Shown here: one piece after another, positions 1 to 21,659 of the stretch
Position numbering within the stretch: the first letter of the stretch is position 1
How the letters are laid out: each line of letters begins with the position of its first letter
Source: a virus
Taxonomy: Duplodnaviria > Heunggongvirae > Uroviricota > Caudoviricetes
IMG/VR virus record: IMGVR_UViG_2541047437_000015
DNA length: 21,659 nt
Strand: one strand, 5' to 3'
Position numbers and translations under genes: made by a program
The notes under the pieces: model-generated
The model's input: the letters and a program-made list of their open reading frames with translations, nothing else
What the model was told of the DNA's origin: nothing
Database searches by the model: none

Positions 1-750
1 TAATCGTGACGTTGTTGAGCGTCCCGGAGTTCGCATTCACGTTACCGCTGATATCGGCATTTTTCGCCGTCAGCCGCCCGTCCGGTGTCAGGGAAAATGC
101 CGGAGGATTACCGCCGCTGGTAATGGTGGGAGCCGTCAGATATTTCAGGAACACTTCATTCATGAATATCTGATCGCCCTGACCAACAAACATCGGCTTT
201 GTGTTGCCATTCGCAGGATTAATCATCGCAATCCTGTCTGCTGCCAGCAGCACCTGACTCTGCATGCCGTCGGGGGTGTTCTCAATACCGGCACCGATAC
301 CCGCAATATAAAGGCGTCCGTCCTGCATCTGCTGCAGCTTCACTGCCCACATGCTGTTCAGGTTATTATTTGTATCAACCTGAACCTTCTGTATCTGCTG
401 GATCGCTGCACTCTGGTCTTCCAGTTTCTTATTGACGGTCTGTGTTATTTCATTGCTGACATCCGTTATGGACGTCCTGATTTCAGTCAGGTCAGGCGCA
501 AGCTGACCGTTATCAATCTGAGTCCACAACTCCTGAGCCAGATGGGTTTTCCCTATCTCTCCTTTGAAAAAATCCAGATAGCCTGATGCATCATCACTCG
601 GCTGACCGACAGCCTCCACAAATGCCGATTTGCCAACGGTGTTCACACTGCGGATATAAAAGTAATAATCATGGCCCGGTTTGATATTGATACTGGCAGC
701 TATCCAGTACAGCGCCGAGCCAAGATAGCGGGTATAGCGCGGCGATTTTT
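1..750 (-). pseudogene. Fragment of a lambdoid host-specificity / tail-tip protein J-like gene, runs off the window start; upstream part replaced by the Mu-like prophage end (boundary approximate, 730-775)
   Basis: Not in the ORF track because its stop lies outside the window. My own minus-strand translation reads ...[53 protein letters not shown]...[31 protein letters not shown]...[41 protein letters not shown]..., which I recognise as the C-terminal third of lambda-family J proteins. No plausible start or N-terminal ~800 aa is present. Confidence 0.55.
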
Positions 751-860
751 TTGATACCGATTTGCATTTCATTTGATACCGCTGAAAAACGCCGATACGC
801 AACTTATTTGATACTAAATCGGCGCTTTTCTTTTGAGTTTTAGAATGAGTTTTTAAGCGC
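751..860. repeat. Putative prophage right-end region (transposase-binding terminal repeats); three direct copies of TTTGATAC(C/T) at 751, 773 and 808 and a GAAAAACGC motif at 784
   Basis: Lies between the mom stop (861) and the J-like fragment. The stretch from 774, TGATACCGCTGAAAAACGCC, loosely resembles the Mu R-end terminus TGAAGCGGCGCACGAAAAACGCG as I remember it; the exact terminus is not determined. Confidence 0.4.
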
Positions 861-1598
861 TCATTCACTCTCTTTCAAACCAGTTTTAACTGTTTGTGGT
901 TTTGGGTAAGGCTGGACTTTGAATAGCTTTGTGTTGAGGCGTTTTCTGGCCCTCTTGTTCAGAAACCGGATGTAACGAAACTGTCGGAACTTATGAACAC
1001 TGGCTCTGTCAATATTAGCCCTCAGATGTTCACCTCGTTGTCCGCCTCGTTTAATGGCATTCCTGCAAATCTCGTGATACCACTCGCCATCAAGTTCATA
1101 GAATATTGATTCATGGCTGCCTACATAATCAAAATTGCTTGCCTGATACACGACACCAAGACAGCCACAACGCTCATCTGCAAACGACTGAACCCACTGT
1201 ACCTGCGGATAAAGCTGCCTGATTAGCTTGAGCGCGTAACTGATTGCCCTTGATTCGGAGTTTCTCGGCATACAGTCATGCAGCCATAGCCGGTTAAGCT
1301 CCATATATTCTCGGTTCTGCGTACCCGTTACGACGCGTGCACCACTGTTTGGGTTAAGGGCGTAACCCCATTGCATTACGCCAACAAGTTCCCGTTCTGA
1401 AAATATGCCCAGATGAAGGTAGGAGTTATTTACGAAACGGTGGCTGTAATGTTTATTGACGATGACCAGTCTGGCCAGCCAGCAACTTATTGTCTCAACC
1501 CGCAACTCACGGGAGCCATAACCAACGATATTGTCGTTATAGCGAATAAGTTCAGGCGTGCTGATGATTCGGGATGTGACTTGCTTTCTGTTCCCCAC
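861..1598 (-). CDS. mom: DNA modification protein Mom-like (adenine modification, anti-restriction)
   Basis: 245-aa ORF with GTG start at 1598 and AAGGAAA 9 nt upstream. It sits immediately downstream of and overlapping com and is the last gene before the prophage end, exactly as mom does in Mu. Function is assigned by synteny, not by a motif I can point to. Confidence 0.75.
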
Positions 1599-1752
1599 GA
1601 CAGGATTTCCTTGTGTATGTGGGGTGCTCTGTGGCGCTCGGAGATGTGATTTGATTGAGGGTTTTACAGCGCGGACATTTTACTTCCAGATAACTGAAAC
1701 TGGCCCGTGCCAGTAGCTTATTGCAGTGTCGGCACCGTATGTTTCGATACAT
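1552..1752 (-). CDS. com: Com-like zinc-finger translational activator of mom
   Basis: 66-aa ORF from ATG 1752 (GGAGG 11 nt upstream). [30 protein letters not shown] is a C-x2-C...C-x2-C finger closely resembling Mu Com. The track's 81-aa version starts at an upstream TTG and is probably over-extended. The 3' end overlaps the mom start by 46 nt. Confidence 0.8.
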
Positions 1753-1945
1753 GACCGCATAACCTCCTGCTTTGTTGTTGATGCCTTTCTCATGCAATCG
1801 ATCGACAAAAACGATCGATTCGATTTGTTTAATTGATACAACAAATAGATTGAAAAGTCATCAACAATGATTCAGGGAGGTGATTATTTACTTAAAGAAA
1901 ACGAAGAGTTAGGTGGTGAAAACGATCATAAAATGATCATTTTAT
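1753..1945 (-). promoter_or_regulatory. com-mom upstream regulatory region with four GATC (Dam) sites: 1800, 1813, and the palindrome GATCATAAAATGATC at 1924-1938
   Basis: GATC positions read directly from the sequence. In Mu the mom promoter is controlled by Dam methylation of clustered GATC sites (OxyR binding) and activated by C. No promoter hexamers are assigned with confidence. Confidence 0.5.
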
Positions 1946-2025
1946 TGACTTTTTATACAGTGAAGGTAGGATCACGCGTATATGTAGTATGTTTCAAATC
2001 AACAGGATACTACATAAAAGTGAAA

Positions 2026-2051
2026 CCCAGCATAGCTGGAACTATGCTGGG
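2026..2051. other. Perfect 10-bp stem-loop (CCCAGCATAG-ctggaa-CTATGCTGGG) in an AT-rich intergenic region
   Basis: Inverted repeat read directly; no U-tract follows on either strand, so it is not a canonical intrinsic terminator. Confidence 0.5.
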
Positions 2052-2163
2052 TCAATCTGTAAAAACTTGCATCAATGCTTTACTTCGAGCTCGTGGCGTA
2101 TCCTATGATATTCCCCGGTCTCCTGTAAAGCAGAGATGCATAAAAAGGAGATCTTTATCATGG

Positions 2164-2331
2164 ATGAAAGAGCCTGTTTGCCCTGCCTGTAAGACTCCCT
2201 TACAGCTCATCTATCGCCGTTCTCGATCTCAAAATGGCAAGACATACAAACCCAAAAATGCTTCCTGTTTCAGGATGCTGATATGTCCTGCCTGTTCTCC
2301 CAGGAGGGAAAATACACAAAACGTGCATTAA
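2164..2331 (+). CDS. Candidate small zinc-ribbon protein (55 aa, CPAC...x24...CPAC)
   Basis: C-terminal part of track ORF 1867..2331. ATG at 2164 preceded by AAGGAG at 2145-2150 (13-nt spacing, rather long). Two CPAC motifs 24 residues apart. It is on the opposite strand to every other gene here, so it may be spurious. Confidence 0.3.
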   Translation: MKEPVCPACKTPLQLIYRRSRSQNGKTYKPKNASCFRMLICPACSPRRENTQNVH

Positions 2332-2340
2332 CAAACTCAC

Positions 2341-2360
2341 CCGGCAGGGAAACCTGCCGG
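2341..2360. terminator. GC-rich stem-loop CCGGCAGG-gaaa-CCTGCCGG between convergent ORFs
   Basis: Perfect 8-bp stem with a GAAA tetraloop, located between the minus-strand 81-aa ORF stop (2370) and the plus-strand candidate ORF stop (2331). U-tracts are weak on both strands. Confidence 0.4.
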
Positions 2361-2369
2361 TCGGTATTG

Positions 2370-2615
2370 TTACATCATAGTACCGTCAGTTCCGGGCTGA
2401 ACCGGCTCTGGTTGCTCTACGGGTTGAGGATCATTTTCCGTGCTGTTTTCAGCCGGAGAACGGCCAACCATTCGGGCCAGCACTTCATCAACATATGCGT
2501 CGATTTGTGCCTCAAAATCCTTGCGAACCTGCGCCTTCAGCACGCGGTTCACTTCTTCAGAATAAAGTGCCTGTTTGACAAGCTCTTCAGTAACCGTGCC
2601 TTTAATCTCTGGCAT
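2370..2615 (-). CDS. Hypothetical acidic protein (81 aa), cargo gene
   Basis: ORF with strong RBS AAGGAG 8 nt upstream of ATG 2615. Composition looks protein-like (E/K/V/A-rich N-terminal half, Pro/Glu/Gln-rich acidic tail). No family recognised. Confidence 0.6.
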   Translation of the reverse strand: MPEIKGTVTEELVKQALYSEEVNRVLKAQVRKDFEAQIDAYVDEVLARMVGRSPAENSTENDPQPVEQPEPVQPGTDGTMM

Positions 2616-2650
2616 GAATATTCTCCTTTTGCAGGTATATTGCCCCGTTA

Positions 2651-2833
2651 TCAGAGCGGGGTCGGGTCGTTTGGGGATGACGGTGCCTGTGCTGTTTTAC
2701 TGAGTTTTTCAGCTGCCGCATCATCAATTTTACGGCGAATATAATTTCTGATGACCTTATAACCACCGCTCACCAGATATAACGCACTGACCACAGCGCA
2801 GAAATAAAGCAGCATTGTATGAACGAATGTCAT
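2651..2833 (-). CDS. Hypothetical small membrane protein (60 aa; one predicted N-terminal transmembrane helix followed by a basic segment)
   Basis: ORF with TAAGG-type RBS about 7 nt upstream of ATG 2833. Residues 4-22 (VHTMLLYFCAVVSALYLVS) are hydrophobic, followed by a KVIRNYIRRK basic stretch. Confidence 0.55.
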   Translation of the reverse strand: MTFVHTMLLYFCAVVSALYLVSGGYKVIRNYIRRKIDDAAAEKLSKTAQAPSSPNDPTPL

Positions 2834-2946
2834 ATAACCTTACCTTTGATATTGACTACATAATTCGTTATCGGGTAAAAACATCGAAGCGACTGATAAC
2901 CACTCCTTCGGGAGTATTTTTATTTTCCTTTATGGGTTAGGTAGCT

Positions 2947-2987
2947 CCCGCCAGCCATATCATGACCGGCGGGATTTTTTTATTCTG
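2947..2987 (+). terminator. Plus-strand-oriented intrinsic-terminator-like hairpin (CCCGCC...GGCGGG followed by ATTTTTTTATT), directly abutting the esterase stop codon
   Basis: 6-bp GC stem with a ~15-nt loop and a T7 run on the plus strand. On the minus strand, where the neighbouring genes lie, the A-run precedes the hairpin, so it would not act as a canonical terminator for them. Confidence 0.4.
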
Positions 2988-5019
2988 TTACCGCTTTTTT
3001 CACTTCCACCACAATGCTGTCAATCAGCACCGGGTAAGTTGCATTTTTTGTGATATCCGTTACGCGGAGTTTGTCCACCGGGAAAGTTCCTACTGGTGAC
3101 TGCGTCAGGGTAAACGCGGCACCATCCTGACCATCAATAACCGGAATAACCTGAAGGCTGTTATTTCCTGCAAAACGGAAGGCCAGCGTATGCCATTCAT
3201 TATCAAATGCACCAAAGGTTCCCAGTTTCTGGTTATTTGTTGCCACTTTTGCATTGTGGTACATCACATTCAGGTCTTTTGCGTCTGTCTGGATGTAGAA
3301 CGATGCCAGCAGATTATTCCCTGCATCCCCTGTCAGGGTGACACCCTGCGGCAGAGAGGAAACCGGCCAGTAAAGCCCCATGACATACTGGTTTGCCACC
3401 AGGTCGCCAGGTACTTTAAAACGACAACTGATTAAACCACCATTTTTCAGCAGTTCAGCACCAGTACCGGCATCATGATCCAGATACCAAGATGATTTAC
3501 CTGTTTCCTTGGTCAGTTTCATTGCCTTACCACCTGTGCCTCCTGCATCACTGATAATTTCAGCTTTACCGCCAGCCGGCTCCCAGCCCTGGGCTTTCAG
3601 ATTTCCTTCTGACTCACTGACACGATAAGACAGCAGTGTTGTGGTTACTGCTTCAGTTTCTGAAGGTGACGGCACTGGTGCTTCAGTTTCAGAAGATGGA
3701 ACATCGGCTTTTACTGTGGTTCGCCCCGCATGAGTCAGAACTGCCGTGGCCAGACGGTCGGAAATAATCCCACGACGTGCCCATGAACTGAAATGGCTGG
3801 CCCGGTCCGCAGATGTCCAGGTGGCGGCACTGTTACGCCACGTTGAGCCGTAATAACCAATGGATTCAATATCCGGGTCTTCTGCCGGATTGTTGGTGGG
3901 TACATTCGCGTCATTTTCATCTGTCATTAATGGAACGAAATGAATGTTTTTATCTGTTTTGTTTTTGTAGCCGCCATAGATTGCCTGGTATGCCGGTTCA
4001 TTTTTCTGTTTCCAGAAATACGTGGTATCGCCACAAATCCACGGAACGCCAGCAGCACTGCCACCGGTACACTGTTCCGCCTGTTCAGCCAGGTCTGCGC
4101 GGAATTTTTCCACCATCGCCAGAAACAGCGCGGAATGCTCCGTCGGCTTCGCATCAATATCAAACTCGCCCTGCATCCACACCACAGCAAGCAGGCGGTT
4201 TTTCGGGTTCTTCGCCAGTGCCGCTTTTGTCCGGCTGATTAAGTCCTTATACAGCGGCTTATCCACACCCCAGCGGGCTGAGTCCTCTGAAGCACCCGTG
4301 CTGTCACTGTACGTGCCGTCAGCACCCGCCGTGAATGCAGAACCACCACGGCAGCAGGGAACCAGCAGAATCCCCGCATCTGCCGGAATAAACGGCAGCA
4401 GTTTTTTGGCAATGTGAAGCCCCTGACCCACGGTGCCATATTGCCCTTTAGCCACATCCGCTTTCGGGTGATTTTTTCCACTCATATCCTGCACATCATG
4501 CAGACAGTGGTCGGCCAGAATGATGTCGTTATACTGACAGGCTTTACCTCCCGGCGTGACTGTACTGCGACGGGCTAACTGCATAATACGCGGTTCGGGG
4601 CGGTCATATGTCTCCGGCAGTGGCAGACCTTCACCGTAAGCCATACCGTTTGACTGACCAGCAAGAACCACCACGTAATACCAGGAAGGGGAGCTGGAAG
4701 CAGTTTCATTTCCTGACGGACGGGTATGTGTTTCAGCATTATCCCAGTCTGACGGTTCAGCAGTACCGGCAACATCAGCACTTAACGGAATGACCGCACC
4801 AATACCCGCTCCGGTAATTTCCACACTCGGATCACCGGATACTGGCCTTACCCACAGGCAATCCCGTGTATTAAAACTGATGAGACAGTCAGCAAATGTC
4901 ATTCCTCCTTTTGTTTCGGCCGGAGGAAAGGGAGCCTCAAGAAATGCCGCTGTACCACCGGAAACTTTAACAGTAAAGTTTCCGGGCATTGATGATAGTT
5001 GAACCCATTTGGACGTCAT
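2980..5019 (-). CDS. SGNH/SASA-family esterase, putatively a sialate O-acetylesterase-like (NanS-p-like) protein, with a C-terminal lectin/carbohydrate-binding-like domain
   Basis: 679-aa ORF. VVVLAGQSNGMAYGE contains the GQSN nucleophile motif typical of SASA/SGNH esterases. A Ser/Thr/Glu/Pro linker (SETEAPVPSPSETEA) precedes a ~200-aa beta-rich C-terminal domain. This architecture resembles the prophage-borne NanS-p esterases of E. coli. Confidence 0.6.
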   Translation of the reverse strand: MTSKWVQLSSMPGNFTVKVSGGTAAFLEAPFPPAETKGGMTFADCLISFNTRDCLWVRPVSGDPSVEITGAGIGAVIPLSADVAGTAEPSDWDNAETHTRPSGNETASSSPSWYYVVVLAGQSNGMAYGEGLPLPETYDRPEPRIMQLARRSTVTPGGKACQYNDIILADHCLHDVQDMSGKNHPKADVAKGQYGTVGQGLHIAKKLLPFIPADAGILLVPCCRGGSAFTAGADGTYSDSTGASEDSARWGVDKPLYKDLISRTKAALAKNPKNRLLAVVWMQGEFDIDAKPTEHSALFLAMVEKFRADLAEQAEQCTGGSAAGVPWICGDTTYFWKQKNEPAYQAIYGGYKNKTDKNIHFVPLMTDENDANVPTNNPAEDPDIESIGYYGSTWRNSAATWTSADRASHFSSWARRGIISDRLATAVLTHAGRTTVKADVPSSETEAPVPSPSETEAVTTTLLSYRVSESEGNLKAQGWEPAGGKAEIISDAGGTGGKAMKLTKETGKSSWYLDHDAGTGAELLKNGGLISCRFKVPGDLVANQYVMGLYWPVSSLPQGVTLTGDAGNNLLASFYIQTDAKDLNVMYHNAKVATNNQKLGTFGAFDNEWHTLAFRFAGNNSLQVIPVIDGQDGAAFTLTQSPVGTFPVDKLRVTDITKNATYPVLIDSIVVEVKKAVTE

Positions 5020-5118
5020 AATAATCAGCCTGTTCCTGAATAAACTGAATTATCATATCCACAGACCGATAAACGCCATTTTGCGTTAATTCAGTAAAGG
5101 CCCAACAAAGAGAGCGTC

Positions 5119-5679
5119 TTATTTTTCCGAAACGCTCGCAGGATAATAACGATAAAGGGTTGAAAGGCCGATATCAAAAATAAGTGCCACCTGTCTTCGA
5201 CTGACACCCCCGGCCAGTAAACGCCCGACCTGCTCGTATTGTTCCTGCGTGAGACGACGGGGTCTGCCGCCGGTTCGTCCCCTTTCACGGGCAGCTGCAA
5301 GACCAGCCCGTGTCCGTTCGACAATTAATTCACGCTCCATTTCTGCCAGCGCACCCATTATGTGAAAAAAGAAGCGCCCCATGGGGGTTGACGTATCAAT
5401 GTTGTCAGTAAGACTACGAAAATTTATCCCCTGTTGCTGTAATTCATCTGTCAGCGCAACAAGGTGGCGCATACTGCGCCCCAGCCTGTCCAGTTTCCAG
5501 ACCATCAGTGTGTCACCGGGTTTTAGTTTCTTCAGTGCCCGCTTCAGTCCCGGCCGCTGTGTCGTTTTACCACTCATTTTATCTTCAAAAATCTGCTCAC
5601 ATCCTGCACATTCCAGCGCATTTCTTTGTAAACCTGTGTTCTGGTCATTTGTTGATACGCGTATATAGCCAATCAGCAT
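5119..5679 (-). CDS. gin: Gin/Pin/Cin/Hin-family serine DNA invertase
   Basis: 186-aa ORF. MLIGYIRVSTNDQN...VWKLDRLGRSM...FRSLTDNIDTSTPMGRFFFHIMGALAEMERELIVERT is near-identical in pattern to Mu Gin, with the catalytic Ser in the RVST motif. RBS AAGGAAGG 8 nt upstream. Lies adjacent to a gix-like site. Confidence 0.9.
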   Translation of the reverse strand: MLIGYIRVSTNDQNTGLQRNALECAGCEQIFEDKMSGKTTQRPGLKRALKKLKPGDTLMVWKLDRLGRSMRHLVALTDELQQQGINFRSLTDNIDTSTPMGRFFFHIMGALAEMERELIVERTRAGLAAARERGRTGGRPRRLTQEQYEQVGRLLAGGVSRRQVALIFDIGLSTLYRYYPASVSEK

Positions 5680-5733
5680 GTATTTACCTTCCTTAAAAAG
5701 AGGTGGAAAGGCCTTTTAAAGCAGATATACGGC

Positions 5734-5760
5734 ATCCCTGAAACCTTCGGTTTACGGGAT
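5734..5760. other. gix-like recombination site A (gin-proximal): ATCCCTGAAACC-TTC-GGTTTACGGGAT, 12-bp half-sites with an atypical 3-bp spacer
   Basis: Imperfect palindrome read directly. The inside half GGTTTACGGGA is identical to the inside half of site B. It resembles Mu gix TTCCTGTAAACC-GA-GGTTTTGGATAA as I remember it. Confidence 0.6.
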
Positions 5761-6105
5761 ACTGTAAACAGGGCCGCGAATGCCCTGCCATCGAACGGAG
5801 CGGCTGTTGCAGCGAATAAACTCGCCACTCCAAGAAATATTAATGGTGTCCCATTTGACGGAACGCAGGATATAAATATTACATCGGGGATGACGCAGTC
5901 TGTGGCTGACTCACGTTATGTTCAAAGCATTCGAAGAGGTTCAAGGTCAACGATTGGAATGCAATATAATATTTTTGAGGTTCCTGACGGATGCGTACTT
6001 ACAGGGCTTGATGTCGCTGGTGATGGTAATGCAACGGTAACCGCATATTATCGACCTGTTCAGTTTCTGATAGATGGTTCGTGGAAAACAGCTTCCAGCG
6101 CATAA
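5749..6105 (+). other. Silent alternative tail-fibre C-terminal cassette (S'-variable arm); in frame from the gix core, no start codon of its own
   Basis: Translation from 5749 reads GLRDTVNRAANALPSNGAAVAANKLATPRNINGVPFDGTQDINITSGMTQSVADSRYVQS...YYRPVQFLIDGSWKTASSA, paralleling the C-terminus of the expressed fibre (GLRETVNKAADALPSGGTAVAANRLATPRNINGVPFDGTLDINITSGMTQSTADGRYVQ...YYRPVQIYINNAWRTVSSV). Track ORF 5890..6105 is its 3' part. Confidence 0.7.
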
Positions 6106-6184
6106 AAGTGCAGTAGTTCAAAAAACAGATTATCTGAATAAATATATGATGATTTTGTCTTTTCAACAAAAACAAGGTGAAATA

Positions 6185-6706
6185 ATGGAGCTTATTAACG
6201 TAAAACGATATTACCCGGAACACAAACCCTATGGTGAGGATGTTCAGTATTTCCAGAGTGAGGACGGAAGGGATTTTTATGAATCTATCCCGCTTTTCAC
6301 AAAGAAATACAAACTCTGTATTTCGCCTGTAACGGGTATTATCTGCTCTGTTGCTGAAGATGTCTCTGCTTTATATCCGGCAGGTTTTACTGTTGTTGAA
6401 GTGGACGAACTGCCGGAAGGTGTGAATATTGACGGTAACTGGCAGTTTTCTGATGGCCTGATATCAAAGGTGCCGGTAAACTGGAAGACGGTTGCTGAAA
6501 AGCGCCGCTCATCGCTGCTCCAGGAAGCCAACGAAACTGTGGATGACTGGAAAACGGAATTAAAACTGGACATGATTAGCGATGAAAATAAATTACAGCT
6601 GACGCGCTGGATGGCGTATATCCGACAGCTTAAAGAAATGCACTTTAATGATATTGCCAGTGAGGGGCATTACCAGGCGATTCCCTGGCCGGAAAAACCG
6701 GAATAA
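6185..6706 (+). CDS. Tail-fibre assembly protein (Tfa / Mu U'-like chaperone) belonging to the silent cassette
   Basis: 173 aa from ATG 6185 (AAGGTGA RBS). The C-terminal half has the pattern I associate with lambda-type Tfa proteins. It immediately follows the plus-strand fibre cassette. Track ORF 6074..6706 is over-extended at the 5' end. Confidence 0.75.
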   Translation: MELINVKRYYPEHKPYGEDVQYFQSEDGRDFYESIPLFTKKYKLCISPVTGIICSVAEDVSALYPAGFTVVEVDELPEGVNIDGNWQFSDGLISKVPVNWKTVAEKRRSSLLQEANETVDDWKTELKLDMISDENKLQLTRWMAYIRQLKEMHFNDIASEGHYQAIPWPEKPE

Positions 6707-6711
6707 TTCAG

Positions 6712-15829: not shown

Positions 15830-17332
15830 TCACAAAATGAAACGGATCTGTGCTGCCAGGAAGCGGAACTGGTTAACCAGATCCGGCGTGCATAACACGT
15901 CAAGACGGTTTCGATCTGACGCATTACGCTCCACAAGCAGATTCTTTTTAAAGGTGTCCAGATTTTCGACCAGCCCGAGTTCCACCCACTCTTCACCCAG
16001 CGAAATTAACTGAAGCTTCATGATCTCCGGCGTCACGATATTCTGACCGGCACGAACGGGCGTCCCGTCATCAGCCAGTTTATGGCGCGGAAAACGTTGT
16101 GTGATAAAAGTACGCAGGGAATAACGCAGCCAGGAGAGGGTGTAGATGGTTTCCACATCCAGATAGCTGGGATCACTTTCGCCGTACACGTTCTGGCGAT
16201 ACATGGTCACCTGACGTTCGATCTGAACCACATCACCGGCAGCCACACTGACCGTGGCAATCCCTCCCCACAGCAGACTGTTACGCTCTTCACGCGTCAG
16301 ACGATCGGCCGGAGCCGGGGCCATGCGTGACGGAAGCGCCAGCGTCTGAAGCGGACGCGCAGGATCTGCTCCCAGAGAGGGTGCACAGGTGGCACAGACC
16401 GCCGCTGCCCAGAGGTAATCCGGTTCAGGGGCTTTGGGAATGGATGTGCAGGTCGCCAGAAAATCATTGCGTTTTGCCCCGAATGCCTGCACCTCACCAA
16501 ACGTGCCGGTATGTGCCAGCCACAGCACGCCGTCAGACATTTTGGCCGGTCCCCAGCGTTTCAGAAGCTCATCACTGATGATTTTCAGGTTTGCATCATC
16601 CTTATAGGGCATGACGACATAGTTGTACTGGCGATCGCCCATACCCGCCACGCTTCGGGTGATATCCGGGTTAGCCGCTTTTTGTTTCGGATAGGCTATA
16701 GCGACCTGTATTCCTTCCGGGGTTGCTTCCCCGTCGTGATAGTTCAGGCGCACATCATGAACGGAGCATTCACCGGTAAAGCGGGCGGTGATCCCCAGAG
16801 ACCCTTTCAGACCTGCGCCATTATCACCACTTCCTGCACCAGAGGAGGCCGTGAAGGGCGCGTCAGGATCGGCATTGATCAGCGCGGCCAGCTCGTCGGT
16901 CAGTTCTTTGCCTTTCTTACCTTTTGGTGCCGGGAGTGTATAACGCCGCCCCCCCACGCAGGCATAAACAATCCCGTCACGGGTGACCGTTCCGGTCAGA
17001 TTCATGGCCGCAGCCGTTGCCTGTCCGGTGCCGTTCCCCTGAGCAATGGCATACAGTTCAGCATCAGGATTGATGGCGATAAATTCCGCCACCATCAGGG
17101 CAATCATGGAGCCGCGCCCCCAGAGTTCTGTTGCCTGAGACGCACGGGTGATCCTGACCGGAACATCCAGAACACCGGCACCGTCCACGGCATTCTCTTT
17201 CATTCTCGCCTGACCAAACAGCAGCACACACTGACGCTGTGCCGGAGTGCCGGTGACAGCCATGGAGTTATTAAACTCAACCTCAATCAGCGGTATACGG
17301 CGGTCATTACCGATCCCGTCAAAATTAATCAT
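15830..17332 (-). CDS. L: Contractile tail sheath protein (Mu gp39 / L-like)
   Basis: 500-aa ORF with AAGGAG RBS and ATGA overlap with the upstream gene. Size and position match Mu L (~495 aa). Confidence 0.8.
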   Translation of the reverse strand: MINFDGIGNDRRIPLIEVEFNNSMAVTGTPAQRQCVLLFGQARMKENAVDGAGVLDVPVRITRASQATELWGRGSMIALMVAEFIAINPDAELYAIAQGNGTGQATAAAMNLTGTVTRDGIVYACVGGRRYTLPAPKGKKGKELTDELAALINADPDAPFTASSGAGSGDNGAGLKGSLGITARFTGECSVHDVRLNYHDGEATPEGIQVAIAYPKQKAANPDITRSVAGMGDRQYNYVVMPYKDDANLKIISDELLKRWGPAKMSDGVLWLAHTGTFGEVQAFGAKRNDFLATCTSIPKAPEPDYLWAAAVCATCAPSLGADPARPLQTLALPSRMAPAPADRLTREERNSLLWGGIATVSVAAGDVVQIERQVTMYRQNVYGESDPSYLDVETIYTLSWLRYSLRTFITQRFPRHKLADDGTPVRAGQNIVTPEIMKLQLISLGEEWVELGLVENLDTFKKNLLVERNASDRNRLDVLCTPDLVNQFRFLAAQIRFIL

Positions 17333-17574
17333 TGCGGTTTCTCCTTATCGGATGCCGGTTGGGCGACCGGTTTTTCTGTCGCAGTCGTTGCATCCGCAGA
17401 TACAGCCGGAGCCTCTTCAGCGGCTTTTTCAGCCTGAATGACATCGCCGTCATCAAGACGCCGACACCAGAACGGCGTAAAGGGCTTTTCCTCCCCCTCC
17501 TGTGCCAGCGGGCGCATTGTGTCGGGATCACGAATCAGGCGTCCCGGCGCGGGTTTGATAAAGATGGTTTTCAT
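17329..17574 (-). CDS. Small protein, Mu gp38-like (function unknown)
   Basis: 81-aa ORF with GGAGGA RBS, immediately after the upstream stop. Confidence 0.55.
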   Translation of the reverse strand: MKTIFIKPAPGRLIRDPDTMRPLAQEGEEKPFTPFWCRRLDDGDVIQAEKAAEEAPAVSADATTATEKPVAQPASDKEKPQ

Positions 17575-18135
17575 TTACAGTTCCTCCGGCGGTTCGACCG
17601 CCGTTGTCGTGTTCCCCGGCAAATCAATATGTGCCTCAAACGGCGGCGTACCGGGCGGCTCCACAAAGGTTTCGTAATGACGCAGGAAGTCGTCCAGCGA
17701 GCTGGTATCGGTCAGCGGTGCGATCATTTCCTCGCAGGAGAAATAAAGCGCATACATCACCGCACCACTGTCCGCCTGGGTTTCGGTGTAACCGTTGACC
17801 GCCTTTTCAAAGTAAAGCGGTGAGGTTTTTTCTGTTCTGAAGCCGTTAAGCACGGCAATCAGCCGGGCCACAATCTGATACAGTCCGGGACGGCTGGCCT
17901 CACGCCCGTTGAGCATGTCGCCGATGACGTAGAACACCCAGTGACTGACCAGGCGACCACGGGTACGGCCTTCACCGGCACCCAGCCAGGCAACGTAGAT
18001 CGCCGGGGCGTTAATCAGCATGGTGCGCAGTACGCTGTCGCTCCAGTCGCCGGGATGCGTGTCAACAGACACCAGTTCATTCCCGAAATACTCACGGATA
18101 CGGGCGATGTATGCCTGTTCGGTTTCCGTAATCAT
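17575..18135 (-). CDS. Tail completion / terminator-like protein (Mu gp37-like)
   Basis: 186-aa ORF at the position of Mu gp37 upstream of the sheath gene. Confidence 0.55.
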   Translation of the reverse strand: MITETEQAYIARIREYFGNELVSVDTHPGDWSDSVLRTMLINAPAIYVAWLGAGEGRTRGRLVSHWVFYVIGDMLNGREASRPGLYQIVARLIAVLNGFRTEKTSPLYFEKAVNGYTETQADSGAVMYALYFSCEEMIAPLTDTSSLDDFLRHYETFVEPPGTPPFEAHIDLPGNTTTAVEPPEEL

Positions 18136-18551
18136 ATGAAGCCCTTCTGGTTGCGCCCGAATACCGCTGCATCAGACTGAACCTGTGGTAAATCCCCGGA
18201 TTCAGGGGCCGCACCGTTCGTATCCACACCGACCGGCACATTGCCGTTCATGACATCTTTCAGCCAGGCCAGCGCTTCACGGTAACGGTCACGCGCCTGA
18301 TCGGAGGCTCGCTGATCGCACAGGTAATAAAAGGCAATCGCGCAACAGTGCTGAACAAGAACGGCCGGAATAACCTCCAGCGGCAACGTGTAACGGGCGG
18401 ACAGATAGCTGTCGATAAGGGCTGACGCATCTGTCAGCGCCCGGTTCAGCTTGCGCGTGTCCGGCTCATCCGAACGGGGCACAGCCAGTAACGGCCTGAG
18501 CAAATCCTCGCGGTAACGCGCCCGCATATCGGTTTCAGTGGCGTAATTCAT
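18132..18551 (-). CDS. Head-tail joining protein (Mu gp36-like)
   Basis: 139-aa ORF with 4-nt overlaps to both neighbours; position as in Mu. Confidence 0.55.
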   Translation of the reverse strand: MNYATETDMRARYREDLLRPLLAVPRSDEPDTRKLNRALTDASALIDSYLSARYTLPLEVIPAVLVQHCCAIAFYYLCDQRASDQARDRYREALAWLKDVMNGNVPVGVDTNGAAPESGDLPQVQSDAAVFGRNQKGFI

Positions 18552-18934
18552 GCACGGGCCTGTTCCGCTTTGTTACCGGTCTTTTTCCGGGGAGCATCCT
18601 GTCCGGCTTCGGCTTCGGCTTCGGCTTCGGCTTCGGCTTCGGCTTCGGCTTCGGCTAAATCTGTACCGGCCACTGCATGAACCACACCCGCCACGCTCCC
18701 CGCATCATCAGCAGACGTCTGTAGTATTCGCACAGTGAGGCATGGCTCCTCCTCCAGTCGGGCAAGCTGCTCCGGGGTGACCTCAACCTGCTGACGTCCA
18801 CGCGTGAACAGGAACCCCGCACGACGAAACGCCGAACGACTGCAACGCACTTCTGCCAGCACCGTGACAGAATTGTCACCACTGACCTGAAGACCTGAAT
18901 CATCTGTTGCTGCCACAGTGTGATGTTCATTCAT
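18548..18934 (-). CDS. Small head-associated protein (Mu gp35-like) containing an (Ala-Glu)x8 repeat
   Basis: 128-aa ORF downstream of the major head gene. Contains the in-frame hexanucleotide repeat at 18605-18655. Confidence 0.5.
   Translation of the reverse strand: MNEHHTVAATDDSGLQVSGDNSVTVLAEVRCSRSAFRRAGFLFTRGRQQVEVTPEQLARLEEEPCLTVRILQTSADDAGSVAGVVHAVAGTDLAEAEAEAEAEAEAEAEAGQDAPRKKTGNKAEQARA
18605..18655. repeat. Hexanucleotide tandem repeat (GGCTTC)x8 plus a partial unit, encoding (EA)8 on the minus strand
   Basis: Read directly: cggcttcggcttc... Perfect copies, in frame. Confidence 0.95.
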
Positions 18935-18977
18935 ATTTGCCCTCCGCAGGGGCCGGGCCGTAAGCCCGGCTCACCGT

Positions 18978-19925
18978 TTACAGATAATCCGCGACAACCA
19001 GCTCCAGCTTACCCTTCATCTCGTTAGAGACGGTTGCGTTTCCGTCTGCGAACAGTTCACGCTCCAGCAGCTGCACCGCCTGTTTTTCCAGCGAGGTGGG
19101 GACAACAATATGGGTGGGTTTAATGCCGAGTTTGCGGCCACCGTCAGCGGTAAATTCGCGCATGGCTGACCAGCCGTGCCACAGTGCATCCAGCGTCAGC
19201 GGTGACTGCATCATGTAGGCCATCTGCCAGAAGCCGTAGCCCACATTGCGACGGGCGGATGCACCAAACACAAATTCGTTATCGGTGAATGCGCGACCTT
19301 CATCGACTTTGGTCTGGGCAACCAGTTCAGCCTTACGGCGATCCTGATAAATCAGCGGTTTTACCGCGCGGGAGCAGTCAAGCAGATACCAGGCCGGACC
19401 GCTGTAATCAGCCTGTGCGCCGACAGAGCCGGTTTTTGCCACAAACATATTGCTGACCATCTGCGCATCCCCGGAGCCATCCACTTTGGGGTAAACCGGA
19501 TGTTCGGTATCAAAGAAGTTCTGACCGTCATAGCAGGCCGCACTGATCCCGTCACGCAGGGCAGCAAAGACCAGCTCATCCGGTTGTACCGCCGCAGCGC
19601 GCCCCATCTCCTGGAACAACGGGGAATAAATACCGAGGTTGTCGTCTTCGAAGTCATCGCGGCTAATGGCGACAGTGCCTTCAAAAGTTTTGTTCACGAT
19701 GGCATAGCCATAGGCTTTCATCTTCTCGATGACGCGGGAGCCGATCCACTCACGGAACTGCGGGAACTGCCCCAGCCAGCCGTAGGTGTTGGATTTCGAG
19801 GTGGAGGGCACGGTCATCGCAATTTTTTTGTACTGCGACGGGGCCATGGACATCCCGGCCTGAAAATCAGAACGGTAGCCCGTCATCAGGGCGGTGATCA
19901 TCGCCGGTGTAATCGGGGTAGGCAT
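18978..19925 (-). CDS. T: Major head (capsid) subunit, Mu T-like
   Basis: 315-aa ORF following the protease/scaffold gene; size and position match Mu T (~305 aa). Confidence 0.75.
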   Translation of the reverse strand: MPTPITPAMITALMTGYRSDFQAGMSMAPSQYKKIAMTVPSTSKSNTYGWLGQFPQFREWIGSRVIEKMKAYGYAIVNKTFEGTVAISRDDFEDDNLGIYSPLFQEMGRAAAVQPDELVFAALRDGISAACYDGQNFFDTEHPVYPKVDGSGDAQMVSNMFVAKTGSVGAQADYSGPAWYLLDCSRAVKPLIYQDRRKAELVAQTKVDEGRAFTDNEFVFGASARRNVGYGFWQMAYMMQSPLTLDALWHGWSAMREFTADGGRKLGIKPTHIVVPTSLEKQAVQLLERELFADGNATVSNEMKGKLELVVADYL

Positions 19926-21049
19926 TATTGCATTTCCTCTTTCATTTTCAGGAACTCGGCTTCGGTTTTACCCAGCAGATGGGCAGCGGCGATATCTTCA
20001 GCCGACAGCGCAGCGGTGGCAGTCTTTTTATCCGGCACGGTCACGGTGTCGGTCTGAAGAGAGGTCAGGGCCGCAACCGGCTGTCGGGCGTCAAGTTGTG
20101 CAGAAAGTGCCGCAACACCAATCTGCCCACCCAGTTGTTCCAGATAGCCGCGTTCGCTTTTGAAGATGCGCCCTTCGGATTCAGCCTTGTCCAGCACCTG
20201 CTCCAGCGTGGTGCTGCCGTGCTGCGCCGACAGCGCAACGTATTCGGTACGCAGGGCGTTATACGTTTCAACGGGCACGTATTTCGTCAGATCAATAATG
20301 CCGCCAGCCGGTGTGCCTTTTGCGGTTTCCAGCTCTGCCGACAGACTGGCGACCTGTGTTTTCAGGTTGTCGTGTGCATCCGCGCGGGTTTTGATCCCTG
20401 TGAGGGCAGACAGCGCCGCCGTGCCCAGCTCCGGCGTAAATTCGTCACCGTCAGCCACGGTCAGACCGAGCGCTGTCAGCAACTGGCGTAATTGCTCATT
20501 CATGGAGGTATCCTTTAAAGGAGGGTTTAAGGCGTTATAAAGGTCATCCGCCGACAGCGCGGCGACAGGATTCATGCCGGTCAGACCGGGGTCACCGGTA
20601 ATAGCCAGCATCCGAAGTTCGACAGGTTCGCCGGTGCTCTCGTCATAGCCAATCACCGGTGAAAACCAGGGGAATTCGTTATTACGCAGATGTTCAAGGG
20701 CCGGAGGGTTCCACTTCGGGCGCACCTCGAAGCCACGCTCTTCACTGAAGCGGAAGTTTTCCGGTGAAGCCGTCACAAAACCGGCAGCCGGTGCCTGATG
20801 CCCCTTAATCAGGGTCTGGTGGTTGTAGTCAATTTTTACCGGCTGATTGAGCGCCACAACCCGGGATACCATGCGCTCAACGGTCGCACGGTTAATCAGC
20901 CAGCCTTCAGCCGGTTTTTCCGGGCGACCGTCACGGGCCTTTACCCGACCGGCTGGCATGATCTGACACCAGTCACCGTCCCCGTCTGCGGACAGGCTGA
21001 TGGCATTCAGAATGGCATAAGCAAGTTTGGGCGTGTTTTTCGTCTTCAT
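19925..21049 (-). CDS. I: Head maturation protease / scaffold protein, Mu I-like (a Z-like scaffold may arise from an internal start)
   Basis: 374-aa ORF with an Ala/Leu-rich, probably coiled-coil C-terminal half. Sits between G and T as in Mu. Confidence 0.7.
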   Translation of the reverse strand: MKTKNTPKLAYAILNAISLSADGDGDWCQIMPAGRVKARDGRPEKPAEGWLINRATVERMVSRVVALNQPVKIDYNHQTLIKGHQAPAAGFVTASPENFRFSEERGFEVRPKWNPPALEHLRNNEFPWFSPVIGYDESTGEPVELRMLAITGDPGLTGMNPVAALSADDLYNALNPPLKDTSMNEQLRQLLTALGLTVADGDEFTPELGTAALSALTGIKTRADAHDNLKTQVASLSAELETAKGTPAGGIIDLTKYVPVETYNALRTEYVALSAQHGSTTLEQVLDKAESEGRIFKSERGYLEQLGGQIGVAALSAQLDARQPVAALTSLQTDTVTVPDKKTATAALSAEDIAAAHLLGKTEAEFLKMKEEMQ

Positions 21050-21225
21050 TCCGGCAGCATAAGCCGGGAATTTTCAGGGCGGGTTTTGCGGGATTTCAGG
21101 AAGTGCTTCCAGGGGAAAAATACAAAGGCGCTTCACGCAGATTTTAAAGCCCGTTAAATACAGGTTAGAAAATCACGACACGCGCCTGAAGGGGGTAAGG
21201 TAATGCATTTGCATACCTTAAACAA
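21050..21225 (-). promoter_or_regulatory. G-I intergenic region; candidate late promoter by position. A hairpin (TCCCGGCTTATGCTGCCGGA on the minus strand) lies immediately 5' of the I start codon.
   Basis: 176-bp non-coding gap in an otherwise tightly packed, overlapping gene array. Mu has a C-dependent late promoter upstream of I. No consensus elements could be assigned. Confidence 0.3.
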
Positions 21226-21659
21226 TTAAGGCGTTTCTGTGGCCTTTTTAAAGCGTTTTCTGATTTCGTCCATGATCTCCTGCTCTGCCACCTGATCAAA
21301 ACCCATATACGGACGTGCACCAATGGCCGCCGGTCCAGGCGGCATACCTGGCAGGCCACCCCACTGATGAATGGCCGCATAAGGCTCATTTGATCCAATC
21401 AGCGCCCAGGTGTCGCCATAATCCGTGGTCAGGCGTCGGGCCAGATCGCCGTTCAGCGTCAGGATTTTGCCGGGCATGTTTCCCTTACGGGTACGCCACT
21501 TGCGGTAAGGATCTGACCAGTCATGCCAGCGTTCGCCGTCCGGCTCTTTTTCCTGTTCAAACGCCATTTCTGACGATGACAGAAGGCTGGACGCCACACT
21601 GCGGGCCAGGCCTTTCCCGCCTCCCACAAACTGAAGCCGGGCAAAGACCCGCTGGAGAC
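21226..21659 (-). CDS. Virion morphogenesis protein, Mu G-like (5' end outside the window)
   Basis: The reading frame is open to the window edge; the track's GTG start at 21627 is probably internal. Position upstream of I as in Mu. Confidence 0.6.
   Translation of the reverse strand, partial: LQRVFARLQFVGGGKGLARSVASSLLSSSEMAFEQEKEPDGERWHDWSDPYRKWRTRKGNMPGKILTLNGDLARRLTTDYGDTWALIGSNEPYAAIHQWGGLPGMPPGPAAIGARPYMGFDQVAEQEIMDEIRKRFKKATETP

Follow-up and report, generated by a model that had tools for sequence, protein, structure and literature searches.

Genes and features at the prophage junction

The window analysed here is a stretch of 21,659 nucleotides of tailed-phage DNA (IMG/VR record IMGVR_UViG_2541047437_000015); the features located in it and at the opposite end of the inserted element are collected in Table 1. 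Its first 732 nucleotides, which hold an open frame on the minus strand, showed 94–98% identity to the J genes of Stx phages and of lambdoid phages, with all matches stopping at 730–732. After position 732 an uninterrupted J gene (LC567829.1) reads CTGTGGTTTC, whereas the window reads TATAGCGCGG, and because the two diverge there the junction was placed at 732|733. An earlier note on this DNA had named a junction outside 740–860 as a refuting condition; the junction maps 7 nt outside that range, which technically goes against the note, but the true terminus is no more than 84 bp away from any of the three repeats described below. The suggestion of the same note that the right end of a Mu-like prophage lies near 751–830 proved correct, the window from 733 onward being the right end of an Sp18-like prophage. 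The segment 733–1700 was 99.8–100% identical to prophages of O157, O26, O111 and O103 genomes, and the gene order of the element is the same as in one such prophage (L003). Judged by these sequence matches, the window from 733 onward is the same element as the Sp18-type Mu-like prophage of STEC. The lambdoid J gene is thus disrupted by a Mu-like insertion, a prophage within a prophage, and its interruption should disable the tail tip of the lambdoid, Stx-phage-like prophage. A search for this exact J-gene insertion in complete E. coli genomes found it in none.

Table 1. Positions of features in the window and at the left end of the Sp18-type prophage
Feature	Position	Strand	Remarks
Host-specificity (J) gene of a lambdoid prophage, 3' part in window orientation	1–732	-	Cut by the Mu-like insertion
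Predicted copy of target duplication	729–732		CGGG in window orientation, CCCG in phage orientation
Right terminus	733–737	-	Phage top strand ...GCTATA-3'; A opposite T733 would be the 3' end that is transferred
R1-equivalent, CGCGGCGATTTTTTTGATACCG	738–759 (core 750–758; nt 6–27)	+	Putative site; register of Mu R1
R2-equivalent, ATTTGCATTTCATTTGATACCG	760–781 (core 772–780; nt 28–49)	+	Putative site; abuts R1, 22 bp apart
R3-equivalent, ATACGCAACTTATTTGATACTA	795–816 (core 807–815; nt 63–84)	+	Putative site; direct orientation
Extended repeat, first copy, GCGATTTTTTTGATAC	742
Extended repeat, second copy, GCATTTCATTTGATAC	764
Extended repeat, third copy, GCAACTTATTTGATAC	799
GAAAAACGC	784–792		9-mer in common with the Mu right end
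Hairpin enclosing R3	784–830 (arms 784–796 and 818–830)	-	Inverted repeat, 13 pairs, 92% complementary
Second hairpin, GAATGAG...CTCATTC	843–866		8 pairs; overlaps mom stop codon
mom (DNA modification)	861–1598	-	As in Mu, the gene closest to the right end; Pfam Mom PF25680 (258.9 bits)
com (translational regulator of mom)	1552–1752	-	RefSeq annotation mapped from L003 39649–39849
Palindrome AATCGATCG...CGATCGATT	1796–1820		Perfect, 9 bp; GATC at 1800–1803 and 1813–1816
154-aa ORF	1867–2331	+
DUF6645 gene (679 aa)	2980–5019	-
Gin-like invertase gene	5119–5679
Isolated repeat copy, TTTGATACC	19506–19514	-	Within head-morphogenesis gene; prophage coordinate about 19975
Left-end sites L1, L2 and L3	nt 6–27, 101–122 and 153–174 from left terminus		Putative sites; all direct

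The element is mobile. In other E. coli genomes it borders unrelated genes (fbpC, yjeJ, garP, hyfE, nadB and terB), and when 5426 complete E. coli genomes were searched with a 300-bp probe starting at 733, 232 of them matched, with as many as 4 copies in one genome, giving 284 places with unrelated flanks. Among the matches listed, each alignment begins at the first base of the probe, that is, at window position 733, and the homology to the prophage starts exactly there despite the unrelated flanks (hyfE, nadB, garP, yjeJ, an Stx phage and others). In LC727895.1 the same boundary is annotated ('inserted Bacteriophage Mu-like phage'), together with a 4-bp duplication that is given without comment. 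Sp18 of E. coli O157:H7 Sakai is intact and packaged, and was not circularised (PMC2669165); Sp18-like phages occupy variable, strain-specific loci (PMC7430833) and often sit inside other prophages (PMC10132054). The Sp18-type phage occurs in about 4% of the complete E. coli genomes, most of them STEC. It inactivates genes, among them genes carried by Stx prophages and by other prophages, and its exact ends, site consensus and duplication length make precise annotation and insertion typing possible.

Repeats at the right end

A triple repeat TTTGATAC(C/T) with spacings of 22 and 35 bp had been noted at the right end from the letters alone, and is present as described. The coordinates given for it (751–758, 773–780 and 808–815) hold for the 8-mer TTGATAC(C/T); those of the full 9-mer TTTGATACY start one base earlier (Table 1). 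All three copies are direct, on the plus strand, and a search of the right-end region for the inverted form GTATCAAA returned none. They belong to a longer family of 16–17 nt, GCNNTTNNTTTGATAC, whose members recur with the same two spacings. Dinucleotide shuffles of the window contained a mean of 0.19 copies of TTTGATACY, and the four copies of the real window (the fourth being the isolated minus-strand copy in Table 1) were reached in 0 of 100 shuffles. This isolated copy is accompanied by no flanking site features and is probably a chance occurrence.

The stretch from 774 had also been read as a loose parallel of the Mu right-end terminus. This could not be upheld, since the terminus is not at this place and the exact 9-mer GAAAAACGC, which sits between R2 and R3, is the sole string in common with the Mu right end and is not significant. 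Local alignment against window positions 733–862 gave scores that were equalled in 11 of 500 shuffles for Mu R 1–50 and in 32 of 500 for Mu R 1–90. As 2–6% of shuffles score as high and the match is confined to the exact 9-mer, GAAAAACGC was rejected as a Mu-type site or relic of Mu.

Both ends of the element

Five complete insertions were compared (in an Stx1 phage, hyfE, nadB, garP and yjeJ). The element is 38,738 bp long, or 39,337 bp in one copy, and all five share the ends 5'-TGTAACC...GCGCTATA-3' (in longer form 5'-TGTAACCAGGTGAATCATTTGATACC...GGTATCAAAAAAATCGCCGCGCTATA-3'), so that the termini TGTAACC...GCTATA are constant at unrelated positions. The left end TGTAACCAGGTGAATCATTTGATACC and the right end TATAGCGCGGCGATTTTTTTGATACC carry the motif at the same place: read inward from either terminus, TTTGATACC occupies nt 18–26. 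The earlier note had proposed a search for inverted copies of the motif at the other prophage end, and they are there, at the same distance from the terminus. Two further left-end copies lie at nt 113–121 and 165–173. The whole 38,738-bp prophage contains eight copies of TTTGATACY: six face inward and lie no more than 175 bp from an end, and the remaining two are internal. With the limits of the 22-bp sites set by analogy with Mu, the putative sites follow the approximate consensus nnnnGCRnnnnATTTGATACYR, the inner edge being the best-conserved half of each.

The target duplication was 4 bp in all eight insertions for which both ends were available (L002, L003, L004, L009/L010, L011/L012, L029/L153, L053/L208 and L055/L210), the duplicated sequences being AGAG, CAGG, CACG, TCCC, CGCG and ATCA and, in a sister clade described below, AGGA and GATA. 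In the two insertions that were checked against intact genes of K-12 (nadB and hyfE), the two flanks overlap by 4 nt. A duplication of 5 bp was considered and rejected: shifting the boundary by one base at either end is incompatible with the flanks of L002 and L003 and with intact K-12 hyfE and nadB. For the insertion in the window, the copy of the duplication at 729–732 is a prediction because the other junction lies outside the window.

The Sp18-type element begins with 5'-TG at the left and finishes with TA-3' at the right. Among relatives, either end may have TG or TA, and the sister clade has TA at both (left ends L023, L031, L043, L045 and L050–L059; right ends L080, L095, L098, L126 and L208–L212). 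Mu needs CA-3' for efficient chemistry. For transposable phages, scars are stated as 5 bp (Mu) and 6 bp (B3) only, and transposable prophages of Leptospira have TA rather than TG/CA termini (PMC8705779). The latter resemble the Sp18-type element in their TA termini, showing that MuA-like transposases can use TA ends; they differ in their 6-bp duplications, in having TA at both ends and in their unrelated hosts and sequences (PMC8705779).

Comparison with phage Mu

The ends of Mu (NC_000929) were scanned with the MuA consensus YGTTTCAYTNNAARYRCGAAAR, which is said to come from the 1984 work of Craigie et al. and was confirmed on these ends. The scan placed L1 at nt 6–27, L3 at 151–172, R1 at 6–27, R2 at 28–49 and R3, inverted, at 56–77; in Mu L2 the string CGCGAAAG ends at nt 132, the inner edge, compared with 122 for the Sp18-type counterpart. 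The architecture of the two phages is nearly superimposable. Both have three sites per end, contiguous 22-bp R1 and R2 at nt 6–27 and 28–49, L1 at 6–27 and L2 and L3 about 100–175 nt inside, and in both the inner edge carries the most conserved half of each site. Likewise, mom and com are the final genes before the right end, and near the left end both phages encode a transposase of the MuA family together with an AAA ATPase.

The sequences themselves are unrelated, the Sp18-type recognition sequence having nothing in common with the MuA consensus YGTTTCAYTNNAARYRCGAAAR. The proposed analogy with Mu R1–R3 stands for the register of R1 and R2; the third site departs from it in being direct, at nt 63–84, in the Sp18-type element, whereas Mu R3 is inverted. 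Further differences are the target duplication (4 bp versus 5 bp in Mu), the right terminus (TA-3' versus CA-3') and the transposase, whose identity to MuA is only 22% and in which Pfam detects neither DDE_2 nor HTH_Tnp_Mu_2. The same positional layout combined with a sequence unrelated to the Mu consensus bears out the idea, already put forward in the earlier note, that this Mu-like lineage is distinct and has end sequences of its own.

The candidate transposase

The left end of the prophage lies outside the window. About 1.2 kb from it is the gene for a protein of 696 aa (L003 3152–5242), followed directly by a gene annotated as an AAA ATPase. BLAST gave a full-length alignment of the 696-aa protein with MuA (22% identity, E 5e-11), and its Pfam scores for Mu-transpos_C (63.8 bits) and HTH_Tnp_Mu_1 (28.7 bits) exceeded the cut-offs. 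The I-gamma domain of MuA (HTH_Tnp_Mu_2) and DDE_2 were sought with Pfam in the protein and went undetected, and a sequence search of the PDB returned retroviral integrase cores only, at E about 1e-4, MuA being absent from the hits, a result that says nothing about the DNA-binding domains.

A comparison of L003 with L025, L036, L043, L055 and L059 showed the transposase to be a mosaic. Between Sp18-type transposases and those of the sister clade with the motif TTCAAGATAA, identity was 51–52% over residues 81–170, 66–72% over residues 171–260 and 89–94% over residues 261–420, the catalytic core. Since residues 81–260 diverge together with the motif and the core is conserved, the divergence would be concentrated in the region where recognition of the ends is expected, which is consistent with the repeats being transposase sites. 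Residues 1–80 vary separately: among phages with the TTTGATACY code they can be 46–58% identical, though the proteins are at least 97% (97–100%) identical elsewhere. In position these residues correspond to the enhancer/operator-binding domain of MuA. In Mu and D108 the enhancer-binding domain tracks immunity, and the variable residues 1–80 of the mosaic Sp18-type transposase resemble this situation.

Relatives and a sister clade with another motif

Left ends were gathered by way of the transposase from 66 viral-contig loci. Wherever the transposase was at least 77% identical and enough upstream DNA was available, three inward copies of TTTGATAC were present at the left end, the first always at nt 18–26, with strongly diverged DNA between the sites; the tabulation of this left-end conservation is partly circular because the motif was used in selecting the sequences. 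At the right end, the R1 core is kept at nt 18–26 in all relatives. R2 is kept as well, its place being taken by TTCAAGATAA in the sister clade. The R3 core is found at nt 74–76 in diverged relatives (L082, L089 and L098), and the sister clade has its other motif at nt 75.

In the sister clade, whose transposases are 71–76% identical, TTTGATAC is missing and three copies of TTCAAGATAA occupy the left end from nt 18, the end itself being sharp (TATGACTAGG...). The motif thus changes with the transposase lineage. From these left ends, and on the premise that the motif marks transposase sites, copies of TTCAAGATAA at nt 18 and 40 of the right ends were predicted beforehand, and a scan with the pattern TTCAAGATA-N13-TTCAAGATA (22-bp spacing) recovered right ends of the form TAAAGCGCGGAAAATTATTCAAGATAGATATGGAAATCATTCAAGATAAG...ATTCAAGATAA, in which the motif recurs at nt 18, 40 and 75. 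For two of the recovered right ends the left end is on the same contig (L053 and L055).

Among named phages, the nearest in transposase sequence are Pseudomonas phage VW-6B (47% identity), with TTYTGGACW at right-end nt 18, 40 and 73, and Mannheimia phage vB_MhM_3927AP2 (45%), with TTTTGCATAG at nt 18 of both ends and, at the right end, again 22 bp inward. Both resemble the Sp18-type element in their terminal T(G/A)TAGCG... and in right-end repeats starting at nt 18 and 40; they differ in their core motifs (TTYTGGACW and TTTTGCATAG), and their termini are TG.

The bare pattern TTTGATAC-N14-TTTGATAC is unspecific. About 15 true Mu-like right ends were present among the viral-contig matches listed, most of which were unrelated palindromic iteron arrays. 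Many unrelated viral contigs carry such arrays of palindromic GTATCAnnTTGATAC units with a period of 22 bp (L084, L085, L088, L090, L091, L102, L107, L108, L109, L117, L121, L124, L127, L128, L134, L143 and others); they are not Mu-type ends and may be iterons or operators.

Function of the repeats

Window positions 733–816 are very probably the attR of an Sp18-type Mu-like prophage, with the three repeats as putative cores of transposase sites. The assignment to the transposase is made because of position, symmetry, conservation and homology. That the repeats are end-binding sites of the transposase, as the earlier note had suggested, is supported by the mirrored ends, the Mu register, the motif change in the sister clade and the diverging DNA-binding region of the protein. 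By homology with Mu we infer the binding of the protein, the limits of the 22-bp sites and which of the sites would be essential.

Monomers of the MuA-family transposase would bind R1–R3 and L1–L3 through an N-terminal helix-turn-helix region. By inference from Mu, transposase bound at R1–R3 and at the three left sites would then pair the ends into a transpososome. Nicking is expected at the terminal A opposite T733, with the 3' A of the bottom strand at the left end likewise exposed, if the chemistry is that of Mu. Both 3' ends would be joined to target phosphates 4 bp apart, a stagger that the duplications show, and repair or replication would then yield the 4-bp repeat. The target in the window was the lambdoid J gene, which is disrupted.

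Covariation of motif and transposase alone does not single out the transposase, because repressor and Ner-like proteins also differ between the clades. The repeats might instead bind another phage protein, such as the repressor, Com, a Ner-like protein (HTH_35) or an activator of the Mor/C type, which would control mom or shut down the ends; the location just downstream of mom would suit such sites, and since other regulators likewise vary by phage lineage, the covariation is compatible with them. However, the repeats are 3' of the mom stop codon and away from the mom promoter, they are symmetric at both termini, inward-pointing, fixed at nt 18 and in the register of Mu R1/R2, and the repressor–ner intergenic region, where an operator would be expected, has no good copy, the best internal matches being inside coding genes. 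A regulator is therefore an improbable ligand.

Slightly less probable still is a role of the repeats as signals for packaging (pac) or for another step of virion maturation. Mu-type phages do have a pac near one end, and that of Mu is at the left end, between L1 and L2, but a signal at a single end suffices for headful packaging, and the motif is mirrored at both; the conserved L1–L2 spacer, which is Mu-like in L043 and L045, is the better pac candidate. In these two relatives the spacer at left-end nt 28–75, GAAAAATCCGGGAGGAAAGTGGATTAAACGGGATTTGATGGGAT, closely resembles Mu left-end nt 24–70 (about), a region that presumably holds Mu pac. Sp18-type phages have a different conserved L1–L2 spacer, and this distribution of spacers suggests that packaging modules are exchanged independently of the att code.

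An RNA element, such as a 3' untranslated region or terminator structure of mom in which repetition of the DNA is incidental, is a still more remote prospect. Minus-strand RNA of 733–870 folds better than shuffles (z = -4.7) and R3 falls in the loop of a 13-bp hairpin, yet R1 and R2 lie outside any strong predicted helix, the identical motif at the left end is in a different transcript context, and the hairpin shifts or changes sequence in relatives whereas the positions of the motif are fixed. Chance repetition of a functionless AT-rich 9-mer, with which the chance-like appearance of the two internal prophage copies and of the window copy at 19506 and the occurrence of bare TTTGATAC-N14-TTTGATAC in unrelated viral contigs would agree, is effectively refuted by the three copies within 66 bp where 0.19 are expected per window, by the mirrored copies at the other end, by conservation in relatives and by coordinate replacement in the sister clade.

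With the repeats taken as putative transposase sites, both the element and the kind of site are already known, and no new category is involved. Whether the Sp18-type clade constitutes a mechanistically distinct MuA-type branch, with a 4-bp stagger, CA-3'/TA-3' ends and at least two att codes, is an even question; the codes concerned are TTTGATACY and TTCAAGATAA, which separate transposases that still share about 75% of their residues overall and about 93% in the catalytic core. If so, the clade would be a natural system in which to work out how the end-binding domains of MuA-like proteins recognise DNA, and could supply orthogonal transposase/end pairs. The combination of Mu architecture with another code, a 4-bp stagger and TA termini offers a handle on MuA-type end recognition and active-site spacing. 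The papers on Sp18 (PMC2669165, PMC7430833, PMC10132054) cover the prophage, its mobility and its packaging, and end-binding sites are absent from them. In the literature searched, in which subscription journals were thinly covered so that an earlier description is possible, the end sites of Sp18 and 4-bp Mu-like duplications were undescribed; on this basis the site code and the way it covaries with the transposase, the stagger of 4 bp and the mixture of TG and TA termini appear to be new to the literature.

The mom–com region and the R3 hairpin

In identical prophages RefSeq names the last gene 'protein mom', and in L003 it describes com as a 'Com family DNA-binding transcriptional regulator'. 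Read from the mom-sense (minus) strand, RNA of the hairpin enclosing R3 forms a 13-pair stem followed by UUUUUC (-21.6 kcal/mol, z = -4.8) and so resembles an intrinsic terminator. Its loop of 21 nt is atypically long, and a simple terminator scan gave no call. The stem is kept in L153 despite base changes; in L082 a stem of different sequence (TGAGCAAC/GTTGCTCA), followed by T6, occupies the same place, and the sister clade has a canonical hairpin directly inside R3. RNAalifold applied to three variants mis-registered the different-sequence stem of L082 and yielded no useful covariation, so the reading of the hairpin draws on the individual folds. On balance we favour the R3 hairpin as the mom terminator, placed to stop transcription at the att sites. 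The 9-mer GAAAAACGC forms part of its distal arm; rather than a Mu-type site, it is an arm of the predicted hairpin around R3, which probably ends mom transcription before the terminus.

The second hairpin, at the mom stop codon, was terminator-like on the plus strand in the scan. Between the Gin-like invertase gene and mom lies the DUF6645 gene, and between the DUF6645 gene and com is the 154-aa ORF on the opposite strand; both differ from Mu in having no counterpart there at this place, and they may be cargo or moron genes. Just past the right edge of the window, between prophage head genes, RefSeq annotates an antisense 'tRNA-OTHER' (L003 19601–19681). Upstream of com and mom is the perfect palindrome listed in Table 1. 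The Mu mom promoter has a Dam/OxyR-controlled GATC cluster upstream, which the two GATC sequences of this palindrome recall.

What the first reader, a model, noticed from the sequence alone, without database searches (positions are those of the whole stretch)
1795..1940. Cluster of four GATC sites, including the palindrome GATCATAAAATGATC, upstream of com-mom
GATC at 1800, 1813, 1924 and 1935 within ~190 bp upstream of the com start. In Mu, mom transcription is repressed by OxyR binding to unmethylated GATC sites and activated by C, so this is consistent with conserved Dam-dependent epigenetic control. The arrangement (two pairs, one a perfect 15-bp palindrome) may differ from Mu's three-site layout.
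Basis: partly seen in the sequence, partly recalled or inferred. Interest (0 to 1): 0.5.

Follow-up and report, generated by a model that had tools for sequence, protein, structure and literature searches.

The report
Dam/OxyR-type operator upstream of com-mom
Two of the four GATC sites upstream of com-mom in this Mu-like E. coli prophage form a methylation-sensitive OxyR-type operator like those of phage Mu mom and E. coli agn43, placed much closer to the gene than in Mu, while the other two lie in a separate palindrome beside a divergent promoter.

Summary
They are not one unit.

**Proximal pair (1800, 1813).** It lies in AATCGATCG-N7-CGATCGATT. A GATC pair 13 bp apart occurs in nearly all enterobacterial com-mom loci examined. 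It matches Mu GATC2/GATC3, 21 of 25 bases of the agn43 OxyR/Dam operator core, and each gtr(P22) OxyR half-site. The four best OxyR-consensus matches in the window all fall at 1801-1868. One of them is in the same register as the 37-mer spanning Mu's three GATC sites. Mu's third GATC is missing.

**Geometry.** The operator sits 27 bp closer to com than in Mu. There is no room for Mu's C site and Pmom between operator and gene. It must therefore overlap the promoter or lie in the leader, as in agn43 and gtr.

**Distal pair (1924, 1935).** Spacing is 11 bp and there is no OxyR match. Relatives that keep com and the proximal module lack it. It sits in a perfect 18-bp palindrome (1928-1945), not the claimed 15-mer, which abuts the -35 of a conserved divergent promoter.

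**Verdict.** The Dam/OxyR idea is supported for one pair only, and by sequence alone. This is a new geometric variant of a known mechanism, of modest interest.

The parts
1796..1820 (-). Proximal GATC pair (1800-1803, 1813-1816) inside the perfect inverted repeat AATCGATCG-N7-CGATCGATT. This is OxyR-type half-site II (ATCGTTTTTGTCGAT on the com strand, 7/10 to ATAGnTnnnAnCTAT).
   Evidence: The 13-bp GATC spacing is shared with Mu GATC2/3, agn43 GATC-II/III and both gtr(P22) pairs. The core is 21/25 identical to agn43. The GATC columns are 100% conserved in 17 diverged loci, against 61% for the other columns.
1801..1837 (-). 37-bp OxyR-consensus match (13/20) made of two half-sites. The GATC-containing one is at 1801-1815 and a GATC-free one (ATCAATTAAACAAAT on the com strand) is at 1823-1837. 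It spans -85 to -49 from the com ATG.
   Evidence: It is in the same register as the best match in the Mu locus, L001 2157-2193 (13/20), which spans Mu's three GATC sites. Relatives L064, L065 and L090 score 14-15/20 and agn43 scores 14/20 in that register.
1832..1868 (-). Second, GATC-free OxyR-consensus match (14/20, the best in the window). It overlaps the first by 6 bp in a register shifted by 9 bp. The block is conserved among close relatives.
   Evidence: Only 1 of 33 columns at 1838-1870 varies. This could instead reflect phased A/T-rich DNA.
1753..1795 (-). Short interval between operator and com ATG (43 nt after GATCGATT). It holds the SD AGGAGG (1768-1763) and only weak -10 candidates, TGAGAA (1792-1787) and CATCAA (1783-1778). 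It has no Mu-type C site or Pmom.
   Evidence: Relatives have TGnTATCAT or TATACT 7 nt after the last GATC, or TATCAT at the CATCAA position.
1552..1752 (-). com (66 aa zinc-ribbon translational activator homologue).
861..1598 (-). mom (245 aa), overlapping the com 3' end as in Mu.
1919..1945 (.). Distal GATC pair (1924-1927, 1935-1938; 11-bp spacing). It lies in the 11-bp direct repeats AAAAYGATCAT and the perfect 18-bp palindrome ATAAAATGATCATTTTAT (1928-1945). It is a conserved island and a probable protein-binding site of unknown partner.
   Evidence: 0 of 25 columns vary, against 20-22% in both flanks, among 15 close relatives. It is unique in the whole prophage. It has no OxyR match.
1945..1972 (+). 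Divergent sigma-70 promoter P(+): -35 TTGACT (1945-1950), 16-bp spacer, -10 TAGGAT (1967-1972, overlapping GATC 1970). The predicted start is near 1980.
   Evidence: It is conserved as TTGACT-16-TAAGAT in L056/L057 and TTGACG-16-TATAAT in L060/L063, although the spacers have diverged.
1888..1931 (-). Look-alike of the Mu C site plus Pmom: TTAT-N6-TTTC, ACCACC (1917-1912), 17 nt, TAAGTA (1894-1889). This is a rival candidate for the com-mom promoter.
   Evidence: a single match in the window, 0.02 expected, for a pattern designed after seeing both sequences. 11 of 50 columns vary among close relatives, including the ACCACC and TAAG bases. It is absent in L043, L044 and L055.
1976..2331 (+). Transcript predicted from P(+). 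It comprises a structured leader (hairpins 1981-2016, 2024-2053 and about 2066-2140) followed by a 55-aa CPAC...CPAC zinc-ribbon ORF (ATG 2164, stop 2331).

Best explanation
The window is the right end of an Sp18-like Mu-type prophage of E. coli. The four GATC sites belong to two separate elements.

**1. Proximal pair (1800, 1813).** This is the methylatable half of an OxyR-type operator for com-mom (1801-1837). It consists of one 15-bp half-site, G-ATCG-N7-CGAT-C, carrying both GATCs, plus a GATC-free half-site 22 bp upstream. That is the composition of a gtr(P22) OxyR(AB) or OxyR(BC) site.

*Inferred mechanism.* When the two GATCs are unmethylated or hemimethylated (dam- host, or just after replication), reduced OxyR binds and blocks com-mom transcription. 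Full Dam methylation excludes OxyR and allows expression, which still needs the prophage's C-family late activator and Com.

*Difference from Mu.* The third GATC is lost, and the operator lies 27 bp closer to com (last GATC at -51 instead of -78). It must therefore overlap the core promoter or lie just downstream of the start site, as in gtr and agn43. It cannot sit upstream of a C site as in Mu. Repression would be by direct occlusion or roadblock.

**2. Distal pair (1924, 1935).** This pair is not part of that operator. It sits in a conserved 18-bp perfect palindrome immediately upstream of the -35 of a conserved divergent promoter. That promoter drives a structured leader and a small zinc-ribbon ORF. 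The palindrome is most likely a binding site for an unidentified regulator of that promoter, or of both divergent promoters, possibly Dam-sensitive.

**What is shown and what is inferred.**
- Shown: sequence anatomy, conservation and consensus matches.
- Inferred: OxyR binding, methylation sensitivity, promoter position and the role of the palindrome.
For: **Identity of the locus.**
- com and mom are homologous to Mu and overlap as in Mu.
- A 100% identical prophage in NZ_CP074811 carries a Mor/C-family gene directly upstream of the lysozyme gene. Its product is 39% identical to Mu C.

**Proximal pair.**
- The arms are the same as in Mu (AATCGATC...GATCGATT), with the same 13-bp spacing.
- A 13-bp pair, usually with a third GATC 18, 19 or 31 bp upstream, is present in nearly all enterobacterial com-mom loci retrieved. 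These are 21 genome loci and 80 viral-contig loci. They fall into two positional classes, with the last GATC at -76 to -83 (Mu class) or -50 to -57 (this class).
- The GATC2 and GATC3 columns are 100% conserved in 17 diverged representatives, against 61% elsewhere.
- The four best matches to the OxyR consensus in all 21.6 kb lie at 1801-1868. None of 2000 local shuffles gave four matches of at least 13.
- The 1801-1837 match is in the same register as the best match in the Mu locus, which spans Mu's three GATC sites, and as agn43.
- The core is 21/25 identical to agn43 GATC-II/III.
- Both gtr(P22) OxyR half-sites are also GATC-N9-GATC pairs.
- Methylation of such a pair in only one half-site abolishes OxyR binding at gtr (PMC2909390).

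**Geometry.** 43 nt separate GATCGATT from the com ATG, against 70 nt in Mu.

**Distal pair.**
- 0 of 25 columns vary, against 20-22% in the flanks.
- The palindrome is the longest in the window.
- P(+) is conserved in three diverged groups, and a GATC lies 6-7 bp upstream of its -35 in the window's group and in L056/L057.
- It is absent from L043, the L044 group (9 loci) and L055, which keep com and the proximal module.
Against: - There is no experimental datum for this prophage, and no paper on Sp18 mom regulation was found.
- The OxyR consensus match is modest (13/20). The region is A+T-rich with roughly 11-bp phasing, so several overlapping registers score similarly. P(max at least 13) in local shuffles is 0.11.
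- Only two GATCs remain, against three in Mu and agn43.
- The com-mom promoter is not located. No site on the com strand in 1600-2700, other than one near 2100-2129, reaches 9/12 to the sigma-70 consensus.
- The -10-like hexamer that relatives carry 7 nt after the last GATC is degenerate here (TGAGAA), so the operon may be poorly expressed or use an upstream promoter.
- The palindrome has no identified binding protein, is not palindromic in L056/L057, and is absent in L060/L063.
- The P(+) start site is predicted, not mapped.
Confidence: 0.55

Rival explanations
1. One reading: all four GATCs form one Dam/OxyR control region upstream of Pmom. This would be a two-pair layout replacing Mu's three sites, functionally like the gtr(P22) two-pair switch.
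For: Two pairs of GATC sites upstream of one operon is exactly the gtr architecture (PMC2909390; sequence). Both pairs are conserved islands among close relatives.
Against: - The distal pair is 11 bp apart, not 13, so it cannot form the G-ATCG-N7-CGAT-C half-site.
- It has no OxyR half-site of at least 7/10 and no full-site match of at least 11/20 at standard spacing.
- The pairs are 111-135 bp apart, against 64 bp in gtr, which is too far for one OxyR tetramer.
- The distal pair is missing in L043, the L044 group and L055, which retain com and the proximal module. L056/L057 keep only one of the two sites.
Confidence: 0.07
2. The real com-mom promoter is the Mu-Pmom look-alike at 1931-1888. 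This comprises the C-site-like TTAT-N6-TTTC, ACCACC, 17 nt, then TAAGTA, with a start near 1882. The GATC at 1935 would then occupy the position of Mu GATC3 (-57 to -54). The GATC at 1924 would lie inside the C site. The proximal OxyR-type site would lie at about +45 to +81 of a 130-nt leader, acting as a roadblock.
For: - The skeleton TTAT-N10-11-CCAC-N17-21-TAAG occurs once in the window, on the com strand, upstream of com, with 0.02 expected.
- The spacing from TTAT to the -10 is within 1 nt of Mu.
- L009, a Mu-class locus, has TTTAAGTAAA at its Pmom position.
- The -10 that relatives carry next to the operator is degenerate here.
- agn43 shows that an OxyR operator downstream of the start can repress (annotation of IsrC starting at GATC-I).
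Against: - The pattern was designed after seeing both sequences.
- Local alignment to Mu is not significant.
- 1871-1920 is as variable as neutral flanks (11 of 50 columns). Substitutions fall in ACCACC (three variants), in TAAG (TTAG in L037/L038) and in the spacer length.
- The element is absent in L043, L044 and L055.
- No TTAT-N6-ATAA occurs anywhere in the prophage, and the palindrome is unique, so it is not a box shared with other late promoters.
- The conserved Plys box of this phage family (TATTCCGCAAAkCCTGCC) does not resemble it.
Confidence: 0.15
3. The conserved proximal GATC inverted repeat is bound by something other than OxyR. Candidates are the phage C-family activator (whose site would have to overlap here, since there is no room elsewhere) or SeqA/Dam-related sequestration. 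OxyR would play no part.
For: - There is no space for a separate activator site between the operator and com.
- A/T-rich boxes resembling the right half of Mu's C box (ATAAATCC, ATAACCA, AACAAATC) lie just upstream of GATC2 in this class.
- The OxyR consensus match is only 13/20.
Against: The same GATC-N9-GATC core is the experimentally established OxyR half-site in agn43 and gtr, which have no C protein. In Mu the homologous sites are distinct from the C site (PMC3378877).
Confidence: 0.1
4. The distal pair and its palindrome have no function. They would be a chance feature of A+T-rich, recently diverged DNA.
For: - A palindrome of at least 18 bp arises in about 10% of whole-window shuffles.
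- The relatives that carry it are 79-99% identical overall, so invariance is weak evidence.
- It is not palindromic in L056/L057 and is absent in L060/L063.
Against: 0 of 25 variable columns between flanks at 20-22% gives (0.79)^25, about 0.003. Local shuffles give such a palindrome in 0.26% of cases. It lies exactly against the -35 of a conserved promoter.
Confidence: 0.15

Closest known systems
Phage Mu mom regulatory region (three GATC sites bound by OxyR when unmethylated; C-activated Pmom; Com translational control)
   Same: - An overlapping com-mom operon at the prophage right end.
- A GATC pair 13 bp apart with identical arms (AATCGATC...GATCGATT).
- An OxyR-consensus match of equal score (13/20) in the same register as the Mu 37-mer spanning its three GATC sites.
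- A C-family activator encoded next to lys.
   Different: - There are only two GATCs, because the site 18 bp upstream is lost.
- The operator lies 27 bp closer to com (last GATC at -51 against -78).
- Mu's TTAT-N6-ATAA C site, ACCACA, T6 run and TAAGAT are absent between operator and com.
- Com is 47% and C is 39% identical to their Mu counterparts.
- About 3.3 kb of extra genes lie between gin and com.
E. coli agn43 (flu) Dam/OxyR phase-variation operator
   Same: The core ATCGATCG-N-CGATCGAT is 21/25 identical. The 13-bp GATC-II/III spacing is the same. The OxyR-consensus register is the same (14/20 for agn43). The operator is close to or downstream of the start site rather than far upstream.
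   Different: agn43 has a third GATC 19 bp upstream and needs no phage activator. Phase variation is unknown here. The start site here is unmapped.
Salmonella/P22 gtr Dam/OxyR switch (two GATC pairs in OxyR half-sites A and C)
   Same: Each gtr pair is a GATC-N9-GATC inside one OxyR half-site, as is the proximal pair here. A gtr binding site (AB or BC) has one GATC-bearing and one GATC-free half-site, as at 1801-1837. If the -10 is CATCAA (1783-1778), the pair would lie at about -32 and -45, close to gtr GATC4 and GATC3 (-33 and -46).
   Different: The second pair here has 11-bp spacing and no half-site match. It is 111-135 bp away instead of 64 bp, and it is not co-conserved. There is no evidence of alternative OxyR sites locked by methylation patterns.

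Membership tests
Mu-type mom control region (Dam/OxyR + C + Com) | Overlapping com-mom operon encoding Com zinc-ribbon and Mom proteins | tested here: met
   Com matches Pfam PF10122 (E=1.9e-12) and is 47% identical to Mu Com. Mom matches PF25680 (E=4e-77) and is 79% identical to Mu Mom. The ORFs overlap at 1552-1598.
Mu-type mom control region (Dam/OxyR + C + Com) | GATC pair 13 bp apart in CGATCG...GATCGAT context upstream of com (Mu GATC2/GATC3) | tested here: met
   1800 and 1813 have the same arms and spacing as Mu L001 2178 and 2191. The pair is invariant in 17 diverged loci.
Mu-type mom control region (Dam/OxyR + C + Com) | Third GATC 18 bp upstream of the pair (Mu GATC1) | tested here: not met
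   The window has AATT at the equivalent position. TATCAAT, 22 bp upstream, may be a decayed site.
Mu-type mom control region (Dam/OxyR + C + Com) | Match to the OxyR tetramer consensus covering the GATC sites | tested here: met
   1801-1837 scores 13/20, equal to the best match in the Mu locus, the 37-mer 2157-2193 that spans Mu's three GATC sites. The four best scores in the window all lie at 1801-1868. This is a consensus match only.
Mu-type mom control region (Dam/OxyR + C + Com) | Operator lies upstream of a C-binding site (TTAT-N6-ATAA) and of a weak promoter (ACCACA, 19-bp spacer with T6, TAAGAT) that precedes com | tested here: not met
   Only 43 nt lie between GATCGATT and the ATG, against 70 nt in Mu, and none of these elements is there. 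No TTAT-N6-ATAA occurs in the whole prophage. A look-alike lies upstream of the operator at 1931-1888 but is poorly conserved.
Mu-type mom control region (Dam/OxyR + C + Com) | C (Mor/C family) late activator encoded by the same prophage | tested here: met
   It is not in the window. In the 100% identical prophage of NZ_CP074811 a 141-aa Mor-family gene precedes the lysozyme gene. Its product is 39% identical to Mu C and matches PHROG 532, late transcriptional activator.
Mu-type mom control region (Dam/OxyR + C + Com) | Expression depends on Dam; OxyR binds only unmethylated or hemimethylated DNA | not testable with these tools
   This needs reporter assays and footprinting. No published data on Sp18 were found.
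agn43-type Dam/OxyR operator | Three GATCs (19 + 13 bp) within one OxyR site; core ATCGATCG-N7-CGATCGAT | tested here: inconclusive
   The core is 21/25 identical and the 13-bp pair is present, but the third GATC is absent.
agn43-type Dam/OxyR operator | Operator at or just downstream of the transcription start | not testable with these tools
   The start site is unmapped. The geometry forces the pair to about -20 to -45, or into the leader.
gtr-type two-pair Dam/OxyR switch | Two GATC pairs, each 13 bp apart and each inside an OxyR half-site, 64 bp apart with a GATC-free half-site between | tested here: not met
   The distal pair has 11-bp spacing and no half-site of at least 7/10. The pairs are 111-135 bp apart. 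The distal pair is not co-conserved.

The most novel reading that the evidence does not exclude
In this 'short' class of com-mom loci (found in 233 of 5426 complete E. coli genomes and many IMG/VR contigs), the OxyR/Dam operator has been fused to the core promoter. Mom, a toxic DNA-modification function, would then be under an agn43/gtr-style heritable epigenetic ON/OFF switch in lysogens or during infection, rather than the simple Dam check seen in Mu.

The adjacent GATC-free OxyR-like site (1832-1868) would offer an alternative OxyR position. A second Dam-sensitive palindromic operator (1928-1945) would couple com-mom to a divergent, undescribed structured RNA and zinc-ribbon gene.
Probability: 0.1. 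Interest if true: 0.6.

Novelty: new variant of a known kind. Interest (0 to 1): 0.35.

Why it matters
Dam/OxyR control of mom is a textbook case of methylation-dependent gene control, known from one phage. The comparison here has four consequences.
- The GATC-N9-GATC OxyR half-site is a conserved, portable module shared by Mu mom, agn43, gtr and a large family of Mu-like prophages in pathogenic E. coli.
- The module occurs in two geometries relative to com. In the variant here it must act at the promoter itself.
- This gives a concrete, testable prediction: two specific GATCs and one 37-bp site govern a restriction-evasion function in EHEC prophages.
- It warns against counting nearby GATCs as one regulatory unit.

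It does not reveal a new mechanism.

Tried and rejected
- **BLASTN against phages.** The regulatory region finds only mom coding matches in Mu, D108 and SfMu, plus two Stx phages carrying the same Mu-like insert. The control region is too diverged for BLAST.
- **Pairwise alignments with Mu.** MAFFT and Smith-Waterman alignments with the Mu gin-com region are not significant for the operator or Pmom pieces (58/500 and 180/500 shuffles). Only an 11-mer, CTGTATAAAAA, shared with the gin 3' end stands out (2/500). The window's own gin 3' end differs, so I did not pursue a 'gin relic'.
- **Rfam.** The scan of 1500-3000 gave nothing meaningful.
- **C-binding site.** No Mu-type TTAT-N6-ATAA exists in the prophage. 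The palindrome has no second copy. Phylogenetic footprinting of Plys in 29 relatives gave a box (TATTCCGCAAAkCCTGCC, then TTACGCT) that I could not find convincingly upstream of com. The C site remains unidentified.
- **RefSeq's 154-aa ORF (1867-2331).** This ORF would make the distal GATCs coding. I rejected it because it has no family hit and close relatives carry non-triplet indels in its 5' part.
- **Lambdoid origin of the distal segment.** Rejected, because 1760-2360 has no match in lambdoid phages.
- **Literature.** Searches for Sp18 mom regulation, TSS or methylome data found nothing. The primary Mu papers (PMC401183, PMC147061) are not held.
- **Lrp/pap-type GATC boxes.** GATCaTTTTAT resembles my recollection of the pap box. 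I considered this only from memory and did not test it. The 102-bp two-box layout is not present.
Full report
**What the window is.**
- Window 728-3000 is 99.9-100% identical to Mu-like prophages of E. coli O157:H7 and other STEC.
- In NZ_CP074811 the same element is a roughly 38.5-kb Mu-type prophage. It has transposase genes, a Mor/C-family activator next to lysozyme, head and tail genes, an invertase, then com and mom at the right end.
- On the minus strand of the window, mom is 861-1598 (79% identical to Mu Mom). com is 1552-1752 (47% identical to Mu Com, Pfam Zn_ribbon_Com). The Shine-Dalgarno AGGAGG is at 1768-1763.
- Everything at coordinates above 1752 is therefore upstream of com.

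**Checking the observation.**
- GATC is present at 1800, 1813, 1924 and 1935, and also at 1970.
- The cluster is the densest in the window. By counts alone it is unremarkable window-wide: 61% of random placements give four sites this close. It is significant only for the pre-specified location (P about 0.006; composition predicts 0.73 sites in 1753-1990 against 5 seen).
- GATCATAAAATGATC is not a palindrome, because its reverse complement is GATCATTTTATGATC.
- The true palindrome is ATAAAATGATCATTTTAT (1928-1945, 18 bp). It is the longest in the window and is found in 0.26% of local shuffles.
- The proximal pair lies in a perfect 9-bp-arm inverted repeat, AATCGATCG-N7-CGATCGATT, at 1796-1820.

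**The proximal pair is a conserved Dam/OxyR-type module.**
- Read on the com strand, the window has AATCGATCgtttttgtcGATCGATT. Mu has AATCGATCggtaatacaGATCGATT, which contains GATC2 and GATC3. The arms and the 13-bp spacing are the same.
- I retrieved 21 mom loci from bacterial genomes and 80 com loci from IMG/VR. Nearly all enterobacterial com-mom loci have a GATC pair 13 bp apart, usually with a third GATC 18, 19 or 31 bp upstream.
- In 17 diverged representatives the eight GATC columns are 100% conserved, against 61% for the other columns.
- I scanned with the OxyR tetramer consensus ATAGnTnnnAnCTAT-N7-ATAGnTnnnAnCTAT. The four best matches in the whole 21.6-kb window (13-14 of 20) all lie in 1801-1868. 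No local shuffle out of 2000 gave four such matches, although a single match of at least 13 arises in 11%.
- The match at 1801-1837 is in the same register as the best match in the Mu locus (2157-2193, 13/20), which spans Mu's three GATC sites. It is also in the register of the best matches in relatives L064, L065 and L090 (14-15/20).
- I then fetched two experimentally characterised Dam/OxyR operators.
  - The agn43 region of K-12 has GATCs spaced 19 and 13 bp apart. Its core, ATCGATCGTTTATATCGATCGATAA, is 21/25 identical to the window's ATCGATCGTTTTTGTCGATCGATTG. Its consensus match is 14/20 in the same register.
  - The P22 gtr region has two pairs, each GATC-N9-GATC, inside OxyR half-sites.
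- At gtr a binding site consists of one GATC-bearing and one GATC-free half-site, and methylation of that single pair abolishes OxyR binding (PMC2909390).
- The window's site has this composition. Half-site 1801-1815 holds both GATCs, and half-site 1823-1837 holds none.
- Mu's third site is absent. The equivalent position reads AATT.

**The geometry differs from Mu.**
- The loci fall into two classes. In the Mu class (Mu, L008, L009, L019, L021, L099) the last GATC is 76-83 bp before the com ATG. It is followed by a C-site-like ATTA(T)-N6-7-WTAAYC, a weak -35 and a -10 such as TAAGAT.
- In the class to which the window belongs (L027-L093, L006) the last GATC is 50-57 bp before the ATG.
- Here only 43 nt separate GATCGATT from the ATG, against 70 nt in Mu. 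None of Mu's promoter elements is present.
- Two subgroups of this class carry a good -10 hexamer exactly 7 nt after the last GATC (TGnTATCAT in L064, L065 and L090; TATACT in L056-L063). The window has TGAGAA there and CATCAA 9 nt further on, where L037, L041 and L055 have TATCAT.
- A -10-like block also lies about 27 nt upstream of the pair, in the position of the agn43 -10.
- I cannot place the start site. For any candidate the operator overlaps the -35/spacer region or lies in the early transcript.
- That is the geometry of gtr, where GATC4 is at -33. It is also that of agn43, where the annotated IsrC/agn43 transcript starts at GATC-I. It is not that of Mu, where the sites are upstream of the C site (PMC3378877).
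- A naturally occurring control exists. L094, L097 and L098 have deleted the whole GATC block while keeping the flanks.

**The distal pair is a different element.**
- Its spacing is 11 bp, so it cannot form the 15-bp half-site. No OxyR match is found there.
- It is present only in relatives that are 79-99% identical over the aligned 849-nt com-plus-upstream region.
- Three kinds of relative have 95-96% identical Com and the same proximal module but unrelated DNA further upstream: from -103 in L043 and the L044 group (9 loci), and from -133 in L055. L056/L057 retain only the equivalent of GATC 1935.
- In E. coli, 215 of the 233 genomes with the region carry both halves. Some carry only the proximal half.
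- The distal element is nevertheless not neutral. Among 15 relatives, 0 of 25 columns vary at 1921-1945, against 20% and 22% in the two flanks.
- The palindrome ends at the first base of TTGACT (1945-1950). Together with TAGGAT (1967-1972) and a 16-bp spacer, this is the only good sigma-70 match on the plus strand of 1600-2700.
- That promoter is conserved as TTGACT-16-TAAGAT in L056/L057 and TTGACG-16-TATAAT in L060/L063, although the spacers have diverged.
- It is followed by conserved hairpins, one of which shows compensatory changes. These lead to a small CPAC...CPAC zinc-ribbon ORF that is 44-46% identical at the protein level in L057, L059 and L063.
- With a start near 1980, the palindrome is centred at about -43 of this divergent promoter.
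- It has no second copy in the prophage, so it is not a box shared with the other late promoters.

**The Pmom look-alike.**
- On the com strand, 1931-1888 reads TTATgatcgtTTTCACCACC-17 nt-TAAGTA. This mimics Mu's TTATgccccaATAACCACAC-18 nt-TAAGAT to within 1 nt.
- The skeleton pattern occurs once in the window, against 0.02 expected. I designed the pattern after seeing both sequences.
- This stretch is as variable as the flanks (11 of 50 columns). Changes fall in ACCACC, in TAAG and in the spacer length.
- It is missing in relatives that keep com. I keep it as a rival at about 0.15.

**Conclusion.**
- The arrangement is not 'two pairs instead of three sites'. It is one pair, because the third site is lost, in an operator that has moved 27 bp towards the gene. 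A separate conserved palindrome belongs to, or is shared with, a divergent promoter.
- All functional statements (OxyR binding, methylation sensitivity, promoter position, partner of the palindrome) are inferences.
- I found no published work on this prophage's mom control.

Noticed in passing
window 1945-2331 (+): A conserved divergent promoter (TTGACT-16-TAGGAT) is followed by a roughly 180-nt structured leader. The hairpins are at 1981-2016, 2024-2053 (with compensatory changes among relatives) and about 2066-2140 (strongly conserved). A 55-57 aa CPAC...CPAC zinc-ribbon ORF follows (ATG 2160/2164 to 2331). There is no Rfam, Pfam or NCBIfam match. Some relatives carry two tandem copies of the hairpin-2 module.
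   Followed up: partly
window 1867-2331 (+): The 154-aa 'hypothetical protein' annotated by RefSeq (WP_115801860.1) is probably an artefact. Most relatives lack one base near 2166, which makes the small ORF start at ATG 2160. Close relatives also have non-triplet indels in the 5' part.
   Followed up: partly
window 1-732: The prophage right end is at about 728-732. Window 1-725 is 97.8% identical to gpJ (tail tip protein J) of lambdoid prophages, so this copy of the Mu-like phage has transposed into another prophage's tail gene. No complete E. coli genome in the collection has this junction.
   Followed up: partly
window 2370-5019 (-): Between the invertase gene (5119-5679) and com lies a block that Mu lacks. 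It comprises a 679-aa SASA-esterase/DUF6645 protein, DUF1378 and DUF826. These are families typical of the late regions of lambdoid and Stx phages. The block looks like a moron insertion into the Mu gin-com junction.
   Followed up: no
L094, L097, L098 (about -90 to -50 from com ATG): These com-mom loci have precisely lost all three GATC sites, apparently by deletion between the GATCGAT repeats, while keeping the flanking sequence and the TATCAT hexamer. They are natural operator-deletion variants.
   Followed up: no
window 405-1799: A 1399-bp stretch without any GATC covers all of mom and com. This is the second-longest GATC-free gap in the window but is not significant on its own (P about 0.32).
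   Followed up: yes
window 1832-1868: The best OxyR-consensus match of the window (14/20) lies here. It has no GATC and overlaps the GATC-bearing site by 6 bp in a register shifted by 9 bp. L056-L058 have a 15/20 GATC-free match further upstream. This could be a second, methylation-insensitive OxyR position or just phased A/T-rich DNA.
   Followed up: partly
window 1950-1960 (-): CTGTATAAAAA is shared with the 3' end of Mu gin (2 of 500 shuffles reach this score). The window's own gin ends differently. It is possibly a relic of an ancestral gin-com junction.
   Followed up: partly

Follow-up and report, generated by a model that had tools for sequence, protein, structure and literature searches.

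What is encoded by a perfect hairpin, a small ORF with two CPAC motifs and a hairpin-type terminator that face away from the main direction of transcription in the accessory region of a Mu-like prophage? We addressed this question in a 21,659-nucleotide stretch of viral DNA (IMGVR_UViG_2541047437_000015), which we refer to as the window. The window is a Sp18-type Mu-like prophage of E. coli and shares 100% identity with Sp18 of E. coli O157:H7 Sakai; approximately 230 further E. coli genomes match the window region at equal or lower identity. The prophage ends at approximately position 733, and bases 1-732 are flanking DNA that is unlike that found at two other insertion sites. Since the distance between gin and com is only 95 bp in phage Mu, the part of the window from approximately 1830 to 5100 is all accessory. 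The following genes lie in and around it:

861-1598, minus strand, mom
1552-1752 (as annotated), minus strand, com
2370-2615, minus strand, DUF826 gene
2651-2833, minus strand, DUF1378 gene
2980-5019, minus strand, SASA/DUF6645 esterase gene (nanS-p), 679 aa
5119-5679, minus strand, Gin-type invertase gene

The same esterase/DUF1378/DUF826 order is found in the module located between stx and the holin gene of Stx phages, in which the counterpart of the esterase is annotated NanS or 9-O-acetyl-N-acetylneuraminic acid deacetylase.

A sequence-only reading of this DNA had suggested that one plus-strand transcript, running from approximately 1950 to 2985, could carry all three elements and would be antisense to the two small cargo genes, as a regulatory antisense RNA or with a small zinc-ribbon regulator, or else that the elements are a coincidence. 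The elements themselves are real and needed only minor adjustment. The perfect stem-loop described as 10 bp at 2026-2051 has 11-bp arms and extends from 2025 to 2052, the AAGGAG preceding the CPAC ORF at 2164-2331 lies at 2145-2150 instead of 2144-2149, and the plus-oriented hairpin-T7 terminator given as 2947-2987 is made of arms at 2946-2974 and a T7 run at 2975-2981. The assertion that the latter is the only canonical terminator in the region was wrong, as 9 terminator-like sites occur in 1500-3200 compared to 1.5 ± 1.2 expected. We consider it likely that the hairpin, the ORF and the terminator belong to two independent plus-strand units of the gin-com accessory region in Sp18-type prophages. 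The first, unit 1 (approximately 1945-2372, plus strand), would comprise a promoter, a leader with three stems, the AAGGAG, a zinc-ribbon gene and a hairpin shared with DUF826, forming a self-contained moron-type cassette divergent from the com-mom control region. Its features are:

1867-2163, plus strand, upstream part of the annotated 154-aa ORF (ECs_4996, WP_115801860), non-coding
1924-1938, palindrome GATCATAAAATGATC with a GATC, located immediately upstream of the -35 hexamer
1945-1972, plus strand, sigma-70-like promoter TTGACT-16-TAGGAT, predicted start at approximately 1979-1981
1981-2016, plus strand, SL1, AT-rich stem-loop at the predicted 5' end of the transcript (97% of cells paired; G.U versus A.C 8:1)
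2025-2052, plus strand, SL2, the perfect hairpin discussed above, with arms at 2025-2035 and 2042-2052
2068-2140, plus strand, SL3, long stem-loop and most conserved of the three (77-100% identity; G.U versus A.C 19:5)
2145-2150, plus strand, Shine-Dalgarno (SD) sequence AAGGAG, with spacings of 13 nt to ATG 2164 and 9 nt to the out-of-frame ATG 2160
2164-2331, plus strand, zinc-ribbon ORF of 55 aa with two CPAC motifs, encoding MKEPVCPACKTPLQLIYRRSRSQNGKTYKPKNASCFRMLICPACSPRRENTQNVH
2329-2372, palindrome holding the two convergent stops of the small ORF and DUF826, with a core hairpin at 2341-2360

Conservation of the small zinc-ribbon ORF

The length of the ORF is not significant by itself, as 62 ORFs with a length of 30 aa or more touch the first 6 kb of the window; we judged it real because it is conserved. 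An exhaustive search with HMMER against 1.8 billion representative proteins revealed, besides the E. coli family itself, a sole distant homologue, a 53-aa protein from Salmonella enterica (P0005, 43% identity, E = 2e-6). The corresponding gene is found in the same place and orientation, divergent from com, in Salmonella Mu-like prophages, where com is followed by mom or a cytosine methyltransferase gene and no esterase module, DUF826 or DUF1378 is found nearby. The CPAC ORF, whose conservation in related prophages the sequence-only reading had put forward as a check, is therefore conserved at the same position in the E. coli and Salmonella lineages.

Comparison of the E. coli and Salmonella types gave a pS of 0.77, which corresponds to saturation, and a pN of 0.32. 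Within types, dN/dS was 0.24-0.28 in three of the four comparisons and 0.51 in the fourth (L024 versus L035). Residues C7, C10, C42 and C45 are invariant in the five distinct intact sequences aligned, a fifth cysteine, C36, varies, and a GKTY(K/R)P motif is invariant alongside both CPxC knuckles. The two CxxC knuckles that define a four-cysteine zinc ribbon are thus kept among the homologues. These comparisons identify the small ORF as a real protein-coding gene under purifying selection. It is highly improbable that it is instead a chance or decaying frame in a region where the RNA elements alone matter. Such a frame would be consistent with the weakened start context of the window allele (see below), with the damage found in two alleles and with the small size of the family. 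However, synonymous sites are saturated while the amino acids, the four cysteines and GKTY(K/R)P have been kept, the ORF is intact with a conserved SD at the same position in two lineages, and the AlphaFold (AF2) model is reasonably confident despite an alignment of four sequences.

Correction of the gene model

In both RefSeq and the Sakai record, a 154-aa hypothetical protein is annotated at 1867-2331; its start is positioned upstream of the promoter of unit 1. This feature is flagged as frameshifted in all four annotated copies fetched (95-98% identical), and tblastn found the 154-aa ORF broken into three pieces in phage records. The discrepancy traces to one extra G in the window allele (ATGGATGAAAGAG). 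Most relatives lack the extra G at 2163 or 2166 and encode a 56-aa protein from the ATG equivalent to 2160; in the allele alignment they read ATGGAT-AAAGAG, giving MDKEPVCPAC..., with the start 9 nt after the SD. The extra G places ATG 2160 out of frame, turns ATG 2164 into the in-frame start and fuses the small frame to an open stretch upstream. The 154-aa frame was found only in the +G allele and the small ORF survives in both alleles. Judging from the sequences compared, the annotated 154-aa ORF (ECs_4996) is an artefact of the +1 G allele.

The +G allele is found on more than one leader background (L020, L028 and L031). With a start located 13 nt from the SD and a 10-codon out-of-frame ORF beginning at 2160, it may be weakly translated in the window lineage. 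Among nine distinct alleles, the ORF is intact in eight and all four Cys ligands are present in seven, the damaged alleles being L016, which bears a frameshift in an A-run, and L019, which bears C7Y. The segment containing the ribosome-binding site shares 93% identity when the E. coli and Salmonella types are compared, and the zinc-ribbon version is present in approximately 200 of the 235 matching E. coli records. In the Sakai Ribo-seq tables (PMC5597208 supplement), com (ECs4997) is listed and ECs4996 is absent; the literature searched contained no mention of ECs4996. The gene model is hereby corrected in approximately 200 complete E. coli genomes searched, from a 154-aa "hypothetical" protein or "frameshifted pseudogene" to a 55/56-aa zinc-ribbon gene preceded by a structured leader.

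Predicted promoter of unit 1

The hexamer match of the putative promoter is by itself not above chance (2 found compared to 3.2 expected). Among relatives, the -35 hexamer TTGACT is invariant and the -10 hexamer is TAGGAT, TAAGAT in the Salmonella type or TACGAT in the E. coli M18 prophage. L035 carries a non-homologous promoter, TTGACG-16-TATAAT, at the same distance from the conserved ATATGTAGTA found at the start of the leader. This replacement at a fixed distance sets the start of the transcript at approximately 1979-1981. Of the transcript predicted from the sequence alone, a plus-strand start near 1950-1980 is thus well supported by comparison, whereas the single 1-kb antisense RNA is not (see below).

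In addition to the GATC in the palindrome upstream of the -35 hexamer, a second GATC at 1970-1973 overlaps the -10 hexamer; it is kept in most variants and lost in L015, L017, L019 and L035. The presence of GATC sites at both hexamers might point to sensitivity to Dam methylation. The promoter appears to be an ordinary sigma-70 promoter that faces away from the C-dependent late genes, and for this reason it should fire without the phage late activator, allowing expression in lysogens or right after entry.

A structured leader between the promoter and the gene

The DNA extending from com to window position 2136-2140 is common to all relatives, including the diverged E. coli M18 prophage (72% identical). 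It comprises the leader of approximately 180 nt, which folds into three stem-loops with a minimum free energy of -65.4 kcal/mol (z = -5.25). In an alignment of eight variants, 93.6% of the cells are paired. Double-changed pairs number 10 compared to 4.9 ± 1.4 in shuffles (1/500), with 1-5 in slid controls, in a covariation sample that is small, comprising only these 8 related sequences. The consensus fold energy is -41.3 kcal/mol for the plus strand compared to -35.2 kcal/mol for the minus strand, and the whole leader contains 36 G.U cells compared to 13 A.C cells. Base pairs that compensatory changes have maintained on the transcribed strand identify the leader, at the level of sequence comparison, as a structured cis-acting RNA. 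The option of coincidence left open by the sequence-only reading can be discarded.

The three stem-loops differ in their conservation. SL2 has perfect 11-bp arms and a 6-nt loop; the plus-strand RNA folds with -20.6 kcal/mol (z = -4.85), and none of 200 shuffles folds as well. It is the most variable segment of the leader (44-69% identity), with the stem still kept, and it occurs as a tandem pair of units in L004, L024 and L035. Compensatory changes in SL3 are found in M18 and in L013/L016, and the 3' end of SL3 is the junction with the exchangeable downstream gene. SL1, which would lie 2-3 nt from the 5' end of the mRNA, probably shields this end, and SL3, which extends as far as the ribosome-binding region, probably determines how the mRNA is translated or processed. 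A UCUCCU sequence at 2119-2124 is a candidate anti-SD for alternative pairing with the SD.

The ratio of G.U to A.C cells in SL2 is 6:6, indicating no strand preference, and this hairpin could mainly act on the minus strand as a terminator or insulator shielding the toxic com-mom genes from nanS-p/DUF1378/DUF826 transcription, in which case the plus-strand fold of the leader would be of secondary importance. We regard this role, which is compatible with our main explanation, as rather unlikely to be the principal one. On the minus strand, SL2 is followed by UUUCACUUUUAU and gives the top terminator-like match (-22.1 kcal/mol, z = -6.1); moreover, mom expression is toxic and multiply guarded (PMC3378877). 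Against it, most other variants have a poor U-tract (CGCCCUUUAUGU, CUCCCUUUAUGU), both SL1 and SL3 show a bias towards the plus strand, and in L024 the SL2 unit follows a plus-strand ORF.

The scan also found a minus-strand promoter-like site, TTTACA-18-TAGGAT (2129 to 2100), located within SL3, the hexamers of which are kept in L013 and L024. Followed by the hairpin, it could produce an antisense RNA of approximately 70 nt against the leader, for hok/sok-like or other cis-antisense control. We find such an RNA very hard to credit, as its -10 is lost in M18 (TCGGAT), its hexamers sit in a stem conserved for pairing, the terminator U-tract is weak in most variants, and the small protein is hydrophilic and basic and not a membrane toxin.

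At a permissive threshold, Rfam returned nothing with E < 0.1 for the leader, the ORF or the terminator on either strand of 1500-3300. A scan for the leader pattern in one genome per species yielded 94 matches, which we treated as chance because the motif of the SL3 5' arm was upstream in none of the 80 loci listed. A 15/19 match between the leader and the com-mom mRNA was likewise attributed to chance, as it is not kept in other leader variants. An uncatalogued leader RNA is thus added to the accessory end of Mu-like prophages.

Exchange of the gene behind the leader and probable end of unit 1

Other genes are found directly after SL3 in several relatives. L003 and L004 carry a 68-aa plus-strand ORF together with a convergent 66-aa ORF, and L005 encodes a 175-aa protein with a zinc ribbon and a transmembrane segment; each exchanged gene has its own ribosome-binding site. 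Since unrelated cargo is found behind the same leader, autoregulation by the zinc-ribbon protein cannot be what the leader serves. The promoter and leader would rather constitute a conserved expression platform behind which the gene is exchanged among related prophages. A more ambitious reading is that they form an RNA platform dedicated to cis-regulation in the Mu-like prophages of enterobacteria, controlling interchangeable accessory genes, and that the zinc-ribbon protein founds a new family of phage-encoded regulators or anti-defence factors. We hold this to be unlikely; if it were true, the platform would be read by something that these phages or their hosts share, such as the neighbouring RNA-binding protein Com, an RNase or temperature.

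The small ORF is immediately followed by a GC-rich 8-bp hairpin at 2341-2360 (CCGGCAGG-GAAA-CCTGCCGG). The palindrome that surrounds it (2329-2372) is probably a bidirectional terminator serving the small gene on the plus strand and DUF826 on the minus strand. All cargo variants keep the core hairpin beside the DUF826 stop; in both L003 and L005 its plus-strand side leads into a better U-tract, UUUGUAUUGUU, and its minus-strand side into a run rich in U. The window allele has a poor plus-strand U-tract at this point (UCGGUAUUGUU), and part of the transcripts may read through toward 2981. The Salmonella type has a canonical terminator (CTCCAGCC-TTAT-TGGCTGGAG-TTTTT) beginning 8 nt past the stop. 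The hairpin after the E. coli gene and the canonical terminator in Salmonella indicate that the small gene is probably monocistronic in both lineages. Unit 1 displays, from its sequence, the three attributes of a moron: its own promoter upstream, supported by conservation and by the L035 replacement; its own terminator directly downstream, with a weak U-tract in the window; and exchange among relatives, as it is absent from Mu and three other gene contents are found behind the leader.

The terminator at 2946-2981 probably belongs to a second unit

The plus-strand terminator located 600 bp beyond the small ORF is preceded by elements of its own:

2852-2881, plus strand, candidate promoter-like element TTGACT-18-TAAAAA in the DUF1378/nanS-p spacer, the -10 lacking the final T
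2888-2981, plus strand, candidate short sRNA, with a UUCG hairpin at 2902-2915, a U-rich tract at 2916-2934, a stem at 2946-2974 and U7 at 2975-2981
2946-2958 and 2962-2974, plus strand, arms of the terminator, followed by T7 at 2975-2981, the T-run overlapping the esterase stop on the other strand

In the plus orientation, the spacer thus presents a TTGAC(A/T)-17/18-TAAAAA element, a small hairpin, a U-rich tract and a GC hairpin-T7 abutting the esterase stop. The promoter-like element is conserved in this form in L003, L005 and the Stx phages 2851, 933W, P13368 and Ss-VASD, and all four spacer elements recur in the window, L003, L005 and the Stx phages 2851, 933W, P13368, Ss-VASD and PA8. 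The sequence of the spacer differs between prophages and its stems change yet still pair. These Stx phages lack the Mu backbone as well as the leader and ORF of unit 1.

Tree et al. 2014 listed EcOnc37 in Sp18 (5077340-5077410, minus strand) as an orphan Hfq-binding site predicted as an sRNA, with a predicted Rho-independent terminator and a peak in five Hfq-CRAC data sets; it appears there as a table entry only (PMC4104026 Table S2). Gene coordinates in NC_002695.1 (PMC5597208 supplement) and NC_002695.2 differ by +127. After conversion, and assuming that Tree et al. used NC_002695.1 coordinates, the EcOnc37 peak falls at 2920-2990 of the window on the plus strand, which corresponds to the terminator and the preceding U-rich tract. 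This Hfq peak is experimental evidence for a plus-strand RNA at 2920-2990 in the lysogen. Both sequence hallmarks of an Hfq-dependent sRNA, a U-tailed intrinsic terminator and an internal U-rich tract, are present, and in vivo Hfq binding is provided by the same table through the +127 offset. The simplest reading of the EcOnc37 region is that of a short sRNA with a length of some 60-95 nt. Unit 2 (approximately 2852-2981, plus strand) would then be EcOnc37, an RNA of this size produced from the DUF1378/nanS-p spacer and ended by the hairpin-U7, and it would have arrived from lambdoid phages with the nanS-p/DUF1378/DUF826 module.

The listing of EcOnc37 was already known; its conservation within the nanS-p module of Stx phages and the promoter-like element upstream, both deduced from sequence, are new, and the orphan is thereby shown as a conserved part of this module. 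No other paper naming EcOnc37 was found in the literature searched, and Rfam contained no family at the EcOnc37 site or in the homologous Stx-phage spacers. We rejected an identity of the element with HnrS (EcOnc12), which maps downstream of Rz in Sp9, and with AsxR or AgvB, both of which map 3' of the moron at PR'.

These observations bear on the proposal of a single plus-strand RNA of approximately 1 kb, extending from approximately 1980 to 2981 in cis-antisense to DUF826 and DUF1378, in which the ORF would be either incidental or an additional function. Three observations speak for such a transcript: the weak U-tract that follows the 2341-2360 hairpin in the window allele, the location of the next strong plus-strand terminator at 2946-2981, and the Hfq peak, which attests to plus-strand RNA at 2920-2990. 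We nonetheless consider it quite improbable. The terminator at 2946-2981, which coincides with EcOnc37, and its promoter-like element are kept in Stx phages devoid of the leader hairpin and the ORF. The ORF has its own hairpin, conserved in all cargo variants, and is under purifying selection. Finally, the Salmonella homologue is followed within 8 nt by a canonical terminator, with no DUF826 or DUF1378 downstream. Two separate units, one ending next to DUF826 and the other confined to the DUF1378/nanS-p spacer, remain our preferred reading of the locus.

Properties of the zinc-ribbon protein

The product of the small gene is basic and hydrophilic (pI 9.8, net charge +7.5, GRAVY -0.88), and its AF2 model, built on the 4-sequence alignment, shows four short strands and a disordered tail with a mean pLDDT of 79.8. 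Through its basic zinc ribbon, the protein would bind nucleic acid or a partner protein. Zinc-ribbon families of Pfam stayed below the gathering cut-off, the best being Trm112p with 17.2 bits against a cut-off of 22, and P0005 reached 21.2 bits with Zn_ribbon_TFIIB, under the cut-off of 22. Across Pfam, PADLOC and PHROGs, nothing but sub-threshold generic zinc-ribbon matches was obtained. PADLOC defence models matched neither the zinc-ribbon proteins nor the alternative cargo of L003 and L005, and no match to the zinc-ribbon protein was found among solved structures or predicted viral structures. The family is tiny: word-indexed searches of proteins yielded no more than close copies from E. 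coli or Salmonella, and a protein-pattern scan of one genome per species gave no match. In the Salmonella locus L013, a 122-aa gene further downstream shows a weak match to PD-T4-7 (PADLOC, E = 0.0025). The Mu-like prophages of Shiga-toxin-producing E. coli and Salmonella thus gain a conserved small protein at their accessory end, about which little is known.

Comparison with known systems

Phage morons, as conceived by Juhala et al. 2000 (cited in PMC4104026), are autonomous promoter-gene-terminator inserts, such as bor and lom of lambda or tin and old of P2. Like them, unit 1 has a sigma-70-like promoter, one small gene and a terminator hairpin, and it lies between conserved phage modules, against the late genes, with a content that varies among prophages. 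It differs from them by keeping its promoter and a long structured leader and swapping only the gene; expression in the lysogen is predicted.

The adjoining gene encodes a protein of the family of Mu Com (PF10122), a small zinc-finger translational activator of mom, which resembles the small protein in size and in its four-Cys zinc ribbon with a CPxC knuckle. However, the cysteine spacing is C-x2-C-x31-C-x2-C in the small protein and C-x2-C-x16-C-x2-C in the Com of the window, and the small protein gave no profile match to PF10122. Paralogy with Com was rejected, as a single BLASTP comparison with the Com of the window aligned only a 13-residue CPxCKT stretch (E = 0.015). As far as its sequence allows one to judge, the unit 1 protein belongs neither to the Com family nor to the known defence or anti-defence proteins. 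A type I toxin-antitoxin system of the hok/sok kind was rejected as well, given the GRAVY and pI of the protein and the loss of the antisense -10 in M18.

In phage Mu, momP2 is a divergent promoter that overlaps Pmom (PMC3378877). Both momP2 and the unit 1 promoter are plus-strand (leftward) promoters on the far side of the com-mom control region. Unlike momP2, the unit 1 promoter lies approximately 190 bp from the start of com, has no visible overlap with Pmom and drives a gene, for which Mu has no room behind momP2 because of its short gin-com interval. By analogy of position, momP2 could be a distant analogue of the unit 1 promoter.

Anti-CRISPR and other accessory loci of Mu-like Pseudomonas phages combine a fixed locus and a conserved promoter with diverse small genes. 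Their likeness to unit 1 is architectural only, and unit 1 has no aca-type HTH gene. For unit 2, parallels are the prophage anti-sRNAs AsxR and AgvB and the RNA HnrS, all of EHEC, which are also short Hfq-associated RNAs antisense to prophage late genes, at locations that differ from that of EcOnc37. Together, units 1 and 2 are a real, conserved and partly misannotated pair of a familiar kind, which overturns no current idea.

Variable cargo and leader architecture in related prophages

The plus-strand leader preceding the small zinc-ribbon gene is followed by other cargo in several related prophages. In E. coli M18 (locus L005, 3852-4379), the leader-driven cargo codes for a 175-aa protein matching PHROG 13160; this protein has a zinc ribbon at its N-terminus and a domain at its C-terminus, together with a single predicted membrane helix. 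Two other loci (L003, 3860-4265; L004, 3916-4309) carry a pair of convergent ORFs with overlapping 3′ ends, one of 68 aa on the plus strand and one of 66 aa on the minus strand; a search for family matches to this pair returned none. Salmonella prophages (L013, 5362-6274) contain three additional plus-strand genes beyond the terminator of the small gene, coding for proteins of 100, 81 and 122 aa, the last of which matches PHROG 5954 and, weakly, PD-T4-7.

The leader itself also varies. The unit containing its second stem-loop, SL2 (ACTACATAAAGGG-hairpin-GCATCAATGC...), is tandemly duplicated inside the leader in L004 (3680-3900), L024 and L035, and in L024 the SL2 units are preceded by another small plus-strand ORF rather than by a promoter. 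Further downstream in the window, the candidate unit for EcOnc37, an Hfq-bound sRNA candidate from the literature, contains a second terminator-like site:

2902-2925, plus strand: UUCG-tetraloop hairpin followed by AUUUUUAUUUU

Flanking modules and comparison with Mu and Stx phages

The Mu-like prophage ends at approximately position 733. Bases 1-732 are unlike the sequences flanking the prophage in strains E2855 and Sakai, indicating that the copy in the window occupies another insertion site.

A published Ribo-seq table for Sakai in ordinary cultures gives com (ECs4997, 1552-1752) a ribosome coverage that is high in relation to its RNA (in one condition, 81.7 against 727; PMC5597208 supplement). 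A DNA cytosine methyltransferase gene replaces mom after com in some relatives (L006, 247-1453; L013, 3398-4610), in which the com-type translational control region is retained. The window also contains a palindrome:

1796-1820: AATCGATCG-N7-CGATCGATT, with two GATC sites within

The same palindrome is found in the mom control region of Mu, but its distance to the com start is far shorter in the window. Region 2370-5019 codes for a NanS-p-like sialate O-acetylesterase (SASA and DUF6645) together with DUF1378 and DUF826 proteins. The gene order of this block is that of Stx phages, in which it lies in the late region. In this Mu-like prophage it is inserted between the invertase gene gin and com.

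Follow-up and report, generated by a model that had tools for sequence, protein, structure and literature searches.

The stretch of DNA analysed here (the window; 21,659 nt, IMG/VR virus record IMGVR_UViG_2541047437_000015) comes from E. coli O157:H7, where it forms the right end of a Mu-like prophage of the Sp18 type. Signs of an Sp18-type right end are gin, com, and mom, which share their order and orientation with phage Mu, and repeated transposase-binding-like motifs. The end of the prophage itself was placed at position 733 from four relatives and the repeated TTTGATAC motifs. All three genes are on the minus strand. The downstream boundary of the interval of interest is mom (861–1598; Pfam Mom, 4e-77), whose product has 79.5% amino acid identity to Mu Mom, preceded by com (1552–1752; Pfam Zn_ribbon_Com, 3.2e-12), annotated by PGAP with 66 residues. 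The upstream boundary is a gin-type serine DNA invertase gene (5119–5679; Pfam Resolvase, 1.4e-51, and HTH_7) with 71.5% DNA identity to Mu gin. An inverted repeat with two GATC sites lies upstream of com (1796–1820). This repeat corresponds to the region through which Dam and OxyR control mom in Mu, which has ATCAATTAAATCGATCG...GATCGATT where the window has ATCAATTAAACAAATCGAATCGATCG...GATCGATT. A dyad of the Mu C-protein type (TTAT-N6-ATAA) is absent from the window.

The two right ends differ in the distance between gin and com. In Mu (NC_000929) only 94 bp separate the end of gin (35673) from the start of com (35768), and the original prediction was right that Mu is gene-free at this position. 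The window carries about 3.3 kb of additional DNA (about 1850–5118), with four protein genes and a candidate sRNA gene. The 2.7 kb first proposed was too small, as it left out an AT-rich 0.5 kb at 1753–2340 (39.6% GC). Three co-oriented ORFs had been described between gin and com-mom, and these were recovered at exactly the same positions, all with strong Pfam matches. The first (2980–5019, minus strand; ECs4993 in Sakai) encodes a 679-residue NanS-p-type sialate 9-O-acetylesterase (Pfam SASA, 6.5e-12, and DUF6645, 2.4e-69). It is followed on the same strand by a 60-residue DUF1378 protein (2651–2833; ECs4994; Pfam 1.2e-38) with one N-terminal hydrophobic/transmembrane helix by hydropathy and a pI of 9.3, and by an acidic 81-residue DUF826 protein (2370–2615; ECs4995; Pfam 2.8e-15, PHROG 311 6.6e-30) with a pI of 4.3.

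Two stem-loops had been thought to bracket this block. Both exist, but the first (2947–2987; −23.6 kcal/mol on the minus strand, −20.4 on the plus strand) lies directly 3′ of the esterase stop codon, between the esterase and DUF1378 genes. It is preceded by an A-run and followed by a T-run, with the T-run on the plus strand only. The second, an 8-bp GC-rich stem-loop (2341–2360; −20.2/−21.2 kcal/mol), lies between the convergent DUF826 and zinc-ribbon genes and is likely a bidirectional terminator. When the Mu gin-com spacer was aligned at DNA level to both edges of the block, no clean scar of an insertion was seen, and the only recognisable elements were the GATC control motif and the Shine-Dalgarno sequence of com.

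ECs4993 consists of an N-terminal domain, a Pro/Ser/Thr linker, an SASA/SGNH core, and a C-terminal lectin-like jelly roll. Residues 104–428 match NanS (PDB 3pt5; 1.9e-118 over 325 residues) and residues 459–674 match the C-terminal domain of NanS-p (PDB 6yp6; 1e-111). The catalytic domain is shared with the chromosomal NanS (YjhS) of E. coli, which differs in having neither an N-terminal phage domain nor a C-terminal lectin domain and in belonging to the sialic-acid regulon of the host. Both NanS-type blocks, defined together with proposed sugar-site residues as GQSN...RASH/RSSH (PMC10462455), are kept in ECs4993, as GQSNG at residues 121–125 and as RASH within ...DRASHFSS.... The four sugar-site aromatics (Y510, Y515, Y540, and F611 in vb_24B_21 numbering), placed by counting along the alignment to 933W NanS-p, are all identical in that alignment. 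From residue ~112 onward the two proteins have 74% amino acid identity, which suggests that ECs4993 shares the specificity of the characterised 933W enzyme for Neu5,9Ac2 and O-acetylated sialic acids of mucin. In the literature searched, nothing relevant was found on ECs4993–4996, on nanS-p in Mu-like phages, or on the function of DUF1378 and DUF826.

The closest known system is NanS-p of Stx and other lambdoid phages (933W L0105/z1466; phi24B vb_24B_21, also gp84), which is likewise prophage-borne in EHEC. The esterase core, lectin C-domain, and catalytic blocks are shared, and DUF1378 and DUF826 follow in the same order, giving esterase-DUF1378-DUF826-holin-lysozyme in a lambdoid prophage. 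In 933W the esterase and DUF1378 are present, the window DUF1378 protein being 53% identical to an unannotated ORF after nanS-p. The setting differs, as the lambdoid gene lies between the late promoter/Q/stx region and holin, whereas the window gene lies between gin and com-mom with no lysis cassette. The N-terminus differs as well. Lambdoid enzymes carry DUF1737, through which the phi24B homologue, a virion protein, is bound to the capsid (bioRxiv 10.64898/2026.04.10.717836), while the window esterase has an unrelated β domain.

DNA homology to the Stx-phage alleles ends at about residue 112. The core and C-domain of the window enzyme are closest to 933W (80% and 79% amino acid identity, respectively), and in the divergent Sp18-type prophage FORC_029 both best match the lambdoid allele CFE299 (92% and 93%; 91.5% DNA identity over 1,749 bp). 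The match between FORC_029 and CFE299 stops at residue ~110, which is the linker. These alignments indicate that the catalytic and lectin cassette recombines with lambdoid alleles with a breakpoint at the linker, while the N-domain stays specific to the phage type. With up to ~10 nanS-p copies per EHEC genome, these genes form a recombining pool that crosses phage families.

The N-terminal domain (4780–5019, minus strand) is an all-β domain of ~80 residues that has no match in Pfam, DUF1737 included, and is unrelated to the lambdoid DUF1737 domains (16–20% identity). An exhaustive HMMER search with the domain gave five matches in 1.84 billion representative proteins, one of which (P0008) was informative; a word-indexed protein search yielded nothing but fragments of the same protein. 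The domain has 29–38% identity to its counterparts on SASA esterases from distant Mu-like prophages, and in FORC_029 it is 60% conserved, similar to the rest of that protein. All homologues whose context was examined (P0008 in locus L026, one in L043, and FORC_029 in L023) are in Mu-like prophages. Among esterases the domain thus appears specific to Mu-like prophages, where it takes the place of DUF1737. Three of its four members match PHROG 4772 (6.8e-6 to 3.4e-3), by which the domain appears related to the 79-residue stand-alone phage proteins of that family, and tblastn of the most PHROG-like member against GenBank phages returned two Sp18-like inserts only. DUF1737 also occurs mostly as single-domain proteins (bioRxiv 10.64898/2026.04.10.717836), and this parallel was counted in favour of the N-domain being a virion anchor or adaptor, a role suggested by analogy. 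The domain has no similarity to known Mu virion proteins. An AlphaFold2 model built on four sequences only gave a mean pLDDT of 64, with 71–86 at residues 1–70. A phage-type-specific N-domain could alternatively serve in oligomerisation, secretion, or interaction with DUF1378 or DUF826.

The block is a fixed, lineage-conserved feature of Sp18-type phages and not a variable cargo slot. Among 5,426 complete E. coli genomes it was found at at least 90% identity in 184, compared with 188 for the Sp18-type baseplate region at the same threshold. The more divergent Sp18-type backbones FORC_029, RM9245, and DETEC-S792 (84%, 80%, and 75% identity as a set) all have the block at the same place, and the three ORFs are intact across backbones 75–100% identical. 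Mu, D108, and SfMu lack the block; a search with the gin-com-mom region of Mu itself found 44 E. coli genomes.

Sigma-70-like promoters are no more frequent than expected by chance (five found vs. 7.2 expected), with none upstream of the esterase, and no terminator was found between gin and the esterase gene. RM9245 has no gin, and its esterase gene lies 124 bp after the tail-fibre assembly gene. In a gin-less relative, sequence conservation begins only 25 nt upstream of the esterase ATG. On these grounds, read-through from gin or the tail-fibre operon is the likelier way in which the esterase gene is transcribed.

Drawing on the observed gene identities, synteny, lineage distribution, domain replacement, and recombination breakpoints, the preferred reading, with a probability of roughly 0.6, is that the gin-com interval is a lineage-conserved accessory module with docking by a Mu-type N-domain, read-through transcription, and extracellular action. 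The SGNH/SASA core would strip 9-O-acetyl groups off the sialic acids of mucin glycans, for example Neu5,9Ac2, with the C-terminal jelly roll probably targeting the enzyme to carbohydrate. Core, lectin domain, DUF1378, and DUF826 make up the module that lambdoid and Stx phages also carry before holin. The Mu-like N-domain may dock the esterase to a Mu-type virion or another phage partner as the equivalent of the DUF1737 anchor. Transcription would come from gin, the late tail-fibre operon, or both, and after lysis the enzyme would act extracellularly, either bound to the particle or free of it. The host population may incidentally be enabled to use O-acetylated sialic acids.

Few accessory genes of Stx phages are as widespread as those for NanS-p esterases, which have so far been read as host-benefit metabolic genes. 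The new point is a Mu-lineage-specific N-domain on a known esterase trio. The presence of the same cassette in an unrelated transposable Mu-like phage, with another N-domain that survives recombination, provides an independent comparative test of the idea that N-domains act as anchors. It further provides a specific domain and virion (Sp18) for such a test; Sp18 itself cannot be induced with mitomycin (PMC2669165).

How the module came to this position can be read differently, and an origin without any insertion is a serious contender at a little under even odds. The esterase at the tail-fibre/gin-com junction would be ancestral to a wide enterobacterial Mu-like clade and lost in the branch of Mu, D108, and SfMu, with the catalytic parts later overwritten by lambdoid alleles. 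Distant Mu-like prophages do carry an esterase with a homologous N-domain, placed after gin or tail-fibre genes, and two of them (L026, with 67% amino acid identity in gin, and L043, with 77% in baseplate protein J) have it at the same position. Both the N-domain and the DUF1378/DUF826 pair also form their own Mu-type lineages. Against an ancestral origin, all 12 Mom-encoding prophages of other species that were compared are missing the esterase block, two of them with gin directly before com-mom, and in L043 neither DUF1378 nor DUF826 was detected, a DUF1353-like gene being present instead.

The moron concept comes from comparisons of lambdoid phages and denotes additional genes, equipped with a promoter and terminator of their own, in phage genomes that are otherwise syntenic. 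The original prediction of a moron or accessory hotspot holds in so far as the block is extra relative to Mu, D108, and SfMu and has lambdoid/Stx homologues, but it is not variable or strain-specific; within the Sp18 lineage the relatives largely carry the same genes as part of their core. Like a moron, the block has stem-loops after genes and a GC content below that of the structural genes (48% vs. 57.5% for the backbone); a composition check had been proposed at the outset, and it does not set the block apart from the adjacent gin (50%) and mom (47%). Unlike a moron, it is fixed and not sporadic, and no promoter of its own was detected. Classical lysogenic conversion, in which the repressed prophage expresses the trio, for instance through transcription continuing from a constitutive gin, O-acetylated sialic acids are a carbon source for EHEC, and the N-domain has no virion role, appears rather unlikely. 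The genes are co-oriented with gin, from which no terminator separates them, and lysogens can grow on Neu5,9Ac2 by virtue of their lambdoid NanS-p alleles taken together (PMC8065619), with which a purely host-benefit role is compatible. However, a purely metabolic role leaves the strict retention of the N-domain through recombination unexplained. In addition, the gene follows late tail-fibre genes in the gin-less RM9245, and the lambdoid homologue is a virion protein.

In every lineage compared, the esterase gene comes right after the tail-fibre and tail-fibre-assembly genes. This placement would suit a tail-associated enzyme on the baseplate or fibres that deacetylates host O-antigen, capsule, or colanic acid for adsorption and not mucin sialic acids, an idea raised for NanS-p (PMC8065619) and in line with a weak match to a PHROG annotated as 'tail protein' (4.4e-5). 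Such a role is improbable, as the catalytic and lectin domains are interchangeable with those of lambdoid alleles, which are capsid-bound in phi24B, and are related at the 60% level to the sialate esterase NanS, and the N-domain has no similarity to adaptor domains of fibres or baseplates. Passenger DNA in decay and without a present function, for which the frameshifts of a neighbouring 154-residue ORF in many relatives and a 640-residue gene call without the first 39 residues in one relative might be cited, is very improbable and was already disfavoured given the intact ORFs, the conserved catalytic and binding residues, and an N-domain whose rate of divergence equals that of the remaining protein.

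The AT-rich DNA beside com holds two further elements. The 154-residue ORF annotated there (ECs4996) was considered as a fourth cargo gene and rejected, as indels or stop codons interrupt it in relatives; FORC_029 has unrelated DNA in its place. Comparison of these sequences indicates that it is a frameshift fusion hiding a conserved 55-residue zinc-ribbon gene (CPxC...CPxC; 2164–2331, plus strand) and a candidate sRNA of ~80 nt. The zinc-ribbon ORF has a conserved Shine-Dalgarno sequence, start codon, and Cys residues. In the distant locus L052 it has 43% amino acid identity, keeps the AAGGAG Shine-Dalgarno sequence, the start codon, and all four Cys, and is followed by a terminator.

The candidate sRNA gene (2005–2133, minus strand) has a −35 hexamer TTTACA (2129–2124), a −10 hexamer TAGGAT (2105–2100), a conserved 25-nt 5′ part, a variable linker, a hairpin (2053–2024), and a U-rich tail; the predicted RNA would run from about 2093 to about 2012. 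Besides com and part of the esterase gene, this region is the only DNA in common with the distant L043. An nhmmer search detected it in every Sp18-type locus as well as in L043, L047, and L052; Mu and the 12 other Mom loci gave no hit. In L043 and L052 the ORF opposite it is interrupted by stop codons. Positions 1–8300 had no Rfam match, and nothing relevant on an Sp18 sRNA was found in the literature searched.

A broader reading can be put forward tentatively, and its joint claim is doubtful. SASA esterases of temperate coliphages would be virion-display enzymes combining a phage-type N-adaptor (DUF1737 on lambdoid capsids, PHROG-4772-like on Sp18 virions, and PHROG-895-like in another gin-bearing prophage) with an interchangeable cassette, swapped at the linker between co-resident EHEC prophages. 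The adjoining ~80-nt lineage-conserved sRNA, with its hypervariable terminator hairpin, would lie where it could act on the toxic com-mom operon or on the antisense zinc-ribbon gene. Five variants of the candidate sRNA all retain a stable stem, with predicted energies between −17 and −21.5 kcal/mol and z-scores between −2.7 and −6.5. RNAalifold on a MAFFT alignment found only two compensatory pairs, and the U-tail is weak. The promoter hexamers are invariant while their spacer is variable, among only five to six variants. For annotation, "hypothetical proteins" of the ECs4996 type are artefactual fusions that cover a small zinc-ribbon gene together with a probable non-coding element.

The window is 99.9–100% identical to many O157 chromosomes and, across mom-com, 100% identical to prophage Sp18 of strain Sakai (genes ECs4992–ECs4998). 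It covers the right-hand end of a Mu-like prophage of the Sp18 type in E. coli O157:H7. The prophage ends at 733, the exact base at which similarity to four relatives is lost, and its terminal 100 bp carry repeated TTTGATAC motifs. Bases 1–731 are host DNA; in the closest genome an interrupted fbpC adjoins frmR-frmA-fghA. Sp18 of Sakai is inserted in sorM rather than fbpC, and this different chromosomal site for the same phage is consistent with transposition. On the minus strand, tail and baseplate genes are followed by an invertible tail-fibre segment, gin (5119–5679), a 679-aa esterase ORF (2980–5019), a 60-aa DUF1378 ORF with one N-terminal hydrophobic helix (2651–2833), an acidic 81-aa DUF826 ORF of pI 4.3 (2370–2615), an AT-rich stretch of 0.5 kb, com (1552–1752), and lastly mom (861–1598). 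The three ORFs between gin and the AT-rich stretch, here called the block, all have strong family matches.

The 679-aa protein is predicted to be a NanS-p-type sialate O-acetylesterase. Residues 104–428 align with the E. coli NanS crystal structure (E 1.9e-118) and residues 459–674 with the solved C-terminal domain of a phage NanS-p (E 1e-111); from residue ~112 to its end, the protein shares 74% identity with the enzyme of 933W. The GQSN and RASH blocks, which are defining for NanS and NanS-p (PMC10462455), are kept, and the four aromatics of the proposed sugar-binding site in the lectin-like domain are conserved. Given its identity to the 933W NanS-p, a characterised enzyme (PMC8065619), the protein would remove 9-O-acetyl groups from sialic acids. 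The neighbouring genes have a lambdoid parallel as well. A PGAP-annotated lambdoid prophage has the order esterase, DUF1378, DUF826, class II holin, lysozyme; 933W carries the esterase with an unannotated DUF1378 ORF; and a published survey finds ORFs for DUF826 and DUF1378 in the stretch from nanS-p to S. What this Mu-like genome holds is therefore the late-region trio of lambdoid phages, with the gene order unchanged and similar spacing. DUF1378 and DUF826 accompany the esterase in two phage types that are not related, which suggests that they are functionally linked to it.

Mu itself is gene-free at this position, as the original prediction had stated: in NC_000929 a junction of 94 bp separates the end of gin (35673) from the start of com (35768). 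The window and Mu share only gin (71.5%) and mom (71.3%) as DNA, with no DNA similarity between these genes. The ORFs and hairpins of that prediction are all present where it had placed them. However, the DNA extra to Mu, put at ~2.7 kb, amounts to ~3.3 kb, the stretch between the gin stop (5119) and about 1850. Both hairpins are genuine (−23.6 and −20.2 kcal/mol) but do not bracket the block as proposed. The first lies directly 3' of the esterase stop codon with a T-run on the plus strand only, and the second lies between the convergent DUF826 gene and a plus-strand ORF. At about 1850 begins a stretch that corresponds recognisably to the control region of Mu mom, ATCAATTAAA...ATCGATCG...GATCGATT. 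Its two GATC sites, the only ones near com, lie within a perfect 9-bp inverted repeat at 1796–1820, AATCGATCG...CGATCGATT, whereas the equivalent Dam/OxyR-controlled region of Mu has three GATC sites. From there to the com start it is about 50 nt, compared with about 75 nt in Mu, and promoter geometry may therefore differ.

A reading of the block as a moron hotspot with expression from the prophage has partial support: the DNA is extra to Mu, but the block is not variable. At a threshold of ≥90% identity, the Sp18-type baseplate region was found in 188 of 5,426 complete E. coli genomes and the gin-com interval in 184. Three prophages with divergent backbones were also inspected. FORC_029 (backbone 84%) has gin, a 684-aa esterase, DUF1378, DUF826, com, and mom, while DETEC-S792 (75%) has the complete block with a cytosine methyltransferase where mom would be. 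The Sp18-type prophage of RM9245 (80%; L024, 6524–8014) lacks both gin and the invertible segment. Its esterase gene begins 124 bp after a DUF4376 tail-fibre assembly gene, with the remainder as in the block, so the position is defined as after the fibre genes and not after gin. Mu's own contiguous gin-com-mom occurs in 44 genomes. The block was also absent from 12 Mom-encoding prophages of other species, two of which have gin directly before com-mom. Taken together, these counts, the three divergent backbones and the cargo-free Mu-type loci establish the block as a constant feature of the Sp18-type lineage that phages of the Mu/D108/SfMu type lack. A variable cargo slot is ruled out by the 184 versus 188 genomes and by presence on all three backbones. 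Downstream of com, some otherwise near-identical Sp18-type phages keep com and, instead of mom, encode a DNA cytosine methyltransferase of ~350 aa (window 833–1585 versus L001 3102–4204, L025 1125–2177, and L043 10785–11837). These include Mu-like phages inserted in Stx phages LC727881/LC727895 and the DETEC-S792 prophage. Swaps of the gene after com are known from other Mu-like phages (PMC3299994).

The esterase differs from its lambdoid relatives at the N-terminus. DNA similarity to every Stx-phage nanS-p ends at about residue 112, and the first 80 residues (the N-domain) have no Pfam match. They are 16–20% identical to lambdoid N-termini, which are therefore considered unrelated. The FORC_029 N-domain is 60–64% identical, a divergence about that of the remaining protein, and the domain is evidently not junk. 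An exhaustive HMMER search of 1.84 billion representative proteins returned only five relatives. The informative one, P0008 (29%), is fused to the start of a SASA domain and is encoded in another Mu-like prophage, preceded by baseplate genes, an invertible fibre segment, gin, and two small ORFs. A scan of viral contigs added L043, a Mu-like prophage (baseplate J 77% identical) encoding a 784-aa esterase with a homologous N-domain (38%) between a tail-fibre assembly gene and com. Independent matches to PHROG 4772 (E 6.8e-6 to 3.4e-3), a family whose members are stand-alone phage proteins of 79 aa, were obtained for three of the four N-domain members. The esterase of L046, a gin-bearing prophage, has yet another N-terminus, matching the 70-aa PHROG 895 (3.9e-10).

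The catalytic and lectin domains do not track the phage backbone. Those of the window are closest to 933W (80% and 79%, respectively) and those of FORC_029 to a lambdoid prophage of strain CFE299 (92% and 93%), whereas the two Mu-like alleles are only 69% and 73% identical to each other. The FORC_029 and lambdoid alleles match at 91.5% DNA identity for 1,749 bp, from just past the stop codon to the linker at residue ~110. The N-domain and the DUF1378 and DUF826 genes of FORC_029 are still of Mu type. The domain identities and the breakpoint at the linker therefore indicate that an esterase-lectin cassette has been exchanged between lambdoid and Mu-like prophages more than once, with the phage-type-specific N-domain kept each time.

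The enzyme family, the gene trio, and the Sp18 sequence are already public, with the esterase gene annotated as "hypothetical" or "DUF6645 domain-containing". In the literature searched, no paper connected nanS-p to Mu-like phages or named these loci. What is new is therefore that a transposable Mu-like phage carries a NanS-p module, and that the N-terminal domain of this module is a new one. This setting offers comparative evidence for the N-domain as the phage-specific part. In phi24B, the NanS-p homolog gp84 is an abundant virion protein whose N-terminal DUF1737, mostly found as a single-domain protein, forms a hexamer on capsid hexons (bioRxiv 10.64898/2026.04.10.717836, a 2026 preprint). 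The Mu-type N-domain may similarly attach the enzyme to a partner specific to the phage type, of which the virion is the simplest candidate. Such an adaptor fits four findings: the N-domain has not been lost but exchanged for another, and this substitute is confined to Mu-like phages, has relatives among small stand-alone proteins of phages, and persists through cassette exchange.

The esterase may be transcribed by read-through from gin and/or the late tail-fibre operon. The gin-esterase gap contains no terminator and no promoter-like site above chance, and in the gin-less RM9245 conservation starts only 25 nt upstream of the esterase ATG. For these reasons read-through is more likely than a dedicated esterase promoter.

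The 0.5 kb between DUF826 and com, which lay outside the block as originally predicted, is annotated as a 154-aa plus-strand protein, ECs4996 (WP_115801860; 1867–2331). A single conserved gene is ruled out, as close relatives with 95–96% identical DNA carry indels giving 135-aa versions or PGAP "frameshifted" calls, and more distant relatives have in-frame stop codons. The ORF is a frameshift fusion: owing to a 1-nt insertion near 2165, an upstream frame runs on into a conserved zinc-ribbon ORF of 55 aa (2164–2331, plus strand) with a strong Shine-Dalgarno sequence. The zinc-ribbon ORF of L052, another Mu-like comparison locus, is 43% identical, retains all four Cys, and has a terminator of its own.

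Next to this ORF on the minus strand, a 127-bp element (2133–2005) is conserved in distant Mu-like prophages; L043 shares with the window only this element, com, and part of the esterase gene as DNA. Invariant TTTACA and TAGGAT (−35 and −10 hexamers) flank a variable 18-nt spacer, and a 25-nt conserved stretch forms the 5' part. A hypervariable patch then always folds into a 10–13-bp hairpin, followed by a short U-rich tail, while the surrounding DNA is otherwise about 99% identical among close relatives. Five hairpin variants fold at −17 to −21.5 kcal/mol (z −2.7 to −6.5 versus shuffles) with visible compensatory changes. With nhmmer the element was found in every Sp18-type locus, L043, L047 (two tandem copies), and L052, and not in Mu or other Mom loci; Rfam gave no match. 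It looks like a gene for an ~80-nt sRNA that would be transcribed toward com-mom, antisense to the 154-aa reading frame, but with few variants and a weak U-tail it stays a candidate.

In FORC_029 the zinc-ribbon ORF is replaced by unrelated DNA with a breakpoint at window 2137. This sub-interval (L023 3633–4069), and not the esterase trio, appears to behave as a variable slot. Between the candidate sRNA and the DUF826 terminator, where the window has the zinc-ribbon gene, it holds a 66-aa ORF on the minus strand. Elsewhere in the FORC_029 Mu-like prophage, in a head-morphogenesis region whose counterpart falls at or beyond the window's edge, PGAP annotates a "tRNA-OTHER" (L023 23457–23536).

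Follow-up and report, generated by a model that had tools for sequence, protein, structure and literature searches.

On the minus strand of the window, by which we mean the whole stretch of 21,659 nucleotides of viral DNA that was analysed, a gene for a NanS-p-type esterase is followed by two small genes and a terminator-like hairpin, and the 146-nt spacer between the esterase stop codon and the start of the first small gene carries a small RNA (sRNA) gene on the opposite strand (Table 1). The original prediction had described the small genes as encoding a 60-aa single-pass membrane protein and an 81-aa acidic protein, both with strong ribosome-binding sites, and these descriptions stand: AAGGTAAGG is separated by 4 nt from the ATG at 2833 of the first gene, AAGGAG precedes the ATG at 2615 of the second by 7 nt, and the gap between the two genes is 35 nt. 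The statement that neither protein matches a recognizable family does not stand, since profile searches, which had been proposed as a check, placed both in Pfam and PHROG families. The 60-aa product belongs to Pfam PF07125 (DUF1378; 131.5 bits, E 1.2e-38), with residues 1-59 aligned to positions 1-59 of the 59-position profile, and the 81-aa product belongs to Pfam PF05696 (DUF826; 56.7 bits, E 2.8e-15, residues 1-52); the Pfam gathering threshold is 25 bits for both families. The corresponding PHROG families, 494 for DUF1378 and 311 for DUF826 (a full-length match, E 6.6e-30), are listed as of unknown function. RefSeq names the identical 60-aa protein "DUF1378 family protein" (WP_000144787.1) and the 81-aa protein "DUF826 domain-containing protein" (WP_001114104.1). 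The pair is thus an ordinary, previously annotated one, part of a known cassette in a known type of prophage, and it lies beside a previously reported sRNA. It represents no new kind of element, and the practical value of the analysis is one of correction; it assigns the proteins to families, identifies what the hairpin belongs to, and defines the cassette together with its exchange between lambdoid and Mu-like prophages.

Table 1. Features of the window in and around the esterase-DUF1378-DUF826 region
Feature	Position	Strand	Basis or remark
Mom	861-1598		Window gene matching Sp18 map
Com	1552-1797		Window gene matching Sp18 map
Sense-direction terminator-like hairpin	2326-2360	-	CCGGCAGG-TTTC-CCTGCCGG with partly T-rich tail; sequence reading
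DUF826 family gene, 81 aa	2370-2615	-	ORF; Sakai Sp18 counterpart ECs4995
Shine-Dalgarno AAGGAG of DUF826 gene	2628-2623	-	Direct sequence reading
DUF1378 family gene, 60 aa	2651-2833	-	ORF; Sakai Sp18 counterpart ECs4994
Shine-Dalgarno-like AAGGTAAGG of DUF1378 gene	2846-2838	-	Direct sequence reading
sRNA gene EcOnc37 (PasA/PasC-like)	2852-2981	+	Conserved promoter/terminator architecture, covariance model, Hfq CRAC
sRNA -35, TTGACT	2852-2857	+	Sequence reading
sRNA -10, TAAAAA	2876-2881	+	18 nt after -35
sRNA start (inferred)	near 2887-2889	+	
Internal terminator of sRNA	2902-2926	+	Short hairpin/T-run
Final terminator of sRNA	2946-2974	+	GC hairpin, -13.9 kcal/mol
T7/U-tract of final sRNA terminator	2975-2981	+	Overlaps esterase stop codon
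NanS-p-type SASA/DUF6645 esterase, 679 aa, first cassette gene	2980-5019	-	ECs4993; PHROG 143
Gin-type invertase	5119-5679		Window gene matching Sp18 map

Properties and conservation of the two proteins

The DUF1378 protein (pI 9.3) has a single hydrophobic stretch (residues 3-21; mean Kyte-Doolittle value, 2.02), on the N side of which the three N-terminal residues are uncharged, while residues 26-45 include six K/R and three D/E. Because this charge pattern, read by the positive-inside rule, places the C-terminal side in the cytoplasm, the protein is predicted from its sequence to be a single-pass inner-membrane protein with an N-out/C-in topology. AlphaFold2 modelled one continuous helix from residue 3 to residue 49 (pLDDT about 76-87), followed by a disordered stretch (residues 50-60), and the C-terminal part is predicted on this model to form a basic amphipathic cytoplasmic helix. 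Invariant residues occur both in the transmembrane helix (L9, Y10, and F11 and then S22, G23, G24, and Y25) and in the basic helix that follows it (R29, R33, I36, D37, E42, and K43). The DUF826 protein is acidic (pI 4.34, with 16 D/E against 8 K/R) and is predicted to be cytoplasmic, with a helical N-terminal domain and a disordered tail: its AlphaFold2 model contains helices at residues 10-17 and 20-50, the longer of them with pLDDT above 90, and disorder from residue 51 to residue 81. The first 51 residues are conserved; the tail is variable in length and rich in Pro, Glu, and Asp, and most variants end with two or three hydrophobic residues (MM, MML, or TML; MM in the window copy). In the cytoplasmic helices of both proteins, hydrophobic residues recur every three to four positions on our reading of the sequence.

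DUF1378 and DUF826 are true protein genes under purifying selection. Values of dN/dS against diverged homologues ranged from 0.18 to 0.32, and synonymous sites were saturated between the Mu-type and lambdoid-type copies, for which dN stayed at 0.4-0.55. When the window was compared with a second Mu-like lineage (L005 type), the ratio was 0.32 for DUF1378 and 0.22 for DUF826, and neither of these two lineages has a holin beside the pair; for the N-terminal domain of DUF826 the ratio was 0.15-0.3. The pair has no known function, is missing from some otherwise similar prophages, and is interrupted by an insertion sequence in one locus, all of which would suit nonfunctional leftovers that hitchhike as spacer sequence separating esterase, sRNA, and terminator, but such a reading is barely credible in the face of dN/dS values of 0.2-0.3 held across saturated synonymous divergence, of invariant residues throughout the transmembrane and cytoplasmic helices, and of reading frames, start codons, and Shine-Dalgarno sites that are intact in about 50 distinct variants of the protein pair.

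Both families are narrow: a set of 1.84 billion proteins contained only 59 of their clusters at 50% identity, and named homologues found in protein searches were limited to Escherichia, Shigella, and Citrobacter. A profile search of genome contigs with DUF1378 gave 240 pattern matches, none of which was confirmed, so the taxonomic breadth given here is that of the protein searches. The 3.3-kb esterase-to-DUF826 region of the window type was present in 167 of 5,426 complete E. coli genomes, the lambdoid version was matched in 1,052 genomes at a median of two places per genome, and DUF1378 was found in 309 phage records, mostly those of Stx-converting phages.

Several candidate variants and relatives were set aside. 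Apparent DUF1378-DUF826 fusion proteins (P0139, P0148, and P0160) and "long" DUF826 proteins of 125-138 aa are explained by 1-nt changes in A-runs or by upstream start calls, and a conserved fusion by programmed frameshifting was rejected on the frame of DUF826 relative to DUF1378, which is +1 in lambdoid copies and -1 in the window. YdfR of E. coli K-12 was considered as a DUF826 protein, but the domain test assigned it to DUF1327, and the RNase E-binding data reported for YdfR (PMC13232886) are therefore not applicable here.

One cassette in two unrelated phage backbones

In E. coli O157:H7 Sakai, the Mu-like prophage Sp18 has at its right end the genes ECs4992 (invertase), ECs4993 (esterase), ECs4994, ECs4995, and then ECs4996 to ECs4998, of which ECs4996 lies on the opposite strand, ECs4997 is com, and ECs4998 is mom. 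The same map is found in the window, and the 3.3 kb from 1800 to 5100 are 100% identical in DNA to E. coli E2855 and other EHEC chromosomes. The esterase, recognized by the Pfam families SASA (E 6.5e-12) and DUF6645 (E 2.4e-69), DUF1378, DUF826, and the hairpin follow one another in the same orientation (5019-2980, 2833-2651, 2615-2370, and 2360-2341, respectively). We are in little doubt that the pair is the DUF1378/DUF826 part of a NanS-p cassette in an Sp18-type, Mu-like prophage, both as to its identity and as to its membership of the cassette. The earlier description of the genes as cargo of unknown function accords with this placement between gin and com-mom and with the literature searched, in which no experiment on, or function for, either protein was found; a search with the Sakai tags ECs4993-4995 returned no paper, and a main-text search with the tags of the lambdoid prophage Sp5 returned one microarray table listing ECs1211.

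Gene order was compared in 80 IMG/VR viral loci retrieved through DUF826, with each count limited to the loci that had room for the gene in question. DUF1378 lay directly upstream of DUF826 in 77 of 78 loci, the lone exception being an IS3-family insertion into DUF1378, and the esterase lay upstream in 73 of 74. The gene downstream of DUF826 was a holin in 39 loci, which were lambdoid, and com-mom in 29, which were Mu-like. Lambdoid and Stx phages have the order (stx)-SASA esterase (NanS-p)-DUF1378-DUF826-P21-type class II holin-lysozyme-Rz, whereas in Mu-like prophages the cassette is placed between gin and com-mom; lambdoid prophages of Citrobacter also have the trio, as do three diverged Mu-like lineages, the third and more divergent of which lacks gin. 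One cassette therefore resides in two unrelated phage backbones, lambdoid/Stx and Mu-like.

The pair of Stx lambdoid phages (ECs1210/ECs1211 of Sakai Sp5; gp83/gp82 of PA28) shares with that of the window both Pfam families, the gene order, an upstream NanS-p-type esterase, an opposite-strand element of the sRNA type in the spacer, and a terminator after DUF826. It differs in sequence, with amino acid identities to the window of about 53% for DUF1378 and 45% for DUF826 at saturated synonymous sites, and in context, the window cassette being Mu-like, flanked by gin and com-mom, and without a holin downstream; moreover, the lambdoid esterases carry a DUF1737 N-terminal domain, which the window esterase lacks. 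Parts of the cassette have been swapped by recombination among related prophage copies. One group of mosaics (L019, L020, and L024-26) agrees with the window at 95-100% identity in gin and DUF826 but at only about 60% in the esterase and DUF1378, another (L075) joins gin and the esterase to DUF826, holin, and lysozyme, and some breakpoints fall between DUF1378 and DUF826. Neither partnership is obligate, since distant DUF826 proteins with short tails occur with neither DUF1378 nor the esterase, beside a methyltransferase cluster between Rz and terminase. Prophages PP2 and PP5 of EPEC E2348/69 have sRNA units after the esterase and then the holin, the pair being absent.

The lambdoid pair is flanked by the Shiga toxin/NanS-p genes on one side and by the lysis genes on the other, which implies its production at the time of toxin synthesis and release. 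Any role that the pair proved to have in membrane physiology, the timing of lysis, or the release of the esterase would matter for how Stx phages deliver toxin and the mucus-foraging esterase.

The spacer sRNA and transcription of the pair

The plus-strand terminator-like hairpin that the original prediction had noted upstream of the pair is present, in the form of two hairpins, the internal and final terminators of Table 1, and it belongs to a previously reported sRNA. The layout TTGAC(A/T)-N17/18-TAAAAA, followed by a hairpin and T6-8, recurred in 36 of 38 distinct spacer types. The stems differ among these types (CCGCCAG.., CCCCTCCGC, GGCCAGCGCC.., and GCCAGCG..), which indicates that structure rather than sequence is conserved; covariation was judged from per-sequence folds and not from pair counts, a MAFFT consensus having kept only three base pairs with the 3' arms misregistered. 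A covariance model built from copies other than that of the window recovered 2904-2981 on the plus strand (24.7 bits, E about 0.005) as its sole match in the window with E<1, while Rfam gave no match to the window at E<=1. An identity with Esr41 was considered and rejected: the spacer copy of PA28 matches the Rfam Esr41 model at only 28 bits (E 0.28), and Esr41 lies on SpLE1.

Published data place Hfq-bound RNAs at the same site. PasA and PasC, two Hfq-dependent sRNAs of EPEC E2348/69, lie between esterase and holin on the opposite strand, and a minor 3' end of PasA coincides with the terminator that abuts the esterase stop codon (PMC8550237, table S6). For O157 Sakai, a CRAC study of Hfq recorded a peak named EcOnc37 in Sp18, in five of five replicates and on the opposite strand to ECs4993-4995; a Rho-independent terminator is predicted for EcOnc37, and among the intergenic regions bound by Hfq the ECs4993...ECs4994 interval took 57th place (PMC4104026). 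This published crosslinking peak falls in the spacer discussed here, and it projects to about 2912-2989 on the plus strand of the window once the shift between genome versions, estimated at 128-135 nt and calibrated on AsxR, is taken into account. By its architecture and its covariance match the plus-strand element belongs with PasA/PasC of EPEC and EcOnc37/51/52 of EHEC, with which it shares a position after the esterase in the opposite orientation, a -35 of the TTGACA type, and a GC hairpin with U7 abutting the esterase stop codon; it differs from PasA/PasC in that the similarity lies mostly in the 3' part and that an additional, internal terminator is present in the window copy. The sRNA overlaps neither the ribosome-binding site nor the ORF of DUF1378, and it would be complementary to any transcript that reads through the spacer.

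On the sense strand, a scan that detects consensus sites only gave no sigma-70 promoter for the pair at its threshold; a weak promoter, or one dependent on an additional factor, would escape such a scan. The opposite-strand promoter fills the DNA up to the Shine-Dalgarno site of DUF1378, which adjoins the -35 hexamer. With no consensus promoter on the sense strand and with this DNA taken up by the opposite-strand promoter, the pair is probably translated from the esterase transcript, and on balance we consider cotranscription with the esterase the better supposition. Expression of nanS-p rises by 1-2.4 log with mitomycin C (PMC10462455). In lambdoid phages the pair lies within the Q-dependent late operon and is not a unit expressed in the lysogen. 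The hairpin directly 3' of the DUF826 stop codon forms the distal end of the cassette; a hairpin with a T-rich tail stands at the equivalent site in the lambdoid and Mu-like cassette types that were compared, with different stems. With this sense-direction hairpin on the DUF826 side and the terminator of the opposite-strand sRNA on the other, the pair is bracketed by outward-facing terminators.

Possible roles of the pair

The original prediction had suggested, as a speculation, a toxin-antitoxin, superinfection exclusion, or abortive infection module. In such a module DUF1378 would damage the membrane or block entry and would be restrained by the acidic DUF826 or, in the manner of a type I system, by the divergent Hfq-binding sRNA through pairing with the DUF1378 mRNA leader. 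DUF1378 does resemble type I toxins and small exclusion proteins in size and shape, and a divergent sRNA that overlaps the region upstream of a small hydrophobic ORF recalls, by analogy, a type I layout. Such a layout is seen in tisB/istR-1, shoB/ohsC, and zorO/orzO, and the likeness extends to the layout only, a single-pass ORF with a divergent Hfq-type sRNA: DUF1378 is longer, its 25-residue cytoplasmic helix is conserved, its gene precedes that of a second conserved protein and has no promoter of its own or long leader that we could find, and the sRNA and the DUF1378 ORF each occur without the other. The survival of the sRNA after loss of the pair in E2348/69 is the direction of loss that a toxin would allow, the disordered tail of DUF826 is reminiscent of labile antitoxins, and the terminator insulates the unit from the holin; yet cassette types L019 and L026 carry DUF1378 without the sRNA, a function in the lysogen would be silent in the late operon of lambdoid phages, the consensus sigma-70 scan found no dedicated promoter, and PasA of EPEC has many targets in trans and has been described as a trans-acting sRNA (PMC8550237). 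Searches of PADLOC-DB returned no match for DUF1378, the esterase, or a 154-aa ORF and, for DUF826, only a nonsignificant match to PbeC (E 0.052), and Pfam and NCBIfam yielded no toxin or antitoxin domain in either protein. Neither a toxin family nor a DNA-binding antitoxin of the kind that defines type II systems emerged from Pfam, NCBIfam, PDB, AlphaFold2, and Foldseek analyses; the AlphaFold2 model of DUF826 has no DNA-binding fold, and PDB sequence profiles and Foldseek comparison with the PDB gave no meaningful match for the pair, so that the structure searches proposed earlier yielded no relative. We consider a role of this kind improbable.

A second possibility is that DUF1378, partnered in the cytoplasm by DUF826, modulates the timing of lysis, tuning the pinholin/SAR-endolysin pathway as an antiholin or a holin-binding factor would; lysis would come later or more sharply, and toxin, esterase, and virions could build up beforehand. 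All of the lambdoid loci examined place the pair immediately before the P21-type class II holin, lysozyme, and Rz, in one late transcript with them, the distant DUF826-only proteins also adjoin the lysis cassette, and a small membrane protein with a charged cytoplasmic C terminus and a cytoplasmic partner would be analogous to antiholins. T4 RI/RIII is an antiholin arrangement of this kind, and T4 RI/RIII and P1 LydB are small holin or antiholin accessory proteins encoded beside the holin in a late operon. The resemblance, small membrane and cytoplasmic proteins beside a holin, applies to the lambdoid context only, whereas the Mu-like copies are under selection about 25 kb from the phage's own lysis genes with no adjacent holin, prophages with the same holin lack the pair, and a sense-direction terminator separates DUF826 from the holin. 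Homology to lysis proteins, which had been named as evidence against a defence role, was likewise not detected: hhalign of the DUF1378 profile with six P21-type (P21 S) holins gave a probability of 0.2%, and DUF1378 has one hydrophobic segment against the two transmembrane domains of a class II holin. A part in lysis timing is, in our judgment, unlikely, and since the pair is selected in Mu-like prophages away from lysis genes and from a P21-type holin, its role is more likely to be tied to the esterase, or autonomous, than tied to any single lysis cassette.

The explanation that we tentatively prefer, although we would give it somewhat less than an even chance, is a membrane-anchored accessory unit of two proteins expressed from the esterase transcript. 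The pair would have no promoter of its own and would be translated from that transcript, which in lambdoid phages is Q dependent and late; DUF1378 would enter the inner membrane N-out/C-in as a single long helix; its basic extension (residues 26-45) would dock the acidic amphipathic helix of DUF826; and the disordered acidic tail of DUF826 would be left free at the membrane surface. Perfect complementarity to the RNA between the esterase and DUF1378 cistrons could allow the sRNA to lower expression of the pair or to separate it from that of the esterase. A physical complex of DUF1378 and DUF826 is suggested by complementary charge and amphipathicity and is possible without being probable; tight coadaptation at an interface is disfavored, because mosaics keep DUF826 unchanged beside a DUF1378 of roughly 59% identity. 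The complex might serve as an accessory to the esterase cargo, for example in positioning, timing, or release, and not as part of a particular lysis cassette, but the esterase exists without the pair in EPEC E2348/69, and we regard this accessory role as rather doubtful.

A further arrangement would join the spacer sRNA, DUF1378, and DUF826 in a single regulatory unit, with DUF1378 as a membrane-active effector, the divergent Hfq sRNA (EcOnc37/PasA family) gating in cis its production from the esterase transcript, and DUF826 buffering its activity; the effector could be toxin-like or could be a factor in lysis or permeability. We think this very unlikely. Were it true, the trans-acting PasA and PasC of EPEC would derive from a cis-acting, antitoxin-like RNA that outlasted its protein partners.

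Genes adjoining the pair

The annotated 154-aa ORF, counterpart of ECs4996 of prophage Sp18, probably contains a real gene only in its last 55 codons, which specify a zinc-ribbon protein. That part is kept at 96 to 100% identity in other loci, and the upstream part of the ORF is frameshifted there. This probable 55-codon gene is convergent with DUF826, and a single hairpin is common to both. On the other side of the pair, a predicted Hfq-associated sRNA gene occupies the esterase-DUF1378 spacer of the window, with its -35 hexamer adjoining the DUF1378 Shine-Dalgarno site, its U-tract overlapping the esterase stop codon, and an additional terminator lying internally in the window-type gene. Lambdoid NanS-p proteins possess a DUF1737 N-terminal domain, whereas the Mu-type esterase of the window lacks it; the N-terminal segment of about 110 residues (residues 1 to 110) is unrelated to DUF1737 and matches no family.

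Features adjoining the DUF1378-DUF826 pair
Feature	Position	Strand	Remarks
Annotated 154-aa ORF	1867-2331	+	ECs4996 counterpart
Probable zinc-ribbon gene	2164-2331	+	CPxC...CPxC; preceded by AAGGAG
Common hairpin	2341-2360		
Predicted Hfq sRNA gene	2852-2981	+	EcOnc37, PasA/PasC-like; strand opposite to genes
Internal terminator	2902-2926		
Esterase	2980-5019	-	

Mosaic and alternative cassettes

In five mosaic prophages from IMG/VR (L019, L020, and L024 to L026), Gin and DUF826 share 95 to 100% identity with those of the window, but identity is no more than about 60% for the esterase and DUF1378; these prophages also lack the spacer sRNA. In L075, another related locus, a Mu-type gin-esterase segment is joined to a lambdoid DUF826-holin-lysozyme segment. 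The mosaics and this junction point to recombination within the cassette, or, for L075, to an assembly chimera. In the enteropathogenic E. coli loci L110 (2766-3213; prophage PP2 of E2348/69) and L111, DUF1378 and DUF826 are replaced, between esterase and holin, by a 9-codon ORF and an sRNA unit present twice in tandem, PasA being the second copy.

Divergent, interrupted, and long forms

A distant, short-tailed DUF826 subfamily of 59 to 79 aa (L099 and L102 to L106), without DUF1378 or esterase, sits between Rz and terminase and adjoins a conserved cluster of genes encoding ~178-aa, 287-aa, Methyltransf_23, and 212-aa products. Intact DUF1378 was absent from only 1 of the 78 loci with room upstream, L081 (1-1160), where an IS3-family element interrupts it. 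The database "fusions" P0139, P0148, and P0160 and the "DUF826" long forms of 125 to 138 aa were rejected as products of 1-nt changes in the A-run of DUF1378 or of upstream start calls in a frame overlapping its 3' end; PHROG 8301 (139 positions) probably models such long calls.

Apparent prophage boundary and nested insertion

The left end of the window (~1-860) appears to lie outside the Mu-like prophage. A nested insertion (L001 6579-6583; L004 17500-19100) occurs in E. coli E2855 and in two records of Stx phages, where a lambdoid prophage with its own esterase-DUF1378-DUF826-holin copy harbours the Mu-like element next to NinG/NinH/Q genes.

Follow-up and report, generated by a model that had tools for sequence, protein, structure and literature searches.

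The DNA analyzed here, referred to as the window, is a stretch of 21,659 nucleotides from a tailed phage (Caudoviricetes; IMG/VR record IMGVR_UViG_2541047437_000015). On the minus strand, positions 2980..5019 hold an unbroken open reading frame of 679 codons with an ATG start. An earlier note, based on the letters of the window, had placed a 679-aa esterase of a Mu-like phage at these positions. The reading frame was correct, and its strand, which had been left unstated, is minus. The assignment to a Mu-like phage is also sound, as baseplate genes of the Mu Gp45/46/47/48 type, an invertible fibre segment flanked by 185-nt inverted repeats (5740-5924 and 6946-7130), and the genes for Gin, Com and Mom were all found in the window. 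The reading frame and its neighbors are arranged as follows.

5119..5679, minus strand: Gin-type DNA invertase (Pfam Resolvase and HTH_7), adjoining the nanS-p-like gene upstream
5020..5118, minus strand: spacer of 99 bp between gin and the nanS-p-like gene, part of it conserved in a second lineage
2980..5019, minus strand: nanS-p-like coding sequence, 679 aa plus stop (open reading frame list and translation)
2651..2833, minus strand: DUF1378 gene, 60-aa protein with one hydrophobic helix (Pfam PF07125, E 1e-38)
2370..2615, minus strand: DUF826 gene, 81 aa, third gene of the module (Pfam PF05696; phrog_311)
2341..2360, minus strand: GC-rich hairpin CCGGCAGG-tttc-CCTGCCGG, 10 nt past the DUF826 stop, read from the sequence
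1552-1752, minus strand: com (Pfam Zn_ribbon_Com)
861-1598, minus strand: mom (Pfam Mom)

The nanS-p-like, DUF1378 and DUF826 genes occupy ~3.3 kb between gin and com/mom; in phage Mu the distance from gin to com is 94 bp. Relative to Mu, com/mom form the downstream edge of this insert, and a GATC-rich region (~1800-1975) lies upstream of com/mom. Neither a consensus promoter nor a terminator was detected in the gin/nanS-p spacer, and a scan gave no convincing sigma-70 site there, so that read-through from gin may be possible. The hairpin behind DUF826 is a candidate end of the module transcript; a terminator scan called a 13-bp stem at 2053-2024 and did not call this hairpin. The same arrangement (gin, nanS-p, DUF1378, DUF826, com) is seen again in a lineage of only 66% identity. 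In a Salmonella Mu-like prophage the homologue follows gin with two small genes between. In Stx/lambdoid phages, too, nanS-p is directly followed by a gene of the DUF1378 family (~309 records, ~53% amino acid identity). In LC567840, for example, position 19620 is the end of nanS-p and 19778 the start of the DUF1378 gene.

The translated protein is 100% identical to WP_010917876.1, which is annotated in the databases as a sialate O-acetylesterase, and the identical gene is present as an intact copy in more than 150 complete genomes of E. coli, specifically STEC. The protein matched phrog_143 end to end, and NCBIfam has no model for it. Residues 1-13 are kept in a lineage with only 60% identity to the protein, which supports M1 as the start. 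A common form of 669 aa lacks 10 residues of the second linker and begins at the same Met1. A start at Met11 as the source of the 669-aa database entries was thereby ruled out. The proposed layout of an N-terminal domain, an esterase core, a linker and a beta-rich C-terminal domain proved to be real, and the domain bounds could be mapped.

4780..5019, minus strand: N-terminal domain, aa 1-80, small all-beta, cupin-like barrel, in place of DUF1737
4684..4779, minus strand: linker 1, aa 81-112, Ser/Ala/Thr-rich, predicted disordered (composition; pLDDT <50)
3721..4683, minus strand: NanS-type SASA/SGNH esterase core, aa 113-433 (3PT5 match, Pfam SASA, motifs)
aa 121-125, minus strand: block I, GQSNG with the oxyanion Gln and the nucleophile Ser123 (codon at 4651-4653), aligned with GQSNA 17-21 of 3PT5
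aa 224-229, minus strand: block II, RGGSAF, same as in 3PT5
aa 282-287, minus strand: block III, MQGEFD, same as in 3PT5, containing the SASA-specific (H/M)QGE
aa 406-411, minus strand: block V, R-A-SHFS, His409 codon at 3793-3795, corresponding to R-x-SHFS 303 of 3PT5
3646..3720, minus strand: linker 2, aa 434-458, T/V/P/S/E-rich, 10 aa of it absent in the common 669-aa allele
2983..3645, minus strand: lectin-like jelly-roll C-terminal domain (DUF6645), aa 459-679 (6YP6 match, Pfam DUF6645)

The core is a NanS-type esterase (CAZy CE6-like). Residues 104-428 matched E. coli NanS/YjhS, the chromosomal 9-O-acetyl-N-acetylneuraminate esterase of solved structure (PDB 3PT5), with a phmmer E-value of 1.9e-118 and ~66% identity over 325 residues. 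A search for the Pfam SASA profile, which the earlier note had suggested together with one for DUF1737, gave a significant match to PF03629 at aa 116-312 (46.0 bits, E 6.5e-12), above the gathering cut-off of 24.8 bits. The SASA/SGNH assignment therefore stands. The four NanS active-site blocks are unchanged among 11 aligned homologues, and they are identical or conservative with respect to NanS. The QGE motif has been described as delineating the SASA family (PMC9487903). NanS is without the block V Asp, and a main-chain carbonyl stands in for it in the acid role (PMC9487903, PMC10792757). The Ser-His-Asp arrangement that had been expected of such an enzyme does not apply here, since NanS itself has no catalytic Asp. 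The peptide VVVLAGQSNGMAYGE, which corresponds to aa 116-130, had been read as a GQSN motif with an extra Gly. This was a misreading. The residue after GQSN varies between A, G, S and M (GQSNAM in NanS, GQSNGM or GQSNSM in lambdoid NanS-p, GQSNMM in a Salmonella relative), all variants are of equal length, and GQSNGM thus contains no insertion. With 66% identity to NanS and ~80% to active NanS-p alleles, the core is predicted to be active on 9-O-acetyl sialic acid. Every nanS-p allele tested from EDL933 and O104:H4 gives an active esterase, and for close lambdoid homologues activity on Neu5,9Ac2 and mucin was described (review PMC8065619). A literature search returned no enzymatic, expression or localisation report for the 679-aa allele.

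The lectin-like character of the C-terminus was confirmed as well. Residues 459-674 matched 6YP6, the structure solved for the C-terminal domain of NanS-p (E 1e-111, ~85% identity), and Pfam DUF6645 (PF20350) was found in this domain with an E-value of 2.4e-69. Four aromatic residues proposed to bind sugar, Y545, Y550, Y575 and F646, are conserved; they map to Y510/Y515/Y540/F611 of vb_24B_21. A full-length AF2 model built from an 11-sequence alignment was poor (mean pLDDT 59) and was not used for a fold search; the folds were assigned from identity with the 3PT5 and 6YP6 sequences.

The N-terminal domain sets this protein apart. DUF1737 (PF08410) gave no Pfam match in the 679-aa protein at E-values up to 1, whereas lambdoid homologues do carry it. 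Remote homology of the two domains was ruled out by profile-profile comparison (hhalign probability 0.2%). The N-terminal domain was confined to NanS-p-like proteins encoded by Mu-like prophages of E. coli, Shigella and Salmonella. An exhaustive HMMER search of 1.8 billion representatives yielded five matches, four of which were NanS-p-like N-termini or fragments. The fifth, the 1445-aa repeat protein P0125, looks compositional and was discarded. Searched against one genome per species the N-terminal profile gave no match, and in IMG/VR it was confined to two lineages from E. coli/Shigella. A weak match to phrog_4772 was seen (E 0.005). A divergent subfamily had been suspected on account of the GQSNGM motif. 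The protein does belong to a separate subfamily; however, its mark is the N-terminus, where an unrelated domain is found and DUF1737 is absent, and not the motif.

At the DNA level, homology to lambdoid nanS-p starts at the 3' end of linker 1 (gene nt 335-349), and no DNA homology to lambdoid nanS-p was found upstream of gene nt ~335. The nanS-p-like gene is a mosaic formed by recombination with lambdoid copies. Its N-terminus goes with the carrier phage, and the core and the C-terminal domain exchange freely. Mu-type and lambdoid copies recombine, giving chimeras, and the databases hold chimeric or partial nanS-p copies. All three domains are under purifying selection: dN/dS came to 0.12 (core) and 0.24 (C-terminal domain), and in the N-terminal domain pN was well below pS. 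The architecture persists in lineages of 29-66% identity.

The resemblance to prophage NanS-p noticed earlier holds, with 79-82% of the core residues and 77-82% of those in the C-terminal domain identical to lambdoid NanS-p. Both types share the four core blocks, the DUF6645 domain with its aromatics, a Ser/Thr/Pro-rich linker, the lack of a signal peptide, a DUF1378 gene that follows, and STEC prophages as their home. They differ in the N-terminus, which is DUF1737 in the lambdoid proteins and an unrelated beta domain of ~80 aa with a longer linker here. They also differ in the carrier, a lambdoid phage there and a transposable Mu-like myovirus here, and in the site, which in lambdoid phages such as 1717 lies after stx or the late promoter and ahead of the lysis cassette, and in the window is the interval from gin to com/mom. 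From this Mu-like site it follows that the gene is not under Q/pR' late antitermination. With NanS/YjhS (3PT5) the phage protein has in common GQSN(A/G), RGGSAF, MQGEFD and R-x-SHFS, a Ser-His dyad without Asp, and the SASA oxyanion hole. NanS is a single-domain protein of ~330 aa that belongs to the nan regulon and carries an export signal, whereas the phage protein has additional N- and C-terminal domains and no export signal. In SGNH tailspikes and haemagglutinin-esterases, too, a viral genome brings an O-acetyl-esterase and a lectin-type domain together, but the esterase described here is of the SASA family and not of the HE or GDSL tailspike type, and no sign was seen that it is incorporated into virions, forms trimers or has an adaptor domain.

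Taken together, we consider it likely (probability about 0.8) that the gene encodes a NanS-p-like sialate O-acetylesterase with a sugar-binding tail, carried as cargo on a Mu-like prophage, whose product is cytoplasmic and freed at lysis. The core would act as a NanS-type SGNH/SASA hydrolase through the Ser123-His409 dyad and a SASA-type Gln/QGE oxyanion hole, and would strip sialic acids, whether free or bound to mucin, of their 9-O- (and 7/8-O-) acetyl groups. As a non-catalytic glycan-binding module, the C-terminal jelly-roll would tether the enzyme to its substrate. A signal peptide or membrane segment was not found by a Kyte-Doolittle heuristic (hydropathy maximum 1.5 in a 10-aa window over the first 50 residues and 1.4 in a 19-aa window over the whole protein), which argues for synthesis in the cytoplasm. 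The enzyme would then enter the gut lumen when the phage lyses some of the lysogens. Sp18 was reported not to be mitomycin-inducible (PMC2669165), and release by lysis would consequently depend on rare spontaneous Mu-type induction. De-acetylation could turn Neu5,9Ac2 into a carbon source for growth and open mucin glycans to sialidases, from which the surviving lysogens would gain. The gene presumably came in as part of a three-gene module (nanS-p, DUF1378, DUF826) between gin and com/mom, or was incorporated into that module, and it has since exchanged segments with lambdoid nanS-p copies coexisting in STEC genomes.

The earlier note had left open whether the enzyme is a released moron or a virion component, and the released moron is the better supported of the two. 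A virion-associated esterase-lectin, whose N-terminal domain docks to the Mu-like tail or baseplate and which acts in a receptor-destroying role on mucus or bacterial glycans, seems unlikely to us. The adjoining gin gene is no evidence of a structural role, because gin ends the fibre-switch region and the com and mom genes that follow it in Mu are non-structural. Nevertheless, the moron model gives no reason for a conserved, selected and phage-type-specific N-terminal domain. An N-terminus that tracks its carrier, combined with a recombining core and C-terminal domain, would be the signature of an adaptor. The corresponding broader idea, that the NanS-p N-terminal domains (DUF1737 and the beta domain) are phage-type adaptors to a virion or partner and that NanS-p is a virion enzyme directed at mucus or glycans, and more than metabolic cargo for the lysogen, likewise appears improbable.

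A natural substrate on the bacterial surface instead of host sialoglycans (O-acetylated O-antigen, or a capsule such as K1-type polysialic acid), with a role in lysogenic conversion or superinfection exclusion, has to be weighed as well. SASA enzymes also act on acetylxylan (PMC9487903), and de-acetylation of O-antigen was raised as possible (PMC8065619). However, the surface of the living lysogen would be out of reach for a protein that has no export signal, the core is 66% identical to NanS of known substrate with blocks that are identical or conservative, and the close lambdoid homologues are active on Neu5,9Ac2 and mucin. We regard this role as very unlikely. Mosaicism and the chimeric or partial database copies could also point to a decaying, non-functional remnant of prophage recombination, but such a fate is very hard to reconcile with a full-length, intact gene that is identical in more than 150 genomes, with conserved catalytic and binding residues, with purifying selection, and with an architecture that outlasts divergence to 29-66% identity.

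The sialate O-acetylesterase read here as prophage cargo brings no new enzyme chemistry. Through NanS-p esterases EHEC can exploit O-acetylated sialic acids of mucin, and the number of copies is believed to bear on fitness in the gut. Published accounts assign NanS-p to Stx/lambdoid prophages and give its layout as DUF1737-SASA-CTD. The data presented here reveal a separate, conserved NanS-p subfamily that rides on transposable Mu-like prophages. As the carrier is reported not to be SOS-inducible, expression and release of the gene are probably under another regime than those of the stx-linked copies. Counts of nanS-p alleles that are based on DUF1737 or on stx linkage would miss the Mu-type copy, and the two alternative N-terminal domains provide a natural experiment on the role of the NanS-p N-terminus. 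The subfamily defined by the N-terminal domain was present in 205 of 5,426 complete E. coli genomes (~4%), mostly STEC, and it was also detected in Shigella and Salmonella.

One ATG-started ORF of 679 codons occupies window positions 2980..5019 on the minus strand in the ORF list; in translations of this interval the minus strand is clean and the plus strand is full of stops. The peptide quoted in an earlier note, VVVLAGQSNGMAYGE, lies at aa 116-130. The note's placement of the gene on a Mu-like phage was confirmed: the baseplate, invertase, Com and Mom genes are of Mu type, and the window is a Mu-like prophage. The relevant features are as follows.

861-1598, minus strand: Mom
1552-1752, minus strand: Com
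1867-2331, plus strand: 154-aa ORF between the DUF826 gene and com, matching phrog_26524 (unknown function; E 2.5e-52), hypothetical in RefSeq
Minus strand: DUF826 gene, followed by a GC-rich hairpin
Minus strand: DUF1378 gene, 60 aa with one hydrophobic helix
2980..5019, minus strand: nanS-p-like gene, three domains separated by two low-complexity linkers
aa 1-~80 of its product: N-terminal domain, the point of departure from published NanS-p, then linker 81-112
aa ~113-433: esterase core (SASA and 3PT5 matches)
aa 459-679: C-terminal domain (DUF6645 and 6YP6 matches)
5119-5679, minus strand: Gin-type invertase
5740-5924 and 6946-7130: 185-nt inverted repeats bounding a segment after the tail-fibre gene
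Around the gene, minus strand: tape measure, DNA circularisation protein, Mu Gp45/46/47/48-type baseplate proteins and tail fibre

The core is the SGNH/SASA-type esterase that had been proposed. It matches Pfam SASA above the gathering threshold and aligns over 325 residues with 3PT5, the crystallised NanS/YjhS esterase of E. coli O157:H7 (E 1.9e-118, ~66% identity). The four 3PT5 blocks described in a structural survey (GQSNA, RGGSAF, MQGEFD and R-x-SHFS; PMC10792757) are all present, at aa 121-125 (GQSNG, with Ser123), 224-229, 282-287 and 406-411 (His409), and do not vary among 11 aligned homologues that represent three lineages. By profile match, blocks and catalytic His the protein belongs to SASA/NanS, and a NanS-type catalytic apparatus is present. 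NanS is unusual among SGNH hydrolases in lacking the block V Asp and in having a SASA-type Gln/QGE oxyanion hole (PMC9487903); a missing Ser-His-Asp arrangement, which the note would have taken as refutation, is therefore not applicable to this family. The supposed extra Gly in GQSNGM is a substitution without change of length, the position after GQSN being occupied by A in NanS, by G or S in lambdoid NanS-p and by M in a Salmonella relative.

The suggestion of a lectin-like C-terminus also held. This domain is Pfam DUF6645 (E 2.4e-69) and is ~85% identical to 6YP6, the solved NanS-p C-terminal domain (E 1e-111), which Franke et al., as cited in PMC8065619 and PMC10462455, describe as a lectin-like jelly-roll and probable carbohydrate-binding module. 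The aromatics proposed for the binding site of vb_24B_21 (Y510, Y515, Y540 and F611) are all conserved, as Y545, Y550, Y575 and F646. The protein has a glycan-binding domain of the NanS-p type.

At the N-terminus the protein departs from the published family. Lambdoid NanS-p proteins start with DUF1737 (PMC10462455), as precomputed Pfam annotation of the lambdoid homologues also indicates, whereas a Pfam search of the 679-aa protein for DUF1737, a check suggested in the note, gave no match even at E up to 1. All lambdoid copies resemble the gene in DNA sequence only from gene nt ~335-349 onward, and profile-profile comparison gave the two kinds of N-terminus a 0.2% probability of homology. An exhaustive HMMER search of 1.8 billion representative proteins returned five matches. 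Four are N-termini of NanS-p-like proteins or pieces of such N-termini, and the named sources are E. coli, Shigella sonnei and Salmonella enterica; the remaining match (P0125), a repeat protein of 1445 aa, is unrelated. Against a 60%-identical lineage the domain has pN 0.24 and pS 0.79 (saturated). It is a real coding unit, and its start is fixed at Met1 by the conservation of residues 1-13.

In its predicted function the protein is a NanS-p. Lambdoid alleles are experimentally active, as summarised in passages of PMC8065619 and PMC8319020. By analogy, the protein would O-deacetylate Neu5,9Ac2 and mucin sialic acids, would be set free as a fraction of the lysogens lyse, and would benefit the surviving population. 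The most interesting alternative, an enzyme attached to the virion, would account for an N-terminal domain that tracks the carrier phage type while the rest recombines. It is improbable: fold search, the other proteins of the window and gene position, outside the structural operon, lend it no support, and the single PHROG match to a 'tail protein' lies within the esterase core. A bacterial glycan as substrate is somewhat less likely still, given the closeness to NanS and the lack of an export signal; a heuristic hydropathy scan of the whole protein found nothing resembling a signal peptide or a transmembrane segment. That the gene is a decaying remnant is very unlikely, being contradicted by its conservation and by purifying selection (dN/dS 0.12 in the core, 0.24 in the C-terminal domain).

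The protein entered the databases with the Sakai-era genomes and already carries the automatic annotation of a sialate O-acetylesterase; its enzyme chemistry is ordinary. The RefSeq entry (WP_010917876.1) goes under 'DUF6645 domain-containing protein' or 'sialate O-acetylesterase'. Complete E. coli genomes with a 100% identical gene number more than 150 and are mostly O157:H7 or other STEC; Mu-type N-terminal DNA occurs in 205 of 5,426 complete genomes of the species. Published accounts count a DUF1737 N-terminus and a lambdoid, stx-proximal location as characteristic of NanS-p; the window's protein shares the C-terminal domain but lacks DUF1737, and its carrier is Mu-like rather than lambdoid. 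No paper linking nanS-p to Mu-like phages was found in the literature searched. The value of the gene lies in its alternative N-terminal domain, its unusual carrier phage and regulatory regime, and its evidence of exchange between Mu-like and lambdoid prophages.

The distance between gin and com is 94 bp in phage Mu and ~3.3 kb in the window. The extra DNA holds the nanS-p-like gene, the DUF1378 gene, the DUF826 gene with its hairpin, and the opposite-strand ORF (1867-2331), which spans a terminator-like hairpin (13-bp stem, 2024-2053) on the other strand. The order gin, nanS-p, DUF1378, DUF826, com recurs unchanged in another lineage of Mu-like prophages, from E. coli/Shigella, whose esterase is only 66% identical to the window's. 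After Com this lineage carries a C5 cytosine DNA methyltransferase (PF00145; loci L003 and L005) in place of Mom, and appears to have swapped the anti-restriction modification enzyme and kept the translational regulator. In a Salmonella Mu-like prophage a 29%-identical N-terminal domain is fused to a GQSN esterase located after gin, with two small genes in between. In ~309 Stx/lambdoid phage records nanS-p is likewise followed directly by DUF1378 (~53% protein identity); the two genes thus move as a pair in phages of both types.

Neither a promoter nor a terminator of consensus type was found in the 99-bp spacer between gin and the gene, so transcription could continue from gin into the gene. 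A GATC-rich, Pmom-like region lies downstream of the nanS-p module, just ahead of com, and the module is therefore not in the com/mom transcription unit. The GATC cluster (~1800-1975), which includes the palindrome AATCGATCG-N7-CGATCGATT, is reminiscent of the region through which Dam and OxyR control mom in phage Mu. The window element is similar to Sp18 of O157 Sakai, which is described as intact, Mu-like and not inducible by mitomycin C (PMC2669165). Since Sp18 is not SOS-inducible, the Mu-type nanS-p copy would not be co-induced with Stx.

Judged by sequence similarity, the gene has a mosaic structure. The N-terminus clusters with the Mu-type lineage only; for most of the core and C-terminal domain, lambdoid copies (79-82% and 77-82%, respectively) are closer than the other Mu-type lineage (69-74%). 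In two short stretches, aa 511-540 and 661-679, the pattern is reversed. A natural chimera of the reciprocal kind is a 643-aa E. coli protein (P0068): it opens with DUF1737 and a proximal core of lambdoid type, and from the distal core through the linker to its C-terminal domain it matches the window's gene at 100% identity, which suggests that nanS-p copies of lambdoid and Mu-like phages have recombined recently. In E. coli E2855 (locus L001, 13152-20040) the Mu-like prophage is nested in a lambdoid one (NinG, NinH, Q, tRNAs), and a second SASA esterase gene, of lambdoid type, begins ~9 kb from the Mu-type copy, so exchanges could occur easily. Two Stx-phage records deposited in GenBank show such nesting too, with a 4-bp target duplication, and have the gene in a region annotated 'inserted Bacteriophage Mu-like phage'. 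Linker 2 (window 3646-3720; aa 434-458) varies in length: in the most widespread database allele (P0008, 669 aa), 10 residues of the SETEA(P)V repeat are missing, apparently through slippage during replication of this short repeat.

The window has open genes for tail fibre and fibre assembly within and next to the invertible segment (6741-7706, minus strand; 6074-6706, plus strand); in strain E2855 the corresponding genes (6372-7836 of L001) bear the annotation of frameshifted pseudogenes. Pfam has no match for the window's fibre protein. Between head-associated genes, a 128-aa ORF (18548-18934, minus strand) ends in a perfect (Glu-Ala)8 repeat (AEAEAEAEAEAEAEAEA) and is possibly a length-variable decoration or scaffold-like protein.

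What the first reader, a model, noticed from the sequence alone, without database searches (positions are those of the whole stretch)
5734..5760. Gin-proximal crossover site has a 3-bp spacer and a core that differs from the partner site; the switch may be locked
Site B (7110-7135) is a textbook 26-bp site with 12-bp half-sites around a 2-bp AA core. Site A reads ATCCCTGAAACC-TTC-GGTTTACGGGAT, with well-formed 12-bp half-sites separated by 3 bp. Whichever 2 bp are taken as core, one half-site is out of register, and the core dinucleotide in the matching orientation (GA) differs from site B (AA). Serine invertases need identical 2-bp cores, so this looks like a 1-bp insertion that could freeze the segment.
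Basis: partly seen in the sequence, partly recalled or inferred. Interest (0 to 1): 0.6.

Follow-up and report, generated by a model that had tools for sequence, protein, structure and literature searches.

The report
Tail-fibre switch jammed by one base
A Mu-like prophage of pathogenic E. coli carries a one-base insertion in the centre of one of the two DNA sites its Gin enzyme uses to flip a tail-fibre segment; this very probably freezes the phage's host-range switch, a neat but unsurprising natural mutant of a well-known system.

Summary
The window is an Sp18-type Mu-like prophage of EHEC. Site A (5734-5760) is a 27-bp gix-type site, ATCCCTGAAACC-TTC-GGTTTACGGGAT. Site B (7110-7135) is a normal 26-bp site with an AA core.

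The reference Sp18 in strain Sakai is identical over 2.65 kb except that site A reads TT, which matches site B. The window therefore carries a 1-bp insertion.

In 5,426 complete E. coli genomes the same backbone carries four core states: TC/GA, TT/AA, TC/AA and TTC/AA. The TTC allele occurs in 36 genomes at 15 or more different insertion sites, always in the window's orientation and never inverted. Every inverted copy I read (10 loci) has matched 2-bp cores. One matched-core prophage is found in both orientations at a single insertion site, so the same gin gene and backbone do switch.

None of 18 viral or metagenomic relatives has a 3-bp spacer. Gin is intact and aligns end to end with crystallised Mu Gin.

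The most likely reading is a cis-acting lock in the orientation that expresses the 303-aa fibre. The lock itself is inferred, not shown by experiment. The system is known; the allele appears to be undescribed. Interest is modest.

The parts
5734..5760 (.). Site A, the gin-proximal crossover site (analogue of Mu gixR). It is 27 bp: outer half ATCCCTGAAACC, spacer TTC, inner half GGTTTACGGGAT.
   Evidence: homologous sites in relatives are 26 bp with a TT or TC core
5746..5748 (.). 3-bp spacer TTC. Relative to the nearest allele (Sakai, TT) the extra base is C5748. Relative to TC alleles it would be an extra T.
   Evidence: the shared SNP 5111A links the window to the Sakai TT/AA type
7110..7135 (.). 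Site B, the crossover site inside the tail-fibre gene (analogue of Mu gixL). It is a canonical 26-bp site: TTCCCGTAAACC AA CGTTATCGATAA.
   Evidence: it forms the inversion endpoint in relatives
5119..5679 (-). Gin-type serine DNA invertase, 186 aa, with Ser9 in MLIGYIRVSTNDQ. It is intact.
   Evidence: PDB 3UJ3/4M6F Mu Gin, E = 2e-91 over residues 1-182; Pfam Resolvase + HTH_7; the DNA is identical to gin of relatives that have inverted
5740..5924 (.). Left arm of the imperfect inverted repeat that carries site A and the start of the silent fibre C-terminus.
6946..7130 (.). Right arm of the imperfect inverted repeat, carrying site B.
5761..6105 (+). Silent alternative fibre C-terminal segment (S'v). 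After inversion it is fused to Sc to give a 295-aa fibre.
   Evidence: simulated inversion; annotated 888-bp CDS in inverted relatives
6185..6706 (+). Tail-fibre assembly protein (173 aa), co-oriented with the silent S'v. It is the only such gene in the segment.
   Evidence: Pfam Caudo_TAP, E = 1.9e-18
6741..7652 (-). Currently expressed tail fibre S, 303 aa. Sc = 7136-7652 is the constant part; Sv = 6741-7109 lies inside the invertible segment.
   Evidence: (ECs_4989 in Sakai)

Best explanation
This is the Gin/gix tail-fibre (host-range) inversion switch of an Sp18-type Mu-like prophage. A single base pair has been inserted into the central crossover dinucleotide of the gin-proximal site, changing TT to TTC.

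Gin-family invertases bind as a dimer to two 12-bp half-sites. They cut both strands with a 2-bp stagger at the centre, rotate, and religate, and religation needs the 2-nt overhangs of the two sites to pair. With 3 bp between the half-sites, the two subunits cannot both be in register with the scissile phosphates. Any 3-nt overhang produced could not be ligated to site B's 2-nt AA overhang.

The segment is therefore frozen, in cis, in the orientation that expresses the 303-aa Sc-Sv fibre (6741-7652). The alternative S'v segment and the only assembly-protein gene stay silent.

Shown: the insertion; its derived status; its restriction to one orientation; and an intact recombinase and backbone that switch when both cores are 2 bp and matched. 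Inferred: that the 27-bp site is catalytically dead.
For: - Sakai Sp18 differs from the window over 5100-7750 only by TT in place of TTC. The shared SNP 5111A places TTC within the TT/AA lineage.
- Allele counts in 5,426 complete E. coli genomes: TTC in the window's orientation 36; TTC inverted 0; TT 24; TC 76.
- 23 genomes carry the inverted orientation. All 10 inverted loci I read have matched 2-bp cores.
- The same ycfJ|mom insertion is inverted in FORC_044 but in the window's orientation in AR-0428 and NCCP 15739, all with TC/GA cores. The identical gin and backbone therefore flip in lysogens.
- TTC prophages lie at 15 or more different host flanks, so the 36 genomes are not one clone.
- All 18 extra loci from IMG/VR and metagenomes have 2-bp cores, and none has a 3-bp spacer.
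- Mu gixL and gixR are 26 bp with TC and GA cores.
- Gin is intact.
- Literature: cleavage has a 2-bp stagger and hix sites are 26 bp (PMC3798978, PMC4817059). A single base change in one hix core prevents ligation in the inverted configuration (PMC4817059). Prophage sites shown by PacBio to be inverting all have 2-bp TC or TT cores (PMC4134206, Table 3).
- Fisher's exact test, 0/36 against 13/85: p about 0.01.
Against: - There is no direct assay. Assemblies report only the majority orientation of a culture, so low-level inversion would be invisible.
- Matched alleles are themselves strongly biased to the window's orientation (about 72 to 13), so 0/36 is only moderately significant, and the test is not corrected for shared ancestry.
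- New lysogens may all start in this orientation if only that fibre infects E. coli.
- I found no published test of a 1-bp core insertion in the papers available here.
Confidence: 0.8

Rival explanations
1. The 27-bp site is only weakened, not dead. Gin still inverts the segment at a low rate. This could happen by cutting with the outer half-site in register, where the core TT matches site B, so the switch would be slow rather than locked.
For: In one register the dinucleotide next to the outer half-site is TT, which complements site B's AA. Matched alleles are also mostly in the window's orientation, so 0/36 does not exclude a several-fold lower rate.
Against: No TTC-inverted genome exists. 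No product with the extra base moved to site B appears among the inverted genomes on this backbone or in the other collections. Such a product would truncate the fibre to 200 aa. The inner subunit would be 1 bp out of register for cleavage.
Confidence: 0.13
2. The extra base is a sequencing or consensus artefact, for example a long-read consensus of a culture mixed for TT and TC cores. The real site would then be 26 bp.
For: Sakai, which was Sanger-sequenced, has TT. Both TT and TC alleles exist in the population, and TTC looks like their union. Many of the TTC assemblies are probably long-read assemblies (my own inference; sequencing platforms were not checked here).
Against: The allele appears in 36 assemblies from many laboratories and countries, plus this window. 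Genome series from the same laboratory contain both TT and TTC (for example CP038423 against CP038376). All TTC copies carry the linked SNP 5111A, which is a phylogenetic signal an artefact should not show. Site B is cleanly AA in all 36.
Confidence: 0.05
3. The segment is static for a trans-acting reason, such as a defective Gin, a lost enhancer or no expression, and the odd spacer is incidental.
For: None specific to this window. One relative (STEC2017-197) does have a frameshifted recombinase, so that route to a lock exists in the family.
Against: Gin is full length with a catalytic Ser9 and an HTH domain. The entire gin and upstream DNA is identical to that of relatives that have inverted. 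Strain 2013C-3252 carries a TTC copy alongside a second TC copy that could supply Gin in trans.
Confidence: 0.02

Closest known systems
Phage Mu Gin/gix G-segment inversion
   Same: The recombinase aligns with crystallised Mu Gin over residues 1-182, E = 2e-91. The gene order is the same: baseplate genes, S, invertible segment, gin, com, mom. The crossover site lies inside the fibre gene, so alternative C-termini are fused to a constant N-terminus. Site B and the relatives' sites are 26 bp like gixL and gixR, and the majority core TC/GA is Mu's core.
   Different: Site A has a 3-bp centre. The segment is 1.37 kb rather than about 3 kb and holds only one assembly-protein gene, where Mu has U and U'. 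[quoted passage not shown]
Sp18 of E. coli O157:H7 Sakai (NC_002695, ECs_4989-4992)
   Same: Identical over window 5100-7750 apart from one base. It has the same orientation and the same AA core at site B. It is described as intact and efficiently packaged, with an invertible host-specificity region (PMC2669165).
   Different: Sakai's site A is the 26-bp TT form whose core matches site B. The window's prophage is also inserted elsewhere: sorM in Sakai, against a junction seen in no complete genome for the window.
Hin/hix substrates with a core mutation (pRJ862)
   Same: A lesion confined to the central nucleotides of one of the two sites blocks formation of the inverted product while leaving the protein and the partner site intact (PMC4817059).
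   Different: That mutant is a substitution, so the spacing is kept and cleavage followed by 360-degree rotation still occurs. Here the change is an insertion that also alters the spacing of the half-sites.
P1 Cin/cix 'localized conversion' at crossover sequences (Iida & Hiestand-Nauer 1986, 1987; cited in PMC4134206; content recalled from memory)
   Same: On one invariant backbone this family shows TC/GA, TT/AA and the mismatched TC/AA. That is the pattern expected if a core mutation in one site is copied to the other by a rare mismatched exchange.
   Different: The pattern is seen here only as a natural polymorphism, not as an observed event. The TTC allele is an indel rather than a substitution, and no converted TTC/GAA pair exists.

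Membership tests
Gin/Hin/Cin/Pin DNA invertases (small serine recombinases) | N-terminal resolvase catalytic domain with the nucleophilic serine near residue 9-10 | tested here: met
   Pfam PF00239, E = 1.4e-51; Ser9 in MLIGYIRVSTNDQ aligns with the corresponding position of crystallised Mu Gin
Gin/Hin/Cin/Pin DNA invertases (small serine recombinases) | C-terminal helix-turn-helix DNA-binding domain | tested here: met
   Pfam PF02796 HTH_7, E = 1.7e-14, residues 138-181; matches the Hin DNA-binding domain 1HCR
Gin/Hin/Cin/Pin DNA invertases (small serine recombinases) | Close sequence relationship to a characterised invertase | tested here: met
   3UJ3/4M6F Mu Gin, E = 2e-91, 307 bits, residues 1-182
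gix/hix-type inversion switch | Two 26-bp crossover sites, each made of two 12-bp imperfectly symmetric half-sites around a 2-bp core | tested here: not met
   Site B meets this. Site A is 27 bp with a 3-bp centre. The sister alleles TT and TC do meet it.
gix/hix-type inversion switch | Identical central dinucleotide in the two sites, read in inverted orientation | tested here: not met
   TTC against AA. No register gives both correct spacing and a matching core.
gix/hix-type inversion switch | Sites in inverted orientation flanking alternative tail-fibre C-termini next to the invertase gene | tested here: met
gix/hix-type inversion switch | Both orientations of the segment actually occur | tested here: not met
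   For the TTC allele: 36 in the window's orientation, 0 inverted. The feature is met for the matched-core sister alleles, including at one insertion site.
gix/hix-type inversion switch | Fis-dependent recombinational enhancer within the 5' part of the invertase gene | tested here: inconclusive
   The 5' DNA of gin has long blocks identical to Mu, but these overlap conserved codons, so Fis sites could not be separated from coding constraint. Indirectly, the same DNA supports inversion in sister prophages.
Mu-like transposable prophage | Mu-type late-region gene order ending in gin, com and mom, with insertion at many unrelated host sites | tested here: met
   mom 861-1598 and com 1552-1797; annotated as Sp18 Mu-like; dozens of different host flanks; PMC7430833

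The most novel reading that the evidence does not exclude
The crossover cores of this switch are a mutational hot spot, created by Gin's own abortive cleavage and religation or favoured by selection. The TTC lock is spreading because it fixes the E. coli-adapted fibre. On an otherwise invariant 2.65-kb backbone (0-1 SNP) the family shows four core states: TC/GA, TC/AA, TT/AA and TTC/AA. This would be a natural record of core mutation, 'localized conversion' and finally loss of phase variation. The locked allele has since inserted at 15 or more new genomic sites.
Probability: 0.25. Interest if true: 0.5.

Novelty: new member of a known kind. Interest (0 to 1): 0.33.

Why it matters
The result shows, in natural populations of a major food-borne pathogen, how a phage host-range switch can be switched off by one base in a crossover site while the phage remains mobile. 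If the lock is real, about a fifth of Sp18-type prophages in complete E. coli genomes produce only one fibre type, which bears on their host range and on the horizontal spread of this transposable phage. The family also offers a ready-made allelic series (TC/GA, TT/AA, TC/AA, TTC/AA on one backbone) for testing the spacing and core-identity rules of serine invertases and the 'localized conversion' model in a native context. It does not change what is understood about the mechanism.

Tried and rejected
- I searched for the window's own host junction (350-1150) to find its source genome. No complete genome covers it, so this particular insertion could not be used for orientation comparisons.
- I searched IMG/VR and JGI/ENA metagenome contigs for any 3-bp-spacer version of site A or site B and found none. 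The 2-bp control did find 18 loci.
- I tried to identify the Fis enhancer by aligning the gin 5' region with Mu and scanning for Fis-like 15-mers. The only shared hit overlaps the codons for the catalytic VSTNDQ motif, so it says nothing about an enhancer.
- I considered deriving TTC from TC/AA by duplication of a T. I rejected this in favour of TT plus C because the window shares SNP 5111A with the Sakai TT/AA type, while the TC/AA locus has 5111G plus another SNP.
- I considered a third or quasi crossover site within the window. Only two half-site matches exist.
- Pfam gave no domain for the 303-aa fibre.
- Two papers I wanted were not held: a review of serine invertases (looked up as PMC4384473) and Stark et al. 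1991 (PMC453083). I therefore found no published test of a 1-bp core insertion.
- Two Pfam calls failed because of wrong frame coordinates.

Full report
**What is in the window**

The window matches, at 100% identity, the Sp18-type Mu-like prophage found in many enterohaemorrhagic E. coli genomes (Sakai annotation).

On the minus strand the late region reads: baseplate genes; a YmfQ/gp48-like gene; a 303-aa tail fibre (6741-7652); a Gin-like invertase (5119-5679); a 679-aa DUF6645/SASA-esterase protein (2980-5019); then com (1552-1797) and mom (861-1598). The prophage ends near position 732.

Between the fibre gene and gin lies a 1.37-kb segment bounded by two crossover sites. These sit at the outer ends of a 185-nt, 77%-complementary inverted repeat. 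The segment holds three things:
- the C-terminal 123 codons of the expressed fibre (Sv, minus strand);
- a silent alternative C-terminus on the plus strand (S'v, 5761-6105);
- one tail-fibre assembly gene on the plus strand (6185-6706; Pfam Caudo_TAP).

**Checking the observation**

Site A (5734-5760) is ATCCCTGAAACC TTC GGTTTACGGGAT. Site B (7110-7135) is TTCCCGTAAACC AA CGTTATCGATAA.

The 11-nt inner half-site occurs exactly twice in the window, once at each site, against 0.27 expected by chance.

Read directly from NC_000929, Mu's gixL is TTATCCAAAACC TC GGTTTACAGGAA and gixR is TTCCTGTAAACC GA GGTTTTGGATAA. Site B is therefore a normal 26-bp site, and site A is the same kind of site with one extra base at the centre.

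**Is it an insertion?**

Yes. Over window 5100-7750 the Sakai Sp18 sequence has no difference from the window except that site A reads ACC TT GGT.

Other copies of the same backbone differ from the window by 0-1 SNP over this stretch and carry ACC TC GGT at site A. A more distant relative, 94% identical, has TC at site A and GA at site B.

The window and Sakai share the only backbone SNP near gin (5111 A; G in all the others), so the window's allele is most simply TT plus a C.

**Population survey**

I used 81-82-nt junction queries, in which only exact matches reach the 99% identity band. The 5,426 complete E. coli genomes contain:

| Site and orientation | Core | Exact matches |
|---|---|---|
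| Site A, window's orientation | TTC | 36 |
| Site A, window's orientation | TT | 24 |
| Site A, window's orientation | TC | 76 |
| Site B, window's orientation | AA | 88 |
| Site A, inverted | TTC | 0 |

The 36 TTC genomes are the 36 that are essentially identical to the window over the whole 2.65 kb, so all of them have AA at site B.

The figures 88 - 36 - 24 imply about 28 genomes with a naturally mismatched TC/AA pair. I read this state directly in strain 118.

A synthetic query with the segment inverted found 23 genomes in the other orientation. I read ten of these. All have matched 2-bp cores, TT/AA twice and TC/GA eight times, and their inner half-site marker bases are swapped as a true crossover at the core predicts.

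Eighteen further loci from IMG/VR and metagenomes all have 2-bp cores. The 13 in which both sites are visible all have matched pairs. No 3-bp spacer exists at either site in those collections.

**Does the same machinery switch when the cores are normal?**

Yes. Three genomes share one insertion site, with an identical ycfJ|mom junction. FORC_044 has the segment inverted, while AR-0428 and NCCP 15739 have it in the window's orientation. All three have TC/GA cores and the same gin protein, WP_000904930.1. The gin gene and the DNA upstream of it are base-for-base the same in the window and in relatives that have inverted.

The protein is a full-length Gin homologue. It aligns over residues 1-182 with crystallised Mu Gin (E = 2e-91), Ser9 is present, and it has the Resolvase and HTH_7 domains. 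Whatever stops the window's segment from inverting therefore acts in cis.

**Independence of the 36 TTC genomes**

The host sequence beyond mom differs from genome to genome. Among TTC genomes I could assign at least 15 different flanks: fbpC, yjeJ, a portal gene, yoaF, psiE, a DUF2534 gene, the L-aspartate oxidase gene, hyfE, a fimbrial gene, a yeeE/yedE-family gene, an aminotransferase gene, dcuC, a minor-tail gene, ydhR and a transaldolase-family gene.

The window's own junction occurs in no complete genome. The TTC prophage has therefore kept transposing or infecting after the insertion arose, in line with reports that Sp18 is intact and efficiently packaged (PMC2669165) and that Mu-like prophages sit at strain-specific sites (PMC7430833). 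It has kept the same orientation throughout.

A simple Fisher test, 0/36 against 13/85 inverted, gives p about 0.01. This is not corrected for relatedness. It is also weakened by the strong bias of matched alleles towards the same orientation, perhaps because only that fibre gives infection of E. coli.

**Mechanism**

These premises are established knowledge. Gin and Hin dimers bind 26-bp sites. Each subunit becomes linked to the 5' phosphate next to its own half-site, which gives 2-bp staggered breaks. After a 180-degree rotation the 3'-OH ends must pair with the partner's overhang for ligation (PMC3798978, PMC4817059). A single base change in one hix core already prevents ligation in the inverted configuration (PMC4817059).

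The rest is my inference. With 3 bp between the half-sites, either the subunits cut next to their own half-sites and leave 3-nt overhangs that cannot be joined to site B's 2-nt AA, or one subunit is out of register for catalysis. In both cases no stable inverted product forms.

If an exchange did occur, the predicted products would be a TTC/GAA pair or a TT/AA pair. A GAA spacer at site B would shift the fibre reading frame and truncate the protein to 200 aa. No such genome exists among the inverted copies on this backbone.

By contrast, some relatives carry an extra A inside the outer half-site (GAAAACC, which keeps the core-proximal AAACC in register). That form is found inverted, with matched TC/GA cores. 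A 1-bp change away from the centre is therefore tolerated.

**Consequence**

The frozen orientation expresses the 303-aa Sc-Sv fibre. The 295-aa Sc-S'v fibre and the only assembly-protein gene, both readable only after inversion, stay silent. Because the locked phage continues to spread, the Sv fibre must work in this configuration.

**Rivals**

- A leaky rather than dead site cannot be excluded from assemblies alone.
- A consensus artefact is unlikely. The allele appears in 36 assemblies from many laboratories. It coexists with TT assemblies in genome series from the same laboratory. It is linked to SNP 5111A, and site B is cleanly AA.
- A trans defect is excluded by the identity of gin to that of relatives that switch.

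**Comparison with what is known, and novelty**

The system is a member of the Gin/gix family and is essentially the published Sp18 switch. I found no description of the 27-bp allele, or of the natural TC/AA mismatch, in the papers I could search.

The co-existence of TC/GA, TC/AA and TT/AA on one backbone is what the 'localized conversion' model for P1 Cin predicts. The citation is confirmed in PMC4134206; the model's content is from my memory. One mismatched exchange of a TC/AA pair followed by replication gives one TC/GA daughter and one TT/AA daughter.

Two independent core mutations out of about four events in 2.65 kb is far more than uniform mutation predicts (p about 1e-5; a post-hoc count). 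This hints at a hot spot or at selection.

**Verdict**

The lock is well supported but not proven. It is a tidy natural loss-of-switching allele of a well-understood system, of modest interest.

Noticed in passing
L013 (NZ_CP028665, strain 118) sites at locus 2215 and 3589; about 28 genomes by subtraction: A natural mismatched-core allele: TC at site A with AA at site B, on the same backbone and always seen in the window's orientation. By the same rule it should also be unable to give a stable inverted product without core conversion.
   Followed up: partly
window 5746-5748 and 7122-7123, compared with L001, L003, L004 and L010-L013: Almost all variation among these 2.65-kb loci sits in the two cores (TC/GA, TT/AA, TC/AA, TTC/AA), against 0-1 backbone SNP. 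The pattern fits 'localized conversion' and suggests that the cores are a mutational or selective hot spot.
   Followed up: partly
L006, L008, L009, site A: These relatives have an extra A inside the outer half-site (ATCCCTGAAAACC TC ...). L006 and L008 are nevertheless found inverted, with matched TC/GA cores. A 1-bp change away from the centre is therefore tolerated, unlike one at the centre.
   Followed up: partly
window 6185-6706 (+) against 6741-7652 (-): The invertible segment has only one tail-fibre assembly gene, co-oriented with the silent S'v. The expressed (locked) fibre has no assembly gene downstream of it, whereas Mu has both U and U'. How the Sv fibre is assembled is unclear.
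   Followed up: no
window 1-732: The Mu-like prophage is inserted in what appears to be a tail gene of another prophage (a partial hit is annotated 'phage tail tip domain-containing protein'). This exact junction is found in none of the 5,426 complete E. coli genomes.
   Followed up: partly
window 2980-5019 (-): A 679-aa protein lies between gin and com/mom. It has a sialate O-acetylesterase-like SASA domain and a C-terminal DUF6645. Mu has no gene at this position between gin and com.
   Followed up: no
L015 (NZ_CP075663, STEC2017-197), locus 1671-2161: The recombinase gene of this relative is annotated as frameshifted. This is a second, trans-acting route by which the switch is being lost in the family.
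   Followed up: no
NZ_CP027442 (strain 2013C-3252), 1017452-1020102 and about 4245568: This genome carries two Sp18-type prophages, one with the TTC site and one with a TC site. Gin from the second copy could act in trans, yet the TTC copy is in the window's orientation.
   Followed up: no
L014 (NZ_CP024056, SMN197SH3), locus 1-1501: This copy is truncated beyond gin. The esterase gene is partial and the host gene dusA follows directly. It is a decayed prophage remnant, held in the inverted orientation.
   Followed up: no

What the first reader, a model, noticed from the sequence alone, without database searches (positions are those of the whole stretch)
5749..5910. About 160-bp inverted homology (~80% identity) between the two fibre arms just inside the crossover sites
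Sequence 5749-5910 (plus) and 7121-6960 (minus) encode the same ~50 residues (GLR(D/E)TVN...ALPS...ATPRNINGVPFDGT...ITSGMTQS) with identical runs of 12-20 nt. This is much longer than the 34-bp inverted repeats I recall for Mu G. It would keep the joint in frame after inversion, and could also support homologous (RecA-dependent) inversion or gene conversion between arms even if site A is impaired.
Basis: seen in the sequence. Interest (0 to 1): 0.45.

Follow-up and report, generated by a model that had tools for sequence, protein, structure and literature searches.

The report
Shared start of two alternative fibre tips
The roughly 160-bp inverted similarity is real, but it is simply the conserved first ~59 codons shared by two related, alternative tail-fibre ends inside a Mu-type invertible segment of an EHEC prophage, which is an ordinary and already documented arrangement.

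Summary
Observation confirmed. 5749-5910 and 7121-6960 align without gaps at 129/162 (79.6%), against 71.8±2.3 in shuffles. The window matches the Mu-like prophage Sp18 of EHEC. Layout: invertase, crossover site A, silent arm Sv', one tail-fibre assembly gene, expressed arm Sv fused to constant Sc, site B.

The two arms are paralogues over their whole length (57% aa identity, E 3e-48). The "homology" is their conserved N-terminal ~59 codons (85% aa identity, omega about 0.09). Protein constraint predicts 113 of the 129 matches; the excess is significant (P=0.0002).

Measured the same way, Mu G has 41 nt at 93% and P1 C has 636 nt at 98%. E. coli EC958 prophages are published with 227-508-bp imperfect repeats at these sites. 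This kind of repeat is therefore known.

Among complete E. coli genomes, 182 have the window orientation and 23 the flipped one. All six flipped loci I read have whole, non-chimeric arms; the two closest in-silico pairs differ by 0-1 base, which points to the invertase rather than homologous inversion.

Relatives do carry non-reciprocal mosaic arms, with up to 128 nt of perfect arm-to-arm identity. Gene conversion within the block therefore occurs.

The window's site A has one extra base. It occurs in 36 records, none flipped.

The parts
5119..5679 (-). Serine DNA invertase (Gin/Cin/Pin type), 186 aa
   Evidence: Pfam Resolvase N-terminal domain, E 1.4e-51, and HTH_7, E 1.7e-14. Annotated as DNA-invertase ECs_4992 in Sakai prophage Sp18.
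5734..5760 (+). Crossover site A (invertase side): ATCCCTGAAACC-TTC-GGTTTACGGGAT. It has one base more than the 26-bp sites of relatives (AAACC TT GGTTT or AAACC TC GGTTT).
   Evidence: Site table for 19 loci. The difference from flipped locus L001 is a 1-nt deletion at 5748. 36 records carry this exact junction in the window orientation and 0 carry it with the flipped arm.
5749..5928 (+). Conserved block of the silent arm Sv' (60 codons). This is the finding itself.
   Evidence: 79.6% nt identity and 50/60 identical residues with the other arm. First 59 codons of the aligned arms: pN 0.093, pS 0.58, omega 0.09.
5749..6105 (+). Whole silent alternative fibre end Sv' (118 aa plus stop). RefSeq annotates only 5890-6105, from an internal ATG.
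   Evidence: Translation. It becomes a 295-aa Sc-Sv' protein in flipped genomes. BLASTP against Sv: 57% identity, E 3e-48.
6185..6706 (+). Tail-fibre assembly (chaperone) gene. It is co-oriented with Sv' and is the only such gene in the segment.
   Evidence: Pfam Caudo_TAP, E 1.9e-18. PHROG 136, tail fiber assembly protein, E 1.1e-57.
6710..6732 (+). Terminator-like hairpin between the converging chaperone gene and the Sv arm
   Evidence: 9-pair stem followed by a T run. This is a consensus match only.
6741..7121 (-). Expressed fibre end Sv (126 aa plus stop)
   Evidence: Translation. Its C-terminal ~70 aa match Mu S 435-503 (PDB 5yvq) and a short tail fibre (PDB 9cuy).
6942..7121 (-). Conserved block of the expressed arm Sv, the partner of 5749-5928
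7110..7135 (-). Crossover site B (Sc side): TTATCGATAACG-TT-GGTTTACGGGAA on the minus strand
   Evidence: It fits the published invertase crossover consensus quoted in PMC4134206.
7122..7652 (-). Constant part Sc of the tail-fibre gene S (starts MFHVDNNSG at 7652)
   Evidence: Residues 1-191 align to Mu tail fibre protein S, PDB 5yvq and 8ju3, E 4e-49. PHROG 1833, E 5.5e-166.

Best explanation
The window carries the host-range switch of an Sp18-like, Mu-like prophage. A constant 5' part of the tail-fibre gene (Sc) lies outside a ~1.37-kb invertible segment. Two alternative 3' ends, Sv and Sv', lie inside it in opposite orientation. A serine invertase exchanges them at two 26-bp sites.

Sv and Sv' are paralogues over their full length. 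The 160-180-bp inverted repeat is their first ~59 codons. This module sits between the shaft and the small C-terminal tip domain, which by its homology to the end of Mu S is presumably the receptor-binding part, and it is kept similar mainly by purifying selection on the protein. The distal ~60 codons, the tip, have diverged.

On top of this constraint, the block is occasionally homogenised or reshuffled by homologous gene conversion. This happens between the arms, or between phage copies in opposite orientation. As a result, relatives range from 72% to 95% arm identity, with perfect inverted repeats of 11 to 128 nt.

The inversion itself does not use the block. It happens at the core dinucleotide at the outer edge of the repeat.

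What is shown: the gene layout, the paralogy, the selection pattern, the precise flips and the mosaic arms. What is inferred: the structural role of the module as an adaptor between shaft and tip, the receptor-binding role of the tip, and the route of conversion (in cis or in trans, and by which recombinase).
For: Identity of the locus: 100% match to many EHEC genomes, and a near-identical match (one base shorter, 2800 of 2801 nt) to the region annotated 'prophage Sp18, Mu-like phage' in Sakai. Invertase, chaperone and Mu Gp48 domains are present. Sc is homologous to Mu S.

Paralogy: BLASTP of Sv against Sv' gives 72/126 identical, E 3e-48.

Selection: in the first 59 codons aa identity is 85%, pN 0.093, pS 0.58 and omega 0.09. 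In the rest, aa identity is 38% and pS 0.78. Independent codon choice given the two proteins predicts 113.1 +/- 4.0 identical bases of 162. The observed value is 129 (P=0.0002), and 26 identical codons are seen against 17 expected (P=0.003). Protein constraint therefore explains most of the identity, with a real residue of shared ancestry or conversion.

Site-specific flipping: 182 genomes have the window orientation and 23 the flipped one, each over at least 80% of a 2.8-kb query. L011 flipped in silico at the core equals L004 with 0 differences in 2990 nt. Sakai flipped in silico equals L001 except for 1 distant base. The silent arm is an intact in-frame ORF in all 16 loci where it could be read.

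Conversion: mosaic v/p patterns appear across 19 loci. Perfect arm identity from the core is 26 nt in L002, L004 and L010-L012, 84 and 96 nt in L016 and L017, and 128 nt in L019. In L019 both arms share private variants absent from the window's arms. L018 joins the block of a third allele to the Sv' tip.

Precedent: P1 C has 636 nt at 98%, starting at the annotated cix sites. EC958 prophages have a 508-bp repeat at 77% and a 227-bp repeat at 96% containing the crossover sites (PMC4134206).
Against: In my non-random sample of 19 loci, mean arm-to-arm identity within a genome (0.815) is not higher than between genomes (0.843). Homogenisation is therefore episodic, not general.

No Pfam family and no solved structure covers the block, so its structural role is inferred only from its position.

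The difference in synonymous divergence between the block and the tip is not significant (Fisher P=0.07).

Only 6 of the 23 flipped genomes were read base by base.
Confidence: 0.85

Rival explanations
1. The repeat is maintained as a DNA substrate for homologous inversion, by RecA or by a Red-like recombinase of a co-resident lambdoid prophage. This would serve as a back-up switch when the site-specific route is impaired.
For: Nucleotide identity exceeds what protein constraint predicts (129 against 113.1 +/- 4.0, P=0.0002). Exchange within the block clearly happens in relatives. In lambda, 800-bp inverted repeats 22% diverged invert at about 1e-6 through RecABCD and about 1e-4 through Red (PMC2327257). 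The window's site A carries an extra base.
Against: All six flipped loci read base by base have whole, non-chimeric arms, and the two closest pairs match an in-silico flip at the core with 0-1 differences. The chimeras seen are non-reciprocal: one arm is converted and the other is unchanged, which is conversion and not inversion. None of the 36 records with the window-type site A is flipped, and at least 33 are identical over 2801 nt. The longest identical run is 20 nt in a repeat of only ~160 bp at 20% divergence. That is below the bacterial MEPS, given as at most 30 identical bp (PMC8918686). Synonymous sites are 58% different, so the DNA sequence as such is not conserved.
Confidence: 0.07
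2. The similarity is only a neutral leftover of the duplication that created the two arms. There would be no selection on the block and no later exchange.
For: The arms are full-length paralogues. There are more identical codons than expected from independent codon choice.
Against: Omega of 0.09 with pS of 0.58 shows strong protein-level constraint specific to the block, whereas the tip has pN of 0.46. Abrupt tracts of perfect identity of 84-128 nt next to ~50% identical sequence in relatives cannot be a uniform decay.
Confidence: 0.04
3. The block holds extra protein-binding DNA sites, such as accessory invertase or Fis sites, needed for synapsis or for the directionality of inversion.
For: None was found here. 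The only point in its favour is that the block adjoins the crossover sites.
Against: Mu G has only about 41 nt of inverted identity, and Mu-type switches are described with 34-bp repeats as the target of Gin (PMC4406740). Synonymous positions vary freely both between the arms and among alleles.
Confidence: 0.02

Closest known systems
Phage P1 C segment (Cin/cix): long inverted repeats just inside the crossover sites
   Same: An invertase gene lies next to the segment, and Sc lies outside it with Sv and Sv' inside. The inverted repeat starts at the crossover site and runs inward, encoding the shared first part of both variable ends.
   Different: The window's repeat is about four times shorter and only ~80% identical. 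P1 has a chaperone gene for each arm (U and U'), whereas the window has one.
Phage Mu G segment (Gin/gix)
   Same: This is the closest relative of the locus. Sc residues 1-191 align to Mu S. The neighbouring Gp48 baseplate gene is present. The core (GGTTTAC[A/G]GGAAACGGTAAA) and the first residues of the arm (GL[Q/R]ETVN) are the same.
   Different: Mu's arms share only 41 nt at 93%, about 9 residues, and then diverge. Mu arms are ~330 aa with two chaperone genes, whereas the arms here are 118 and 126 aa with one.
Invertible tail-fibre segments of E. coli EC958 prophages Phi1, Phi2 and Phi4 (Forde et al. 2014, PMC4134206)
   Same: [quoted passage not shown] Phi4 has a 36-bp repeat. This is the same anatomy and the same range of lengths and identities as here.
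   Different: Those are different prophages, with fibres carrying Phage_fibre_2 repeats and a tail-collar domain, whereas no Pfam family matches here. Both orientations were seen within one culture there; here I only have orientations across genomes.

Membership tests
Gin/Cin/Pin/Hin-type invertible tail-fibre switch | Serine recombinase of the resolvase/invertase family encoded next to the segment | tested here: met
   5119-5679(-): Pfam Resolvase, E 1.4e-51, plus HTH_7, E 1.7e-14.
Gin/Cin/Pin/Hin-type invertible tail-fibre switch | Two 26-bp crossover sites in inverted orientation, each 12+2+12, with the same central dinucleotide | tested here: inconclusive
   Site B (7110-7135) is a regular site with centre TT. 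Site A has one extra base (AAACC-TTC-GGTTT); read in register from the inner half, its centre is TC, which does not match TT. Relatives have matched regular sites: TT/TT in Sakai L007 and L001, and TC/TC in L003, L009 and L010.
Gin/Cin/Pin/Hin-type invertible tail-fibre switch | Constant 5' gene part outside the segment, with alternative 3' parts inside in opposite orientation and in the same codon phase at the core | tested here: met
   Translations. The expressed ORF is 303 aa (Sc-Sv) or 295 aa (Sc-Sv'), and the silent arm is intact in 16 of 16 loci that could be read.
Gin/Cin/Pin/Hin-type invertible tail-fibre switch | Both orientations occur, joined exactly at the crossover core | tested here: met
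   This holds for the family: 182 genomes against 23, and in-silico flips reproduce flipped genomes with 0-1 differences. It does not hold for the window's own site-A allele: 36 records in the window orientation and 0 flipped.
Gin/Cin/Pin/Hin-type invertible tail-fibre switch | A tail-fibre assembly (chaperone) gene downstream of each alternative arm, as in Mu U/U' and P1 U/U' | tested here: not met
   Only one Caudo_TAP gene is present (6185-6706,+), and it is co-oriented with Sv'. The Sv arm ends at 6741 facing a hairpin.
Gin/Cin/Pin/Hin-type invertible tail-fibre switch | Fis-dependent recombinational enhancer, located within the 5' part of the invertase gene in Mu and P1 | not tested
   P1's enhancer is annotated inside cin. 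I did not look for an equivalent in 5119-5679.
Extended inverted repeats inside the crossover sites (P1 C type; EC958 Phi1/Phi2) | The inverted repeat begins at the crossover site and extends inward into both coding arms, in frame | tested here: met
   Arms 5740-5924 and 6946-7130, ungapped and in frame. The same geometry is seen in P1 and EC958.
Extended inverted repeats inside the crossover sites (P1 C type; EC958 Phi1/Phi2) | Near-identity of the repeat, implying recent homogenisation (P1: 98%) | tested here: not met
   The window has 79.6% identity with a longest identical run of 20 nt. The feature is met in relatives: L019 has 128 nt of perfect identity, and L016 and L017 have 84 and 96 nt. 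EC958 Phi1, at 77%, shows that low identity also occurs in this class.
Pfam Phage_fiber_2 (PF03406) tail-fibre repeat | Match to the Pfam model at or above its gathering score | tested here: not met
   No Pfam family was reported for either arm or for the 59-aa block, even at E <= 10. The resemblance of ATPRNINGVPFDGT to that repeat is from my memory only.

The most novel reading that the evidence does not exclude
The conserved block may be more than a structural module. It could act as a recombination hinge through which tip domains are swapped between the two arms and between co-resident phages. In switch-locked variants such as the window's, with an extra base in site A, homeologous recombination across the block would then be the remaining route to change host range. 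A Red-like recombinase of the many lambdoid prophages in EHEC could drive it.
Probability: 0.1. Interest if true: 0.4.

Novelty: already known. Interest (0 to 1): 0.15.

Why it matters
It matters little beyond correct annotation. The silent arm is a full 118-aa alternative fibre end, not the 67-aa 'tail fiber protein' annotated from an internal ATG. The inverted repeat is a coding feature and not a separate element.

The population data are a tidy natural illustration of two processes at one locus. Precise invertase-mediated flipping happens at the core, and occasional gene conversion happens within the adjoining conserved block.

The one-base insertion in site A may mark a locked host-range switch carried by 36 complete E. 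coli records, including O26, O103 and O157 strains. That could matter for anyone using orientation at this locus as a marker, or studying induction and host range of Sp18-like phages.

Tried and rejected
Pfam on both arms and on the 59-aa block, at E up to 10, gave nothing. I therefore could not file the block under the Phage_fiber_2 repeat that I recalled.

A PDB sequence search with the block gave only chance-level hits, a photosystem subunit and DarA. The structural role of the block remains inferred.

tblastn of the block against 50,697 phage records found the two Stx-phage records that carry an inserted Mu-like phage. It also found weaker partial matches in T4-like Aeromonas gp36-type fibres, Shewanella gpS', a Hafnia tail-collar fibre, and Gifsy-1 and Fels-1 side fibres. 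It did not find Mu or P1. The block is a widespread fibre module but is not part of Mu's or P1's arms.

I tested whether arms within a genome are on average more alike than arms from different genomes. They are not (0.815 against 0.843). I therefore dropped the idea of continuous concerted evolution in favour of episodic conversion.

I first suspected that the extra base at site A would put Sv' out of frame after inversion. The ungapped register from the GGTTT core shows that the frame is kept, so I rejected this.

I looked for literature on the Sp18 switch specifically. I found only mentions of Sp18 as a Mu-like prophage.

I did not run structure prediction or the large protein searches. A fibre monomer model was unlikely to change the verdict.

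Full report
**1.

Read in the register p <-> 12870-p, 5749-5910 (+) and 7121-6960 (-) align without gaps at 129/162 identical bases (79.6%). The identical runs are 11, 14, 9, 20, 13 and 11 nt. The repeat finder returns the pair as its top inverted repeat, 5740-5924 and 6946-7130, 185 nt at 77%. In 20 shuffles of 5000-7800 the best 162-nt inverted match was 71.8 +/- 2.3, against 130 observed. Both strands read in frame from the GGTTT core. They share 50 of the first 60 residues, ending at RYVQ.

**2. What the locus is**

A 2.8-kb stretch around the finding is 100% identical to dozens of EHEC chromosomes. It matches O157:H7 Sakai in the region annotated 'prophage Sp18, Mu-like phage' apart from a one-base length difference. 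On the minus strand the window reads as follows:

- a Mu Gp48-type baseplate gene (7652-8212);
- the tail-fibre gene S (7652-6741, 303 aa);
- after the invertible segment, a serine invertase (5679-5119; Resolvase plus HTH_7).

S residues 1-191 align to Mu tail-fibre protein S (PDB 5yvq and 8ju3, E 4e-49). Its last ~70 residues align to the C-terminal end of Mu S and to a short tail fibre.

Two crossover sites bound a ~1.37-kb segment:

- Site B (7135-7110, minus strand) reads TTATCGATAACG-TT-GGTTTACGGGAA.
- Site A (5734-5760) reads ATCCCTGAAACC-TTC-GGTTTACGGGAT.

Inside the segment lie three features:

- the silent arm Sv' (5749-6105, +);
- a single tail-fibre assembly gene (6185-6706, +; Caudo_TAP);
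- the expressed arm Sv (7121-6741, -).

**3. What the repeat is**

Sv (126 aa) and Sv' (118 aa) are paralogues over their whole length: BLASTP gives 72/126 identical, E 3e-48. The finding is their conserved N-terminal part.

| Region | aa identity | nt identity | pN | pS |
|---|---|---|---|---|
| First 59 codons | 85% | 78% | 0.093 | 0.58 |
| Remaining 58 aligned codons | 38% | 47% | 0.46 | 0.78 |

Omega for the first 59 codons is about 0.09.

I then simulated independent codon choice for the two observed proteins, using the window's own codon usage. This predicts 113.1 +/- 4.0 identical bases of 162. The observed 129 is higher (P=0.0002), and 26 identical codons are seen against 17 expected (P=0.003).

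Purifying selection on the protein therefore accounts for most of the DNA similarity. A significant residue remains that reflects shared ancestry or past exchange. Because 58% of synonymous sites differ, a function of the DNA sequence itself is unlikely.

**4. Comparison with known switches, measured the same way**

- Mu G has 41 nt at 93%, and its arms share only GLQETVN(R/Q)A.
- P1 C has 636 nt at 98%, starting exactly at the annotated cixL and cixR.
- Forde et al. 2014 list, for E. coli EC958 prophages, crossover sites that are 'part of' imperfect inverted repeats of 508 bp at 77%, 227 bp at 96% and 36 bp (PMC4134206).

The window's 160-185 nt at ~80% sits inside this documented range.

**5. 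How inversion happens in nature**

A synthetic query with 5749-7121 turned over found 23 complete E. coli genomes in the flipped orientation. 182 genomes have the window orientation, each counted over at least 80% of 2.8 kb. I read six flipped and twelve unflipped loci base by base.

Flipped and unflipped relatives differ by an exact exchange at the core:

- L011 turned over in silico equals L004, with 0 differences in 2990 nt.
- Sakai (L007) turned over equals L001, except for one base 640 nt away.

The first position that distinguishes the arms is 11 nt inside the core. The exchange is therefore confined to the crossover site itself. That is the signature of the invertase, not of homologous crossing-over within the block. 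In every locus where I could read it, the expressed gene is intact (303 or 295 aa) and the silent arm is an intact in-frame ORF.

**6. Exchange within the block does occur, but it is non-reciprocal**

I scored the 53 positions that distinguish the window's two arms in their first 200 nt, across 19 loci. This gives clear mosaics:

- L002, L004 and L010-L012 have Sv-type bases over the first 26 nt of the Sv' arm.
- L020 has an Sv' arm that is Sv-like for about 105 nt.
- L016 and L017 have arms perfectly identical for 84 and 96 nt.
- L019 has arms perfectly identical for 128 nt and then only ~50% identical.
- L018 carries the block of a third allele on the Sv' tip.

In L019 both arms share private variants that the window's arms lack. 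This is hard to explain except by transfer from one arm to the other.

In none of these cases does the partner arm carry the reciprocal chimera. These are therefore conversion tracts, not homologous inversions. I cannot tell whether they arose within one genome or between phage copies in opposite orientation.

Averaged over my non-random sample, arms within a genome are not more alike than arms between genomes (0.815 against 0.843). Homogenisation is thus episodic.

**7. Could the block drive homologous inversion in this window?**

In principle yes, but only rarely. In lambda, 800-bp inverted repeats 22% diverged invert at about 1e-6 through RecABCD and about 1e-4 through Red (PMC2327257). Here the repeat is five times shorter. 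Its longest identical run is 20 nt, below the bacterial minimal efficient processing segment (MEPS), given as at most 30 identical bp (PMC8918686).

The population data agree with this. 36 records carry exactly the window's site-A junction, and at least 33 of them are identical over the whole 2801 nt. No record carries that site joined to the other arm. These records are not independent, so this is weak evidence, but it gives no support to a back-up route.

**8. The frame argument**

The joint stays in frame because the GGTTT core is in the same codon phase in both arms. Mu manages this with about nine shared codons. The long homology is not needed for it.

**9. Site A**

Relative to Sakai (AAACC TT GGTTT) and to TC-type relatives (AAACC TC GGTTT), the window has one extra base (AAACC TTC GGTTT). 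Two readings are possible. Either the half-sites are 3 nt apart instead of 2, or the outer half-site is shifted and the centre (TC) differs from that of site B (TT).

From established knowledge of Gin, Hin and Cin, matched central dinucleotides are required for productive inversion. The SfMu authors likewise suggest that a one-base change beside the centre could reduce or abolish inversion (PMC4406740). The window's switch is therefore probably locked in the Sv orientation. This is inference; I could not test it.

**10. Verdict**

The feature is the conserved coding start of two paralogous alternative fibre ends in a known type of invertible segment of a known prophage. It is of low interest as a discovery. 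It is useful for annotation, and as a clean example of site-specific flipping combined with occasional gene conversion.

Noticed in passing
window 5734-5760: Crossover site A has one base more than in Sakai Sp18 and other relatives (AAACC-TTC-GGTTT against AAACC-TT/TC-GGTTT). Exactly this junction occurs in 36 complete E. coli records, including O26, O103 and O157 strains, all in the window orientation. It never occurs joined to the other arm. The switch is probably locked.
   Followed up: partly
L008 (NZ_CP077473.1, O111:H8 strain 8B), locus positions ~828-860 and ~2210-2240: The central dinucleotides of the two crossover sites differ (TC at site A, TT at site B). In Gin/Hin/Cin systems such a mismatch is known to block productive inversion.
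   Followed up: no
window 6185-6741: The invertible segment holds only one tail-fibre assembly gene, co-oriented with the silent Sv' arm. In the window orientation the expressed Sc-Sv gene ends at 6741 facing a terminator-like hairpin (6710-6732), with no chaperone gene downstream. Mu and P1 have one chaperone gene per arm.
   Followed up: partly
window 5890-6105 (+) and about 5693-5878 (-): RefSeq annotates the silent arm only from an internal ATG, as a 67-aa 'tail fiber protein' (ECs_4991 / WP_010917875.1). It also annotates a 61-aa 'hypothetical protein' on the opposite strand across the conserved block, marked 'frameshifted' in some genomes. The second looks like an annotation artefact.
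   Followed up: no
L013-L015 (silent arm, locus ~849-1214) and L018 (expressed arm): A third tip type of 121 aa, closer to the Mu S tip (…GDWEMRGGDDRVYYRQIQYCINGHW…), replaces Sv' in some relatives and makes the segment about 50 nt longer. L018 joins that allele's conserved block to the Sv' tip, so tips and blocks reassort.
   Followed up: partly
window 2980-5019 (-): A 679-aa protein with a SASA carbohydrate-esterase domain and DUF6645 lies just beyond the invertase. Phage Mu has com and mom at that position.
   Followed up: no
L005 (phage Mu) 2416-2440 and 5457-5481: Mu's S' arm repeats, about 45-70 nt inside the G boundary, the 'NGADIP' coding stretch that also ends Sc just outside the boundary. 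This is a 25-nt inverted match at 88%, offset from the gix repeat.
   Followed up: no

Follow-up and report, generated by a model that had tools for sequence, protein, structure and literature searches.

The closest described counterpart of the repeat analysed here is EHC-5, a locus whose original source is Izumiya et al. (2010, Microbiol Immunol 54:569) and which has served in the routine molecular epidemiology of Shiga-toxin-producing E. coli since 2010. Its primer sequences are given in S5 Table of a Japanese EHEC MLVA study (Hirai et al., 2023; PMC10062581), whose scheme is a modification of the method of Izumiya et al. (2010, 2020) and lists O157-3, O157-9, O157-17, O157-19, O157-25 and O157-37 together with EHC-5. 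Among the O157 isolates of that study, EHC-5 is mostly scored 0 (no product) and takes the values 2, 3, 5, 6, 7 and 9-14 in the others; CEC18128 and CEC18136, which are identical at all 16 other loci, differ at EHC-5 with values of 5 and 9, respectively (PMC10062581).

At the protein level, the closest described systems are gp35 of phage Mu (136 aa) and HI1506, both of which have an acidic linker between two domains. According to the HI1506 structure paper this linker is reportedly unstructured and about 30 residues long, and the protein is said to include the C-terminal domain. Gene product 39 of Pseudomonas phage JBD30 is a minor capsid protein whose gene directly follows that of the major capsid protein; its trimers, with a Soc-like beta-tadpole fold, occupy the threefold and quasi-threefold axes, and it is missing from about half of the particles and was judged likely dispensable by the authors (PMC11445458). 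In phage Mu, one GenBank record names gp35 (L015, positions 1456-1866) a 'head-to-tail connector complex protein', citing PMID 29767456, and a cryo-EM study from 2025 did not locate gp35 on the capsid or the connector and found no cement proteins on the capsid (PMC11915804). The roles reported within the gp35 family are at odds, namely connector (Mu annotation), decoration (JBD30) and not seen (Mu cryo-EM).

The locus investigated here lies in a phage DNA stretch of 21,659 nt, which was analysed as a whole and is called the window for simplicity. The features required for the argument are the following, with the evidence for each in brackets.

18132-18551, minus strand: gp36-like head-tail adaptor gene, the downstream neighbour (ORF list, Pfam, PHROG)
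18548-18934, minus strand: gene of a 128-aa Mu gp35/HI1506-related protein (ORF, Pfam, PHROG 3622, PDB 2OUT, AF2, annotations)
18551-18607, minus strand: basic C-terminal tail AGQDAPRKKTGNKAEQARA, codons 110-128, with Ala110 common to the array (protein variants, fetched loci)
18565-18587, plus strand: exact match of the EHC-5 reverse primer CCGCTTTGTTACCGGTCTTTTTC (0 mismatches, single site)
18604-18656, minus strand: perfect hexanucleotide VNTR, (GGCTTC)8 plus partial units when read on the plus strand (TRF, sequence, shuffles)
18705-18727, minus strand: exact match of the EHC-5 forward primer ATACTACAGACGTCTGCTGATGA (0 mismatches, single site)
18978-19925, minus strand: gpT-like major head subunit gene, the upstream neighbour (Pfam PF10124, E 6.6e-119)

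TRF delimited the array at 18604-18656 with a period of 6, 8.8 copies, 100% matches, 0 indels and a score of 106, and returned no other substantial tandem repeat from the window. Perfect period-6 runs reach 53 nt in the array, 14 nt in the rest of the window and no more than 18 nt among 500 shuffled sequences, which puts the array far outside what chance would produce. The coding (minus) strand has the unit GCC-GAA, and (GCC GAA)8 GCC encodes (Ala-Glu)8-Ala at codons 94-110 of the 128-aa ORF, the end of which reads ...TDL(AE)8AGQDAPRKKTGNKAEQARA*. Codons 94-110 are followed by GQDAPRKKTGNKAEQARA and then by the stop. The preliminary description of this DNA had reported eight identical GGCTTC copies at 18605-18655, and its coordinates, unit, copy number and reading frame agree with TRF and with the sequence, the span being exactly that of codons 94-110. 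Its designation (Glu-Ala)8 captured a dipeptide repeated eight times, which strictly reads (Ala-Glu)8-Ala on the minus strand. Two other ORFs overlapping the array, a plus-strand ORF with Arg-Leu repeats (18550-18738) and a minus-strand ORF of 91 aa ending at 18655, were dismissed as genes and regarded as by-products of the repeat and of the real gene being read out of frame.

The two EHC-5 primer matches (chance expectation for either: 0) define an amplicon of 163 bp (18565-18727). Since both primers match exactly and bracket the array, the GGCTTC array is the published MLVA locus EHC-5 and was already known; no difference between the two was seen at the DNA level. The typing paper uses EHC-5 purely as a size marker (PMC10062581), and its context in a gp35-like protein with a FluMu_N domain and an acidic tail modelled at low confidence was worked out here. 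The published pattern of null alleles in strains without the element and of 2-14 repeats in the others is in keeping with a repeat located on a mobile prophage and with the 1-17 units described below. We also considered whether EHC-6 resides on the same prophage, as both loci are null together in some strains. This was rejected because the EHC-6 primers are absent from the whole FRIK2069 prophage, in which TRF detected no second tandem array; in the published strain table, EHC-5 and EHC-6 are present independently (PMC10062581).

The preliminary description had predicted that the repeat varies in length among related prophages and had proposed to compare copy numbers between them, a comparison which routine surveillance has in effect performed since 2010. 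With a query of 1794 nt, matches were obtained in 234 of 5426 complete E. coli genomes, their lengths ranging over 1761-1851 nt in steps of 3 or 6, and overall the locus was found in only 228-234 of the 5426 genomes. Fourteen E. coli loci were fetched (FRIK2069 and 13 further copies), and their arrays were perfect and contained 1, 2, 4, 5, 8, 11, 12, 13, 14, 15, 16 or 17 units. The 12-nt flanks of the array were identical in 13 of the 14 loci, with one substitution in the remaining locus. The predicted variation was thus recovered in the form of 1-17 units between conserved flanks, and copy number was not identical among the relatives. When allele sizes were inferred from the lengths of 53 full-length matches, evenly sampled from 229 records, they again covered 1-17 units with no dominant allele, the single-unit allele occurring in 6 of the 53. 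The near-clonal cattle strains 114 and 131, whose genome lengths are less than 100 nt apart, carry 14 and 13 units, respectively, in a prophage at the same chromosomal site, and 11 units are present in L012, which belongs to a prophage lineage only 86% identical in DNA. An assembly artefact as the source of the variation was ruled out by the agreement of many independent complete genomes and by the PCR fragment sizing in the MLVA literature.

The reading frame is kept up to a common stop in all 14 fetched alleles, and the length differences among the matches listed are all multiples of 3. This agrees with the expectation of the preliminary description that copy-number changes of a 6-nt unit would preserve the frame and keep the protein, as the ORF is intact in each of the 14 loci. 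It also bears on the idea of a phase-variation (contingency) switch, by which slippage in the array would turn the repeat-bearing gene, or the translationally coupled gp36-like gene, on and off. Such a switch might be suspected from the presence of a simple-sequence repeat in a gene that has an ATGA stop-start overlap with the following gene, but slippage of a 6-nt unit inside the ORF cannot shift the frame, which excludes on/off switching, and the gp36-like start is about 54 nt downstream of the array, which leaves the ribosome-binding spacing of that gene unaltered. We consider this explanation extremely improbable.

Apart from changes in unit number, the basic tail was found in two forms, ...KAEQARA and ...KAKQAKKARA, the latter being 3 aa longer and corresponding to a separate 9-nt difference. 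Representatives of the protein clusters included alleles with variant units (Ala-Gly, Glu-Val, Glu-Ser), some of them tandemly expanded, and frameshifted variants occurred occasionally (P0073, P0082). The E. coli allele P0073 reads ...AVWWFMQPAGTKPKPKPDEGYSRKKTGNK..., i.e. the repeat stretch appears in another frame as (Lys-Pro)n before the normal frame resumes, which implies two compensating frameshifts or sequencing errors.

The Ala-Glu tract contains the end or the beginning of many database proteins marked 'partial' (P0055, P0062, P0063, P0069 and P0070), P0055 alone comprising 82 member sequences. This suggests that short-read assemblies break at this VNTR, and draft genomes and in silico MLVA probably contain too few of the long EHC-5 alleles. 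As contigs appear to break there, in silico typing may miss the long alleles.

The element carrying the repeat is an Sp18-type Mu-like transposable prophage of E. coli, annotated copies of which contain a Mu-type transposase, a transposition ATPase, gam, mor, head and tail genes, a gin-type invertase, com and mom. According to Pfam, the repeat-bearing gene sits between the gpT-like gene and the Gp36-/Gp37-type genes, and this position between the major head gene and gp36 is the same in the Mu gp35/HI1506 family. The counterpart in Sp18 of O157:H7 Sakai is ECs_4975 (L016, positions 19049-19435), and over a 301-nt region around the repeat the window is 100% identical to Sakai, the 8 units included. 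The left flank of the window (1-732) differs from the insertion sites in both Sakai and FRIK2069.

This left flank corresponds to a fragment of the tail-tip gene J (gpJ) of a lambdoid prophage, found with 97.8% identity in thousands of genomes, and the junction between the fragment and the Mu-like prophage was present in no complete genome of the collection. Since the flank is a gpJ fragment, the Mu-like copy in the window is nested in another prophage, the J gene of which it disrupts. Mu-like phages inserted in Stx phages are annotated in GenBank LC727895 and LC727881.

Among the E. coli genome matches, the prophage was observed at many chromosomal positions, with up to four places in a single genome and, in one case, on a plasmid. 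The many insertion sites indicate that the element is mobile in nature and has moved recently. The coding VNTRs O157-3, -9, -17, -19, -25 and -37 of O157 MLVA likewise consist of 6-bp in-frame units, and these loci mutate by slippage. Unlike these loci, EHC-5 rides on a transposable Mu-like prophage and may be absent, move or occupy up to four places. The location on the prophage explains the null alleles of EHC-5, and its presence at up to four places per genome suggests that multiple alleles are possible and that a single strain could yield several EHC-5 amplicons. Caution is warranted in that EHC-5 should not be treated as a stable chromosomal locus.

The 128-aa protein contains a FluMu_N domain (Pfam PF17891) at aa 36-72, with 35.2 bits as compared to a cut-off of 25.8; Mu gp35 scores 40.8 bits on the same model. 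HI1506 (the gp35 protein of Haemophilus FluMu, PDB 2OUT) is the sole close solved relative and was matched with an E value of 1.6e-4 using the single sequence and of 1.2e-10 using the family profile. In PHROGs the protein belongs to family 3622, to which no function is assigned, and tblastn returned gene 35 of Mu, D108 and SfMu. The label 'Mu gp35-like' of the preliminary description is upheld by the Pfam score and by these tblastn matches. A single-sequence HMMER scan of 1.84 billion representatives yielded 14 matches, which are informative on architecture and not on function. AlphaFold2 (AF2), run with an alignment of 10 sequences, predicted a confident beta-beta-alpha-beta fold of the FluMu_N type at about aa 21-75, with pLDDT values of 84-92 over aa 21-70 and below 50 for aa 79-128, the tract included.

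Relatives of 140-183 aa from Edwardsiella, Salmonella, Serratia, Erwinia, Citrobacter and others consist of the FluMu_N domain, an acidic linker rich in Ala, Gly and Pro, and a conserved C-terminal helical domain. The Sp18-type protein can be aligned to them through ...DDAG.VAGVVHA and then diverges; in the alignment it is devoid of the C-terminal helical domain and has instead (Ala-Glu)n and then 18-21 residues of basic tail. Mu gp35 is organized like the other relatives, with the C-terminal helical domain that the Sp18-type protein does not have, and the repeat takes the place of the acidic inter-domain linker of Mu gp35 and HI1506. The preliminary description had called the repeat a linker, which holds for its position, as it corresponds to the linker between the two domains of these proteins, but here only the basic tail follows and no C-terminal domain is connected. 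None of the other lineages examined has a dipeptide repeat at the linker position. The linker of Mu gp35 contains a single LAEAG, and the single-unit E. coli allele reads DLAEAGQD at the homologous position, with codons that differ between the two phages. This correspondence suggests that the array may have grown from one pre-existing Ala-Glu.

Mu gp35, HI1506 and every other lineage examined have the C-terminal helical domain, and its absence from the Sp18-type protein raises the question of whether the gene is decaying. In that case constraint would have been relaxed, the C-terminal domain of gp35 lost, and the repeat would be junk in a non-functional remnant gene. The occasional frameshifted variants P0073 and P0082 are in line with this, as are dN/dS values not clearly below 1 for close pairs; dN/dS was 0.47 in the most divergent pair, which speaks against decay, and is overall uninformative on the constraint of this gene. 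Against decay stands, moreover, an ORF that is intact, its start, stop and basic tail unchanged, in the 14 fetched loci and in the clusters of full-length proteins; the surrounding prophage has a full Mu-like gene set, and its many insertion sites point to recent mobility. Decay of the gene is decidedly unlikely.

Existing annotations of the protein disagree ('DNA processing protein' in Sakai, 'HI1506-related protein' in RefSeq). A profile of its family (A1) matched JBD30 gp39 (PDB 8RKC chain B) with an E value of 0.001 and an hhalign probability of 92%. In the reverse direction, gp39 reached 23.5 bits on FluMu_N, under the cut-off of 25.8, and it was not recovered by the fold searches. The two proteins have in common a domain with the motif RRAGF...EQL..L..DP.L.V and a small fold of beta-sheet plus helix with a long disordered extension, which is a prediction in the case of the E. 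coli protein. They differ in that the disordered extension of gp39 is N-terminal and that of the E. coli protein mostly C-terminal, and in that gp39 has no repeat; their homology is distant. From the position of the gene and this distant homologue, we infer that the repeat-bearing gene may indeed be a structural gene. With moderate confidence, its product is most likely a capsid-associated accessory protein that is dispensable and has its tail exposed, such exposure at the particle surface being plausible. A dispensable accessory protein with an exposed tail would explain why anything between 1 and 17 units is tolerated.

Taken together, the array, which is EHC-5 and belongs to the gp35-like gene of the Sp18-type Mu-like element, is very likely a neutral or near-neutral coding VNTR that varies by slippage. 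The identical GCC-GAA units would misalign during DNA replication (slipped-strand mispairing), so that whole units are gained or lost. As the unit comprises two codons, the frame would never be broken and only the length of the acidic (Ala-Glu)n tract would change. The tract is placed by the AF2 model in the low-confidence, presumably disordered C-terminal tail between the FluMu_N domain and the short basic end of a protein that, judging from JBD30 gp39 and the gene position, is probably a dispensable capsid-associated accessory. Changes in tract length would be tolerated and would accumulate fast, which may be what makes the locus useful as an epidemiological marker. The use of the same two codons in every unit points to homogenization by slippage and not to selection on the peptide alone.

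The wide and flat allele spectrum of 1-17 units could also arise if the number of Ala-Glu units were selected, setting how far a tail present on the capsid in hundreds of copies reaches and how negatively it is charged, and thereby altering the stability or aggregation of virions or their adherence to mucus or cells. Such tuning would be consistent with the persistence of the array in lineages only 86% identical (L012, 11 units), with the conservation of the basic tail after the tract, according to which translation through the tract seems to matter, and with a homologue that decorates the capsid as trimers. However, a flat spectrum and units that are perfect at the DNA level are also what one expects of drift when slippage is frequent, the common occurrence of single-unit alleles (6 of 53 sampled) shows that a long tract is not required, and capsid display is itself putative. 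Selection on unit number is thus an unlikely explanation of the variation, and the more specific proposal that the EHC-5 tract is a fast-evolving tuning knob on a putative capsid decoration protein is very unlikely. If it were true, with gp39-like trimers on a T=7 head, each Ala-Glu unit would add about four hundred negative charges and lengthen the surface brush, and a phage population would explore virion stability and adhesion without point mutation. The natural alleles of 1-17 units, which we attribute to near-neutral slippage, provide a ready tolerance series for studies of this protein or for work that seeks a capsid display site.

Two further observations concern the part of the window remote from the repeat. 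A Gin-type serine invertase (Resolvase and HTH_7 domains) is encoded at 5119-5679 and adjoins a G-segment-like region (window 5119-7706), in which imperfect inverted repeats at 5740-5924 and 6946-7130 (185 nt, 77% complementary) lie amid tail-fibre and fibre-assembly genes on opposite strands. As in Mu, this region probably serves as an invertible switch of host range. Between gin and com/mom, a 679-aa protein is encoded on the minus strand at 2980-5019, with a carbohydrate esterase domain of the SASA sialate-O-acetylesterase type and a DUF6645 domain, and this gene looks like a cargo gene of the Mu-like prophage.
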